Source of the DNA: an uncultured Gammaproteobacteria bacterium
GTDB taxonomy: Bacteria > Pseudomonadota > Gammaproteobacteria > Pseudomonadales > UBA5518
NCBI GenBank assembly: GCA_903938575.1
Contig: CAJADV010000404.1
Span: 1 to 44,045 of the forward strand
Direction of reading: 5' to 3'
Length of the DNA: 44,045 bases
Part shown: positions 1 to 44,045 of the stretch, piece after piece
Numbering within the stretch: the first letter of the stretch is position 1
How the letters are laid out: every line of letters starts with the position of its first letter
Made by a program: the position numbers and the translations under genes
The notes under the pieces: model-generated
The model's input: the letters and a program-made list of their open reading frames with translations, nothing else
The model's database searches: none
Told to the model about the DNA's origin: nothing

Positions 1-2
1 AG

Positions 3-239
3 GACCTTGCCGGGCGTGGTATTCACACCGCCTGCGTCTGTCCGGGGTTCACCGACACCGAGATGCTGCATGCGCATGTAGGCGCGGACGAGGCGGTTCT
101 CGGGGCGTTGGCGAGCGGCATCACCTTCGGCAGGCTGATCGCCCCCGATGAGGTTGCCGAAACGATCCGCTTCTGCGCGCTGAACCCCATCATCAACGGC
201 TCGGTGATCCATGCCAATCTCGGTCAGGTCGAACGCTGA
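3..239 (+). CDS. SDR-family oxidoreductase, C-terminal fragment (truncated by window edge)
   Basis: Frame from base 3 reads DLAGRGIHTACVCPGFTDTEML...GRLIAPDEVAETIRF...INGSVIHANLGQVER*, a typical SDR C-terminus (PGxxxT motif). Confidence 0.8.
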   Translation, partial: DLAGRGIHTACVCPGFTDTEMLHAHVGADEAVLGALASGITFGRLIAPDEVAETIRFCALNPIINGSVIHANLGQVER

Positions 240-336
240 GAACTTGGGCCGTCCTGACGATTGTCCGTTGCCCGGGGTCTCGGCTACATTGGCGCCGTTT
301 TGCACCGATCCCCCAAACGCCCACGAGGAAAGCGTG

Positions 337-696
337 ATGAGAAAGACCCTGACGATTGTTGCCGCCCTGGCGTTCCCGTTCTTTGCGGCCACGGCCCATG
401 CCGCCTGCACGCTTGAGGCAGAGCCTGCAATTCCCGATGGCAAGTCGGCCACACTCGACCACATGAAGGCCGCCCAGGCCGCGGTGAAGGCCTATGGCGT
501 CGATTATCGCGCCTGTCTCGATGCCGAGGCCGCTGCCGCCAACGCGGCCGCACCCAAGGACGAGAGCGCGGACGCCAAGAACGTACGTGCCACGGCTACA
601 GCCGCTGCATACAACGGCTCAATCGACAAACAGACCGCGCTGGCGGCGAAGTTCAATGATGCCGTGAAGGCTTACAAGGCCGCGCAAGCCAAGTAA
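337..696 (+). CDS. Small exported Ala-rich helical hypothetical protein
   Basis: GAGGAA RBS before ATG 337; signal peptide MRKTLTIVAALAFPFFAATAHA; two Cys in the mature part. Confidence 0.8.
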   Translation: MRKTLTIVAALAFPFFAATAHAACTLEAEPAIPDGKSATLDHMKAAQAAVKAYGVDYRACLDAEAAAANAAAPKDESADAKNVRATATAAAYNGSIDKQTALAAKFNDAVKAYKAAQAK

Positions 697-708
697 GCCC
701 TTGCCTGT

Positions 709-749
709 GGGGCGATTCCGGCAGGGAGCCGGCATCGCCCCTGACGTTT
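709..749 (+). terminator. Stem-loop, probable intrinsic terminator after the exported-protein gene
   Basis: GGGGCGATtCCGGC-AGGGA-GCCGGcATCGCCCC (709-741) followed by TGACGTTTT. Confidence 0.5.
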
Positions 750-764
750 TCGATATGCCGGAGC

Positions 765-2003
<1,239 letters not shown>

Positions 2004-2055
2004 CAAGTGGGCGTGGCGCCGCGTGCGCGTGCCCCAGGCAGCAGGTGATTTGACG

Positions 2056-3186
2056 ATGGCAATGCCGGCGAATTTCGGATTTGGCGAAGAAGAGCAAATG
2101 CTCCGCGATGCGGCGCGCAAGTTTTTCGCCGACAACCTCCCTTCAGACCGCCTGCACCGGCTGGTGGCAGCACCCGGAGTTGCCGGCGCCGAGCGCTGGG
2201 ACCCGGGGCTCTGGGAACAGATGGCGGCACTTGGCTGGACGGGCATTGCCGTGCCAGAGCGTTGTGGTGGCGTCGGCATGCCTGTGGTGGCCGCGGTGGC
2301 ACTGGCCGAGGAGGCCGGCCGTGCCGGACTGCCAGCGCCCCTGGTGGGGACCTTGCAGGCCAGTCGGCTGCTGGTGGGCTGTGCCAGTGCGGCGGCGGAT
2401 GCGGCGCTCGGCGATATCGTGGCCGGGCAGGCTGTGGCTCTGGCGATCACGGACGCGCGTGGCGCCTGGCGTGGCGATGCCTGCGAGCTCGTGTGGCAGG
2501 ACGGCACCGTCACGGGCACGGCGCCCTGGGTTCAGGACGCGACCAAGTGCGCGGCCTTCGTGGTCAAGGCGCGTGGCCCAGCCGGGGCTGGGCTCTACCT
2601 CGTGCGCGCGGGAGCTCCCGGCGTGACGATCGTGCCAGATGCCATCGTCGATCTCACCCGCGACCAGGGTTCTCTGGTGCTAGCGGGGGCAGCGGCTATT
2701 GAATTGGTGGCATCGGGCGGCGCCGCTGCCGTAGTTGCCGAGGCCGAGGCTGCGCTGTTCATCTTCGTTGCTGCGGACCTCTGCGGTGCGGCTGAGTGGC
2801 TGCTCCAGACGACCGCCGAGTACGCCCGGGTGCGGCAGCAGTTCGATCGCCCGATCGGTTTTTTCCAGGCCGTCAAGCATCCGCTGGTCGATGTGATGAT
2901 GAGCATCGACCTTGCGCGTTCCCACCTCTACAACGCGGCCTGCGCCATCGACCACGAGCCCGAGCGGGCACTGCGTGCTGCTCATATGGCCAAGGCCGCG
3001 GCAGCGGATGCCGCCCGCTTTGGCGCGAGTCGCGCGGTGCAGCTCCACGGCGGGATCGGCTTTACGTGGGAGTGTTATGTGCAGCTGTACTTCAAGCGCC
3101 AGCTCCACAACGAGGCATTGTTCGGGGATGGTGACTGGCACCGGGCGCGCCTCGGCGCGATGCTGATCGACACGGCTGCTGCCTGA
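2056..3186 (+). CDS. Acyl-CoA dehydrogenase family protein (second of pair, likely partner subunit)
   Basis: EEEQMLRDAARKFF, EYARVRQQFDRPIGFFQAVKH and AVQLHGGIGFTWE motifs. Confidence 0.9.
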   Translation: MAMPANFGFGEEEQMLRDAARKFFADNLPSDRLHRLVAAPGVAGAERWDPGLWEQMAALGWTGIAVPERCGGVGMPVVAAVALAEEAGRAGLPAPLVGTLQASRLLVGCASAAADAALGDIVAGQAVALAITDARGAWRGDACELVWQDGTVTGTAPWVQDATKCAAFVVKARGPAGAGLYLVRAGAPGVTIVPDAIVDLTRDQGSLVLAGAAAIELVASGGAAAVVAEAEAALFIFVAADLCGAAEWLLQTTAEYARVRQQFDRPIGFFQAVKHPLVDVMMSIDLARSHLYNAACAIDHEPERALRAAHMAKAAAADAARFGASRAVQLHGGIGFTWECYVQLYFKRQLHNEALFGDGDWHRARLGAMLIDTAAA

Positions 3187-3216
3187 GCGCTCAGACAGGC
3201 ATCGACCAGCGGTCAG

Positions 3217-4101
3217 TCAGAGCGCAGCGCGCTGCTCCCTGATCACGTCGGCAAGTGACTCGAAAAAACGTCTCTGTCCAGCGCCGCGGCGCCAGACCAG
3301 TCCGATGCTGCGGTGCGGTACGGGCTCCTTGAAGGGAATGAAGCGCAGGCTGCGCGGCGCATCGTGCGTGGCCATCGCGGGCACCAGCGTGATGCCCAGA
3401 TCCGTGCTTACCATCTGCATCAGCGTGGCCAGGCTGGTGGCGCGGAATTCCCGCGATTCCTCCACGGCGTTAAGTTTGCAGAATTCAAGTGCCTGCTCAC
3501 GCAGGCAGTGGCCTTCGTCCAGTAGCAGCAGCGGATGGGCGTCGAGGTCGGCGCCGCACACGCTGCCGCGGCTGGCAAGTGGGTGATGTTCACTCACGGC
3601 CAGGTGAAAGGGCTCATCGAACAGCGCGCACCATTCGAGATCCTCGCCGATCACAGGCAGTGCGAGCAGCGCGAGATCGAGCTGCCCGCGGCGCAGGCGT
3701 CCGAGCAGCAACTCGGTCTTTTCCTCGACCAGCAGCATGCGCAGGCGCGGATAGGCGGCGTGGATAGCCGGGACGATGCGGGGCAGAAGATACGGTGCGA
3801 GCGTGGGGAATGCGCCCAGCCGGTACTGTCCTGCCGAGGGGTCCTTCAGGCGTTTGGCGGTGAGCTGGAGTTCCTCGTAGTCGCGCAGCAGCACTAGCGC
3901 GCGCTCGACGATCTGCTCGCCCGCGGTGGTGACCATGACGCGCCGTCCCGTGCGCTCGAAGATCTCGACGCCCAGATAATCCTCCAGCTTGCGGATCTGC
4001 ATGCTGAGCGTGGGCTGGCTCACATGGCAGCGCTCGGCTGCCTTTCCGAAGTGCCTGAGCTCCGCGACGGCAACGAGATACTGCAGGTCGCGGAGGTTCA
4101 C
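3217..4101 (-). CDS. oxyR: Hydrogen peroxide-inducible LysR-type regulator OxyR
   Basis: GTG start VNLRDLQYL; LysR HTH HFGKAAERCHVSQPTLS; OxyR redox motif LLDEGHCLREQALEFC (two Cys 9 apart) and RATSL. Confidence 0.92.
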   Translation of the reverse strand: MNLRDLQYLVAVAELRHFGKAAERCHVSQPTLSMQIRKLEDYLGVEIFERTGRRVMVTTAGEQIVERALVLLRDYEELQLTAKRLKDPSAGQYRLGAFPTLAPYLLPRIVPAIHAAYPRLRMLLVEEKTELLLGRLRRGQLDLALLALPVIGEDLEWCALFDEPFHLAVSEHHPLASRGSVCGADLDAHPLLLLDEGHCLREQALEFCKLNAVEESREFRATSLATLMQMVSTDLGITLVPAMATHDAPRSLRFIPFKEPVPHRSIGLVWRRGAGQRRFFESLADVIREQRAAL

Positions 4102-4111
4102 GCGGGCCGCC

Positions 4112-4696
4112 TCAGTCGAGATCGCGTAGCAGCGAATCCCGCGCCCCGGCGTCAAGGACTTCGGTTTCGTACCGGTAGCGCGGATGCTCGATGCCGAAGG
4201 CGAGTGCGGCCCCGGCGCGCAGCTCTGCCTTGTCCTGCGCATCCAGCGTAAAGCGCAGGAAATGCACGGCGGAGGTCTTCTCCTCGTCCGAGCGCTCCAT
4301 GTCCTCATCGGCCAGCACGGCAAGGCGTCGCTCGCCGATCCGCGCATACACCGCGTGCTCGACGGACCGCAGGTACTTGAGCTGCACCCGGCGTTCCTCG
4401 GCGTCCGGGAACTCCACCAGCATGGTGGCGCGCCAGTCGCTGCCGGCAGGTATCAGCGGGTTGTAGGCGTCGAGTTCGTCCTGGATGGCGGCGGGGTCTG
4501 CCGTTTTCTCGATCCGCAGCATCTCCAGCACCTGGTAGAGCACGGTGTCACGGTTTTCAAACAGCAGCGTGACGTTCTCGCCAATGCGCACCTGGCGGGA
4601 TTTCTTTGCGGCAATGACCTGTGTGCGGAAGGTGTCGCGGGTCCTTGCGTAGTCCTCGACCGAGGGCAGGTCAGCGAGCGTAAGCGGGGCGTTCAT
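4112..4696 (-). CDS. DUF3501 family protein
   Basis: LLFENRDTVLYQVLEMLRIEK, ELDAYNPLIP and KTSAVHFLRF motifs; position in a rubrerythrin cluster. Confidence 0.85.
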   Translation of the reverse strand: MNAPLTLADLPSVEDYARTRDTFRTQVIAAKKSRQVRIGENVTLLFENRDTVLYQVLEMLRIEKTADPAAIQDELDAYNPLIPAGSDWRATMLVEFPDAEERRVQLKYLRSVEHAVYARIGERRLAVLADEDMERSDEEKTSAVHFLRFTLDAQDKAELRAGAALAFGIEHPRYRYETEVLDAGARDSLLRDLD

Positions 4697-4706
4697 GCGG
4701 ATTCCT

Positions 4707-6038
4707 CTAGATGCCGTAGGCGCGACGGAGCAGGCTCAAGGGGTGAGCCGGCTGCTCTTCCTGTCCCATGGCATGGGCGATATGCGCGCCGGCCATCGGG
4801 CAGTCGCTGGTGAGCGCGTCCGGATCGAACTGCTTTACCTGGTTGACCACCGGCTTCACGATTTTCATCGAGTTGTCGTGGGTTTCCTTGCGGACGGCAT
4901 AGGTGCCGTCGTGCCCCGAGCAGCGCTCGATGGCTTTCACCTCGGTGCCGGGGATAAGCGACAGCACCTCGCGGGTCTTCAGACCTATGTTCTGCACCCG
5001 CTGGTGGCAGGCCACCTGGTAGGCAACCTTCCCCAGTGGCTCGATGAAATCCGTGCGCAGCAGCCCGGCTTTGTGGCGGTGCATCAGGTACTCGAAAGGA
5101 TCGAAGATGTTGGCTTTCACCAACTGCACGTCGGCGTCATCCGGGAACATGAGCGGCAGTTCCTGCTTGAACATCAGCGTGCACGAGGGAATCGGTGCCA
5201 CTATGTCCCAGCCGTCGCGGATGGCCGCCGCGAGGATCGGGATGTTGTGCTCCTTCAGCGCAGCCACCGAGGGCAGGTCGCCCAGTTCGAGCTTGGGCAT
5301 GCCGCAGCACTTCTCGCCCTGCACCAGCGTGGTTGGAATGCCGTTGTGCTCGAAAACCCTGACCAGGTCCTCGCCCATCTGCGGGGTGTTGTAGTTGCCG
5401 TAGCAGGTGCTGAACACAGCAACCTTGCCGCGCGTGGGGCCCGCCTGCGCCGCAGGTGAGGTCAGGACCTGGTGTTTCTTCAGGCGGCGCTTGAGAGTCT
5501 TGCTGTCGTACTGGGGTACCCGCGCCTTGTGGTGTACTCCGATCGCGCCCTCCAGCGCTTTTCTGACTACCGAGTTGCGGTTCAGTGCGTTCACCGTAAC
5601 GTCGAGCAGCGGGATGGTGGCCAACTTGCCGACCGCGGTGGTGGAGGACAGCACCCGGCGGCCGAAGCTCGCACCTTCCTTTTTGAATTGCACGGCCTTG
5701 GCGCGCAACATCAGGTGCGGGTAGTCGATTGCCCACTCGTGCGGCGGCACATAAGGGCACTTGGTCTGGTAGCAGAGGTCGCAGAGGTAGCAGTGCTCCA
5801 CGACGTCGGCATATGAAGATTTATCGGCGCCATCGAGGTCGAAGGTCGGTGACGCGTCGATCATGTCGAACAGGGATGGGAAGGAATCGCAGAGGCTCAC
5901 GCAGCGTCGGCAGCCGTTGCAGAGATCGAACACACGATCCATCTCGGCCGTGAGTAGCTTCTCGTCGTAGAAGGCCTCGTTTTGCCAGTCGAGTGGATGC
6001 CGGGTCGGGGCCTGCAGGCCGCCTTCGCGCAGACTCAT
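4707..6038 (-). CDS. Fe-S oxidoreductase (GlpC/HdrD-like, CCG domains), rubrerythrin-associated
   Basis: CNGCRRCVSLC and CYLCDLCYQTKCP 4Fe-4S motifs; CCGMP and CSGHDG CCG-type motifs. Confidence 0.9.
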   Translation of the reverse strand: MSLREGGLQAPTRHPLDWQNEAFYDEKLLTAEMDRVFDLCNGCRRCVSLCDSFPSLFDMIDASPTFDLDGADKSSYADVVEHCYLCDLCYQTKCPYVPPHEWAIDYPHLMLRAKAVQFKKEGASFGRRVLSSTTAVGKLATIPLLDVTVNALNRNSVVRKALEGAIGVHHKARVPQYDSKTLKRRLKKHQVLTSPAAQAGPTRGKVAVFSTCYGNYNTPQMGEDLVRVFEHNGIPTTLVQGEKCCGMPKLELGDLPSVAALKEHNIPILAAAIRDGWDIVAPIPSCTLMFKQELPLMFPDDADVQLVKANIFDPFEYLMHRHKAGLLRTDFIEPLGKVAYQVACHQRVQNIGLKTREVLSLIPGTEVKAIERCSGHDGTYAVRKETHDNSMKIVKPVVNQVKQFDPDALTSDCPMAGAHIAHAMGQEEQPAHPLSLLRRAYGI

Positions 6039-6066
6039 CGCGTTCTCCGTCGTATTCGCAGAATCG

Positions 6067-6102
6067 AAAAAGGGGGGGACGGACGGCTGTTGCCGTCCGT
6101 CC
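6067..6102 (-). terminator. Intra-operon hairpin (terminator/attenuator or mRNA stabiliser) after rubrerythrin
   Basis: Perfect 11-bp stem GGACGGACGGC-4 nt loop-GCCGTCCGTCC (6077-6102), followed on the minus strand by CCCCCTTTTT. Confidence 0.65.
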
Positions 6103-6111
6103 GGTGCCGCA

Positions 6112-6534
6112 TCAGCCGGCCAGGTAGGTATCCAGGGTTTTCTGGAACTTGCCTGCGTGGCTGCGCTCGGCTTTCGCCAGCGTCTCAAACCAGTCGGCGA
6201 TCTCGTCGAAGCCCTCGTCGCGAGCGGTCTTCGCCATGCCCGGGTACATATCGGTGTACTCGTGCGTCTCACCGGCTATCGACGCCCGCAGGTTGTCTGC
6301 GGTGCCGCCGATCGGCTTTCCGGAAGCCGGATCACCCACGGCCTCTAGGTACTCGAGGTGACCGTGTGCGTGGCCCGTCTCGCCTTCTGCGGTCGAGCGG
6401 AACACGGCTGCTACATCGGGTGCGCCCTCTACGTCTGCTTTGGCAGCGAAGTACAGGTAGCGGCGGTTGGCCTGGCTCTCGCCCGCAAAGGCGTCAGCCA
6501 GGTTCTTGGCGGTCTGGGAACCTTTCAGGTCCAT
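6112..6534 (-). CDS. rbr: Rubrerythrin, short form without rubredoxin domain
   Basis: [36 protein letters not shown] and AERSHA di-iron motifs; no C-terminal CxxC pairs. Confidence 0.92.
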
Positions 6535-6602
6535 GTCATGCCTCCATGATGGGGTGGGGTGGGTTCACGCAAGAAACCCCTTAGGGTGATCGAGCGGGGT
6601 TT

Positions 6603-6630
6603 AGGATAACCTCGCATCGATAAGTTTCAA
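6603..6630 (-). promoter_or_regulatory. Putative sigma70 promoter of the rubrerythrin operon
   Basis: Minus strand TTGAAA (6630-6625) - 16 nt - TATCCT (6608-6603), immediately next to the OxyR box. Confidence 0.55.
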
Positions 6631-6666
6631 CAGTAATTCTCTATCCAATGGATAGATAGCAACTAT
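6630..6666. promoter_or_regulatory. OxyR binding site
   Basis: ACAG-N7-CTAT-N7-ATAG-N7-CTAT, 15/16 match to the OxyR consensus ATAG-N7-CTAT-N7-ATAG-N7-CTAT. Confidence 0.85.
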
Positions 6667-6715
6667 CGAAAGCTGCGAACCCCAGCGCTTGCCGCAGACC
6701 CGGCAGGCTGAACCC

Positions 6716-7285
6716 TCAGCCGGGTTCGCCCCATCGCTTCAGCAAATCGTGTTCGATCCCCAGGCAGTCGAGCGCGCGTCCGACCGTCTGGTCTATGAGA
6801 TCGTCCACGGTGAGCGCGCCGGCGTAGAACGCGGGCACGGGGGGCATGATCTGGGCGCCGTAGTCGGTGGCGCGGAGCATGAGCTCCAGGTGCCCCTTGT
6901 GCAGCGGCGTCTCGCGCACCATCAAGACGAGTCGGCGCCGCTCCTTCAGGCAGACGTCCGCGGCGCGCACCATCAGGGTGTCGGCGTAGCAGTTGGCGAC
7001 CCCGGACAGGGTCTTGATGCTGCAGGGCGCAATGATCATGCCCTCGGTCCGGAAGGATCCGCTGGCGATCGATGCGGCAAGGTTGTCGTTGCGGTGCCAC
7101 ACATCACAGAGTTCGCGCAGTTCCTCGGCCCTGCGGCCCGTCTCGATGGCGAGGGTGCGGTCTGCCACCGCCGAGACGACCAGGTGGACCTCGTGGGTGC
7201 CGAGTTCACGCAAGCGTTCGAGGAGGCGTGCGCCGTAAATGACGCCGCTCGAGCCGCTGATTCCGACGATGATCCTGCGGGGCAT
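6716..7285 (-). CDS. ubiX: Flavin prenyltransferase UbiX
   Basis: IIVGISGSSGVIYG, ASIASGSF, IIAPCSIKTL, RAADVCLKERR, RETPL and PPVPAFY motifs. Confidence 0.93.
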   Translation of the reverse strand: MPRRIIVGISGSSGVIYGARLLERLRELGTHEVHLVVSAVADRTLAIETGRRAEELRELCDVWHRNDNLAASIASGSFRTEGMIIAPCSIKTLSGVANCYADTLMVRAADVCLKERRRLVLMVRETPLHKGHLELMLRATDYGAQIMPPVPAFYAGALTVDDLIDQTVGRALDCLGIEHDLLKRWGEPG

Positions 7286-7384
7286 GGCCGCTCCGGTACT
7301 TGTTCTGCGGGGACCCCGCTGCCCGCGAGGCGGGCGAGCGAGGCAGTGTAGACTTCTGGCCGATCGAGAAAGAATCGGTGGACG

Positions 7385-10300
7385 ATGATGGTACTGCGAC
7401 ACCCCGCGCTTGTCCTGCTCCTGATCCTTGCTGCCGGAGCGCTGCCCTCGCTGGCGTCACCCGGCACGGCGGTCGATGACGCTGCGCTCGCGGTGCCCCC
7501 GTTGGAGTCGATGGAGCGCGCGCTGGATTCGGTGCGCGATGCGCCCGCCGATGATCAGCAGGCGCAGCGGCTGAAAGAGCTGTATTCCGCCACCGTGCAA
7601 AGCCTCCGCGGTGCGGCCGAGAGCCGTCTGGATGCAGCGCGGTTCGAGCGCCTCTACGCCGATGCCCCCGAGCAGACGGCGCGCTTCACCGCCGAGTTGC
7701 AGGATCTCCAGCGCGCCACCCGCCGCATATCCATTTCTCGCGATATATCGGTGGAGCGGCTCGAGCGCCGTCTCGACGAGGCCGAGGCGCGGGTCGCGGC
7801 GCTACGCAACGAGGAAGTGTCGTTGGGCAACACCGTGTCGACCCTGCAGACGCGCGTCGATGCCGCGCGGCAGGAGCTGAAATCCCTCGGCGACGTCTCG
7901 GCTCGCCGCGAGGGTGCTCCGCTGCCCCGCCCGGGGGAGAGCGCTGAGGTCACGAAAGCCCGGATCGACGAGTGGCTCTCGCGTCAGGACTACCGCTCCG
8001 CGCAGCGGCTCAAGCTGGAAATCGAGGTGCGTACGCTGCCGGTGCGGCTGGATGCGCGCAAGGCTGAACTTAAACTGATCGGTGTGCAGCGTGAGGAGGC
8101 GGAGCGCGAGATGACCGCGCTGGCCGGGCAGGAGCATCTGCGCCGCATCGCCGAGGCGTCCCGGCTGCGTGATGAGACCATCCGTCATGTCGCGGAGATG
8201 GGCAGCAGCCTTCCCGAGCTGCGCGCGCTTGCCACCGAGGTCTCCGGGCTGGCCGATGAGTATGTCGCGACGGTCACGCGGTTCGAGTCGGACAGCGCGA
8301 ACCTGGCGCGTGCCGACCGTGCTCTGGAGACGCTGCGAGCCTCCTTCAGCGCCACCCGCCAGCAACTCGACATTGCGGCCCTGAGCGATGCTCTCGGTCC
8401 GGTGCTGGTCGAGCAGTACCAGCGGCTCGATGATTTCGAGCAGCCCGACCGGTATCTGGCGTTACTGTCAGGGCGCTTGTCCGAAACACGCTTGCGTGAG
8501 TTCCGCATCGGGCAGCTGCGCGAGCAGTCGAGTGCGCGTCGCGAGCAGATCGAGGCTGCAGTGCGAGCCAGTGACGCAGAAGACGTGCGCGAGCACGAGT
8601 CGGTCATCGACGAAGCCGAGCAACTTCTCGCTGACCGTGACGAGTTGCTCGATGCGCTTGGTGGCCTGTACGTGCAGGTCACCGGCCACATCATCGAACT
8701 GGATTCCATTTATCAAGAGCAGGCATCGCTCGCCGAGAGTTTTCGTCAGCTCCTTGACCGCAACCTGATCTGGATGAAATCCCATCCGGCGCTCGGCGTC
8801 CGGGACTTCACCGCATTTCCCGCTGTGGTGCTTGGGCTGGCCGCGGGGCAAGACTGGCGCGGCTTTTTTGCCGAGCTCGCGGGCGGGCTGCGCGAGCATC
8901 CGCTCAGCACTGGATTCTCGCTGCTTGTCCTTCTGCTTCTCTGGCGCAATCACGCATGGCTGCGCGCCCGCCTGGGGAGCCTCGGGCTGCGCACGGTGGG
9001 CTTGAAAGACTACCGCTTCCACATGGCGTTGCAGGCGCTCGGGGTGCACCTCCTTCTGGCGATGCCGGTGCCCCTGGTTATGTTGTGGTCCGGCTGGCTT
9101 CTGGAGGGCCTGTCGAGCACGAACCCGTTGGCCCCGGCCATCGGTGAGGCGGCGCGCAGCGTCGGGCTACTGTCCTATGGATACCTGTTCCTGCTGAGTG
9201 CGTTCGGTGCCGATGGATTCGCGCGCCAGCACCTGCGCTGGCGGACGGGGCGGGTCCAGAGCGTGCAGCGGTGGATGCGCTTTGGCGTGCGCTTGCTGCT
9301 GCCGCTCGCGTTGGCATGTCTCACGCTCGGCGAGTTCACCGACAGGCCCGAGGTTGCAGTGGCGCAACGGGTGGCAACGGTCCTGTTCACATTGGCGTTC
9401 TTCCTGCTGTCCGTGGCGCTGGTGCGAGCAGGCACCGGCATGTTCGGCGGAGCGTTCTTTGCGCAGCGCTTCGCCCTCGCGGGACGCGCCGGCCGCACGC
9501 TGGTGATGGCGCTGCTCGTCGCGCAGCCCGTCGCGGTCTTGTTGGACGTCATGGGCTACCACTTCACCGCGAGCGCGCTCGCGGTGCGGGTGTTTCTCAC
9601 GATCGTGGTGCTGCTGATCGCAAAACTGGTGATCGACACCGGTCTGCTGGGGCTCACCATCGCCGGGCAGCGTTCGGCGGCGCTGCGCGAGCAGCAGGCG
9701 CAGGAAGAGCAGACGAGTGTTGATGCGCCTGCAGACGAGGACTTCGCCAAGATGAACGCCAGCGCCGTGGCGCTGCTGCAGGTGTTCGCGCTCGGCCTCA
9801 CCGCTGCCGTGCTGCTCGCGCTGTGGTCACAGTTCTTTACCGCGCTCAGTATTCTTGACGCCGTGGGGCTGTGGCAGCACGAGTCTGTTGTGGACGGCAA
9901 GACGGTGCTGCAGGACGTGTCCTTGTTCGACCTTTTAGGGGCGTTGCTGCTGTTCGGCGTGGCGCTCACCCTGGCGCGCGGCCTGCCGGCCCTGCTGGGC
10001 ATCGTTCTGTATGGCTGGGTTACCCGCAAAGGCGTGTTGTTCACCATCCAGACGATCATTTCCTATGTGGTGGTCTCGCTGGGGTTTTTCTTCAGCCTGC
10101 AGCTTCTTGGCTTCGGCTGGGCCAAGCTGCAGTGGATGGCGGCGGGGTTGTCGGTGGGGCTGGGTTTTGGTCTTCAGGAGATTTTCGCCAACTTTTTTGC
10201 CGGCCTGATCATGCTGTTCGAGCGCCCGGTGCGCATCGGTGATGTGATAACGCTTGGCGAGTACAGCGGCACCATCCAGCGCATCCGCATGCGCGCCACC

Positions 10301-10729
10301 ACCATCACCGATTTCGACAACCGCGAGGTCATCGTGCCGAACAAGATGTTCGTCACCGAGCGGCTGATCAACTGGACGCTCTCGTCTTCAGTGGTGCGGA
10401 TGAGCTTTGATGTGGGCGTGTCCTACAACGCCGATCCGCGGCAGGTCCGCGAGACGCTCATGGAGCTGCTTGAGGCTGATCCGCGGGTGCTGAAGGATCC
10501 GCCGCCGAACGTCGTGTTCCGCGAGTTTGCTGCCAGTGCGCTTAATTTCCGTTGTTTCGGGCACGTCGAGGACATCAGCTTGCGCTTCCAGGTGCAGAAC
10601 GATCTTCATATGCGGATTACCGAAGTCTTCCGCGAGCGCGGCATCGAGATCGCCTACCCGCAGATGGATCTGCACCTGCGCAGCGTCGATCCAGTGGCCG
10701 GCGATCGGCTGTCCGGACCGGGCGCATGA
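7385..10729 (+). CDS. mscK: Large MscS-family mechanosensitive channel (MscK/KefA-like)
   Basis: Signal peptide, long coiled-coil periplasmic region, many TM helices; MscS core GLSVGLGFGLQEIFANFFAGLIMLFERPVRIGD...IRMRATTI...IVPNK. Confidence 0.88.
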   Translation: MMVLRHPALVLLLILAAGALPSLASPGTAVDDAALAVPPLESMERALDSVRDAPADDQQAQRLKELYSATVQSLRGAAESRLDAARFERLYADAPEQTARFTAELQDLQRATRRISISRDISVERLERRLDEAEARVAALRNEEVSLGNTVSTLQTRVDAARQELKSLGDVSARREGAPLPRPGESAEVTKARIDEWLSRQDYRSAQRLKLEIEVRTLPVRLDARKAELKLIGVQREEAEREMTALAGQEHLRRIAEASRLRDETIRHVAEMGSSLPELRALATEVSGLADEYVATVTRFESDSANLARADRALETLRASFSATRQQLDIAALSDALGPVLVEQYQRLDDFEQPDRYLALLSGRLSETRLREFRIGQLREQSSARREQIEAAVRASDAEDVREHESVIDEAEQLLADRDELLDALGGLYVQVTGHIIELDSIYQEQASLAESFRQLLDRNLIWMKSHPALGVRDFTAFPAVVLGLAAGQDWRGFFAELAGGLREHPLSTGFSLLVLLLLWRNHAWLRARLGSLGLRTVGLKDYRFHMALQALGVHLLLAMPVPLVMLWSGWLLEGLSSTNPLAPAIGEAARSVGLLSYGYLFLLSAFGADGFARQHLRWRTGRVQSVQRWMRFGVRLLLPLALACLTLGEFTDRPEVAVAQRVATVLFTLAFFLLSVALVRAGTGMFGGAFFAQRFALAGRAGRTLVMALLVAQPVAVLLDVMGYHFTASALAVRVFLTIVVLLIAKLVIDTGLLGLTIAGQRSAALREQQAQEEQTSVDAPADEDFAKMNASAVALLQVFALGLTAAVLLALWSQFFTALSILDAVGLWQHESVVDGKTVLQDVSLFDLLGALLLFGVALTLARGLPALLGIVLYGWVTRKGVLFTIQTIISYVVVSLGFFFSLQLLGFGWAKLQWMAAGLSVGLGFGLQEIFANFFAGLIMLFERPVRIGDVITLGEYSGTIQRIRMRATTITDFDNREVIVPNKMFVTERLINWTLSSSVVRMSFDVGVSYNADPRQVRETLMELLEADPRVLKDPPPNVVFREFAASALNFRCFGHVEDISLRFQVQNDLHMRITEVFRERGIEIAYPQMDLHLRSVDPVAGDRLSGPGA

Positions 10730-11262
10730 GGGTGGAAGACCTCCAGTCCCTGCTCGATCGCGAGGCTATCCGCCAGCTCGTGCATGCCTATTGCCGCGCT
10801 ATAGACCGGCGCGATTTTGCGCTGCTGCGGACGCTCTATCATCCCGATGCGATGGATGATCACACGCCGTATTTCTGTGGCCGGGCAGCAGAGTTCATCG
10901 ATCAGCTGCCGGCGATCATGGCGGTCAACCGGATCACATCGCACCAGGTCACCAACCTGCTGGTCGCCCTCGACAGCGACTGCGACCGCGCCGAGGGCGA
11001 GGTGGGCATACTTGCCTATCACCTCATGGATACCCCCGAGGGGCCGGTGGATTTTCTCGTGGGTGGACGCTACCTCGACCACTACTTGCGCACCGAGGGG
11101 CGCTGGCAGTTCATGCGCCGCAAGATCGTGCTTGACTGGAGTGATCGCAAGCCCAGTGGTTTCTCCCCCGACATCGCCCGCCAGCATGGTGCGGTGCTCG
11201 GGGCGGCAGGTCCCGATGATCCCTCCTATGGCTGTCTGAGTCTTTTTCCGCGTGGCGTCTGA
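10726..11262 (+). CDS. NTF2/SnoaL-like (LinA/BaiE-type) protein
   Basis: ATGA overlap with the mscK stop; DREAIRQLVHAYCRAIDRRD and GGRYLDHYLR..GRWQF motifs. Confidence 0.85.
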   Translation: MRVEDLQSLLDREAIRQLVHAYCRAIDRRDFALLRTLYHPDAMDDHTPYFCGRAAEFIDQLPAIMAVNRITSHQVTNLLVALDSDCDRAEGEVGILAYHLMDTPEGPVDFLVGGRYLDHYLRTEGRWQFMRRKIVLDWSDRKPSGFSPDIARQHGAVLGAAGPDDPSYGCLSLFPRGV

Positions 11263-12304
11263 GCGCGGCGGCTCAAGCGGTGCACCGCCAGCCGACACCA
11301 TCGTGGTTTTGTGCCGGTCGGGTTTCGAAGCGGAGTGCATAGCCGAACTGGGTTCGTCGTCCGCGAGCGGCGCCGTGTCCGGTGGCGGTTTCGTGAGTAT
11401 CCCCGCAGAGCCGCGCTCGGGCGATGAGGCAGCCCTTCGTTTGCCGCGGTTTCGTGGCCTGGCCTTTGCGCGCGACCGGTTTCTGGGGCGTGCTTTCCGG
11501 ATTGCGGACCCTTCTGACCGCATCAGCCCGCTGCTTTCACTCGCAAGGGAGTTCGGCCCGATCGGCACCGTGTGGCTGCAGCACGCAGATACCGAGGACG
11601 GACGCTCGGTGGGGCGTCTGTGCCAGCGGCTGCAGGCCCGCTTCGAGGGCGGATTAGGCAAGGCAGGGTTGCTGCGCGCTGCCTCGCCGAGGCGTCTGCA
11701 TGTCCTGTTTCTGGACGGCACGCACGGGTTCATAGGCGTGTCGGATGCGCGCAATGGGGCGCGCTGGTCGATGGGCATCCCGCGCCTGCGTCTGGCCGGT
11801 GCGCCGAGTCGTTCGGCCTCCAAGCTCGAGGAGGGGCTGCTGTGGTTTCTCGGCGATGACCCCAAGGGGCTGCTCGCGCCGGGGATGAGCGCAGTGGATC
11901 TGGGCGCCGCACCGGGTGGATGGACCTGGGTGCTTGCCCGGCGCGGCTTGCGCGTCTCGGCCGTGGATCATGGCCGCCTGTCGGCGGCGGCGCTGGATGC
12001 CGGGTTGGTCAACTACGTGAGCGCAGACGCCTTCACCTACCGGCCCCAGCGCCCGGTCGACTGGATGGTCTGCGATGTGGTCGACAAGCCAGCGCGCACC
12101 GCCGCGTTGGTGCAGCGGTGGCTGCAGCAGCGGTGGTGCCGCCGCACGGTATTCAATCTGAAACTCCCGATGAAGCAGCGGCACGCCGAACTGCAGCGCA
12201 TCCTCGCACGCTTGTTGCAGGATCTGGGGCCTGGCCTGCGACTGGAGGCGCGCCAGCTCTACCATGACCGCGAGGAAGTCACGGTTTTCGCCACGCTGGG
12301 CTGA
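11252..12304 (+). CDS. rlmM: 23S rRNA (cytidine2498-2'-O)-methyltransferase RlmM
   Basis: CRSGFEAEC, APSRSASKLEE, AVDLGAAPGGWT, DWMVCDVVDKP, FNLKLPMK and QLYHDREEVT motifs. Confidence 0.92.
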   Translation: MASERGGSSGAPPADTIVVLCRSGFEAECIAELGSSSASGAVSGGGFVSIPAEPRSGDEAALRLPRFRGLAFARDRFLGRAFRIADPSDRISPLLSLAREFGPIGTVWLQHADTEDGRSVGRLCQRLQARFEGGLGKAGLLRAASPRRLHVLFLDGTHGFIGVSDARNGARWSMGIPRLRLAGAPSRSASKLEEGLLWFLGDDPKGLLAPGMSAVDLGAAPGGWTWVLARRGLRVSAVDHGRLSAAALDAGLVNYVSADAFTYRPQRPVDWMVCDVVDKPARTAALVQRWLQQRWCRRTVFNLKLPMKQRHAELQRILARLLQDLGPGLRLEARQLYHDREEVTVFATLG

Positions 12305-12374
12305 TGCGCGTTGCGCCACTGCGCCGGCCTCGGGGATACTGCGGACCCCGAAATTCTCCCTGAGGCAAGCTTCG

Positions 12375-12857
12375 ATGAGCATCGTCCGCGACAGCGTGGT
12401 CCGTTTCCACTACCGCCTGAGCAACGAGGATGGCGTGGAGATCGAGAACTCGCACGAGAACGAGCCAGTTACCTACCTGCACGGCCAGGGGAGCATCCTG
12501 CCGGCGCTCGAGCAACTGCTCGAGGGACGCGGGCCGGGCGACACGTTCTCGGCGCTGCTCTGCGCAGCGGACGCCTATGGTGAGCGTGATGAGACGGCAG
12601 TCATGCGCATCCCGCTGAAAAACCTTGTGCATCGCGGCAAACTCGAGCCGGGGATGATCGCCGGTGTCCAGACCAACCACGGTATGCGCCAGGTGCGCGT
12701 GCTGAAGGTCGGCAAGTTCAACGCCGATGTCGACGCCAACCACCCGCTAGCCGGCCAGGCGCTTGGCTTCGCCATCGAGGTCCTCGATGTGCGCGAGGCC
12801 ACGGAGGAGGAGATCTCCCACGGTCATGTGCACGGCGATGGTGGCCACCACCACTGA
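12375..12857 (+). CDS. slyD: FKBP-type peptidyl-prolyl isomerase, SlyD-like
   Basis: VRFHYRL, YLHGQGSI, AYGERD and VDANHPLAG motifs; His-rich tail HGHVHGDGGHHH. Confidence 0.9.
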   Translation: MSIVRDSVVRFHYRLSNEDGVEIENSHENEPVTYLHGQGSILPALEQLLEGRGPGDTFSALLCAADAYGERDETAVMRIPLKNLVHRGKLEPGMIAGVQTNHGMRQVRVLKVGKFNADVDANHPLAGQALGFAIEVLDVREATEEEISHGHVHGDGGHHH

Positions 12858-12884
12858 GGGCGCTCCTGCGGGCTTGCCTTCCGA

Positions 12885-14051
12885 TCAGGCGGACGTTCGG
12901 CTCCGCCGCCGTTTCGGCGGCGCTGAGACCAGCAGTGCGGCCCGCATCGCCCATTGCCCGAAGCGCGCCATCCGGGTGAAGGCGTTGCGGTCAATGGGCA
13001 GGTTCTGCTTGTCCGTCTCGGTCTCTTCGCGGTCGCGCTTTATTTCGGGGTCGTGAATGTAGACGAAGTCCTTGTCGATCGCGGCAACCACGACCCAGTG
13101 GGGCGCCTTCTCCTGAGTAAGTTGCCATGAGCTGATCAGCACCACGGGCACCTTTTGCGCGGCGAGCGCGCGCTCCATGGCCGTCACCGTGAGCGGGCGG
13201 TGATCCACGGGTATCCGGGCCGCCTCCACCTGCTGGCGATAGTCTTCGTGGACCACGCCCAGCACCTGCTTTTTGCGCTCGTCACGCACCCCGTCCAGGA
13301 ACAGGACGCCGTCGTCATTAAGAAAAATTTCTACGCCGAATCCGCGGTGGTGGGCCGCGAGTGCAAGGCCCTGCGGGCCGCAGCCGCCATGGCCGGAGGT
13401 CATGTAGATAGTTGTGGCCTCGCGCCAGATTCGCAACTCCTCGCGCTGGTCGGCGGGAAGCGGCCCGCCCACTGCGTTCATCGCCATCATCAGACACGCC
13501 GGGCCGCAGGTGAACGGGGTGGTCTGGCTGTAGTACGGAATGAAGAAATCGGAGCGGCTGCCGGCGTAGAAGCGGATGCGTTTCTCGAGTCGCAGGGCTT
13601 CGGCGCCATCCTCGTAGTAGTCGGGTATGGCATCGAACACCCGGTAGCCGAGGCGTCGGTAAAGCCGGATCGCCGTCTCGTTGTCGCGGCGCACCTCGAG
13701 ACGCACGTAGGCGGAGCCTGCGCTGCGCACGGCACCTTCGCCGGCGCGGATCAACTGCTCGGCAAGACCTCGCCCACGACTCGCCGGGTCGACGCAGATC
13801 GAGTAGATGCGGGCGAGGCGCGTACCCTGGCGCCGCAGCAGAAGGATGTAGCCCAGAACCGCACGGTCTTCGACTACCAACAGATGATCGTTGCTGCCCT
13901 GGAGGAAGCGGCGAAAGCTGCGGCGACTGATGCGGTCGGTCTGGAAGGCCTGCTCTTCCAGGCGGACGAGCGCGTCCAGATCCTGCAGGCCGGCGGCCCG
14001 GATCAGGGTGCTGGCGACGGATCTGCTTTCAAGGCCGTCCGCGGGTTCCAT
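12885..14051 (-). CDS. RimI-like GNAT acetyltransferase fused to a peptidase C39-like (DUF3335) domain
   Basis: GNAT: RIYSICVDPASRGRGLA, LEVRRDNETAIRLYRRLGY; C39-like: YSQTTPFTCGPACL, PHWVVV, IHDP. Confidence 0.88.
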   Translation of the reverse strand: MEPADGLESRSVASTLIRAAGLQDLDALVRLEEQAFQTDRISRRSFRRFLQGSNDHLLVVEDRAVLGYILLLRRQGTRLARIYSICVDPASRGRGLAEQLIRAGEGAVRSAGSAYVRLEVRRDNETAIRLYRRLGYRVFDAIPDYYEDGAEALRLEKRIRFYAGSRSDFFIPYYSQTTPFTCGPACLMMAMNAVGGPLPADQREELRIWREATTIYMTSGHGGCGPQGLALAAHHRGFGVEIFLNDDGVLFLDGVRDERKKQVLGVVHEDYRQQVEAARIPVDHRPLTVTAMERALAAQKVPVVLISSWQLTQEKAPHWVVVAAIDKDFVYIHDPEIKRDREETETDKQNLPIDRNAFTRMARFGQWAMRAALLVSAPPKRRRSRTSA

Positions 14052-14161
14052 GTCCGGAGTGTAGCCGGGATCACCCGCGGGCGGGTCGGCGCCTGGTGTC
14101 GCGAATCCTTGCCTCTGCTACCATCCGGGTCTCAAACCGTGGCGAGGCGCAGGGCGGTCAG

Positions 14162-15643
14162 GTGCTCAAAATCGTGGTGGATGATCCCTCGGACTGGAGT
14201 CCGTTCTACCCGAGCGAACACGTCATTTCTTTCGCCGATTACCTGACCCTGCCCGAGGACAGCTTCCGCCAGCCCTTGCGGGTGATCAATCTCTGCAAGA
14301 GCGAACGCTACCTGTCCCGGGGTTACTACTGCTCGCTGCTTGCCGAGGCGCGGGGTCACCGGGTTCTCCCTGGCGTGGCGACGCTGAACATCCTGCGCAA
14401 CCGCAAGCTCTTCCTGCTTGAATTCGACGACCTCGAGGAGCGCATTGACGAACTCCTGCGCGAGCACCCGCTGGCCAAAGGCGAGGAGTTCAAGGTCCTG
14501 AGCTACTTCGGGCGTGTGAAGGAACAGGCCCTGTCGCCGCTGGCGCGAGATCTCTTCGAGCGATTCGCCTGCCCGATTCTCGCGATCGAGTTTCGCAAGC
14601 GGGCGCGCTGGGAAATCGGCTCGCTGGAGCCGCTTGCGCCCTCGCAGCTCGATCCCGAGCAGCAGACGGTGTTCGCCGAGGCGCTCGAGCGCTACAGCCG
14701 GGCGGTGTGGCGCCGGCCGCGTGAGCGCACGCGCTACCGGTATGACATGGCGATCCTCGTCGACCCGGAAGACCCGCTGCCGCCCAGCAACCCGCGTGCG
14801 CTCAAGTACTTCATGAAAGCGGGCATGAAGCTCGGTATCGCGGTGAATCTCATCAAGCGCACGGATTTCGGCCGGCTCCAGGAGTACGACGCGCTCTTCA
14901 TCCGCGCGACCACGGCCATCGACCACTTCACTTACCGCTTTGCGCAGAAGGCGGAGTCCGAGGGCATGGTTGTCATCGATGATCCCACCTCGATCCTGCG
15001 CTGCACCAACAAGGTGTTTCTCGCCGACCTGCTCAAAAGGCGCAAAGTGCCGCAGCCCGACACGCGTATTCTGATCCGTCAGCCGCAGGAAAAGCTGATG
15101 GCCTCCCTCGCCGGACTCGGCTTTCCGCTCGTCCTGAAAATCCCCGACGGCTCGTTTTCCAAGGGCGTGGTGAAGGTCTCCACCGAGGACGAGCTGATCG
15201 AGACCCTGCGGGATCTGTTCCGCAAGTCCGCGCTGGTGCTGGCGCAGGAATATCTCTACACGGATTACGACTGGCGCATCGGGGTGCTGAATAACCGGGC
15301 GATCTATGCCTGCAAGTACTTCATGGTGCGTGACCACTGGCAGATCTACCGCTACGGCGGATCGGGCGGGGTGGATAGCGGGCACTTCCAGACGATGCCG
15401 ACGCACGAGGCGCCCCGGGCGGTGATCGAGGCGGCACTGCGCGCGACTCGCACCATCGGCAACGGCCTTTACGGGGTCGATATAAAACAAAGTGGCGAGC
15501 GGGTCGCGGTGATCGAGGTTAACGATAACCCCAGCATCGAGGCCGGCGTGGAGGATGAATACCTCGGCGTTGACCTCTACTACCTGATCATGGAGGATTT
15601 CTTGCGCCGGCTCGACGAGCAGCGCGCCAACCGCCCGCGTTGA
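14162..15643 (+). CDS. RimK-family ATP-grasp ligase with N-terminal RLAN domain
   Basis: RLAN: VINLCKSERYLSRGYYCSLLAEARGH; ATP-grasp: LVLKIPDGSFSKGV, AQEYL, YGVDIKQ, IEVNDNPSI. Confidence 0.9.
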   Translation: MLKIVVDDPSDWSPFYPSEHVISFADYLTLPEDSFRQPLRVINLCKSERYLSRGYYCSLLAEARGHRVLPGVATLNILRNRKLFLLEFDDLEERIDELLREHPLAKGEEFKVLSYFGRVKEQALSPLARDLFERFACPILAIEFRKRARWEIGSLEPLAPSQLDPEQQTVFAEALERYSRAVWRRPRERTRYRYDMAILVDPEDPLPPSNPRALKYFMKAGMKLGIAVNLIKRTDFGRLQEYDALFIRATTAIDHFTYRFAQKAESEGMVVIDDPTSILRCTNKVFLADLLKRRKVPQPDTRILIRQPQEKLMASLAGLGFPLVLKIPDGSFSKGVVKVSTEDELIETLRDLFRKSALVLAQEYLYTDYDWRIGVLNNRAIYACKYFMVRDHWQIYRYGGSGGVDSGHFQTMPTHEAPRAVIEAALRATRTIGNGLYGVDIKQSGERVAVIEVNDNPSIEAGVEDEYLGVDLYYLIMEDFLRRLDEQRANRPR

Positions 15644-15705
15644 TGTCTTCGAAGTGTGCTCCGCGTGGGAGCACGCCCCCAATAATTAATTTCAGGAGCT
15701 CGATC

Positions 15706-17820
15706 ATGCATACGTGGCAGTTTTCTCTCGCTGGTGGTTTCTCGCAGGTGACGCTGGATCGCGGCGTCGATTTTGCCGCGCTGGCCGGTCTTGATCAGAA
15801 GCTCTGGGTCGCTCTGGCCTGCCCGGTTGAGGGGGTGGAGTTCGACCCGCACACACTCGCCCTTCTCGATGGCGATGGCGACGGGCGTATCCGCGCCCCG
15901 GAATTGCTGGCGGCGATCGAGTGGACACTCGCGCGCCTCAGCTCGCCGGACGAGCTTCTGGCGGGCTCTCCGGCGCTGCCGCTCGCTGCGATAGACACCA
16001 CACAGCCGGCCGGGGCAACGCTGGAGGCGGCGGCACGTCGCGTACTGCGGGAGATGGGCCGAGAGGGCGATTCGGCTCTTGACCTCGACAGTGCTCTAGG
16101 CGCGGCCGAGCTGCTTGCCGGCAAGCCCTTGAATGGTGACGGCGTCGTCATGCCGGCCTCGACCGGGGATGTGGCGTTGCAAGCGCTCATCGAAACCGCG
16201 ATCGCCGCTGGCTTCGGCACGATTGATCGCAGCGGTGAGCCGGGTCTGGCTGCCGACGGACTCGGCGCCTTCCAGACCGCCGCCGAGGCCGTGTTGGCGT
16301 GGCGTGCTGCGGCCACTCCCGAGCCTGCCGCCAGCGCTGCTGCTGTGGCTGCGGTCGATGCAGTGGGAGCCAGGGTCGACGATTTTTTTGCGCGTTGCGC
16401 ACTGGCGCGGTTCGATGCCCGCGCCGAGGCTGCACTCAACCGGGAAGAGGGCGCATGGCTCGCGCTCGCGGCGCGTGACCTCAGCATCGATACCGACGAG
16501 ATCCGCAGCTTCCCGCTGGCACGGGTCACAGCTGGCGGCGATCTGCCGCTCACGGGCTCGCTGAACCCCGCCTGGGCAGGCGCCGTCGCCACCCTCGCCA
16601 GCGACGCGATAACGCCGCTCCTGGGCGCTCGTGCGAGTCTTGCCGAAGCCGACTGGCGCAGCCTTCTCGCACAACTGGAGGCCTACCGTACATGGTCCGC
16701 GGGCAACCCCTACCCGGCGCTCGACGGGGCGAGCGATGCCGATCTGCAGTCCGCGGTGACTGCTTCGCAGCGGGCGGCGATGGACCTGCTCATCGCGGCG
16801 GATCTCGAACTTGCGCCTGCTTACGATGCCCTCACGGATCTGGTACGACTGATCCGGTTGCGCCGCGATCTGGCGGGCTTCTGCCGCAATTTCGTCAATT
16901 TCCAGGATTTCTACGGCGCTGAGACGGCGGCCAGTTTCCAGTGCGGAACACTTTTCATCGACCAGCGCAGTTGCAGCCTGTGCCTGCGCGTGGCGGATGC
17001 CGGCAAGCATGTGGCGCTGGCGGGCCTTGCCGGCGCCTACCTCGCTTACTGCAACCTCAGCCGTCCCGGAGGCGAGAGCATGCAGATCGTGGCAGCCGTC
17101 ACCGACGGCGATGCCGAGAACCTGCTGGTCGGTCGCAACGGGATTTTCTATGACCGCGCCGGACGCGATTGGGATGCCACCATCACGCGTATCGTCGACA
17201 ACCCCATCAGCGTGCGTCAGGCCTTCTGGAATCCCTACAGGAAGGTCGCCCGCTTCATCGAGGAGCAGGTGGCCAAGCGTGCGGCCTCTGCCGACTCTGC
17301 AGCGGCCGACAAGTTGCAAACCACCGTGGTGACGCTGCCTGCCGAGGCAGCGGCGCCGCCGGCAGTCGGTGCTCCACCGCCACCAGCGCGTCGCATCGAT
17401 GTCGGCACCGTTGCGGCTCTCGGCGTTGCGCTGGGGTCGATTGGTACAGCCTTCGGTTACTTTCTGAAAACCATCGCCGACATCAAGGCCTGGCAGTTCC
17501 CGCTTGCGATTGCCGGCATCCTGCTCGCGATCTCGGGACCGGCGATGATCCTGGCATGGTTGAAGCTGCGCCGGCGCAATATCGCGCCGCTGCTGGATGC
17601 CAGCGGCTGGGCCGTGAACGGGCGGGCTCTGGTGAACGTGCCCTTTGGCGCGACCTTGACGACGCTGGCCACGCTGCCCGTGGGTGCCAGCCTTGGTGGG
17701 GACAAATACGCGGTAAAGGGATCGTCTTCGGGACGACTTGCAGTGCTGATTTTTATCGTCTGGTGGGGGTATGCCTTCCTGAGCGATCAGGGTTATCTGC
17801 AGGCCTTGCTCGCGCGCTGA
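15706..17820 (+). CDS. Large hypothetical protein with an EF-hand-like loop and C-terminal TM helices
   Basis: AGGAG RBS; DGDGDGRIRAPE fits the EF-hand loop pattern; hydrophobic segments GTVAALGVALG, PLAIAGILLAISGPAMILAWL and LAVLIFIVWWG. Confidence 0.8.
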   Translation: MHTWQFSLAGGFSQVTLDRGVDFAALAGLDQKLWVALACPVEGVEFDPHTLALLDGDGDGRIRAPELLAAIEWTLARLSSPDELLAGSPALPLAAIDTTQPAGATLEAAARRVLREMGREGDSALDLDSALGAAELLAGKPLNGDGVVMPASTGDVALQALIETAIAAGFGTIDRSGEPGLAADGLGAFQTAAEAVLAWRAAATPEPAASAAAVAAVDAVGARVDDFFARCALARFDARAEAALNREEGAWLALAARDLSIDTDEIRSFPLARVTAGGDLPLTGSLNPAWAGAVATLASDAITPLLGARASLAEADWRSLLAQLEAYRTWSAGNPYPALDGASDADLQSAVTASQRAAMDLLIAADLELAPAYDALTDLVRLIRLRRDLAGFCRNFVNFQDFYGAETAASFQCGTLFIDQRSCSLCLRVADAGKHVALAGLAGAYLAYCNLSRPGGESMQIVAAVTDGDAENLLVGRNGIFYDRAGRDWDATITRIVDNPISVRQAFWNPYRKVARFIEEQVAKRAASADSAAADKLQTTVVTLPAEAAAPPAVGAPPPPARRIDVGTVAALGVALGSIGTAFGYFLKTIADIKAWQFPLAIAGILLAISGPAMILAWLKLRRRNIAPLLDASGWAVNGRALVNVPFGATLTTLATLPVGASLGGDKYAVKGSSSGRLAVLIFIVWWGYAFLSDQGYLQALLAR

Positions 17821-17870
17821 ATGCCACCCGCGCCTTGTCTGGTGAGCGTCAGTATTCTCGGGTTGCGGCT

Positions 17871-18797
17871 ATGAGGGAGCAGAAGGTGTTTCGACAATGC
17901 GTCTGCGGTGTAGCCGTCTTGCTGCCGCTTTGCGTCGCGCCGGGCCTTGCCCGGGCGAGCGTGTTCGCGGATCTCGATGTGCAGGCAAGCCGCGATGACA
18001 ACGTAGGCCGTGCCGCAAAAAGCGGCGATGTGCGCAATGACGCGTCCGTGCAGGTGGCGGGGCGGGTGGGCGGCGCGGTGGAGCTGGCTACGGGAACCGC
18101 TTTTTCTGTGGCGGTGCTCGCGCGCGCCGTCGAGTTCCAGCGCTTCTCCGATTTGAGCGAAACGGCAGCCGGCTTGTCGGCATCACTGAGGCACAAATTC
18201 GGCCTGGGCCCCGAAGCACCATGGATGAGCCTCGTGATCGATGGCGAGCGCATCGATTCGGACAGTTATATCCGTGACGGCTCACGCTACGGCGTCACGC
18301 TCCGCGCCGGAAAACGGATCGGGGAGCGCTGGAGCCTCTCGGCGGCGCTGCGTGAGGATCTGCGGGAGGGTGATGAGGACGATCAGAATCTTCCGCCCAA
18401 CCGCCCCACGTTCCCCGGTGTTGTGGGCAGCCGCCGGGGCGATGTCTTCGATTTCGAGGGCACAGAACTCGAGCTGTCAGCCGACTATCTGCTGGACAAT
18501 GGCTTACTGATGCTCGGTTCGTACCGGCTGCGTGACGGCGATGTCGTGTCTTCAGGACGTCCCAATGCCGATATCGTGGGTGCTGCGAAAGCCATCACGG
18601 CGGACGCGGCATTCGGGCCGGGTCGGTCTGCCTACCGCCTCGATGCGCTCACTCACACGGTGGTTCTCGGTCTCAATTATCCGCTGGCTGACACCACTGC
18701 TCTCGAGCTTGACTGGGAGTACCAGCTGAGCGATGCCGATGGCGGCATACGCTACGACAAGAACGTGCTGCGGCTGCGCTTCATGTGGAGTTATTGA
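17871..18797 (+). CDS. Putative outer-membrane beta-barrel protein
   Basis: Signal peptide ending ARA; DDNV motif near the mature N-terminus; alternating amphipathic strands; C-terminal beta-signal LRLRFMWSY. Confidence 0.75.
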   Translation: MREQKVFRQCVCGVAVLLPLCVAPGLARASVFADLDVQASRDDNVGRAAKSGDVRNDASVQVAGRVGGAVELATGTAFSVAVLARAVEFQRFSDLSETAAGLSASLRHKFGLGPEAPWMSLVIDGERIDSDSYIRDGSRYGVTLRAGKRIGERWSLSAALREDLREGDEDDQNLPPNRPTFPGVVGSRRGDVFDFEGTELELSADYLLDNGLLMLGSYRLRDGDVVSSGRPNADIVGAAKAITADAAFGPGRSAYRLDALTHTVVLGLNYPLADTTALELDWEYQLSDADGGIRYDKNVLRLRFMWSY

Positions 18798-18802
18798 TCG
18801 CC

Positions 18803-19480
18803 ATGACAGGCCTGCCGCCGGTGAGGGCTTGGGTTGCATCGCTGTGTGTTCTGGCAGTGCTGCAAGGGCAGTCCACTGATGTGCACGCTGCGTCATTGTC
18901 AGTGTTGGCGAGCGATCCTGCGGGCAAGCCGGTCGAGGGGGCGGTGGTGTTTCTGGAGGCCACAGGCGACCAGGCCACGCCGGCGTTGCCACAGTCAAAG
19001 TTGGTGATGGACCAGATCGACAAACGCTTCGTGCCACGGGTTCTGGTGGTCCCCGTTGGTGCTCTGGTGAGTTTTCCGAACAGCGACAATATCCGTCATC
19101 ACGTCTACTCCTTTTCGGATGCCTTGCGTTTCGAACTGCCGCTTTATGCGGGCACGCCCGCGGAACCGGTGCGGTTTCCCCAGGCTGGCGTGGTGACGCT
19201 TGGCTGCAACATCCACGACTGGATGCGCGGTTATCTTGTGGTAGTGCCCACGGCGTTGTTCGCGCTTACGGGCGCCGATGGCATCGCACGCATCGAGGCG
19301 GTGCCGGCGGGCCCTTGGCGCGTGATGGGGTGGCACCCCGATGTCGCAGACCAGAGCCCCGCAATGGGGCCCGAGCTCATATCCGCGGATGCGGCTATGA
19401 CCGCCGCAGTGACCCTCGAACTCAAGCGCAAGCTGCAAATCCGCCGCGCGCCTGCCGCGCGCGCTGCCGACCGGTACTGA
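18803..19480 (+). CDS. Exported cupredoxin-domain protein (family often labelled 'methylamine utilization protein')
   Basis: Signal peptide; FPNSDNIRHHVYSFS and GCNIHDWMRGY give a His...Cys-x2-His-x2-Met type-1 copper ligand set. Confidence 0.85.
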   Translation: MTGLPPVRAWVASLCVLAVLQGQSTDVHAASLSVLASDPAGKPVEGAVVFLEATGDQATPALPQSKLVMDQIDKRFVPRVLVVPVGALVSFPNSDNIRHHVYSFSDALRFELPLYAGTPAEPVRFPQAGVVTLGCNIHDWMRGYLVVVPTALFALTGADGIARIEAVPAGPWRVMGWHPDVADQSPAMGPELISADAAMTAAVTLELKRKLQIRRAPAARAADRY

Positions 19481-19521
19481 GCCTGAAACCCTCGCGTGGT
19501 TTTCGGAGTTTCCGCAACCGC

Positions 19522-21387
19522 ATGCTCGTGCTGGTCATCGGCCTCGTGCTCGTTACGCAGGCAGTGGCATTCCTGCTGGTCAGCGTCGCCACCACACGCA
19601 ATGCCACCCGGCAGATTGCTGCCAGCCTTGATGCGGGTGCTGGCGTTTTCCGCCGCCTCATCGACGAGCGCAGCGCCGGCCTTGTCGGCAATGCGCGCCT
19701 GTTATCCGGTGATTTCGCCTTCAAGCAGGCCTTCGCCAGCGATGATCACGGCACCATTCTCTCGGCCATGGAGAACCATCTCCAGCGGATCGATGCCGAC
19801 ACCATGATCCTGGTTGACCCGGACGGACGGGTTATCGCGAGCACGGTTTCGGTCGGGCCCCAGGGCAGCCGCGCGCCATGGGACGGGCTGCTTGCGCGCG
19901 CCAGTGCGGATGACTACGGCGAGGGCAGCGGTATCGTTGAAATCGGCGGCGTACTGCAGCAAGTGACAGTGGTGCCGCTCTTCACGCCGGAGCCCAGCGC
20001 CTGGATCCTCTTCGGTTTCGCGATCGACGATGCATTCGCCCGAGCGCTTGGCAAGATTTCCGAGGTGAGCGTGCTGTCGCGCCGCAGCGACGGCAGCTGG
20101 GATGCCGTTGCCTCGACCATGGCGCCGGCGACGCGTGACGCGCTGGTGAAGGCCTTGGGTCACGCGCCCGCGGGTACCGGTGTGCGCACCGAGAGTCTGG
20201 CTGGCGAGGACTACGTCCTGCTGCCCGCGACGCTCGATCCCCGTGCCGAGATGGATGCGGTCGCCGTGCTCGCCCGCTCGCTGCACGCCGAATTGGCACC
20301 CTACCGCAGGCTGATGGCGTCACTGGCTGCGCTGCTCGGTGCCGGTGTTGCGGTGGCGGTAGTGGCCGCCGTGCTGATTGCCCGCAGCGTGACAGGTCCG
20401 GTCCTCGAGCTGGCGCGTGGCGTGCGGCGGATCGCCGGGGGTGACTACGCGGGGCGGATGGATATTCCCGGGCGTGACGAGATCAGCGAGCTCTCACAGT
20501 CGTTCAACCAGATGGCCGGTGGACTTGAGGATCGTGAGCGGGTGCGGGCCTTGCTGGGGAGGGTTGTCTCGCCCGCCATCGCCGAGGAGTTGCTGCGACG
20601 CCCCATCCAGCTCGGTGGCGAGGAGCGCGAGGTCACCGTGCTGTTTGTCGATATCCGCGGTTTCACGGCGCGCTGTGAAGGCACATCGCCTGCGGAGGTG
20701 CTCGCCTTGTTGAACCGTTATCTCACCCGTGTCACCGAGGCGATCGAGGCCGAGGGCGGCGTGGTGGACAAATACATCGGCGATGCGGTGATGGCGCTGT
20801 ATGGCGCGCCACTCGCCAATCCCGATCACGCTGCGCGTGCGGTGCGTGGCGCGCTCGGCATCCTGAGCGCGGTTGCGCTACTGAACACCGAGCTTGCCGC
20901 CGAGAGCGAGGCGCCGCTCGCCGTTGGCGTGGGCATCAATACTGCCGCCGTCGTTGCGGGCAATATGGGCAGCGCCTCGCGCATGAACTACACCGTGATC
21001 GGCGACGGCGTGAACATCGCCTCGCGGGTGGAGGGGCTGTGCCCTTTCTACGGCGCCGGGATCCTGGTGAGCGACGCCACCCGCGTGGCCTCACCTGGCA
21101 TGCCGTTTCGTGAGATCGATCGCGTGCGCGTGAAGGGCCGAATTGAGCCAGTGGTGATACACGAACCCATGGGGGCCGGAGCACGGACAGATCTCGTGGC
21201 TTATGCGGCCGCGCTCGCGCTGTATCAGAGTGGCGATTTTGCGCGGGCAGGGCAGGCGTTTGCCTCATTGCTTGAGGCCGATCCCGAAGACGCCGTTTGC
21301 GCCTTCCATGTGCGGCGTTGCGCGCAGATGCTGCGCGAAGGGCCGCTGCCCGGGTGGAACGGCGTGCATGAACACCGTAGCAAGTGA
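19522..21387 (+). CDS. Membrane class III adenylate cyclase (TM - periplasmic Cache-like sensor - TM - HAMP - cyclase); start may be CTG 19477
   Basis: HAMP GPVLELARGVRRIAGGDY...DEISELSQSFNQM; cyclase LFVDIRGFT, DKYIGDAVMA and YTVIGDGVNIASRVEG (Lys/Thr ATP-specifying pair). Confidence 0.9.
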   Translation: MLVLVIGLVLVTQAVAFLLVSVATTRNATRQIAASLDAGAGVFRRLIDERSAGLVGNARLLSGDFAFKQAFASDDHGTILSAMENHLQRIDADTMILVDPDGRVIASTVSVGPQGSRAPWDGLLARASADDYGEGSGIVEIGGVLQQVTVVPLFTPEPSAWILFGFAIDDAFARALGKISEVSVLSRRSDGSWDAVASTMAPATRDALVKALGHAPAGTGVRTESLAGEDYVLLPATLDPRAEMDAVAVLARSLHAELAPYRRLMASLAALLGAGVAVAVVAAVLIARSVTGPVLELARGVRRIAGGDYAGRMDIPGRDEISELSQSFNQMAGGLEDRERVRALLGRVVSPAIAEELLRRPIQLGGEEREVTVLFVDIRGFTARCEGTSPAEVLALLNRYLTRVTEAIEAEGGVVDKYIGDAVMALYGAPLANPDHAARAVRGALGILSAVALLNTELAAESEAPLAVGVGINTAAVVAGNMGSASRMNYTVIGDGVNIASRVEGLCPFYGAGILVSDATRVASPGMPFREIDRVRVKGRIEPVVIHEPMGAGARTDLVAYAAALALYQSGDFARAGQAFASLLEADPEDAVCAFHVRRCAQMLREGPLPGWNGVHEHRSK

Positions 21388-22651
21388 GCCTCGCGTCGGC
21401 GCCCTTGTCGGGCGCTTGCGCGAGATCGGCGTGCAGTTGCGCGACACGCGCTCCTTCTGGCAACCCAACGCCTTTCGCAGCCCACGTCTTGCGTGGGAGG
21501 AGACGCTTCCTGATTTGTCAGCGGCACTGCGCGCCCTCGATCCCGCTGCAATCGCAAGGCTCCAGGGTGATCCGCTTGCCCATGACCAGTTCCTCGCGCC
21601 CTGGTTTCCGGTGGCACACTGGCGCGAACTCGAGCAGGTGGCCACGGCGGTGCAGCGTCCACTCGCGCCCTGGCCGCGTGACGGCAACCGCGACGTGCCG
21701 GGGCGCAAGTGGTCCCAGGTGGTGTCTTTCGCAGCTGCCGTCGAGCCCGTGCAGCGTCTGCGCTGCGTGGACTGGTGCGCCGGCAAGGCCCATCTGGCAC
21801 GCGCGCTTGCCGTCCAGTGGGGCAACCCGGGCTTCGTTGCGTTGGAGCGTGATCGTGCACTCGTTGAGGCGGGTGCATCGCTAGCCGGTCGCGCTGGCCT
21901 CGACGTGCGCACGGTTGGCTGTGATGTGATGGGAGAGGGGGTGCGGAGGTGGGTTGAGGACTCCGCGCATCTGGTCGCGCTCCATGCCTGCGGGCCGCTG
22001 CATCGACGCCTGCTCGATCTGGCGCTTGTTGCCGCAGCCCCGGCTCTCAGTCTCGCTCCCTGCTGTTATCACCTGGGCACGGACGGGCATCTGCCGCGCT
22101 CAGGGGCGGGTCGTGAGTGCTCGCCGGGGCTTCAGGCGGATGATCTGCGCACGGCCGTACAGGAGTCCGTCACGGCCGGTGGTCATGCGCGTCGGCGCCG
22201 CGAAAAACTGCAGGCTTGGCAGCTTGGCGTCGATGCTCTGCTGCGCGACAACAATCCGGGGTCGCAGTACCTGCCGCTGCCGTCGGTTCCGGCCGTCGTG
22301 CTCGCCGGGGATTTTGCGGGGTTTTGCGCTTTCGTTGCCGAGCGCAAGGGGCTGCGTCTGCCGCAGGAGCTGCGCCATGCGCACTGGGAGGCGAGAGGGC
22401 ATCAGCGGTTCTGGGAGGTGAGTGCACTCGATCTGGTGCGTCAGCGCTTCCGCCGGCTGATCGAACTCTGGGTTGTGCTCGATCTGGCGGTTGCACTGGA
22501 AGAGGGAGGCTACCGGGTACGGCTCGAAACCTTCTGCGAGCGGTCGGTCAGCCCGCGGAACCTGCTGCTGCAGGCTCGCCTCGAGTCGCTCTCGTCGTGT
22601 TCAGCGGGTCCATTGACGCCTCAGGCCAGCGCGGAGCAGCACCACGCCTAG
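21368..22651 (+). CDS. SAM-dependent methyltransferase (Methyltransf_32-like)
   Basis: VPGRKWSQV, VDWCAGKAHL, VALHACGPLH, LAPCCYH and SPRNLLL motifs. Confidence 0.82.
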   Translation: MNTVASEPRVGALVGRLREIGVQLRDTRSFWQPNAFRSPRLAWEETLPDLSAALRALDPAAIARLQGDPLAHDQFLAPWFPVAHWRELEQVATAVQRPLAPWPRDGNRDVPGRKWSQVVSFAAAVEPVQRLRCVDWCAGKAHLARALAVQWGNPGFVALERDRALVEAGASLAGRAGLDVRTVGCDVMGEGVRRWVEDSAHLVALHACGPLHRRLLDLALVAAAPALSLAPCCYHLGTDGHLPRSGAGRECSPGLQADDLRTAVQESVTAGGHARRRREKLQAWQLGVDALLRDNNPGSQYLPLPSVPAVVLAGDFAGFCAFVAERKGLRLPQELRHAHWEARGHQRFWEVSALDLVRQRFRRLIELWVVLDLAVALEEGGYRVRLETFCERSVSPRNLLLQARLESLSSCSAGPLTPQASAEQHHA

Positions 22652-23770
22652 CAGCGCAGATCCCGCGGAGCCGAGCAGGATGCCCACGCGTTCGTCCACG
22701 CCCTCACCCAGGCTGCCCGGCTCGAACGCGAGCGAGCCTATGAACAGGCTCATCGTGAAGCCGATGCCGGTCAGGCAGGCCACACCCAGGAACATCAACA
22801 GATTGCTGCGCTCGGGCAGGCGTGCGAGGCCCAGTGCGATCGCCGCACCGCTGCACAGGAGCACGCCCACCGGTTTGCCGAGCAGCAGCCCCAGTGTCAC
22901 GCCCAGAGGGACCGGGTGGGTGAGTACATCAGCGCCCAGGCCGAACAACGAGACGCCGCAGTTGGCCAGCGCGAACAGCGGGAGAATCACGTACGACACG
23001 GTGCCACGAAGCCCATGCTCCAGATCCTTGAGCATCGAGGCGCCATCGGGTGTGCGGTTCGGGATGAACATCGCGAGCACCACGCCCGCAAGTGTCGCGT
23101 GAACACCGGATTTGAGCACCGAGAGCCACATCACCATGCCGAGCAGAAGGTACGGAGCGGCGCTGCGCACGCCATAGCGGTTGAGGCAAAACAGCGCGGC
23201 GCAGCAACCACCCGCGATCGCAAGCGAGAGTGGTGCGATATCGGCCGTGTAGAACAGCGCGATGATCACGATCGCGCCGATGTCATCGACGATCGCGAGC
23301 GTGACGAGGAAGAGTTTGAGCGACGAGGGAACCGAGCGCCCCACCAGCGTCAGCACCCCGAGCGCGAAGGCGATGTCAGTGGCGGTGGGAATCGCCCAGC
23401 CGCGCATGGCCAGGGCGTTGCCGTGGTTCAGTGCCACGTAGACCAGTGCCGGCACCACCATGCCGCCGAGTGCGGCGAAAGCGGGCAGGGCGATCTTGCG
23501 AGCGCTCGAGAGCTCTCCCTCCAGCACTTCGCGTTTCAGCTCCAGCCCTATCGTGAAGAAAAAAATCGCCATCAGGCAGTCGTTAATCCACAGCAGCAGG
23601 GGTTTCTCGATGTTCAGTTCATGCACCCTCACCTGCAGGTCGAGGCTGAAAAACGCGAGGTAGGCGTCGTGCAGAGGGGAGTTCGCCAGCACCAGGGCAA
23701 CGGCACCCGCCATCATCATCAGGATGCCCGCGCCGGATTCGGAGGCAAGCATTTCGCGCAGTGCTTTCAT
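22601..23770 (-). CDS. nhaA: Na+/H+ antiporter NhaA
   Basis: WINDCLMAIFFFTIGLELKRE, GWAIPTATDIAFALG, LAIVDDIGA, SGVHATLAG and GIGFTMSLFI motifs. Confidence 0.95.
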   Translation of the reverse strand: MKALREMLASESGAGILMMMAGAVALVLANSPLHDAYLAFFSLDLQVRVHELNIEKPLLLWINDCLMAIFFFTIGLELKREVLEGELSSARKIALPAFAALGGMVVPALVYVALNHGNALAMRGWAIPTATDIAFALGVLTLVGRSVPSSLKLFLVTLAIVDDIGAIVIIALFYTADIAPLSLAIAGGCCAALFCLNRYGVRSAAPYLLLGMVMWLSVLKSGVHATLAGVVLAMFIPNRTPDGASMLKDLEHGLRGTVSYVILPLFALANCGVSLFGLGADVLTHPVPLGVTLGLLLGKPVGVLLCSGAAIALGLARLPERSNLLMFLGVACLTGIGFTMSLFIGSLAFEPGSLGEGVDERVGILLGSAGSALLGVVLLRAGLRRQWTR

Positions 23771-23822
23771 GTACCAGTTCCACCAGGATGATCGGGCAGT
23801 GTAGGGGTCGCGTGTCACCGCG

Positions 23823-24470
23823 TCACGCGCTGCGCAGTGGTGCGAGCAGCACACTCACGGTGGTTCCCCAGCCCGGTTCCGAGGCAATGCGTATGTGTCC
23901 GCCATGGGCTGCGGCGATGCGGCTCGCCGTGGCCAGCCCGAGCCCCATGCGCTGCGCCGGGTGGCGCTCCCGATGCGGCGGCGCGATGCTGCGGAAGGGC
24001 AGGCAGACTGTGCTGCCCTGTGCGGGGTCTATGCCGCATCCGTTGTCACGCAGGTACAGACTGCATCCCGGACGAGACCCGAGTTCCAGGCGTATCTCGG
24101 CGCGGTGCATGGCGTGGCGTATCGCGTTGTCGATCAATTCATGCAGGAGAATCTGCAGCATGGCCGCGTCTGCATGAATCACGCAGTGATCAGGATGTTC
24201 CACAACCACGGCGGGCGTGGCTGGTCGTAGCAGAGCGACGTTCTCGATGAACATGGCGATGAGGTCCAGCGGCTCCGGTGCGGGCGTCGTCGCTGCCTCG
24301 ACGTAGTGACAGAGCGAGCGCAGCAGAGGATCCCGGATGGTGCGTGTTTCTCGTCGCGGATACTCCTCGGCCCACTGCCGGAGCAGCTGCTCGAGGCGAT
24401 CGGCTCCGATCAGCTCCTGCGCCTGACTGCGCTCCGCGGCGTTCAGTGGGCAGAAATCCGCAGCCATCAC
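23823..24470 (-). CDS. Stand-alone HATPase_c (histidine-kinase-like ATPase) protein without an evident H-box
   Basis: N box ELIDNAIRH, G1 RDNGCGID, F box PF, G2 GLGLATASRIAAAHGG; short N-terminus with no TM or HisKA motif. Confidence 0.7.
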   Translation of the reverse strand: MMAADFCPLNAAERSQAQELIGADRLEQLLRQWAEEYPRRETRTIRDPLLRSLCHYVEAATTPAPEPLDLIAMFIENVALLRPATPAVVVEHPDHCVIHADAAMLQILLHELIDNAIRHAMHRAEIRLELGSRPGCSLYLRDNGCGIDPAQGSTVCLPFRSIAPPHRERHPAQRMGLGLATASRIAAAHGGHIRIASEPGWGTTVSVLLAPLRSA

Positions 24471-24482
24471 GCCTTAGCCACC

Positions 24483-25913
24483 TCAGGACTTGCGCGGCGC
24501 GCGCCGTTTCGGGGTGGTCCCGGTCATCAGGTCTGCGAGGGCCTGGAGCAGGGCGGCGCGATCCTCGGGTGTCTCGCGTGTGGATGCGAACAGGTGGCTC
24601 GGGTGTGGTTCGCGATCGAGCCAGAAGGCACCGCTTTGCTGCGCCGCCTCGGTAGCCGCCGCGAGCCACACCACGGTGTCCGCGCCCTGTTCGGGCGTGC
24701 GCAGCAGCGGACGGGTCAGGCGCCGAAATGCGGGGAGCGCGGATGCCACACCCGGTGTGTCGGCCCAGCCCGGATGCATCGCGTTTACCACGATGTTTTC
24801 CTCACGCCAGCGTTTGGCCCACTCTTCGGTGAGGATCATCAGTCCGCGCTTCGCGCGCGCATAGGCTACCGATCCGGAATAGGTGCCGCGTTCGCTCTGC
24901 AGGTCGCGCACGCGAATGCGCTGGGAAAGCATGCCTCCCGATAGCACGTTCACCACGCGTGAACGTTGGGCCGCTGCAAGCAGGGGGTGCAAGCGCTCGG
25001 TGAGGATGAAAGGACCCAGCAACAGCAGGGCAAAGCTTTTTTCGAGATTTTCAGCGGTGGTCTGGCGAGGGTTGAAGAGGGCGCCGGCGTTGTTGATAAG
25101 CGCGTCAATGGGATGGCCCGCGCGCAGTAATCGCTTGGCCAGCGCATGCACGTCTGCCATCAGGCTGAGATCGGCGGTCTCGGTGCCGATGCGTGCGTTG
25201 CCTGTTGCGGCGCGGAGCGTGGCCGCCACGGACTTCAGCTTGGCCGACTCGCGGCCGACCAGCGTGAGCTTCGCGCCCATCGAGGCGAGTGATCTGGACG
25301 CAGCGAGACCTATACCCGAGGTAGCGCCCGTCAGCACGATATGCCGGTCACCGAGCCACGCCGAGACGGGCTTCCAGCGTCGTCGCGCTCGCTGGTAACC
25401 GAAGCGGGTGAAGCCCAGCATCCCCGGGAGGATCAGCCGGTCAGCCAGGGCGTGGCGCTCCGCATCCGCGGGTGCGGTATAGGCGTCTTCCAGCGCACGG
25501 CGCAGCCCCTGCATGGCGCTCTTGCCGACGCCCTGCATGACGCCGGGAAAGCGTCTGGAAAGCGCGGCAAGCGAGGCCGGGAAACTGAAGCGTGCGATGT
25601 AACGGATGCGGGTGCCGTCAGGCGTGGCCTCGAAGAGGATTTCCTCGCGGGCCGAGAAAAAACGGGATTCAACCTGCATCAGCATCTGCGCGAGGGGCCT
25701 GAACTCGATCACGGTGTAGTGCAGGGAGAAGCCCGCTTTCATGTCGACGCGATATTCGCTGCCCACCCCCGGAGGCCCGGCCGAGAGTGTGGTGGCGCTG
25801 CGCACGCCGGGATCCCATTGCTCGATACGGGAGAAATCCGCAACGTAGGCGAATGTCTCCTGCAGTGCGCGCGGGACCTCGATGGATTCGTCCAGAACGA
25901 TCTCATGGCTCAT
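24483..25913 (-). CDS. SRPBCC/START-like domain fused to a short-chain dehydrogenase
   Basis: N-terminal FAYVADFSRIEQWDPGV; SDR TGATSGIG, LINNAG, YARAK and AMHPGWADTPG motifs. Confidence 0.85.
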   Translation of the reverse strand: MSHEIVLDESIEVPRALQETFAYVADFSRIEQWDPGVRSATTLSAGPPGVGSEYRVDMKAGFSLHYTVIEFRPLAQMLMQVESRFFSAREEILFEATPDGTRIRYIARFSFPASLAALSRRFPGVMQGVGKSAMQGLRRALEDAYTAPADAERHALADRLILPGMLGFTRFGYQRARRRWKPVSAWLGDRHIVLTGATSGIGLAASRSLASMGAKLTLVGRESAKLKSVAATLRAATGNARIGTETADLSLMADVHALAKRLLRAGHPIDALINNAGALFNPRQTTAENLEKSFALLLLGPFILTERLHPLLAAAQRSRVVNVLSGGMLSQRIRVRDLQSERGTYSGSVAYARAKRGLMILTEEWAKRWREENIVVNAMHPGWADTPGVASALPAFRRLTRPLLRTPEQGADTVVWLAAATEAAQQSGAFWLDREPHPSHLFASTRETPEDRAALLQALADLMTGTTPKRRAPRKS

Positions 25914-26683
25914 GTGTTTTGCCGCGGACAGGTAGATGACGAGTTCACGAGAACGGTTGCCGGCGCTGTTTCAGCCGGTTTTCCCGCCTCCGAGTCCAGT
26001 GTGTGTCGGTGGTAGCGGATTTCGACGTCGAGGTCACCGCCCTCGCCGTCGCTGATGTTGGAGGGGCCGCGATAGAGCAGCAATTCCCCGCTCTCGCTGT
26101 AGCCAAGCAGGATTCCCGAGGTGAAAAGTCTGAAGAGCCCCTGCACGGGTTCGACGCGGAACCAGTCAGCGATTCCGCTTTCCGCGATCGCGTTTTCCTC
26201 GCGCCGTATGCGCATGTCGATAGTGGACAGCCTTGCCGGAAGGGCGAACTCGAAGCCTATGGTGTCGCCGGCCAGCAAACTGTCCCGGTGTTTGCGGACG
26301 AAGCGGTCAAAGCCCGAGCTTGCGACCAGCGTGCCCTCGGGCCGTATGGCGGTCTCACGTCCATCCTTCACCAGCATGTAATCCTCGCCTGCCCAATACC
26401 CTCCCACCACCTTGCCGCTGCGAAGGTCGTGCTGCTCCCATGCCGGGGCGCTGTCGCTGCAGGTGTAGTCGAGTTGCTTTTTGGCAAGTAGCACGCCATT
26501 CAGGTCGCTGTAGCTGATGCGGTGATGTAATGCGGAGATCTCGTGGGTTTCGTGATAGATCTCGGTGCGCTCGGGAAGCCGCAGCGCGATGCCCTCTACG
26601 ACCTCGGTGCCGGCCAGAGCGATGGTGCTTGCGGTGATCATCAAGACAACCGCGGCCAGTGAAGCGCAAAGCCGGTGTTTCAT
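25910..26683 (-). CDS. Exported hypothetical protein in the sigmaE operon
   Basis: Signal peptide MKHRLCASLAAVVLMITASTIALA; ATGA-coupled to both neighbours. Confidence 0.75.
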   Translation of the reverse strand: MKHRLCASLAAVVLMITASTIALAGTEVVEGIALRLPERTEIYHETHEISALHHRISYSDLNGVLLAKKQLDYTCSDSAPAWEQHDLRSGKVVGGYWAGEDYMLVKDGRETAIRPEGTLVASSGFDRFVRKHRDSLLAGDTIGFEFALPARLSTIDMRIRREENAIAESGIADWFRVEPVQGLFRLFTSGILLGYSESGELLLYRGPSNISDGEGGDLDVEIRYHRHTLDSEAGKPAETAPATVLVNSSSTCPRQNT

Positions 26684-27192
26684 GAGGAGACGCCTTCTGC
26701 GTTGCTACCACGCGCCAGACGTGCAAGCAGCGGCAGCAGCACAGCCCAAGCAGGCGCCATCGCGAGGGCGACGATGCTGTCCGGGTGCGTCGTTTCCGCG
26801 GCACCCAGGCGCATACCGGCGATGTAGCTGAGCGGCCCGCTGAGTGCCCCCAGAGCAGCTGCCAGCAACAGCCTGTCCTGCAGGAAGGCAAGCGAGCGGA
26901 ACAGGGTTCCCGCGAACATCAGCCACAGCACCACCAGCCAGCCGGGCGTGGTCCAGACAAGCTGTCCCTTGAAGGTCAGCACACCCAGAAGCTGCCAGCC
27001 GAGATCCATCGCAAGCCCGATCGCCGCGCAAAGCAGGATCATTCGCCACTCGCGGGTCGAACGCCGACCGGGCCAGGTCACCTGCAGCGGCACCAGAATC
27101 ACGGCAGCGAGCAGGGCACCCCGATTGCCACCGGCGACGCAACAGAGCCATCCCAATTGGAACACGATTCCATCGCGCAGCGCCGGGTTCAT
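26680..27192 (-). CDS. DUF2878 family membrane protein
   Basis: FQLGWLCCV, PGWLVVLWLMFA and GPLSYIAGMRLGA motifs; usual neighbour of cfa/DUF1365. Confidence 0.82.
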   Translation of the reverse strand: MNPALRDGIVFQLGWLCCVAGGNRGALLAAVILVPLQVTWPGRRSTREWRMILLCAAIGLAMDLGWQLLGVLTFKGQLVWTTPGWLVVLWLMFAGTLFRSLAFLQDRLLLAAALGALSGPLSYIAGMRLGAAETTHPDSIVALAMAPAWAVLLPLLARLARGSNAEGVSS

Positions 27193-28616
27193 CCGCGGGC
27201 GTCCTCGGCGGCTTCGATGCCCGCGTTGCGGAACGCGCTCATCACGCGTTCGCGGGCTGCACGGGTGTCGAGCATGGGCGCCGGATAGCCGGCGGCCAGG
27301 AGCTCCGGGTGGCCTGGCTTCAACAGCGCCTTGCGGCTGCAGTTGGCGATCTCCGGCAGGTATTCCCTCACGAATACGCCCTCCGAATCGAAGCGTACCG
27401 CCTGGCGTTCCGGACTCAGGATCCGGAAGTAGGGCGCCGCGTCGGTACCCGTCGATGCCGACCACTGCCAGCCGCCGTTGTTCGCGGCCAGCTCGCCGTC
27501 CACCAGCTCTTCCATGAAACAGCGCTCGCCGCGACGCCAGTCGATCAGCAGATGTTTTGACAGGAACATGCCTGCCAGCATTCGCAGCCGGTTGTGCATC
27601 CATCCCGTTGCAGACAGTTGACGCATGGCGGCGTCCACCAGCGGAAATCCGGTAAGGCCGTCGCGCCAGCGGTTGAAGTCAGCCTCGTCCTGTCGCCAGG
27701 AGATCCGGTCGGTGTCAGGGCGGAACGGGCGATTCCGGCTCACGGCCGGAAAGGCTTGCAGGATGTGCGAGTAGAACTCGCGCCAGATCAGTTCGTTGAT
27801 CCAGATCTGTGCCCCCTGGCTGCCGCTGTCCCACTCGCCGTGATTCGCCGCCAACGCAGCCTGCAGGCAGCGCCGTACCGAAAGTACGCCGACCGCGAGA
27901 TAGGGAGACAGGCGGGAGGTGCCATCCAGCGCGGGGATGTCGCGATCAACGTTGTAGCGATGAATCCTGTCGGTGCAGAAATCCGCCAGACGGTCGTGCG
28001 CGGCCTCCTCGCCAACGGGCCACCAAACAGGGTCAAGTGTTGCATCCGGCGGCTCCCATGCGGGAAGCGGCGGTGGTTCCACGGGCGGGCCAGCCTCCGG
28101 CGCCGACATGCAGCTCGGGCTGTCGACGCGCACCAATTCGAGCCAGGCGCGACGGAACGGCGAATAGACCTTGAAGGCCGCGCCTTCGCGGGTGCGCACA
28201 CTCCCCGGCGGCAGCAGGCAATAATCCTGCAGCAGCCGCCATCCGATACCGGCTCCCGCGAGTGCCGCTGCAACGCGCACATCACGCTCGGTCTCGTCTG
28301 CGCCGTACTCGGCGCTGGCGATGACACAGGAGCCGTGACGCTCGCGCGCGAAGTCGAGCAGTGCTTGCCCGGCATCACTGAAACGCGGTGCGCGCAGCAC
28401 CCAGAGCTCGATACCGCGCCGCGCCAGCGCCGCGCGCAGCGCGAGCACATGGCGCCAGACGAACTGCTGCTTGCGCGCCCCCCAGTCGTGGCGCTGCCAC
28501 TGTGCATCGGCGAGCAGAAACAGCCCGATCACGCGCTCGCCGGTGGCACAGGCCGCTGACAGTGCCGCGTTGTCATCGCAGCGCAGATCCGAACGGAACC
28601 AGACGATGGTGCTCAT
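27189..28616 (-). CDS. phrB: Deoxyribodipyrimidine (class I CPD) photolyase
   Basis: WFRSDLRCDDN, TSRLSPYL, ELIWREFY, GWMHNRLRM and NNGGWQWSASTGTDAAPYFR motifs. Confidence 0.93.
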   Translation of the reverse strand: MSTIVWFRSDLRCDDNAALSAACATGERVIGLFLLADAQWQRHDWGARKQQFVWRHVLALRAALARRGIELWVLRAPRFSDAGQALLDFARERHGSCVIASAEYGADETERDVRVAAALAGAGIGWRLLQDYCLLPPGSVRTREGAAFKVYSPFRRAWLELVRVDSPSCMSAPEAGPPVEPPPLPAWEPPDATLDPVWWPVGEEAAHDRLADFCTDRIHRYNVDRDIPALDGTSRLSPYLAVGVLSVRRCLQAALAANHGEWDSGSQGAQIWINELIWREFYSHILQAFPAVSRNRPFRPDTDRISWRQDEADFNRWRDGLTGFPLVDAAMRQLSATGWMHNRLRMLAGMFLSKHLLIDWRRGERCFMEELVDGELAANNGGWQWSASTGTDAAPYFRILSPERQAVRFDSEGVFVREYLPEIANCSRKALLKPGHPELLAAGYPAPMLDTRAARERVMSAFRNAGIEAAEDARG

Positions 28617-29878
28617 GGGCTGGCCGACGGACGCCAGTCTGGCTTGGCGAACAGGAACTGCGCCGTGCTGATCGCCCGCTCACGGAAGCCGCCCTCGCAG
28701 TACGCGAAGTAGTAATCCCAGAGACGCACGAAGTCCTCGCTGTAGCCGAGACTGCGGATTTTTTGAACGCCGGCGCTGAAACGCTGGCGCCACGCCTCGA
28801 GGGTGCGCGCGTAGTCCTGCGTGATATCGCGGAGATCCAGCAGTTGCATGTCGCTGCGCTGTGCGACTTGCTTCAGGATTTCGGCGGTGCAGGGCAGAAA
28901 GCCACCGGGAAAGATGTAACGCTGGATGAAGTCCACGTTACCCAGGGCGCGACTGTAGCGCTGGTCTGGAATGAGGATCGACTGCAGCACCATCAATCCT
29001 TCGGGCTTCAGCAGCTTGCTGCAGGTCTCGAAGTAGGCGGGTAGGTAGCTGTGGCCGACAGCCTCGATCATCTCGATGGAAACCAGCTTGTCGAACTGCC
29101 CCTCGAGGTCACGGTAGTCTTTGAGTAGTACTGTCACGCGGTCCGCGAGCCCGGCGGCCGCGATGCGCTTCAGGGCATATTCCTGCTGTTCGCGCGAGAT
29201 GGTGGTCGTGGTCACGCGGCAGCCGTAGCGGCTCGCGGCATGCAGTGCCATGCCACCCCAGCCGGTGCCGATTTCCACCAGGTGGTCGCTCGTTTTCAGT
29301 TCGAGTTTCTGGCAAATGCGGTCCAGCTTGGCGAGCGAGGCTTCCTCTAGTGAGGCGCGGTCGTGCGGGAACAGCGCCGAGGAATACATCATGGTCGGAT
29401 CGAGGAACTGCTCGAACATCTCGTTGCCGAGGTCGTAGTGAGCCTCGATGTTGCGCCGTGAACCATCGCGGCTGTTGCGCTTAAGTGTGTGCAGGATGCG
29501 CAGCGCCATGCGATCGAAAAAAGACGATGCATCATCCAGTCGATTCAGTACCTCGACGTTTGCGGCCATGAGCCGGGTCAGCTGCACGAGATCGGGGCTG
29601 CTCCATTGGCCTCGGACCCAGGACTCTGCCGCTCCCACGCTGCCACTGGCCGCAAGCGCTTGGTAGAAGCCTTCATGGTGCACGCGGATATGGGCGTCCA
29701 GTTCGGGACGTGCTTGTCCGGAGCCGGCTACGTGGCTGCCATCGGCATCCTCTATGACCAGGCGTCCCGCAGGCAGTGCAGCGATACGTTTGAGCATGCG
29801 ATCCCGTGTGATGCGGGCTGCCCAGCCCGGCTTGGCAACGCCGACATCTTGTTGGAATTCGCGGGCTGCAGAGTTCAT
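28613..29878 (-). CDS. cfa: Cyclopropane-fatty-acyl-phospholipid synthase family methyltransferase (UfaM/CfaS-like)
   Basis: HYDLGNE, DPTMMYSSA, EIGTGWG, SIEMIEAVG, FIQRYIFPGG and YCEGGF motifs. Confidence 0.9.
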   Translation of the reverse strand: MNSAAREFQQDVGVAKPGWAARITRDRMLKRIAALPAGRLVIEDADGSHVAGSGQARPELDAHIRVHHEGFYQALAASGSVGAAESWVRGQWSSPDLVQLTRLMAANVEVLNRLDDASSFFDRMALRILHTLKRNSRDGSRRNIEAHYDLGNEMFEQFLDPTMMYSSALFPHDRASLEEASLAKLDRICQKLELKTSDHLVEIGTGWGGMALHAASRYGCRVTTTTISREQQEYALKRIAAAGLADRVTVLLKDYRDLEGQFDKLVSIEMIEAVGHSYLPAYFETCSKLLKPEGLMVLQSILIPDQRYSRALGNVDFIQRYIFPGGFLPCTAEILKQVAQRSDMQLLDLRDITQDYARTLEAWRQRFSAGVQKIRSLGYSEDFVRLWDYYFAYCEGGFRERAISTAQFLFAKPDWRPSASP

Positions 29879-30651
29879 CAGAGGGTCTCCTTGTCAGTCG
29901 TCAGCGGTGCGCTTGGGTGAGCATGGAAAGGAACGCGTTTAAGGAAAAGCCGGAGCGCCTCCCAGTAGATCGCGCCGGCGATTTTAAGGCTGATCAGCGG
30001 GAATCGAAGCAGCAGCAGCCTCGCCAAGGCCGCGCGGTTGATGGGCTCACGACGCAGGCTCAGAGTGGCATCGAAAACCCGGCTGCCATTCATATGGTTC
30101 TCGAGGTGAATGCCGAGATGTTCCTGCGGCGCGCGGCTGGTCCATCGGTAGCGCATGGTCATCGGGTTGAAGGGTGATACGTGCATCTGCTTGTCGAAGC
30201 TCGCATGGAGCAGGCTGGAGCCTTGCTGCGCGGGCAACACGTAGGCGTGATGCTCGCCCCAGGGGGTGTTGGTGACCTCGGCCACCACGGCTGCCAGTGT
30301 CGTGCCATCGGCTTCGTAGCAGTAGTAGCAGGCGATCGGGTTCATCAGCACGCCGAAGTAGCGCAGGTTTGCGAGCAGCATCACGGGGCCTGTGGGCTGC
30401 TCGCCGGTACGCTGGGCCACGAGTTCGCGCACGCAGTCGGCCAGGGGGCGGGCCGGGTCACCCAGGAAATCGCGCCTGCGGAACCAGCCCGGCGCCGGTT
30501 TTTTCGATGACCACAGCCAGGATCCACGGAACAGGGTGTCGAGTTTTTCGAGATCGAGAAAAAGCATGCAGAGTTGGTAACGGAACGCGTGGCCTGTGGG
30601 CGTGAATCGCCGGTGCCGTACCTGTCCGGTGTAGATCGCCGGGGCAATCAC
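29878..30651 (-). CDS. DUF1365 family protein (UfaO-like)
   Basis: GQVRHRRFTP, LRYFGVLMNP, AEVTNTPWGE, KQMHVSPF and IYWEALRL motifs. Confidence 0.88.
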   Translation of the reverse strand: MIAPAIYTGQVRHRRFTPTGHAFRYQLCMLFLDLEKLDTLFRGSWLWSSKKPAPGWFRRRDFLGDPARPLADCVRELVAQRTGEQPTGPVMLLANLRYFGVLMNPIACYYCYEADGTTLAAVVAEVTNTPWGEHHAYVLPAQQGSSLLHASFDKQMHVSPFNPMTMRYRWTSRAPQEHLGIHLENHMNGSRVFDATLSLRREPINRAALARLLLLRFPLISLKIAGAIYWEALRLFLKRVPFHAHPSAPLTTDKETL

Positions 30652-31898
30652 CACTGCACTCCGAGTTCCTGCGCGACGCGAACGGCACTGCTCACGCCGT
30701 CCTCGTGGAAGCCGTTGCCCCACCAGGCCCCGCAATACCAGGTCCTGTCGGTGCCGTTTATCTCGCGCCAGCGCTGCTGGGCGCTGACTGCCTCGACGCT
30801 GTACACAGGGTGGCTATAGCGGAAGCGTCCCAGAATTTTCGAAGAATCGATGTTTACGCTGTCGTTCAGCGTTACACAGAAGGTGTGCGGCGACTCGATG
30901 CGCTGCAGGATGTTCATGTCGTAGCTGAGAACGGGCAGTTCATCGGCGCCGTCGCGTATGCGGTAGTTCCAGCTCGACCAAGCAAGCCGGCGCCGCGGCA
31001 GCACGGAGGTGTCGTTGTGCAGGATCACGTCATTGGCTCGATACGCAATGGCCCCAAGCACACCCTGTTCCGCGGCGGAAGGTGTCTCCAGCAAGGATAA
31101 CGATTGGTCGCTGTGGCAGGCCAGCACCAGCTGGTCAAAGCGGCCTGCCTCGCCTGCCCGGGTCTGCACGTCCACGCCATCCTGGTCGCGCCGGATGCGC
31201 GTCACGGGATCCGCAGTGCGCATGGAGCCGGCGAAGGCGCGGGTGATCGGTTCGAGATAGCTCCTCGATCCACCGACCAGCGTGCGCCACTGGGGCCGGT
31301 TGGTGACGGCCAGCAGACCGTGGTTGCGGAAGAAGCGAATGAAGAACTCCACCGGGAAAGCATCCATGGCGCGCGTTCCGGATGACCAGATGGCCGCCCC
31401 CATGGGCACCAGGTACCAGTCGCGAAATTCGGACGAATACCCCCCGGCCCGCAGGTAGTCACCGAGTTGCATGCCGGGGCTGAGGCGATTTTCATCCAGA
31501 TCCTGTTGTGATTCCCGGTTGAACCGGAGGATATCCCGCAGCATCCGCCAGTAGCCGGGACGCAGGAGGTTGGCGCGCTGGGCAAACAGGGTGTTGAGGT
31601 TCGAGCCCGCATACTCCAGGCCAGCCGTGTCATGGCTGACGCTGAACGTCATGTCGGTGGGCTGTGAGTTAACGCCAAGCTCCGCCAAGAGGCGAATGAA
31701 GTTGGGGTAGGTGCGATCGTTATACACAATGAACCCGGTGTCGATGGCGTAATCCCGACCATCCAGACGTACGTCCACGGTGGCGGTATGGCCTCCGATT
31801 CTGGACTCGGACTCAAACACCACGACCTCATGGCGGCGGGCGAGCAGCCATGCTGCAGTCAGCCCGGCGATGCCCGAGCCGACGATGGCGATTCTCAT
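30648..31898 (-). CDS. FAD-dependent oxidoreductase (amine-oxidase-like; UfaD-like fatty acid desaturase)
   Basis: IAIVGSGIAG, GGHTAT, DTGFIVYNDRTYPNF, WSSWNY and GAWWGNGFHEDG motifs. Confidence 0.88.
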   Translation of the reverse strand: MRIAIVGSGIAGLTAAWLLARRHEVVVFESESRIGGHTATVDVRLDGRDYAIDTGFIVYNDRTYPNFIRLLAELGVNSQPTDMTFSVSHDTAGLEYAGSNLNTLFAQRANLLRPGYWRMLRDILRFNRESQQDLDENRLSPGMQLGDYLRAGGYSSEFRDWYLVPMGAAIWSSGTRAMDAFPVEFFIRFFRNHGLLAVTNRPQWRTLVGGSRSYLEPITRAFAGSMRTADPVTRIRRDQDGVDVQTRAGEAGRFDQLVLACHSDQSLSLLETPSAAEQGVLGAIAYRANDVILHNDTSVLPRRRLAWSSWNYRIRDGADELPVLSYDMNILQRIESPHTFCVTLNDSVNIDSSKILGRFRYSHPVYSVEAVSAQQRWREINGTDRTWYCGAWWGNGFHEDGVSSAVRVAQELGVQW

Positions 31899-31941
31899 GG
31901 CTTTCCCTTGGTTTTCGGTCTTATGTACGGCCCGGCGGGTG

Positions 31942-31967
31942 TACGGAGTTTGCGGGTGTGCGGATCA
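31942..31967 (-). promoter_or_regulatory. RpoE(ChrR-type) promoter for the FAD oxidoreductase-DUF1365-cfa-phrB operon
   Basis: Minus strand TGATCC (31967-31962) - N16 - CGTA (31945-31942). Confidence 0.8.
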
Positions 31968-32038
31968 ACCTCCCGAAACAGGACTGTTGCCCGGCGGAGC
32001 CTGCTCCGCAAGGCTTTCGAAGCAATTCGGGGTGGTGT

Positions 32039-32065
32039 TGATCCAGAGAGGGGCGTTGCATCGTA
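32039..32065 (+). promoter_or_regulatory. RpoE autoregulatory promoter for rpoE-chrR
   Basis: TGATCC (32039-32044) - N17 - CGTA (32062-32065). Confidence 0.8.
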
Positions 32066-32094
32066 CACAGGCCAGATACATAGGAAGCACCGGA

Positions 32095-32754
32095 ATGCGT
32101 GGCAAGAGCAGCGTACTGCGATTTCCTCCTCGCCCGGGTTTACAGCCCGGTGCTACCCGTCCATCATTGACCGGGATGAATCAAGTTGTTGCCTTTGAGC
32201 GTGAGCTGGACCCTTGGACCCTTCGACTCCAAGCGGTTGCTCGCGATCGTGACCGTCAAGCCTATGGCGAACTTTTCCGCCACTTCGCGCCACTTTTAAA
32301 GTCCTTCGCGCTCTCCACCTCCGGCATGTCCTCCAACGCGCTCGCCGAGGAGCTTGTGCAAGAGGTAATGCTGAAGATCTGGAACCGCGCCGCGACCTTT
32401 GATGCGGCCAAGGCCAGTGCCACCACCTGGATCTACACACTGGCGCGCAACTGCCGGATTGACCTGTTGCGGCGCAAGTTCCGCGTGCAGGAAGAGGTCG
32501 ACGTCGACGAGTTGTGGGACTTCGGAACGAATCCCGATGAGCTTCACGACGAGCTCTACCAGAAACGTATCGAAGTCGAGATTCGCGACTCGCTTCGAGC
32601 GCTGCCTATCGAGCAGCGTCAGATCATCGCGAAAGTCTACATGGAGGGAAAATCGCACAGCGAGGTCGCGGAGGAGCTCAGTCTTCCCCTAGGCACCGTG
32701 AAGTCGCGTATCCGTCTTGCCATGAGTAAACTCAAGGTGATGCTGCAACGATGA
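32095..32754 (+). CDS. rpoE: ECF sigma factor RpoE (ChrR-paired, singlet-oxygen response); alternative start 32176
   Basis: AEELVQEVMLKIW, TWIYTLARNCRIDLLR and SHSEVAEELSLPLGTVKSRIRLA motifs; ATGA-coupled to chrR. Confidence 0.9.
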   Translation: MRGKSSVLRFPPRPGLQPGATRPSLTGMNQVVAFERELDPWTLRLQAVARDRDRQAYGELFRHFAPLLKSFALSTSGMSSNALAEELVQEVMLKIWNRAATFDAAKASATTWIYTLARNCRIDLLRRKFRVQEEVDVDELWDFGTNPDELHDELYQKRIEVEIRDSLRALPIEQRQIIAKVYMEGKSHSEVAEELSLPLGTVKSRIRLAMSKLKVMLQR

Positions 32755-33416
32755 ATCCAAAGTCTACCCCGCAATTCCATCCCGATCAGTTCATGCTGGC
32801 TGACTATGCGGCGGGCACTTTGCCCGGTGCAGTGGCGTTGCCTTTGGTGGTGCATCTCGAGCACTGCGGGCAATGTCGCTCCGAGACGCAGCAGCTGGAG
32901 GAAGTCGGCGCCCGGTTGTTCGAGGGCCTCGATCCCGTGCCCGTGAATGAGGATGCACTGGAGCAATTGATTCTTCGTCTCGAAGACGACAGTGTGCAAC
33001 CGGCGCTCGGTGCCATTCCTGTGCGTTCCGGACTTCCCCGCGTTCTGCAGGGGTTGGTGCCCGATGGACTCGATGCCTTGGCGTGGAAGCGGATTGGTTC
33101 GCTCCGGTCGTCCCGTTTGCATTTCGGTGATCCTCGCCGGGAGGTCGCGCTCCAGCACATTTCCGCTGGTGGCAAGGTGCCGCAACACGGTCACCGGGGT
33201 ACCGAGATCACCGTGGTGATTCACGGTAGTTTCTCTGACCAGGACGGCTGCTACCGGCCTGGTGATTTCCTGATGCGAGGTCCTGATGACGCACACCGCC
33301 CGGTTGCAGCACAGGATGGCGATTGCCTGTGCCTAGCCGTGCTTGACGCGCCACTCAGGTTCCAGGGGCTGCTGGGTCGTATCGTCAACCCGTTCCTGAA
33401 AATCCGTCCCCGCTGA
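32751..33416 (+). CDS. chrR: Anti-sigma factor ChrR (ZAS + cupin)
   Basis: HP...LADYAAG, HLEHCGQC zinc motif; cupin PQHGHRGTEITVVIHGSFSD. Confidence 0.92.
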   Translation: MNPKSTPQFHPDQFMLADYAAGTLPGAVALPLVVHLEHCGQCRSETQQLEEVGARLFEGLDPVPVNEDALEQLILRLEDDSVQPALGAIPVRSGLPRVLQGLVPDGLDALAWKRIGSLRSSRLHFGDPRREVALQHISAGGKVPQHGHRGTEITVVIHGSFSDQDGCYRPGDFLMRGPDDAHRPVAAQDGDCLCLAVLDAPLRFQGLLGRIVNPFLKIRPR

Positions 33417-33445
33417 CAACGTTGTGAAAATGCGGGCAGGGTGAC

Positions 33446-34900
33446 TCAGCCGAAGAGCCCCTGGGCGAACCACTCGCCACTTGCTCTTTCGCGGAACACC
33501 CATAGCAGTGTGCCGCTGCCATGTCTGCCGATGAAATAGTCGCGTCGCTGCGGCTCACCCCACCAATTGCTGTCGATGCGCTCTGGCCCCGAGATCAGGT
33601 CTATCGGGCCATTCCAATCCGGTTGTGCCTCGGTTCCCCCGAGTCTTGTGGGTTGCCGTAACAGCCAGCAGGGCCGTTGCATCCAGGTGCTGGTGCCTGC
33701 ATGCGCGGCGGGTTCGTGTACGCCGTTCCAGGCTTGCTCGGGCAGGGTTGCATCCGCGAGGTACAGACCGTGTACCCGGTCCATGCCGAGCCGCAGTCGC
33801 AGGCGATCCAGCAGTAACCGTTCGGCCTCGCCACCGTCGCTCGACTCCTCTGCAAAGAGGCTGTTGATCTTTCCCTCCAGCGCTGCTGTTTCCAGGCAGG
33901 CAAGTCCGAGGGATTCCGTGGCCTCTGCAAGGCGCAGTCCCTCCAGCGCGAGTCGCGTGAGGTCCAGTAACGCATCGGTGCGATGCTGCTGTAGCGAGCA
34001 CGCCACAGGCAGTATCCGAAGTTCGCCGTGTGCCACACCCAATCGCCACTCGAGCCGCTGGCAGTAGAGCTGGCGGCGCTCCAGAAAACGCCCCATGTCG
34101 GCGAGAAGCCGCCGGGCCGGGAACAACAGCATGTTGGCGTTGCAGACCGGCTCAAGGAAGTGGAGGGTGCTTTCGAAGCGATCGCGTGGGCGGTGCGTGC
34201 AACGCGGGTCATGGCTATGGCCTGCGAGCCGCTGGAGGTAATCCGGGAATGCCTTCCCGAAGCGTCGGCCCAGTGCCGCCCGCGGCAGCGCGAGCAACTC
34301 GCCTATCCGTGTGAAGCCCATGCGCTGCATCGTGAGTTGCTGCTTTTCGGGCGCAGCGAGCAGTTCTACAGGCAGTTTCCCCAGCATTTTCTGGAAGGCA
34401 TCGGGCTCGTTTTGGAGTTGCCATGGCGGTAATGCCACGGCGTTGCAGGGCAGGGCACGAGCCATCAACTCTGCTCCTGATGGCGTGGGTCCCAGTCCGC
34501 AGCACACCTTGTGCCGGCGTGCCGCCAGATCTGCCTCCATCACGCCGAGCAGCGCAGCCTCACCGTGGAACAGCCGCAGGCTTGCGCCTATTTCGAGCAG
34601 CAGGCGATCGGGAGGTGAGACGCAGACCTGCGAGCTGAAGTTGCAGGCCCAGTCGGCGAGCGCGATCAGTGTGGCGGCTTCGTGTGCAGGTTCGCGCTCG
34701 CGCAGCCTGAGCGAGCCTGAGAGCGCCTGTGCCGTGCTCGCCGACATGCCTGGACGAATGCCGAGCGCTGCAGCGGAGTCGTTTGCTGCGCAGACGCGGT
34801 GCCGTTCCGTCACGGCAAGCGGTGGATCCGTGTCGGGTGGCCCTGCAAGGCTGAACACCTCCAGCGGCAACTGCGTGAAATGCAGGCACAACCAGAGCAT
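33446..34900 (-). CDS. imuB: Y-family DNA polymerase-like protein ImuB
   Basis: MLWLCLHF, LLLEIGASLRLF, LPRAALGRRFG; C-terminal RPCWLL...GPERIDSNWW...RRDYF...WFAQGLFG. Confidence 0.88.
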   Translation of the reverse strand: MLWLCLHFTQLPLEVFSLAGPPDTDPPLAVTERHRVCAANDSAAALGIRPGMSASTAQALSGSLRLREREPAHEAATLIALADWACNFSSQVCVSPPDRLLLEIGASLRLFHGEAALLGVMEADLAARRHKVCCGLGPTPSGAELMARALPCNAVALPPWQLQNEPDAFQKMLGKLPVELLAAPEKQQLTMQRMGFTRIGELLALPRAALGRRFGKAFPDYLQRLAGHSHDPRCTHRPRDRFESTLHFLEPVCNANMLLFPARRLLADMGRFLERRQLYCQRLEWRLGVAHGELRILPVACSLQQHRTDALLDLTRLALEGLRLAEATESLGLACLETAALEGKINSLFAEESSDGGEAERLLLDRLRLRLGMDRVHGLYLADATLPEQAWNGVHEPAAHAGTSTWMQRPCWLLRQPTRLGGTEAQPDWNGPIDLISGPERIDSNWWGEPQRRDYFIGRHGSGTLLWVFRERASGEWFAQGLFG

Positions 34901-34905
34901 GGCGG

Positions 34906-35688
34906 TCAGTGCAGGGCTGGCTGCTGCGGCCCGGATGCGGGCGGCGGGTTGTGTGTGTCCATGGGCAGCTCCGCTTCATCATCACGCTTGACGGTGTTCC
35001 CGCGTACGATCACCGGCATCAGTGCCGGCATTACCCGGTGTGCCAACAGCTGGGAGGGGCGACCGAGCAGAATGCGCTGTCCGGCGCGCCCACCGCGCTG
35101 TTTGAGAATCTCGAGGGTCAGTCCCGCGGTTTCGTGCTGGAGCTGGATCCGCAAGGCTGCCGGCGATACCAGGCTTGCGCCGGCGCAATCCCGGAACAGG
35201 AAAACCGGCCCACGCGCATGACGCGCGGCAATCTGCAGGCGGCGCAGGGCGGTGTAACCCGCGGCGCCGCGACCATCAGGCAACCAGCCGAGCAGGCACC
35301 CGCAGGCGCCAGAGCGCAGTATCTGCTCCATACTCCAGAACAGCTCCCCGGGTTGTTCCGGCGTGAGCACCACCAGTCGTTCCAGCCTGAGGCCTAGCGC
35401 ATGCAGGGCGGGTGCGTAGGGGATGTGGGGCGGTGCTACAAAAAAGATCCGCTGAACCCCGTGTGAGAGGTGTGCAAGCGCGGGTGCGATCAGCTGCATC
35501 TCGCCAATACCACAGCTCGTTGCCAGCAGTTCGGTCAAGGCAGCGCGGGGCCAGCCACCCTGATGCAGCGCCGCATCGAGCGCCGGGTGCCCGCTTGGCA
35601 GGCAGTGGTGTGGCTCGTTGGCGGGCGCATGGCGTCCGGATTGCCAGATGTCGGGGCGGGCGAGGATGCTGAGCAGGGAATCGGACAT
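34906..35688 (-). CDS. imuA: Translesion synthesis protein ImuA (RecA/SulA-like); alternative start 35694
   Basis: PSGHPALDAALHQGGWPRAALTELL, PPHIPYAPAL, LRRLQIAA and SPAALRI...ILKQRGG motifs. Confidence 0.88.
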   Translation of the reverse strand: MSDSLLSILARPDIWQSGRHAPANEPHHCLPSGHPALDAALHQGGWPRAALTELLATSCGIGEMQLIAPALAHLSHGVQRIFFVAPPHIPYAPALHALGLRLERLVVLTPEQPGELFWSMEQILRSGACGCLLGWLPDGRGAAGYTALRRLQIAARHARGPVFLFRDCAGASLVSPAALRIQLQHETAGLTLEILKQRGGRAGQRILLGRPSQLLAHRVMPALMPVIVRGNTVKRDDEAELPMDTHNPPPASGPQQPALH

Positions 35689-35697
35689 ACGCATTGA

Positions 35698-35717
35698 TAC
35701 TGTAAATACATACAGTA
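35698..35717. promoter_or_regulatory. LexA (SOS) box
   Basis: TACTGTAAATACATACAGTA = CTGT-N8-ACAG with TA flanks, directly upstream of imuA. Confidence 0.92.
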
Positions 35718-35828
35718 GTTTCTTGCCATTGCCTCTGCTTGTAAAGGAGCTTGTTCCTGGCTGTGTCCAGGCCTTCTGCAACCTACAATGGGCTTCGTCG
35801 CCAATTTCCCCTGCCGAGGACGCTACCC

Positions 35829-36455
35829 ATGCGCCAGCAATTCATCACGATGCTCGAAATGCAGGAGCGGATGAACCGCAAGGTCCACCCCGACTGGATC
35901 AAGCAGAATTTTGCCTGGCACCGGGCGCTGTGGATCGAGTGTGGCGAGTTGATCGAGCACCATGGCTACAAGTGGTGGAAAAAGCAGGAGCCGGCCTGGG
36001 GGCATGTTCGTCTCGAGCTGGTCGACATCTGGCACTTCGGCATGAGCATGTGCTTCGACGGCAGCAACACCCCCGGCCAGATTGCAGACCAGATGCTTGA
36101 TCAGCTTGCGCTTGAGCGCCCTGCCGGTGTTCCCCTGCTGGAGGCGGTTGAGGCTCTCGCCACCGACGTTCTCGTCCGGCGCTGTTTTTCCGTGGTCCGT
36201 TTCTGGACCGCCATGGAGGCTGCAGGTCTTGACAGCGACAGTCTGTTTACGGCCTATGTGGGCAAAAACGTGCTCAATTTTTTCCGTCAGGATCATGGCT
36301 ACAAGGATGGTAGTTACCACAAGCAGTGGGACGGTCGGGAGGACAACGAGCACTTGAGTGAGTTGCTCGAACAGCTTGACAGACATGATTCGGCGTTCCC
36401 GGAGCGGCTTTATGCGGCACTCGAAGAGCGCTACCGGCAAGTCGCTGTCACTTGA
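35829..36455 (+). CDS. Dimeric (all-alpha) dUTP diphosphatase
   Basis: MLEMQERMN, ECGELIEHHGYKWWKKQ, LELVDIWHFGMS and YVGKNVLNFFRQDHGYKDGSY..W.GREDNE motifs. Confidence 0.88.
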   Translation: MRQQFITMLEMQERMNRKVHPDWIKQNFAWHRALWIECGELIEHHGYKWWKKQEPAWGHVRLELVDIWHFGMSMCFDGSNTPGQIADQMLDQLALERPAGVPLLEAVEALATDVLVRRCFSVVRFWTAMEAAGLDSDSLFTAYVGKNVLNFFRQDHGYKDGSYHKQWDGREDNEHLSELLEQLDRHDSAFPERLYAALEERYRQVAVT

Positions 36456-36469
36456 CCCGCTCATGCTGG

Positions 36470-36694
36470 TTATGCACACCTCAGTTGCTACTGGGGAGAA
36501 GCGTGTAAAAACGAAACAATTTTGTCATGTTGATTCATTTTGACTTTAAGATGATGCTGTAACAAATTGATTAAAAAGGATAATATGGGAATTGTACATT
36601 TTGTGACCAATCCGTCTCAGGGCCAGCAGGAGCACGGACCCGGGCAGCATACTCAGATCTTATCCTCATACTTATCCACAGAAATTGTGGACAA
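36470..36694. promoter_or_regulatory. DnaA-box cluster with IHF and Fis consensus sites (DARS-like element)
   Basis: TTATGCACA 36470-78; IHF AATCAATTTGTTA (minus strand, 36560-72); Fis-like GTACATTTTGTGACC 36594-608; triplet TTATCCTCA 36660-68, TTATCCACA 36672-80, TGTGGACAA 36686-94; AT-rich background. Confidence 0.72.
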
Positions 36695-36711
36695 CTCCCT
36701 GGCGTTTCGGG

Positions 36712-37617
36712 ATGCCTGAAACGGAGATCTTTGTGTCTGGGACCTCCCTGGCCCGACGCCTGAACATGCCTACCCGGGAGCTGTTTCGGCTGCTCTCAGA
36801 ACACGGTTGGATACAGCGTCAGGGTGAGCAGTGGCGGTTGACTGGCAAGGGTGAATTCGAAGGCGGGCGCTACCGCCACAGCGAACGCTTCGGCCAGTAC
36901 ATCGCCTGGCCAGAGACGCTGCTCCAGCACCGTATTTTCAACGCGGGCCAAGAGCACGGCCTGCTCGGCTCGGCAATGCTTGGCGAGCGCTTCGGGCTTT
37001 CTGCCCGTCAGGTCAATCTGCTCCTGCACGAACTCGGTTGGATACGACGGGCCCTCAGGGGCTGGGAGATCACGCCGCGGGGAAAGGTCCTGGGAGGCAT
37101 TCAGGAGGAGTATCCGGATACCGGCGTGCCCCATGTCCGCTGGCCTGCAGCCATCCAGTCGCATCCCGTGCTGGAGCAGAATTTACGCGTGATGCACGCC
37201 TACGAGCACCTTGGCGAGGCAGAGGGCGTGGATCTGTTCGCCGACCCGGAGGCAGATATCTGCGTCGAGCTTGCCGGTGACAAGGCGCTGCGCGCACTCG
37301 ACGGACATGTCCTGCAGAGCAAGGCGCACCTCATGATCTGCCATTGGCTGTATATGTCGGGGATCGTGCATGCGGCAGGCAGGCGCTTGCCTGTCGAGGG
37401 CGATTACAGGTCCGACTTCTACCTGCCTTCCCTGCAGTTGTATCTCGAGTATTGGGGCGACGAGAACGCACCCGGGCAACTCTCGGCCAAGCTTGCCAAG
37501 CGCGCCGTCTACGAGCGGCATGGCCTCAGTCTGCTGGAACTGGATGCGGAGGATCTGCCCCGGCTCGATGAGGTGCTGCCGCGCAAGCTCCTCAAGCATG
37601 GACTCGCTGTTTATTGA
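36712..37617 (+). CDS. Putative DNA-binding protein: two antirepressor-like wHTH repeats plus a C-terminal restriction-endonuclease-like domain
   Basis: Repeats LARRLNM..RELFRLLSEHGWI..WRLTGKG / LGERFGL..RQVNLLLHELGWI..WEITPRG; C-terminal DGHVLQSK...SDFYLP..LYLEYWG. Confidence 0.7.
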   Translation: MPETEIFVSGTSLARRLNMPTRELFRLLSEHGWIQRQGEQWRLTGKGEFEGGRYRHSERFGQYIAWPETLLQHRIFNAGQEHGLLGSAMLGERFGLSARQVNLLLHELGWIRRALRGWEITPRGKVLGGIQEEYPDTGVPHVRWPAAIQSHPVLEQNLRVMHAYEHLGEAEGVDLFADPEADICVELAGDKALRALDGHVLQSKAHLMICHWLYMSGIVHAAGRRLPVEGDYRSDFYLPSLQLYLEYWGDENAPGQLSAKLAKRAVYERHGLSLLELDAEDLPRLDEVLPRKLLKHGLAVY

Positions 37618-37916
37618 GCTCTGCCGACGTCCGCGGCGAAGGCACTCATTGCCTCTGCCAACAGCATGTCCAGCTCCGTTACGCCACCGACGTCGTGTGT
37701 GTTCAGTTGCACACGCACCCTGTTGTAGACGTTGAACCAGTCGGGGTGATGATCCAGCTGCTCTGCCCGCATGGCCGAGCGGGTCATGAAGGCAAACGCG
37801 GACGAGAAATCCTTGAACCTGAATTCACGTACCAGCCGGTCGTCGCGATGCTCCCACCCTGGCAGGGACGCGAGCCGTGAGGCCACATCGGTGTCGGGAA
37901 GCCGGGTCGGTCTCAT
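37611..37916 (-). CDS. phhB: Pterin-4-alpha-carbinolamine dehydratase
   Basis: FRFKDFSSAFAFM, AEQLDHHPDWFNVYNRV and THDVGGVTELD motifs. Confidence 0.92.
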   Translation of the reverse strand: MRPTRLPDTDVASRLASLPGWEHRDDRLVREFRFKDFSSAFAFMTRSAMRAEQLDHHPDWFNVYNRVRVQLNTHDVGGVTELDMLLAEAMSAFAADVGRAQ

Positions 37917-37921
37917 GGTTG

Positions 37922-39031
37922 TTAGTCTCCTGATGCCTGTTTTTCCAACAGCACGCCGCACTCCATGTGGGGTGTGTAGGGGAATTGGTCGAACAATGCC
38001 GTTCGCGTGATCCTGAAATCAGGGCCCAGCGCTTGCAAGTCCCGGCACAGCGATTGCGGATTGCACGATACGTAGACAATGCGCGGGAAATTTGCGGCCA
38101 GCGCAAGCGTATCGGGATCAAGGCCTGCGCGCGGAGGATCCACCAGCAGTGTCTGTGGATGGAATCCATCGAGATCGAAATCCTTCAGGCGGCGGAATGG
38201 CCGTTCACGGGCCATCGCCGAGGCGGCCTCAGCGCTCGAGAGCCTGGCGACGACGGTGTTTTCGATGCCGTTAGCAGCCAGGTTGTGGCGGGCGGCAGAG
38301 ATCGCGGCAGCCCCTATTTCAGTGGCCAGCACCTGACGGAAGCACCCGGCCACCGCAACCGTGAAGTTGCCGATGCCGCAGTAGAGCTCGAGCAGATCAC
38401 CGCCGCCTGAGTCGGCGCAGGCGCGTGTCGCCCAGCCGAGCATTGCCTGATTCACCGCTGCATTTGGCTGGGTAAAACTGCCTTCGGGCTGCCGGTAGCT
38501 CAGTCGGCGCCCCTCGACCTCGAGACTCTCCAACACCCAATCCCGCTCCAGCACCACGCGCTGTCCGCGCGAGCGACCAACGATCATCGCGCCGAGTTCG
38601 CGAGCGGCCTGCCGGGCGGCCAGCTCCCATTCCTCATCGAGTCGGCGGTGGTAGACCAGCGTGACCAGACTGTCCCCGGCCAGCGTATCGAGGAATTCGA
38701 CTTGCCAGAGTTTTCGCTTGAGCACGGGTAACGTGGCCAGCACCTGCAGCAGTTGCGTCATCAGCGCGTTGATCCGGAGCGATGCGGTGGGAAACTCCCG
38801 CAGACGCACTTGCTCGCGTGAGTCAGGGCCGCCGAACATCAGGTAAAAGGTCTCTTCTCCTTCGTGCCAGACGCGGAACTCCGCCCGCTGCCGGAAGTTA
38901 ATGGGTGCCGAGGCATGCACCTCGGGTTCGGGTGCGCCCAGCGGCGCGAGCAAACCGATCAGATGCTCCCGTTTGCGCTGCAGTTGTGCCGCTGCTGCGA
39001 CCTCGCTGTATTCCTCGGGCAGGGGATTCAT
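37922..39031 (-). CDS. trmA: tRNA (uracil-54-C5)-methyltransferase TrmA
   Basis: FRQRAEFRVWH, SFTQPNAAVN, LLELYCGIGNF, VDPPRAG, YVSCNP and DQFPYTPHMECG motifs. Confidence 0.93.
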   Translation of the reverse strand: MNPLPEEYSEVAAAAQLQRKREHLIGLLAPLGAPEPEVHASAPINFRQRAEFRVWHEGEETFYLMFGGPDSREQVRLREFPTASLRINALMTQLLQVLATLPVLKRKLWQVEFLDTLAGDSLVTLVYHRRLDEEWELAARQAARELGAMIVGRSRGQRVVLERDWVLESLEVEGRRLSYRQPEGSFTQPNAAVNQAMLGWATRACADSGGGDLLELYCGIGNFTVAVAGCFRQVLATEIGAAAISAARHNLAANGIENTVVARLSSAEAASAMARERPFRRLKDFDLDGFHPQTLLVDPPRAGLDPDTLALAANFPRIVYVSCNPQSLCRDLQALGPDFRITRTALFDQFPYTPHMECGVLLEKQASGD

Positions 39032-40053
39032 GTTGTGCCGCCTGGCCATTGACCGCGTTGTTTCCAGAGCTCGTTTGCCGCCTCGCGTGCTGCGACGGGT
39101 TCGCCGGCCGCCCCCGCGCAAAGTAGCGCTACCGCTGCGGTTTGCAACACGGCTTCCAGCCCATAACCGTTTGGTGCGACGTCATCCCACAGGGTGCGCA
39201 GCGGAGCGGTTCGGGCAACATCAGGTTTGAGGGCGCGCTGAGCCAGCCGCCGCGAGAGGTTCAGGGTTTGCTGGCCGGCACCGGAGGCCAGCGAAACTAC
39301 GGTGTCGGCATCCGGACGAATTTCACACTCGCCGCCCTCGCCACGGAATACCCCCACGGCTGACTGATCGAGCGCCACCGCCGTCTCCGCATGCAGACGC
39401 GCGTAGGCGGGATGGTGCAGGCTGCGCAGCCCGGTTCTGGCGTGGCCAGGATCAATGTGACGGATGATCGTGTTCACGGGCGAGCGAAGCCCGAACTCAG
39501 CCCGCTTGTCCATCAGCTGCTGCAGTGCAGGGGAGATGATGCGAAGTGGCAGATAGGCGAAACTGCCCTTAGCGAGATGTGCGATGGCTTCTGGCCATGA
39601 ACACGCGGGTGCGATACCCAGCTCCGTCAGTGCTTGCTCTGCGAATAGCCGGTCGTTGGCGTGTGGACCACAGCCGTGCATAAGCACCCGAAGGCCAGAA
39701 CCGGCGAGCAACAATGCCGACAGGAGATACCAGGGATGGTGCTGCCGTTTGCCGGCGTAGCTCGGCCAATCGAGATCAATCGGGATGCCGTGAGGAGGCG
39801 CGGTGATGTGGCTGCGTGCTGCGCGCACCATGCCTGCCATCTCTGCTACGGTTTCTTCCTTGAAGCGGAGCAACATGAGGAACGCGCCCGTCTGGGCATC
39901 TGTGGCCTGTCCATCCAGGATCATCCCGAACGCTTGCTCGGCTTCGTGCTCGTCTAGCGCGCGCCCTGCAGTTTTGCCGCGCCCGAGTGCCCTGACGAAC
40001 GGCGCAAATGGATGCACCACCACGCGCGGTGCTGCGGCAGAGTTATCTGTCAC
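39028..40053 (-). CDS. YbiB/TrpD2-like 'glycosyl transferase family 3' protein
   Basis: HPFAPFVRALGRGK, GAFLMLLRFKEET, DLDWPSYAGKR, GLRSPVNT and FRGEGGE motifs. Confidence 0.82.
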   Translation of the reverse strand: MTDNSAAAPRVVVHPFAPFVRALGRGKTAGRALDEHEAEQAFGMILDGQATDAQTGAFLMLLRFKEETVAEMAGMVRAARSHITAPPHGIPIDLDWPSYAGKRQHHPWYLLSALLLAGSGLRVLMHGCGPHANDRLFAEQALTELGIAPACSWPEAIAHLAKGSFAYLPLRIISPALQQLMDKRAEFGLRSPVNTIIRHIDPGHARTGLRSLHHPAYARLHAETAVALDQSAVGVFRGEGGECEIRPDADTVVSLASGAGQQTLNLSRRLAQRALKPDVARTAPLRTLWDDVAPNGYGLEAVLQTAAVALLCAGAAGEPVAAREAANELWKQRGQWPGGTT

Positions 40054-40373
40054 AGGCAGTGCTCGGGGCGGGGCAGCCCCGCGATACGTGCAGCCACTCG
40101 CGCGGGACTTTCCGGGAACAGCTGCAGTAAATAGACGCTGCGGCCCTTGTCTGCGCCGAGTTCGCGGCGCACCACGCTCACCATGGCACGCATGGCAGGC
40201 GAGTGACCGTGCTTGCGGAAATATTCGCGCAGCACCAGCACGACTTCGAGTCGGCAGCTGTCGAGCTCCAGTCCCGCAGTGCTCGCAAGGCTGGCAGCCA
40301 CATCTTCGTTCCAGGTGCTCCAGTCCGCAAGGAATCCATCGGTATCGAGCAAGGGCAGAATGGCAGGCTCCAT
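40050..40373 (-). CDS. tusE: Sulfur carrier TusE (DsrC family, single C-terminal Cys)
   Basis: DGFLADWSTWN, SPAMR and LFPESPARVAARIAGLPRPEHCL motifs. Confidence 0.88.
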   Translation of the reverse strand: MEPAILPLLDTDGFLADWSTWNEDVAASLASTAGLELDSCRLEVVLVLREYFRKHGHSPAMRAMVSVVRRELGADKGRSVYLLQLFPESPARVAARIAGLPRPEHCL

Positions 40374-40389
40374 GTGCACGGGTTCCTGC

Positions 40390-40689
40390 TCAGAACCAGC
40401 TGACGGAGCGGGCATGCTCGCAGGCAAGCGACACGAAACCCGGGTAGTCGAGTGCATGCGCGAATGGGGCACGCGCATGAATGGCGCGGATCGCGCAGTC
40501 TTCTTCGATGGCATAGATCGTGATCGCGTCGGGCAATGCCGCGAGGCGCTCTGCAGCTTGACTGTCACGCAGTGCCGCATACACACCATCGCCCAGCAGC
40601 AGCACTGCATCGGCTGGCCGCAGCGCGGCGCAGCATGCGTCGAACACGTCGGTGTTCGCGGGCGAGGTGGAAAGGATGTGCAGTGTCAT
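40390..40689 (-). CDS. tusB: Sulfur relay protein TusB/DsrH
   Basis: MTLHILSTSP, AVLLLGDGVY and DYPGFVSL...SVSW motifs. Confidence 0.85.
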   Translation of the reverse strand: MTLHILSTSPANTDVFDACCAALRPADAVLLLGDGVYAALRDSQAAERLAALPDAITIYAIEEDCAIRAIHARAPFAHALDYPGFVSLACEHARSVSWF

Positions 40690-40695
40690 CGCGTA

Positions 40696-41055
40696 TCAGG
40701 TCATAAGCACGATGTCGTGCGTATCGTGGAGTTCGGCGATCGCGCGCTCGTCAAGAATGCGGCAACCGGGAACCAGTGTCGTGCTAGCGATGCCACGTGC
40801 TGCCAAAGCGTCAGCATCGGCCAGCAGCGGGGTTATGCCGTAGTCGGGAAGTGCACCCAGCAGGCGCTCAATGCTGCGCACGCCGTCCTCTGATTGTCCG
40901 GGCATGAGGTTCAGCACACCATCTCCGGCGAAGAGCAGCGAGACCTGCTGATCGAAGGCGCCGAAAGCGAGGGCGAGATCCACCGCCTCGCGCGCACGCG
41001 GGCCACCGGCAGCGGATGCGCGGCATATCACGAGTACGCGTGTGGTCTGATTCAC
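40696..41055 (-). CDS. tusC: Sulfur relay protein TusC/DsrF
   Basis: AREAVDLALAFGAFDQQVSLLFAGDGV, LPDYGI, LAARG motifs. Confidence 0.82.
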   Translation of the reverse strand: MNQTTRVLVICRASAAGGPRAREAVDLALAFGAFDQQVSLLFAGDGVLNLMPGQSEDGVRSIERLLGALPDYGITPLLADADALAARGIASTTLVPGCRILDERAIAELHDTHDIVLMT

Positions 41056-41062
41056 GGGAACA

Positions 41063-41455
41063 TCAGCCGCCGAAACTGATCAGGCGCTCGCCGCGCAGCG
41101 TGGCGTCGACGAGTTGTCCGAGTCCCGCGAGTTCGAACCCCTCGCGCATGCTTGCGCCTGGCAGGTTGTGGCGTGCCGCTTCACGCCCATCGACCACGCC
41201 GTGTCTCAGGGCGGAGCCGATACAAGCCATCAGTTCGATGCTGTGCTCCGCGGCGAGCGCTTGCCACAGGTGGGGCAGATCCGCGGCGCCCGCGGGCGGC
41301 ACGAGAAAGGCGCTGGCATGCGCTGCTCCCGCACCGTAGAAAAACACCCGCGCTATCGAGTGTCCTCCCGCGAGAACGGCCTCGGCAAAGCGATAGGCTG
41401 CGAGGCTGGATGCCACGCCTGTCGGACTGCCCTGCACGAGAATCGCGAAAATCAT
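41063..41455 (-). CDS. tusD: Sulfur relay protein TusD/DsrE
   Basis: AYRFAEAVLAGGH, VFFYGAG, active Cys in LMACIGSALRHG, GFELAGLGQL. Confidence 0.88.
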   Translation of the reverse strand: MIFAILVQGSPTGVASSLAAYRFAEAVLAGGHSIARVFFYGAGAAHASAFLVPPAGAADLPHLWQALAAEHSIELMACIGSALRHGVVDGREAARHNLPGASMREGFELAGLGQLVDATLRGERLISFGG

Positions 41456-41513
41456 GACTGCGCAAACGACACGGCCCCTCGAGGGGGCCGTGCGGTGACC
41501 CCGGGATGGGGCA

Positions 41514-42170
41514 TCAGTCGTCACCGCCTACGCCGATCAGGTGGAGCAGGGTGGTGAAGAGGTTATAGATCATCACGTAGAGCGTCACGGTAGCCGAGAT
41601 GTAGTTGCGCTCGCCGCCATGGATGATCTGGCTGGTCTGCCACAGGATCATCCCCGAGGAGAGGAACAGGAACATCCCGGTCACGAGCATCGACAGCGCC
41701 TGGATATGCAAGAAGGCATTGGCGAGCGCCGCCACAAACGCTACGAGCATGCCGGTGACCAGAAAGCCGGTGGCAAAACTGAAGTCCCTGCGAGTGATCA
41801 ACACGTATGCGGAGAGTCCGCCGAAGATCACTGCCGTTCCGCCAAGTGCCATGAGGATGGGCTCGAAACCGGACAGCCCCACGTAGTGGTTCAAAACGGG
41901 TCCGAGGCTGAAGCCGAGCCAGCCGGTGAGGGCGAACACCCAGCCGATCCCGGCTGCAGAGTTTTTTGTCTTCTCGACCATGTACAGAAGGCCGAAATAC
42001 GGCAGCAGCATGAAGAGACCGAGATAAGGCACGCGCAATGCCATCGAGATCCCGGCCGTCAGTGCACTGAAAAGGAGTGTTAGCGAGAGCAGCGCATAGG
42101 TATTGCGCAGAACCCGTGTCGCGCTTTCATCAATCGTTGTGCTGCGAGTGGTCTGAATGCTTCCGGCCAT
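41514..42170 (-). CDS. yccA: Bax inhibitor-1 / YccA family membrane protein
   Basis: VLRNTYALLSLTL, GFSLGPVLN and IIHGGERNYISATVTLY motifs; about 7 TM helices. Confidence 0.9.
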   Translation of the reverse strand: MAGSIQTTRSTTIDESATRVLRNTYALLSLTLLFSALTAGISMALRVPYLGLFMLLPYFGLLYMVEKTKNSAAGIGWVFALTGWLGFSLGPVLNHYVGLSGFEPILMALGGTAVIFGGLSAYVLITRRDFSFATGFLVTGMLVAFVAALANAFLHIQALSMLVTGMFLFLSSGMILWQTSQIIHGGERNYISATVTLYVMIYNLFTTLLHLIGVGGDD

Positions 42171-42236
42171 GGCCAGTTCCTTGGGTGATGTGGGGCGGCT
42201 CAAGTCTAGCCCTACGTCGGGCCGAAGTGAAATGAC

Positions 42237-42728
42237 TCAGTCGAGCGGCAAGCTGCGGCTGCACTTGAACTCGCGAAGGCTGAAGCTCGATTCGACATTG
42301 CTCACGCCGGGGTAGCGGAGCACGTGCTCCATGCACAGCTCCGAGAAGTGCTCAATGGTGCGTGCGACGACCTTCAGAAGATAGTCATAGCCGCCACTCA
42401 TCGCGTGACACTCCACGATGTGGGGCTCCTCGGCGACCTTGGCAAGGAATCGTGATGGATCCGCGTGTTTCTGCTTGTCGAGGGTCACCTGTACGAACGC
42501 GGTTACCTCCAGTCCCAGGCGGCGTCGGTCCAGCACGGCGGCGTAGCCTGCGATTACGCCGGACTCCTCGAGTTGCCGGACGCGGCGGAAACAGGGAGAT
42601 TCGGACAACCCGACCTGTTTCGCCAGCTCCACATTGCTCAGCCGACCATCGAGCTGTAACGCGCGCAGGATCTCGCGTTCATTGCGACTCAGGGCGATCG
42701 GCAAGATCTGCCGCTTATCGGCTCTCAT
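42237..42728 (-). CDS. Lrp/AsnC family transcriptional regulator divergent from hppD
   Basis: ILRALQLDGRLSNVELAKQVGLSESPCFRRVRQLE and ECHAMSGGYDYLLKV motifs. Confidence 0.92.
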   Translation of the reverse strand: MRADKRQILPIALSRNEREILRALQLDGRLSNVELAKQVGLSESPCFRRVRQLEESGVIAGYAAVLDRRRLGLEVTAFVQVTLDKQKHADPSRFLAKVAEEPHIVECHAMSGGYDYLLKVVARTIEHFSELCMEHVLRYPGVSNVESSFSLREFKCSRSLPLD

Positions 42729-42858
42729 TGGGCGGACTCCTTCGATAATGACGTCTGGGATAGAGCAAAACGGCAATTATCACCGTAGATCAGATCATAT
42801 GATGTGAGAAGAAAGTGGCTTTTTTATCGCCGCGCTCAACCCCTGCTACCGAGGAGCA

Positions 42859-43938
42859 ATGTCAGTGAACAATCTTGGCGACAACCCCATGGGGCTCGAT
42901 GGTTTCGAGTTCATCGAGTTCGCAGCCTGCGAAAAGGGTGTCATCGAACCCGTCTTCGAAGTGCTGGGATTCTCTAAAGTAGCCGTGCATCGATCCAAGG
43001 ATGTAGCCCTCTGGCGCCAGGGCAACATCAATTTCATCCTGAACCATGAAGCCCGCAGTCCTGCCGCCTACTACAGCGAGGAGCACGGCCCTTCTGCCTG
43101 TGGTATGGCTTTTCGGGTACGTGATGCCCACAAGGCCTATCACCGAGCCATCGAACTCGGCGCCCAGCCCATCGACGTGCCCTGTGGGCCCATGGAGCTC
43201 AAGCTCCCCGCAATCCGGGGTATTGGCGGTGCGATCCTGTACCTGATCGATCGTTACGAGGATGGTGTCTCCATTTACGACATCGACTTCCGCTTCCTGG
43301 CAGACGTCCCGCGACGGCCATCCGGCCATGGCCTGCTCGAGATCGATCATCTCACGCACAACGTCTACCGCGGTCGCATGGGCTACTGGGCTGCCTATTA
43401 CGAAAAGCTGTTCAACTTTCGCGAGATCCGGTACTTCGACATCAAGGGCGAACACACTGGTCTGCAGTCGCGCGCCATGAGCGCCCCGGACGGCAAGATC
43501 CGCATTCCGTTGAACGAGGAACGCAGCGGAAACGGACAGATCGAGGAGTACCTCATGGCCTACAACGGTGAAGGTATCCAGCACATCGCATTTTCCTGCG
43601 AGAACCTCCTCGACACCTGGGACCGGCTTGCAAGCGCGGGGCTGCAGTTCATGACAGCGCCTCCGGCAACGTATTACGAGATGCTGGACGAGAGACTCCC
43701 CGGTCACGGTGAGCCGGTCGAGGAACTACGGCGGCGGGGAATCCTGCTCGATGGCTCCACAACGGGGGGTGACTCGCGCCTGTTGCTGCAGATCTTCTCG
43801 CAGAACATGGTTGGGCCGATCTTTTTCGAGTTCATCCAGCGCAAGCGTGATGAGGGCTTCGGCGAGGGGAATTTCCGAGCGCTGTTCGAGTCGATAGAGC
43901 GTGATCAGGTGCGGCGAGGTGTGCTGAAGCCTGCGTAA
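42859..43938 (+). CDS. hppD: 4-hydroxyphenylpyruvate dioxygenase
   Basis: [29 protein letters not shown] and [27 protein letters not shown] motifs. Confidence 0.96.
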
Positions 43939-44045
43939 CGTCAATGGCCTCTGCTCTTCCTTTTTTTTAAAACAACTCGCCTGACAAGAGTTTTCCTATC
44001 GTCACCTCATCTTTTATATTCCAGAAATTTCTCAATCTCGGATAT

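Follow-up and report, generated by a model that had tools for sequence, protein, structure and literature searches.

A predicted blue copper protein and a dCache_3-HAMP receptor form the constant core of a widespread, probable envelope-sensing cassette

Genes and features of the cassette

The 44,045-nt stretch of DNA analysed here (the window) carries on its + strand, at positions 17871-21387, a cassette of three tightly packed genes that encode, in this order, an outer-membrane beta-barrel, a cupredoxin and a receptor cyclase. The barrel gene ends with a TGA (18795-18797) that is separated by only five bases (18798-18802) from the ATG of the cupredoxin gene at 18803, and a CTG codon (19477-19479) in frame with the cyclase overlaps the TGA of the cupredoxin gene (19478-19480). 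A previous sequence-only reading had pointed to this packing of co-oriented genes and had assigned one protein to each layer of the envelope, namely a barrel with a terminal beta-signal, an exported cupredoxin with an intact set of copper ligands and an inner-membrane class III cyclase with ATP-type Lys and Thr residues. Its coordinates all proved exact and each assignment agrees with the features described below. The genes are real rather than chance ORFs, since homologues of each are numerous, AF2 models barrel and cupredoxin with confidence and the cyclase scores above three Pfam cut-offs.

The first gene (17871..18797, + strand, ATG at 17871) encodes a protein of 308 aa. In the AF2 model (pLDDT 90.2, pTM 0.84), a signal peptide (helix 3-22) is directly followed by ca. 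12 long strands that close into an antiparallel barrel, with neither a periplasmic TPR domain nor a linker helix. The C-terminus reads ...FMWSY, and a terminal F or Y is present in 28 out of 35 homologues. No match was found in Pfam or NCBIfam and the barrel belongs to no named family; among 36 homologues, weak Pfam matches are distributed over OMP_b-brl (9), DUF2490 (5), MtrB_PioB (4), Phenol_MetA_deg (2) and Autotransporter (2). All top Foldseek matches are outer-membrane barrels, the first being the EstA autotransporter barrel (E 3e-10), also matched in a profile search (E 1.7e-4), and the best by TM-score being the COG4313 channel 4rl8 (TMq 0.59 / TMt 0.67). The protein has a small, 12-stranded barrel similar in size to that of 4rl8, NanC and autotransporter beta-domains, and differs from the latter in having neither a passenger domain nor a Pfam membership. 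Identity with a Slam (type XI secretion) barrel was considered and rejected, as none of the 36 homologues matched SlipAM (PF04575), even at E 1, and an N-terminal TPR region is missing. The sole trace of Slam was a SlipAM-family cluster that came at rank 19 (score 0.97) in a protein-language-model search.

The second gene (18803..19480, + strand) encodes an exported cupredoxin of 225 aa that comprises a signal peptide (ca. residues 1-29), a core (ca. 66-148), flanking strands (30-53 and 153-204), probably arranged as a CarboxypepD_reg-like sandwich, and a basic tail that is conserved and ends in ...DRY. The AF2 model (pLDDT 86.8) displays a Greek-key fold whose top Foldseek matches are amicyanin, plastocyanin and pseudoazurin (E 7e-6 to 1e-4, TMt 0.53-0.71), with amicyanin ranking first (E 7e-6, TMt 0.64-0.69). 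The predicted type-1 copper ligands H99 (19097-19099), C135 (19205-19207), H138 (19214-19216) and M141 (19223-19225), all on the + strand, correspond to columns that are invariant in an alignment of 74 family sequences. The last three form a Cys-X2-His-X2-Met loop within the string CNIHDWM, while the first His is located ca. 36 residues upstream; in the family profile, C/H/M align with the cupredoxin domain of 6hbe and the His with 5fc9. Outside the ligand set, N93, D95, Y102, S103, E111 and D139 are also invariant in the 74 sequences. The product is predicted to be a single-copper, type-1 (blue), amicyanin-like protein.

The third gene (19477..21387, + strand) encodes a membrane receptor, of 636 aa if translated from CTG 19477, that scores above the Pfam cut-offs for dCache_3 (35.1 vs 25.7 bits), HAMP (57.6 vs 25) and Guanylate_cyc (79.2 vs 21.9). 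Two transmembrane helices, with limits deduced from the sequence (TM1 ca. 16-38, TM2 ca. 279-301), flank a periplasmic dCache_3 sensor domain (ca. residues 39-278, 19591..20310, + strand; the Pfam match covers 45-210) and are followed by a HAMP domain (residues 300-352, 20374..20532, + strand; Pfam E 1.6e-15), the sensor profile also matching solved HAMP domains. In an alignment of 52 sensors, D79, F82, D90, T93, S96, N100 and R104 are conserved within the consensus DFAF..A.A..D..TI.SAL.NHG.RI.AD, a motif kept across all the output types described below, and none of the conserved periplasmic residues of this alignment is a Cys, His or Met that could point to a hand-over of electrons or metal.

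The catalytic domain of the receptor, recognized by Pfam and by alignment to 2w01/6fht (20626..21141, + strand), is that of a class III nucleotide cyclase. Its hexad is composed of the metal-binding D392 and D436, the substrate-specifying K432 (in VDKYIGD) and T506 (in NYTVIGD) and the transition-state residues N513 and R517, and is intact in the window copy and in 17 of 21 cyclase-type homologues. The nearest solved domain is that of Cya2 (2w01), which we take to be a guanylate cyclase, together with its engineered form 6fht (residues 378-571 align, E 6.7e-34). The two Asp, Asn and Arg set and the upstream HAMP are common to HAMP-linked class III cyclases and the window enzyme. Lys and Thr replace here the Glu and Gly of 2w01, so that the residues are ATP-type, and the N-terminal sensor differs from that of HAMP-linked class III cyclases in being a dCache_3 domain with a dedicated neighbour protein. 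The Lys/Thr pair marks class IIIb cyclases, and the receptor output is predicted to be an adenylate cyclase of this type making cAMP, which at least five cNMP-binding proteins of the same genome (six cNMP_binding matches) could read. Past the cyclase domain, a C-terminal tail of ca. 60 residues (21199..21384, + strand) bears a weak likeness to TPRs (residues 575-621 match NCBIfam LcrH_SycD at E 0.0012, far under its cut-off), and seven loci (L007, L011, L021, L022, L040, L046 and L058) match by tblastn through this tail to the end of the query.

The start of the cyclase gene is uncertain, the candidates being CTG 19477, CTG 19483 and ATG 19522. In the alignment, four loci of the same genus have ATG, ATG, GTG and TTG at the codon immediately preceding the residues RGF, and the homologous codon of the window (19492..19494, + strand) is TCG. 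In four lake-metagenome runs, position 19493 reads T (giving TTG) in contigs of two (X5 and X10) and C in the other two (X1 and X8). At the site of the ancestral start codon, the window thus has TCG and the lake populations are polymorphic, with TTG as the other form, which makes a CTG start a plausible fallback; as the window allele does not have the ancestral start codon, this copy of the cyclase may be poorly translated.

Distribution of the cassette and exchange of outputs

The linkage between cupredoxin and sensor was surveyed in the best 80 loci found among at least 597 species genomes; being best scorers, these are biased toward relatives of the window protein, and kin among them count as non-independent. 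In 76 of these loci the cupredoxin has as its neighbour a homologue of the dCache_3-type sensor or the output of such a sensor, and in 52 the sensor is found directly downstream on the same strand. In a phylum sample of 401 genomes, both partners were detected in 32, adjacent in 29 of them and apart in three, with the cupredoxin only found in 10 genomes (sensor detection threshold E 1e-8) and the sensor only in two. Of 31 related genomes, the same six contain the cupredoxin, the barrel and the sensor and 23 match none of the three, with two weak single-gene exceptions to this joint presence or absence. Two genomes of the same genus (G008 and G006) have kept the upstream rimK-like and 726-aa genes and have none of the three cassette genes. 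Finally, two loci with full flanks (L019 and L080) possess the barrel and the cupredoxin with no sensor within 6 kb. Together with the pairs lying apart and the ten cupredoxin-only genomes, they indicate that the cupredoxin can exist without this receptor, unless the sensors concerned are invisible to BLAST; in ten Pseudomonas-type loci, sensors were indeed too divergent to be detected in this way.

The window cassette represents a widespread but unstudied module with a probable role in envelope sensing; the constant core of this module consists of the cupredoxin and a dCache_3-HAMP receptor, and no published study of this pairing was found in the literature. Co-occurrence in other genomes is the rule for the cupredoxin-sensor pair, and the barrel occurs in 40 of the best 80 loci. 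Previously regarded as a conserved member of the input module, the barrel is a facultative part of the cassette. In 25-27 loci it is replaced, in a sister cassette, by a DUF3034 protein and a lipoprotein group-1 truncated haemoglobin. The profile of this haemoglobin matches trHbN of the PDB at E 1.5e-24, and its lipobox Cys and proximal His are invariant. This sister cassette is a hint of redox or gas chemistry.

Outputs in the best 80 loci are a cyclase (21 loci), a GGDEF/EAL protein (51) or a histidine kinase (2). The pairing of this cupredoxin with GGDEF/EAL sensors of similar motif, mentioned in the sequence-only reading, is real. On the sensor-domain tree, the output label requires at least four changes. 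Outputs are thus swapped, in support of the idea of a shared input, and the occurrence of the same sensor clade with a cyclase, a GGDEF/EAL protein or a histidine kinase places the link with the cupredoxin on the input side. The barrel-cupredoxin-cyclase order is found in 18 further loci, and the cyclase-type loci are labelled as belonging to ten phyla, so that the cAMP version is no peculiarity of this genome. According to the sequence-only reading, an input module had been joined to a cAMP output in the window: the shared input and the exchange of outputs stand, but the architecture of the cyclase-type cassette is old and widely distributed rather than the outcome of a local event.

Candidate mechanism and alternatives

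In logic, the window cassette resembles the YfiBNR (TpbB) system of Pseudomonas, which likewise combines a component in the outer membrane, a regulatory protein in the periplasm and a HAMP receptor of the inner membrane that synthesizes a second messenger. The proteins are unrelated, YfiB being a lipoprotein of OmpA-like type and YfiR no cupredoxin, and YfiBNR has GGDEF as its only output. A YfiBNR-type system was rejected since the periplasmic protein is here a cupredoxin and the outer-membrane protein a 12-stranded barrel. In Pfam and NCBIfam, no cassette protein matched the YfiR-like or the OmpA/Pal-like YfiB families, and the only match to a model that takes its name from a YfiR-like partner (NCBIfam) concerns the HAMP region (33 vs a cut-off of 194 bits). 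In LuxP-LuxQ and TorT-TorS, which are encoded by adjacent genes, a soluble periplasmic partner carrying the signal docks on a tandem PAS/Cache-type sensor. LuxP and TorT are solute-binding proteins with a small ligand, whereas the partner in the window is a predicted redox-active metalloprotein and the outputs include cAMP.

Prediction of the cupredoxin-sensor complex, suggested earlier as a check, used residues 38-280 of the sensor and 30-225 of the cupredoxin, with at least 86% contact agreement between runs and a partner pLDDT of at least 82. It gives weak support to an interaction, with an ipSAE of 0.33 (runs 0.41, 0.33 and 0.30) against 0.00 for the best of three controls: in the calibration of the tool, 58 out of 80 solved complexes and two of 110 mismatched pairs attain the ipSAE mark, of which only seven solved complexes and both mismatches lie at 0.60 or under, so that passes at such a level are more often wrong than right unless the pairing is likely beforehand.

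A functional link between the cupredoxin and the receptor on the input side is highly probable, and direct binding of the cupredoxin to the sensor is somewhat favoured. The leading reading, on which our confidence is evenly divided, is that the cupredoxin serves as a co-sensor in the periplasm and that the dCache_3 domain reads the copper centre of this protein, either by its redox state or by its occupancy. As the signal-perceiving partner, the cupredoxin would dock on dCache_3 in the periplasm and the state of its copper centre would alter the contact. The likeliest variable would be Cu(I)/Cu(II), as determined by oxidants in the periplasm, by O2/NO chemistry or by respiratory electron carriers, and the copper redox state is put forward as the signal tentatively; alternatively, the variable may be the copper-loaded versus empty form. 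The HAMP domain would then pass the change on, and the synthesis of cAMP by the class IIIb adenylate cyclase would be switched in one direction or the other. The barrel would most likely admit the stimulus, a small solute or a metal ion, through the outer membrane. Against this reading count the weak score of the complex, the cupredoxins that occur apart from or without a sensor, and the lack of Cys, His and Met among the conserved periplasmic residues of the sensor.

If loaded and empty cupredoxin were distinguished by the receptor as a measure of periplasmic copper supply, with the barrel as the entry for copper or a copper chelate, the cassette would be a copper-availability sensor. The intact ligand set and the small 12-stranded, channel-like fold of the barrel agree with this, and the evidence for cupredoxin-sensor linkage fits equally. 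However, copper is bound very tightly in type-1 sites, which as a rule are constitutively loaded and so ill-suited to sensing copper levels, the periplasmic copper sensors known to us bind the metal in the kinase itself, and the haemoglobin sister cassette points to gas or redox chemistry rather than to metal supply; such a sensor is therefore considered unlikely. Distinctly unlikely is a processing unit in which barrel and cupredoxin take up a solute and oxidise or reduce it by one electron, the solute or its product, and not the cupredoxin, being bound by dCache_3. This would suit the usual binding of small molecules by dCache domains, the best-TM barrel match 4rl8, a channel for hydrophobic molecules, the weak complex score and the sensor-less L019 and L080. 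Yet in half of the best 80 loci cupredoxin and sensor stay together although the barrel is missing, a lone type-1 copper centre offers no site for a substrate and depends on a redox partner, and the invariant non-ligand residues of the cupredoxin fit a protein-protein surface equally well. Only a very slight chance is given to export of the cupredoxin to the cell surface by the barrel, in a Slam/type XI or autotransporter-like manner, with the copper protein acting outside the cell: the 5-bp spacing of the two genes, the autotransporter barrel as top Foldseek and profile match and the SlipAM-family cluster of the language-model search speak for it, but the homologues do not match SlipAM, the barrel has neither TPR domain nor linker helix and is missing from half of the best 80 loci, and Slam substrates carry a C-terminal barrel-like cargo domain that the cupredoxin does not have.

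Very improbable as well is the absence of any signalling link, the cupredoxin carrying electrons for an amine dehydrogenase or some other oxidoreductase of the periplasm, in line with its database name "methylamine utilization protein", and being merely a frequent neighbour of the sensor. Its fold is nearest to amicyanin, and the genome contains one gene for a methylamine-dehydrogenase light chain and two that are heavy-chain-like (PF02975, PF06433; contigs C314, C414 and C334) as well as, on contig C476, a MauG-like peroxidase adjoining a small cupredoxin. The earlier statement that no mau genes are present is thus true within the window, whose contig (C404) has no methylamine-dehydrogenase gene (PF02975, PF06433), but not for the genome. 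Against a mere carrier, these genes all lie outside the 44-kb window, four of the five other cassette-bearing genomes have no match to the PF02975 light chain (their completeness is not on record), the score of the cupredoxin with the amicyanin equivalog model is far under the cut-off, and the adjacency and co-occurrence of cupredoxin and sensor span phyla and three output types, which would be difficult to account for if no functional tie existed.

MauL is, according to one report (PMC2474590), an accessory protein of methylamine dehydrogenase. Amicyanin and MauL cupredoxins have in common with the window protein the cupredoxin fold, the Cys-X2-His-X2-Met loop with a His ca. 36 residues before it, and export; the window protein differs by its length (ca. 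225 aa), extra strands around the core, a basic tail and a dCache_3 receptor as neighbour. Identity with amicyanin itself (TIGR02657) was rejected, as the cupredoxin scores 13.4 bits vs a cut-off of 110.2 (E 0.076) and is not in a mau cluster. Its NCBI name presumably derives from a MauL domain model, and the "methylamine utilization" label looks like a by-product of the likeness to amicyanin and MauL.

The barrel, cupredoxin and receptor cyclase genes

The first of the three co-oriented genes of the cassette is an ORF of 308 aa on the forward strand of the window (ATG 17871 to TGA 18795-18797). The coordinates and gene spacing proposed in the sequence-only reading were correct, with 5 bases between the barrel stop and the cupredoxin ATG at 18803 and a CTG at 19477 that overlaps the cupredoxin TGA. 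The product of this first gene matched no Pfam or NCBIfam family. Its AlphaFold2 model (pLDDT 90.2, from an alignment of 36 homologues) has a signal helix at the N-terminus followed by ca. 12 long strands, and its top Foldseek matches are all outer-membrane barrels, the EstA autotransporter barrel being matched with an E-value of 3e-10 and the COG4313 channel 4rl8 giving the highest TM-scores (0.59/0.67). The family profile also matched the EstA barrel (E 1.7e-4), and the 36 homologues gave scattered weak Pfam matches (OMP_b-brl in 9, DUF2490 in 5, MtrB_PioB in 4, Phenol_MetA_deg in 2 and Autotransporter in 2). The protein ends in ...FMWSY, F or Y being the last residue in 28 of 35 homologues. 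It is an outer-membrane barrel that belongs to no named family. A Slam/type XI identity, which was a lead from a language-model atlas, was rejected, SlipAM matching none of the 36 homologues.

The second ORF (ATG 18803 to TGA 19478-19480, forward strand) encodes a cupredoxin of 225 aa that gave a single sub-threshold Pfam match, to CarboxypepD_reg, and scored 13.4 bits with the NCBIfam amicyanin model, of which the cut-off is 110.2. The family is very large, with at least 6998 homologues (E <= 0.001 for 6998 of 8000 scored candidates). In 74 aligned members, H99, C135, H138 and M141 are invariant, as are N93, D95, Y102, S103, E111 and D139. The family profile pairs GCNIHDWM with CSIHPYM of the NirK cupredoxin domain (6hbe) and H99 with a His of 5fc9, and the predicted copper ligand set is intact. 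In the AlphaFold2 model (pLDDT 86.8), for which amicyanin is the top structural match (E 7e-6, TMt 0.64-0.69), the cupredoxin core spans residues ca. 66-148 and is flanked by strands at 30-53 and 153-204 which, we infer, close into a CarboxypepD_reg-like sandwich. The basic tail (...RRAP...DRY) is conserved and is modelled with low confidence.

The third gene, on the same strand, encodes the receptor cyclase, the frame of which is read from the in-frame CTG at 19477 (start uncertain) and closes at 21387. Its dCache_3 (35.1 bits), HAMP (57.6) and Guanylate_cyc (79.2) matches are all over the Pfam cut-off. When the sensor profile was compared with solved structures, the HAMP region alone was matched, and no solved structure related to the periplasmic domain was found by sequence. 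The catalytic domain aligns most closely with 2w01/6fht, and the ATP-type Lys and Thr residues that had been read from the sequence are present as K432 and T506, with D392, D436, N513 and R517 at the other canonical cyclase positions. This hexad is intact in 17 of 21 other cyclase-type homologues; the exceptions are L022, with Glu for Lys, L081, with Arg/Ala, and L005 and L024, which appear interrupted. In these last two loci (L005:6636-8331 and L024:6597-8280, both from Verrucomicrobiae MAGs) the cyclase frame is broken and the catalytic domain was found by tblastn in another frame, the cause being a frameshift or a faulty assembly. Four more domains of class III cyclases occur in the window genome, as do six cNMP-binding matches.

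Homologues of the receptor start a few residues ahead of a conserved F(R/K)SF(R/Q)xR motif, which in the window lies upstream of ATG 19522. In four loci of the same genus the start codon (ATG, ATG, GTG and TTG) is found one codon before RGF, and the homologous codon of the window is a TCG (19492-19494, forward strand). Contigs were compared from four lake-metagenome runs, no two of the same study: position 19493 reads T in two, giving the TTG start codon used in a close relative, and C in two, so that the ancestral start is polymorphic in natural populations. Given the TCG, the window allele must start at CTG 19477, CTG 19483 or ATG 19522, or else be poorly translated; a CTG start appears plausible.

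A scan of 17000-22000 for promoters and terminators returned no promoter-like site and a single terminator-like site, under the shuffle mean. Upstream of the cassette, 14096-17820 holds a RimK-like gene (ATP-grasp, with RLAN domain) followed by a gene for a 726-aa protein outside any Pfam or NCBIfam family, a pair that is kept within the genus with or without the cassette. Downstream, a Methyltransf_32 gene (21369-22651), the likely ATG of which at 21369 overlaps the last 19 bases of the cyclase gene, is syntenic in the genus and absent from all 80 other loci analysed. These three neighbours were rejected as members of the module, none of the 80 loci matching and the synteny being confined to the genus.

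Linkage of the cupredoxin to one sensor family and exchange of outputs

With one genome scanned per species, at least 597 genomes were found to hold a cupredoxin relative; the 80 best loci were then searched by tblastn with the window proteins and exemplar output domains. In these 80, which are top scorers and thus a biased set including kin that are not independent, 76 have, next to the cupredoxin, either a sensor homologue or an output domain for signalling, and in 52 the sensor follows immediately downstream, in the same orientation. Four loci without an assigned output have either a matched but cut sensor (L037, L075) or short flanks (L061, L071), and two others (L019, L080) have full flanks with barrel and cupredoxin and no sensor found. 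Of the 21 cyclase loci, 18 have the barrel upstream; in one of the three that lack it, the upstream flank is only 468 bases long.

When 31 related genomes were searched, the same six matched the cupredoxin, the barrel and the sensor, and 23 matched none of them; G024 and G027 were weak single-gene exceptions. Where the cassette is present in the genus, the gene order is rimK-like gene, 726-aa gene, barrel, cupredoxin, cyclase, methyltransferase and nhaA; genomes G008 and G006 retain the two upstream genes and matched none of the three cassette genes. In a sample of 401 genomes of the phylum (cut-offs of E <= 1e-15 for the cupredoxin and E <= 1e-8 for the sensor periplasmic domain), the cupredoxin was detected in 42 and the sensor domain in 34; ten genomes have the cupredoxin without the sensor and two the sensor without the cupredoxin. 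The earlier expectation that the three genes co-occur elsewhere is borne out for cupredoxin and sensor, found together in 32 of the 401 genomes and within ca. 1 kb on one contig in 29 of these 32 (hand count from tables); the barrel is facultative (40 of the best 80 loci). Seven singleton database proteins (P0121-P0127) in which a cupredoxin seems fused to dCache_3, HAMP or cyclase domains were rejected as Rosetta-stone evidence: they keep TM1 between the two parts, pass into low-complexity Arg/Pro/Ala runs, and look like frameshifted gene calls over neighbouring genes.

The proposal of one input module attached to swapped outputs was supported, the best 80 loci comprising 21 with a class III cyclase, 51 with GGDEF and/or EAL domains, two with a histidine kinase and six in which the output is not known or absent (assignment confirmed by Pfam in ten examples). 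A periplasmic motif given in the sequence-only reading was recovered as a consensus common to all output types (...LLSADFAF..A.A..D..TI.SAL.NHG.RI.AD). In a maximum-likelihood tree of 52 sensors, built from the columns up to HAMP by a quick search with SH-aLRT support only, the output label changes at least four times, the possible minimum being two, and label shuffles gave a mean of 17.5 changes with none of 200 as low. In this tree the histidine-kinase sensor of L057 lies beside the cyclase sensor of L006 in a starred clade, two GGDEF-EAL sensors are nested amid cyclase sensors, and the window sensor clusters with those of L040 and L058, both cyclases. Cultured bacteria are among the carriers: Methylovulum miyakonense HT12 (L006, cyclase type), Aliikangiella sp. 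(L046) and Giesbergeria anulus (L013, GGDEF-EAL type).

That the cAMP output is peculiar to the window genome finds no support: by their record titles, the cyclase loci carry the labels of ten phyla (Verrucomicrobiota, Pseudomonadota, Nitrospirota, Nitrospinota, Myxococcota, Acidobacteriota, Chloroflexota, Actinomycetota, Riflebacteria and Rokubacteria), MAG labels being fallible. In the phylum sample the cyclase form is a minority, since nearly all sensor frames are of GGDEF-EAL size (770-1000 aa). Full barrel-cupredoxin-cyclase cassettes were also observed in L058 (labelled Acidimicrobiia) and L030 (Limnocylindria), labels that belong to phyla usually held to be monoderm, and the occurrence of an outer-membrane barrel there suggests mis-binning or mislabelling.

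Cassettes without the barrel

A sister cassette, found in 26-27 of the 80 loci, has the order cupredoxin, dCache_3-HAMP-GGDEF-EAL receptor, DUF3034 and small globin, with no barrel (see L053:6001-10240; also L014, L015, L047, L077 and L079). It occurs in Pseudomonas, Lysobacteraceae and Rhodanobacteraceae among others, and once under an Acidobacteria label. The DUF3034 protein has a signal peptide and a C-terminus in ...QGSF, and occurs together with the barrel in none of the 80 loci. That the two form one family was rejected, a profile-profile comparison detecting no homology (probability 1%, E 0.052), and they are treated as alternative parts. The globin carries a lipobox Cys, one invariant His and two invariant Cys, and its profile matches group-1 truncated haemoglobins (E 1.5e-24). 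Exported haemoglobins are unusual, and to find one encoded with a predicted type-1 copper protein suggests periplasmic O2, NO or redox chemistry. In a third variant, found in Comamonadaceae, DUF4394 lies upstream of the cupredoxin; at L013:4074-8924 a Crp-family regulator and DUF4394 precede the cupredoxin and a GGDEF-EAL sensor, with neither barrel nor DUF3034.

The cupredoxin as a candidate input partner

One complex prediction, run with custom alignments, paired residues 38-280 of the sensor with residues 30-225 of the cupredoxin. Its ipSAE was 0.33 (runs 0.41, 0.33 and 0.30) against 0.00 for the best of three controls. In calibration, 58 of 80 solved complexes attained the mark, as did 2 of 110 mismatched pairs; with values of at most 0.60, only seven of these 80 did so, and both mismatches. 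Contacts agreed between runs by at least 86% and partner pLDDT was at least 82. The prediction lends weak support to binding, and a direct contact between cupredoxin and sensor seems slightly favoured.

The cupredoxin is constantly paired with a single sensor clade across all outputs, which places it on the input side, and a functional link to the receptor there is quite probable. Among less probable rival readings, the cupredoxin might be an electron carrier unrelated to the receptor. Two others turn on the facultative barrel, which might export the cupredoxin, or might form with it a processing unit while the sensor itself binds a ligand. In a fourth, the receptor would sense the copper load of the cupredoxin. 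That the copper redox state is the signal is a possibility to which we give somewhat less than even chances. In the reading that we favour, the barrel would let the stimulus in, the cupredoxin, as a periplasmic co-sensor, would dock on dCache_3 and report the state of its copper centre, and HAMP would switch cAMP synthesis. A joint reading, tentative and as a whole less likely than not, would make the blue-copper protein a signaller and not an electron carrier, its Cu(I)/Cu(II) state serving as a periplasmic redox gauge (O2, NO or oxidant) that a dedicated dCache_3 family reads into cAMP, c-di-GMP or a phosphorelay according to lineage, with the barrel, or the haemoglobin lipoprotein and DUF3034, as interchangeable front ends.

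Each part of the cassette is of a familiar type, and receptors that depend on a partner have precedents (LuxPQ, TorTS, YfiBNR); we know of no cupredoxin among their partners, and no published description of a cupredoxin-dCache_3 receptor pairing was found in a literature search that covered few subscription journals. Inputs are the least-known side of bacterial second-messenger signalling and, to our knowledge, most dCache receptors, GGDEF/EAL proteins and class III cyclases lack a known stimulus. Here one conserved partner protein tags an entire receptor clade and suggests a concrete stimulus, the state of a type-1 copper centre. Were the redox-gauge reading true, it would add a sensory input of a new class, which occurs in about a tenth of the genomes sampled from the phylum and bears the labels of many other phyla. 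Confirmation would give cupredoxins a signalling role and would supply a candidate signal for hundreds of orphan c-di-GMP/cAMP enzymes, some of them from cultured Pseudomonas and methanotrophs.

It would also allow correction of the misleading names borne by the cupredoxin homologues in source databases, "plastocyanin" (JGI) and "methylamine utilization protein" (NCBI), the latter presumably reflecting likeness to amicyanin/MauL. The claim that no mau genes are present is right for the window and wrong for its genome, in which a methylamine-dehydrogenase light chain (PF02975, E 2e-50) was found on contig C314 (L084:1173-1748, reverse strand) and two heavy-chain-like genes (PF06433) on C414 (L085) and C334 (L086), all three being short contigs apart from the window. 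No light-chain match was found in four of five other cassette-bearing genomes, for which completeness is not on record, and the cassette would therefore be independent of methylamine dehydrogenase. On another contig of the window genome, C476 (L088), a HAMP membrane protein was ruled out as a paralogue of the window sensor (BLASTP E 0.19); it is encoded there (L002:409-3247) in a second cluster of periplasmic redox genes, with a MauG-like dihaem peroxidase, a 111-aa Copper-bind cupredoxin and a dihaem cytochrome c.

Follow-up and report, generated by a model that had tools for sequence, protein, structure and literature searches.

Does the intergenic gap between a dUTPase-like gene and a winged-helix (wHTH) gene of an uncultured gammaproteobacterium hold an element that reactivates the initiator protein DnaA, as DARS1 and DARS2 do in Escherichia coli? 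An initial annotation, made from the letters of a 44,045-nucleotide stretch of DNA (the window), had proposed a DARS2-like element with IHF and Fis sites in this gap. To our knowledge, genome annotation pipelines do not mark DARS-type elements. In the portions of the literature available to us, experimental work on DARS is confined to E. coli, sequence conservation is described only for 'E. coli-proximal' species, and an extract of PMC4451416 places them in 'a number of Gammaproteobacteria'. Our literature search found no DARS-type element described in Pseudomonas-like orders, and a part of the wider distribution reported here may already be in print.

A composite element occupies the dUTPase_2-wHTH intergenic gap

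The composite element, 225 bases long, occupies the non-coding, intergenic gap between the two genes, and its G+C content is 0.40-0.44 versus 0.65 genome-wide. The sites that we placed in and beside it are listed below, with offsets measured along the minus strand, starting at the first base of box I; the Fis and IHF sites are predicted.

35829-36455, plus strand: dimeric dUTPase-like gene (Pfam dUTPase_2, E 3.7e-28), flanking the element and outside it
36470-36694, minus strand: whole composite element, with the core, the conserved 8-mer, the Fis-like site, the IHF-like site and the distal DnaA box
36470-36478, plus strand: distal (fourth) DnaA box, TTATGCACA, offset +216, oriented like boxes II and III
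36560-36572, minus strand: IHF-consensus 13-mer, WATCAANNNNTTR, perfect, offset +122
36594-36608, no strand assigned: Fis-consensus 15-mer, GNNYRNNWNNYRNNC, perfect, offset +86
36648-36655, minus strand: conserved 8-mer, TGAGTATG, offset +39, 4 bp beyond box III
36660-36668, plus strand: DnaA box III, TTATCCTCA (minus strand TGAGGATAA), tandem to box II
36672-36680, plus strand: DnaA box II, TTATCCACA, perfect consensus (minus strand TGTGGATAA)
36686-36694, minus strand: DnaA box I, TTGTCCACA (plus strand TGTGGACAA), 1 mismatch to TTATCCACA, opposed to box II
36712-37617, plus strand: wHTH gene, 301 aa, with a weak N-terminal winged-helix match, flanking the element and a possible target of repression

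The core reads TTATCCTCATACTTATCCACAGAAATTGTGGACAA on the plus strand (36660-36694) and has a 9-5-9-3-9 layout, with 5 bp between boxes I and II, 3 bp between boxes II and III, and box I opposed to the other two, which is the arrangement that the initial annotation had described. A search for TTATCCACA with one mismatch allowed gave 7 sites in the 44 kb window, 4 of them within 36470-36694. The perfect IHF consensus, the Fis 15-mer and the fourth box named in that annotation were all present as well, at positions that are fixed across relatives (see below). The distal box, which reads TGTGCATAA in core orientation, begins 15 bp past the dUTPase_2 stop codon. A further Fis match that overlaps it carries 1 mismatch, and the sole strict Fis site is the one at +86, between the core and the IHF site. 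The 8-mer TGAGTATG could represent a degenerate additional DnaA box or else, through its plus-strand letters CATACT, a promoter -10 element; a degenerate box III' beside box III is described for DARS1 in an extract of PMC6868365.

The three-box pattern is unique in the genome and lies apart from oriC

The window is contig C404 of an assembly of 4,359,736 bases in 661 contigs that is 97% complete. We searched both strands of it for TTATCCACA-N5-TGTGGATAA-N3-TGTGGATAA, counting mismatches over the 27 box positions. A single site in the 4,359,736 bases was found at up to 6 mismatches, namely the element itself with 2 mismatches, and the next-best match, with 7 mismatches, was the same site on the other strand. 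When only boxes I and II were searched for, with as many as 4 mismatches over their 18 positions, the element was again the sole site, and the pattern with a variable box position that we used for E. coli (see below) gave 1 match and none in its reversed control. The expected number of sites at up to 2 mismatches is 4e-8 at the G+C content of the genome and 5e-6 at 40% G+C. Together with the uniqueness of the pattern, these numbers exclude chance. No second DARS was found at up to 6 mismatches in this 97% complete assembly, from which one could be missing.

Replication origins, too, typically combine DnaA boxes with IHF and Fis sites and an AT-rich stretch. The genome has 5 perfect copies of TTATCCACA, two of which belong to a four-box cluster at C208:15995-16294 that directly precedes dnaA (C208:16402-17778); this cluster is likely to be the oriC and dnaA-promoter region. 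Because dnaA and this cluster are on a different contig, C208, we rejected the reading of the element as oriC. Besides oriC and the element, the only other near-consensus DnaA-box cluster in the genome was found at C56:2909-2939, where three copies of TTATCCGCA follow one another on one strand with an 11-bp period. A search of Rfam gave no match in 36000-37000 at E values up to 1.

The core and its accessory sites compared with DARS1 and DARS2

For comparison, the whole MG1655 chromosome was searched with TTATNCACA-N5-TGTGNATAA-N3-TGTGNATAA at up to 3 mismatches, with any base accepted at the variable box position. Exactly 2 matches were found in E. coli K-12, the cores of DARS1 and DARS2, with 0 in the reversed control, and neither oriC nor datA was matched at this threshold. 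The DARS1 core, in the bioD-uvrB gap (NC_000913 813107-813141), consists of TTATCCACT, 5 bp, TGTGGATAA, 3 bp and TGTGTATTA; the DARS2 core, in the rppH/ygdT-mutH gap (NC_000913 2969135-2969169, or L002:3136-3170), consists of TTATTCACC, 5 bp, TGTGGATAG, 3 bp and TGTGAAGAA. Taking 2969135-2969169 as the DARS2 core fits an extract of PMC11724364, according to which box II of DARS1 alone matches the consensus in full and every other core box has a single mismatch. A second 9-5-9-3-9 cluster in E. coli, 316 bp from the DARS2 core (L002:3452-3486, NC_000913 2969451-2969485), combines a perfect middle box with outer boxes that are very degenerate, and may represent boxes IV-VI of PMC4245941, which are called dispensable in the part of that source available.

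When set against the two E. coli cores, the element showed the same 9-5-9-3-9 layout as both. Its 5/3 spacing, which had been likened to DARS1, equals in distance and orientation that of DARS1 and also that of DARS2, and the core spacing of the two DARS is described as identical in an extract of PMC5742627. Boxes I and II are reported to be opposed and 5 bp apart, with box II as the entry site (PMC6868365, in part). In the element we found this opposed 5-bp pair, the shared spacing and a perfect box at the position of box II, all at a non-coding chromosomal site outside oriC.

The accessory sites of E. coli DARS2 were placed from its sequence and the text of the papers. On this basis, IHF-like sites lie at +93 and +109 (1 mismatch each), a strict Fis site at +145 and a full TTATCCACA box at +211. 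The PciI site of DARS2, at +121, is described as lying beside the IHF site, and the IHF site as lying about midway between the DnaA and Fis sites (both from an extract of PMC11724364). Like DARS2, the element is an AT-rich, non-coding sequence outside oriC with a three-box core, an opposed box I and Fis consensus sites; in both, an IHF site lies ~110-120 bp from the core start on the box III side, and a further box stands at +216, compared with +211 in E. coli. Given the scored offsets and the midway position reported for IHF, the IHF site and the distal box agree well with DARS2 in their order and distances. In the DARS2 subtype, an IHF site stands between the core and the distal Fis/DnaA sites at a spacing that affects activity; the predicted IHF site at +122 corresponds to it in consensus and fixed position.

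However, the element differs from DARS2 in its flanking genes and in having a perfect box II, whereas all three DARS2 boxes have one mismatch to TTATNCACA. Its strict Fis site at +86 precedes the IHF site, whereas the essential FBS2-3 of E. coli lie beyond IHF, where they overlap low-affinity DnaA boxes and box V; the dispensable FBS1 of E. coli may lie in the interval between core and IHF. In addition, the distal box at +216 is opposite in orientation to the E. coli box at +211.

On the other hand, the core layout, the perfect box II and the near-consensus boxes I and III are shared with DARS1, which also carries, at +223, a reverse-oriented box with a single mismatch, compared with the distal box at +216 here. 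From the DARS1 core to +223 we found no strict IHF or Fis site, and both are present and fixed in position in the element; an extract of PMC5742627 states that DARS1 needs neither protein. Overall, the element is somewhat more probably than not a DARS2-type DnaA-reactivating sequence.

Conservation of the element in the genus and family

The conservation in related genomes that such an element calls for was found at a syntenic locus in 15 of the 16 genomes of the genus. Eleven of the 16, our own genome included, had a core at up to 3 mismatches, in each case within the order trmA, pterin dehydratase, wHTH, core, dUTPase_2, imuA. Four more had a core with 4-5 mismatches at the same locus, with boxes I and II intact and box III decayed. 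In the 16th (G009, 87% complete), the dUTPase_2 query by which we located the locus gave no match. One genome, G010, has two identical core copies on different contigs (C2:503812 and C5:17243), which may reflect assembly redundancy or duplication, the genome being 7% contaminated. The core was also found in one further genus of the family (locus L017).

We aligned 12 loci, L017 among them, and scored site offsets at 14 loci of the genus. Box I with its two flanking bases and the distal DnaA box were invariant in 12/12 aligned loci; box II was identical in 11/12, with TGTGCATAA in core orientation at L017, and the 8-mer TGAGTATG was nearly invariant. Box III varied within the genus (TGAGGATAA, TGCGGATAA or TGAGCATAA in core orientation) and was degenerate in four genomes. 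The 180 bp between the core and the distal box had diverged heavily with almost no indels in this alignment, and the span from the core start to the distal box was 216 bp in 13 of the 14 scored loci and 218 bp in the remaining one. A Fis consensus stood at +86 in all 14, its inner letters differing, and an IHF consensus at +122 had 0 mismatches in five of them and 1 mismatch in another five. At L017, the Fis site lies at +86, the IHF site at +122 and the distal box at +205.

The same module occurs at other loci in the order and class

Of 41 genomes sampled across the order, 28 had one or more cores with no more than 3 mismatches, against 0/41 in the reversed control. Sampling the class evenly, we found a core in 22 of 30 other families, with 1-4 per genome and 0/31 in the control. 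We scored the accessory sites at 18 loci from other families of the order: 14 had a Fis site at +84 to +87, 15 an IHF site at +118 to +123 and 10 a distal box, often TGTGCATAA, at +194 to +212, where the IHF site and the distal box were each allowed a single mismatch. The neighbors at these 18 loci were PTPS-pterin-trmA (3), dUTPase_2 (2), an acyl-CoA-synthetase-like gene (2), the arrangement trmA-core-uvrB (1) and others that occurred singly.

A named genome collection was scanned with a stricter pattern and gave at least 120 stretches, from gamma- and betaproteobacteria, several Deinococcus and a few others; these are not independent, as many are orthologous, and those listed represent an arbitrary portion of the collection. 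Among the 119 listed matches with enough flank, 58 had a Fis site at +80 to +92, 56 an IHF site at +112 to +130 (no more than 1 mismatch), 45 a distal box at +195 to +225 and 13 all three together, against a background of 0-10 per 25-bp bin. Within the matches listed, dnaA was never the neighbor. The Deinococcus stretches (L087, L090, L112, L115 and L151) have near-perfect three-box cores beside a trpF-like gene and, among the matches listed, carry no Fis or IHF sites at the scored offsets; they show this box geometry in a phylum distant from the proteobacteria.

These distributions bear on the idea that the cluster is a relic or an auxiliary origin-like sequence, left for example by mobile DNA such as a plasmid that integrated, or a functionless chance cluster. 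Its origin-like site content and the occurrence of the module at different loci in different lineages would fit such a history, but no replication-initiator or mobile-element gene adjoins the element, synteny is conserved in the genus, the module is present in 1 to 4 copies per genome, and the chance expectation is 4e-8. We therefore regard this explanation as very improbable.

The protein factors are encoded, with misfits at DnaA position 208 and in Fis

The genome encodes a DnaA that is 63% identical to that of E. coli, an Hda-like AAA+ protein, both the alpha and beta subunits of IHF (over curated cut-offs) and a Fis protein that is 56% identical over 73 residues. DnaA keeps Lys178, Val211, Leu214, Gln215, Arg227, Phe239, Lys243, Arg285, Leu290, Arg334, Arg399 and Thr435, and its residue aligned with E. 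coli Gln208 is Gly. Thus, of the residues needed for E. coli DARS, Leu290 and Arg227 are kept and Gln208, which makes the head-to-head contact, is not. Extracts of PMC6868365 report that the E. coli Q208A variant lowers DARS1-driven ADP release from ~90% to ~40%, is severely inactive when DiaA is present and no longer shows the toxic effect of multicopy DARS2. In Fis, Arg replaces Gln68 and Gly replaces Arg71, and the DNA-binding residues Arg85 and Arg89 are kept; Gln68 has been proposed to contact DnaA at DARS2 (PMC11724364, in part).

The DnaA residue at position 208 was Ala in 27/30 and Gly in 3/30 of the proteins sampled from the order, whether or not a core was found. The class sample (n=29) had Ala in 18, Ser in 3, Gly, Arg and Val in 2 each, and Glu and Gln in 1 each. 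We saw no link between Gln208 and the presence of a core across the order and class samples, because nearly all of the sampled DnaA proteins lack Gln at this position. Our literature search returned nothing on natural variation at DnaA position 208. Gly208 in DnaA and Arg68 in Fis imply that other contacts do the job here or that the conserved module has another primary function, and it is mainly these two misfits that keep our confidence in the DARS2-type reading close to even. The initial proposal of a DARS2-like element in a non-enteric bacterium stands in every sequence-level part; DnaA Gly208, Fis Arg68 and the position of the Fis site before IHF speak against the very same mechanism as in E. 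coli.

Another function for the module could be that of a DnaA-titrating sink or of a datA-like site at which IHF promotes hydrolysis of DnaA-bound ATP, either of which would restrain initiation. Like the element, datA is a chromosomal DnaA-box cluster with an IHF site, and it alters the nucleotide state of DnaA; DnaA boxes plus an IHF site define it in extracts of PMC5742627 and PMC11724364. The absence of Gln208 across the order and most of the class also means that the function for which the layout is kept need not be Gln208-dependent ADP release. However, datA promotes ATP hydrolysis and has no match to the three-box pattern, which in E. coli found the two DARS cores and neither datA nor oriC, and the datA arrangement of boxes 2, 3 and 7 with a single IHF site is not the arrangement of the element, as judged indirectly from the failure of the three-box pattern to match datA. 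Moreover, the extracts name IHF, not Fis, as the datA factor, and the 5-bp head-to-head pair is tied to ADP release in E. coli (PMC6868365, in part). A sink or datA-like role is accordingly rather improbable in our judgment.

The module is separable from its flanking genes

In E. coli and V. cholerae, DARS1 is positioned upstream of uvrB and DARS2 upstream of mutH, and here the flanks are dUTPase_2 and wHTH. The initial annotation had noted that this locus is unlike the uvrB and mutH sites of E. coli. The flanking genes indeed differ, but the locus is less foreign than that suggests: one relative of the same order has its core upstream of uvrB, as trmA-core-uvrB, a likeness to DARS1, and in our genome the distance between trmA and the element is 1.2 kb. 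Neither uvrB (with the first 158 residues of E. coli UvrB and PF17757 as queries) nor mutH (with the queries used) was found in our own assembly; PF17757 matched only a 1180-aa, Mfd-sized frame on contig C65.

The dUTPase_2 and wHTH genes are neighbors in many families (L227, L232, L237 and L243-L250), often ~40 bp apart, and this conserved pair adjoins a pterin dehydratase gene and trmA. On the minus strand of the window, at 33446-35781, an ImuB-like gene (Pfam IMS) and an upstream open reading frame in the position of imuA, with no Pfam match, resemble a damage-inducible mutagenesis cassette. This cassette and the dUTPase_2 gene are arranged back to back, and the starts of their long open reading frames overlap near 35751-35781.

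An operator or promoter function alone could also account for DnaA boxes at this place: DnaA, with IHF and Fis, would set transcription of wHTH or of dUTPase_2-wHTH according to the DnaA level, with no effect on the nucleotide state of DnaA. Box I ends 17 bp before the wHTH start codon (36712), and the plus-strand CATACT of the 8-mer is a possible -10 element. In four metatranscriptome runs we found 7 short contigs, which cover 36290-37021 and 37547-37700; one of them spans 36594-36842, bridging the core and the wHTH gene. Such RNA-library contigs give no start, strand or level, are uninformative about the parts that they leave uncovered and may include DNA carry-over, and thus offer a weak hint that transcripts may cross the core. 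There is also a precedent in DARS1, which lies in the promoter region of uvrB, a gene regulated by DnaA (PMC6015884, in part).

However, a simple scan found no sigma-70-like promoter on the plus strand, and the fixed 216-bp span with its distal box exceeds the needs of a simple roadblock. The wHTH gene and the module also part company. Homologs of wHTH occur in 38 of 151 genomes of the order. At 25 of 27 wHTH loci outside the family there was no core within 400 bp upstream, many of the genes following dUTPase_2 after ~40 bp, and the remaining 2, from one genus, had a core with 4 mismatches. Conversely, in the closest relative (G006, DnaA 98% identical), wHTH is reduced to a 59-aa remnant with a stop codon, and the module is intact. 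The gene can thus do without the module, and the module persists where the gene has decayed. Among the collection matches listed, moreover, the module follows the 3' end of proS (16 loci) or precedes priA (12) or recA (5), besides other genes, in geometries that differ. An operator function alone is thus unlikely, although it is the strongest of the alternatives that we weighed.

No NCBIfam family was found for the wHTH protein, and its homologs are named 'hypothetical protein' by their sources. The scan gave no terminator-like site, and its only promoter-like sites are on the minus strand, where three sigma-70-like matches were found at 36580-36620 (0.4 expected in shuffles). They overlap the Fis-like site, face the distal box, and run antisense to dUTPase_2 and away from wHTH.

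Under the DARS2-type reading, regulation of wHTH would be a side effect. Such an effect on its transcription is likely given the 17 bp between box I and the start codon and the RNA contig that crosses the core, and the bound complex probably also damps the wHTH gene.

A model for the element and its wider meaning

From the sites, their spacing, their conservation and the factor genes, all of which are observed, we infer the following course of binding, looping and ADP release. ADP-DnaA would bind the perfect box II first, and would recruit a second protomer head-to-head on box I, across 5 bp, and a third head-to-tail on box III, across 3 bp. Fis at +86 and IHF at +122 would shape the AT-rich arm, and a sharp bend by IHF, with its centre near +128, would fold the distal box, ~92 bp beyond it, onto the box III end of the core, ~92 bp before it. 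The resulting looped complex of DnaA, Fis and IHF could loosen ADP from the protomers on boxes I and II, after which apo-DnaA would leave and rebind ATP, and the initiation potential would rise.

The distribution of the module admits a broader, more tentative proposal. We consider it possible, though doubtful, that it is an ancient module found across Gammaproteobacteria, including the beta-proteobacterial orders, which combines a fixed geometry with lineage-specific loci, frequently next to genes of DNA metabolism (priA, recA, uvrB, dUTPase), and works with a DnaA with Ala or Gly at position 208. Its geometry would comprise the core, Fis at +86, IHF at about +120 and a distal box at +190 to +216. 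If this is true, the contacts made by Gln208 of DnaA and Gln68 of Fis would be a late enterobacterial refinement, and the ancestral module would either rely on other contacts for ADP release or serve another main purpose.

A complete DARS2-like layout is thus present in a distant, high-G+C freshwater gammaproteobacterium, at another locus, and the wider counts suggest that control of the nucleotide state of DnaA may be general in the class. The natural occurrence of Ala or Gly at DnaA position 208 makes the head-to-head model from E. coli a testable comparative question.
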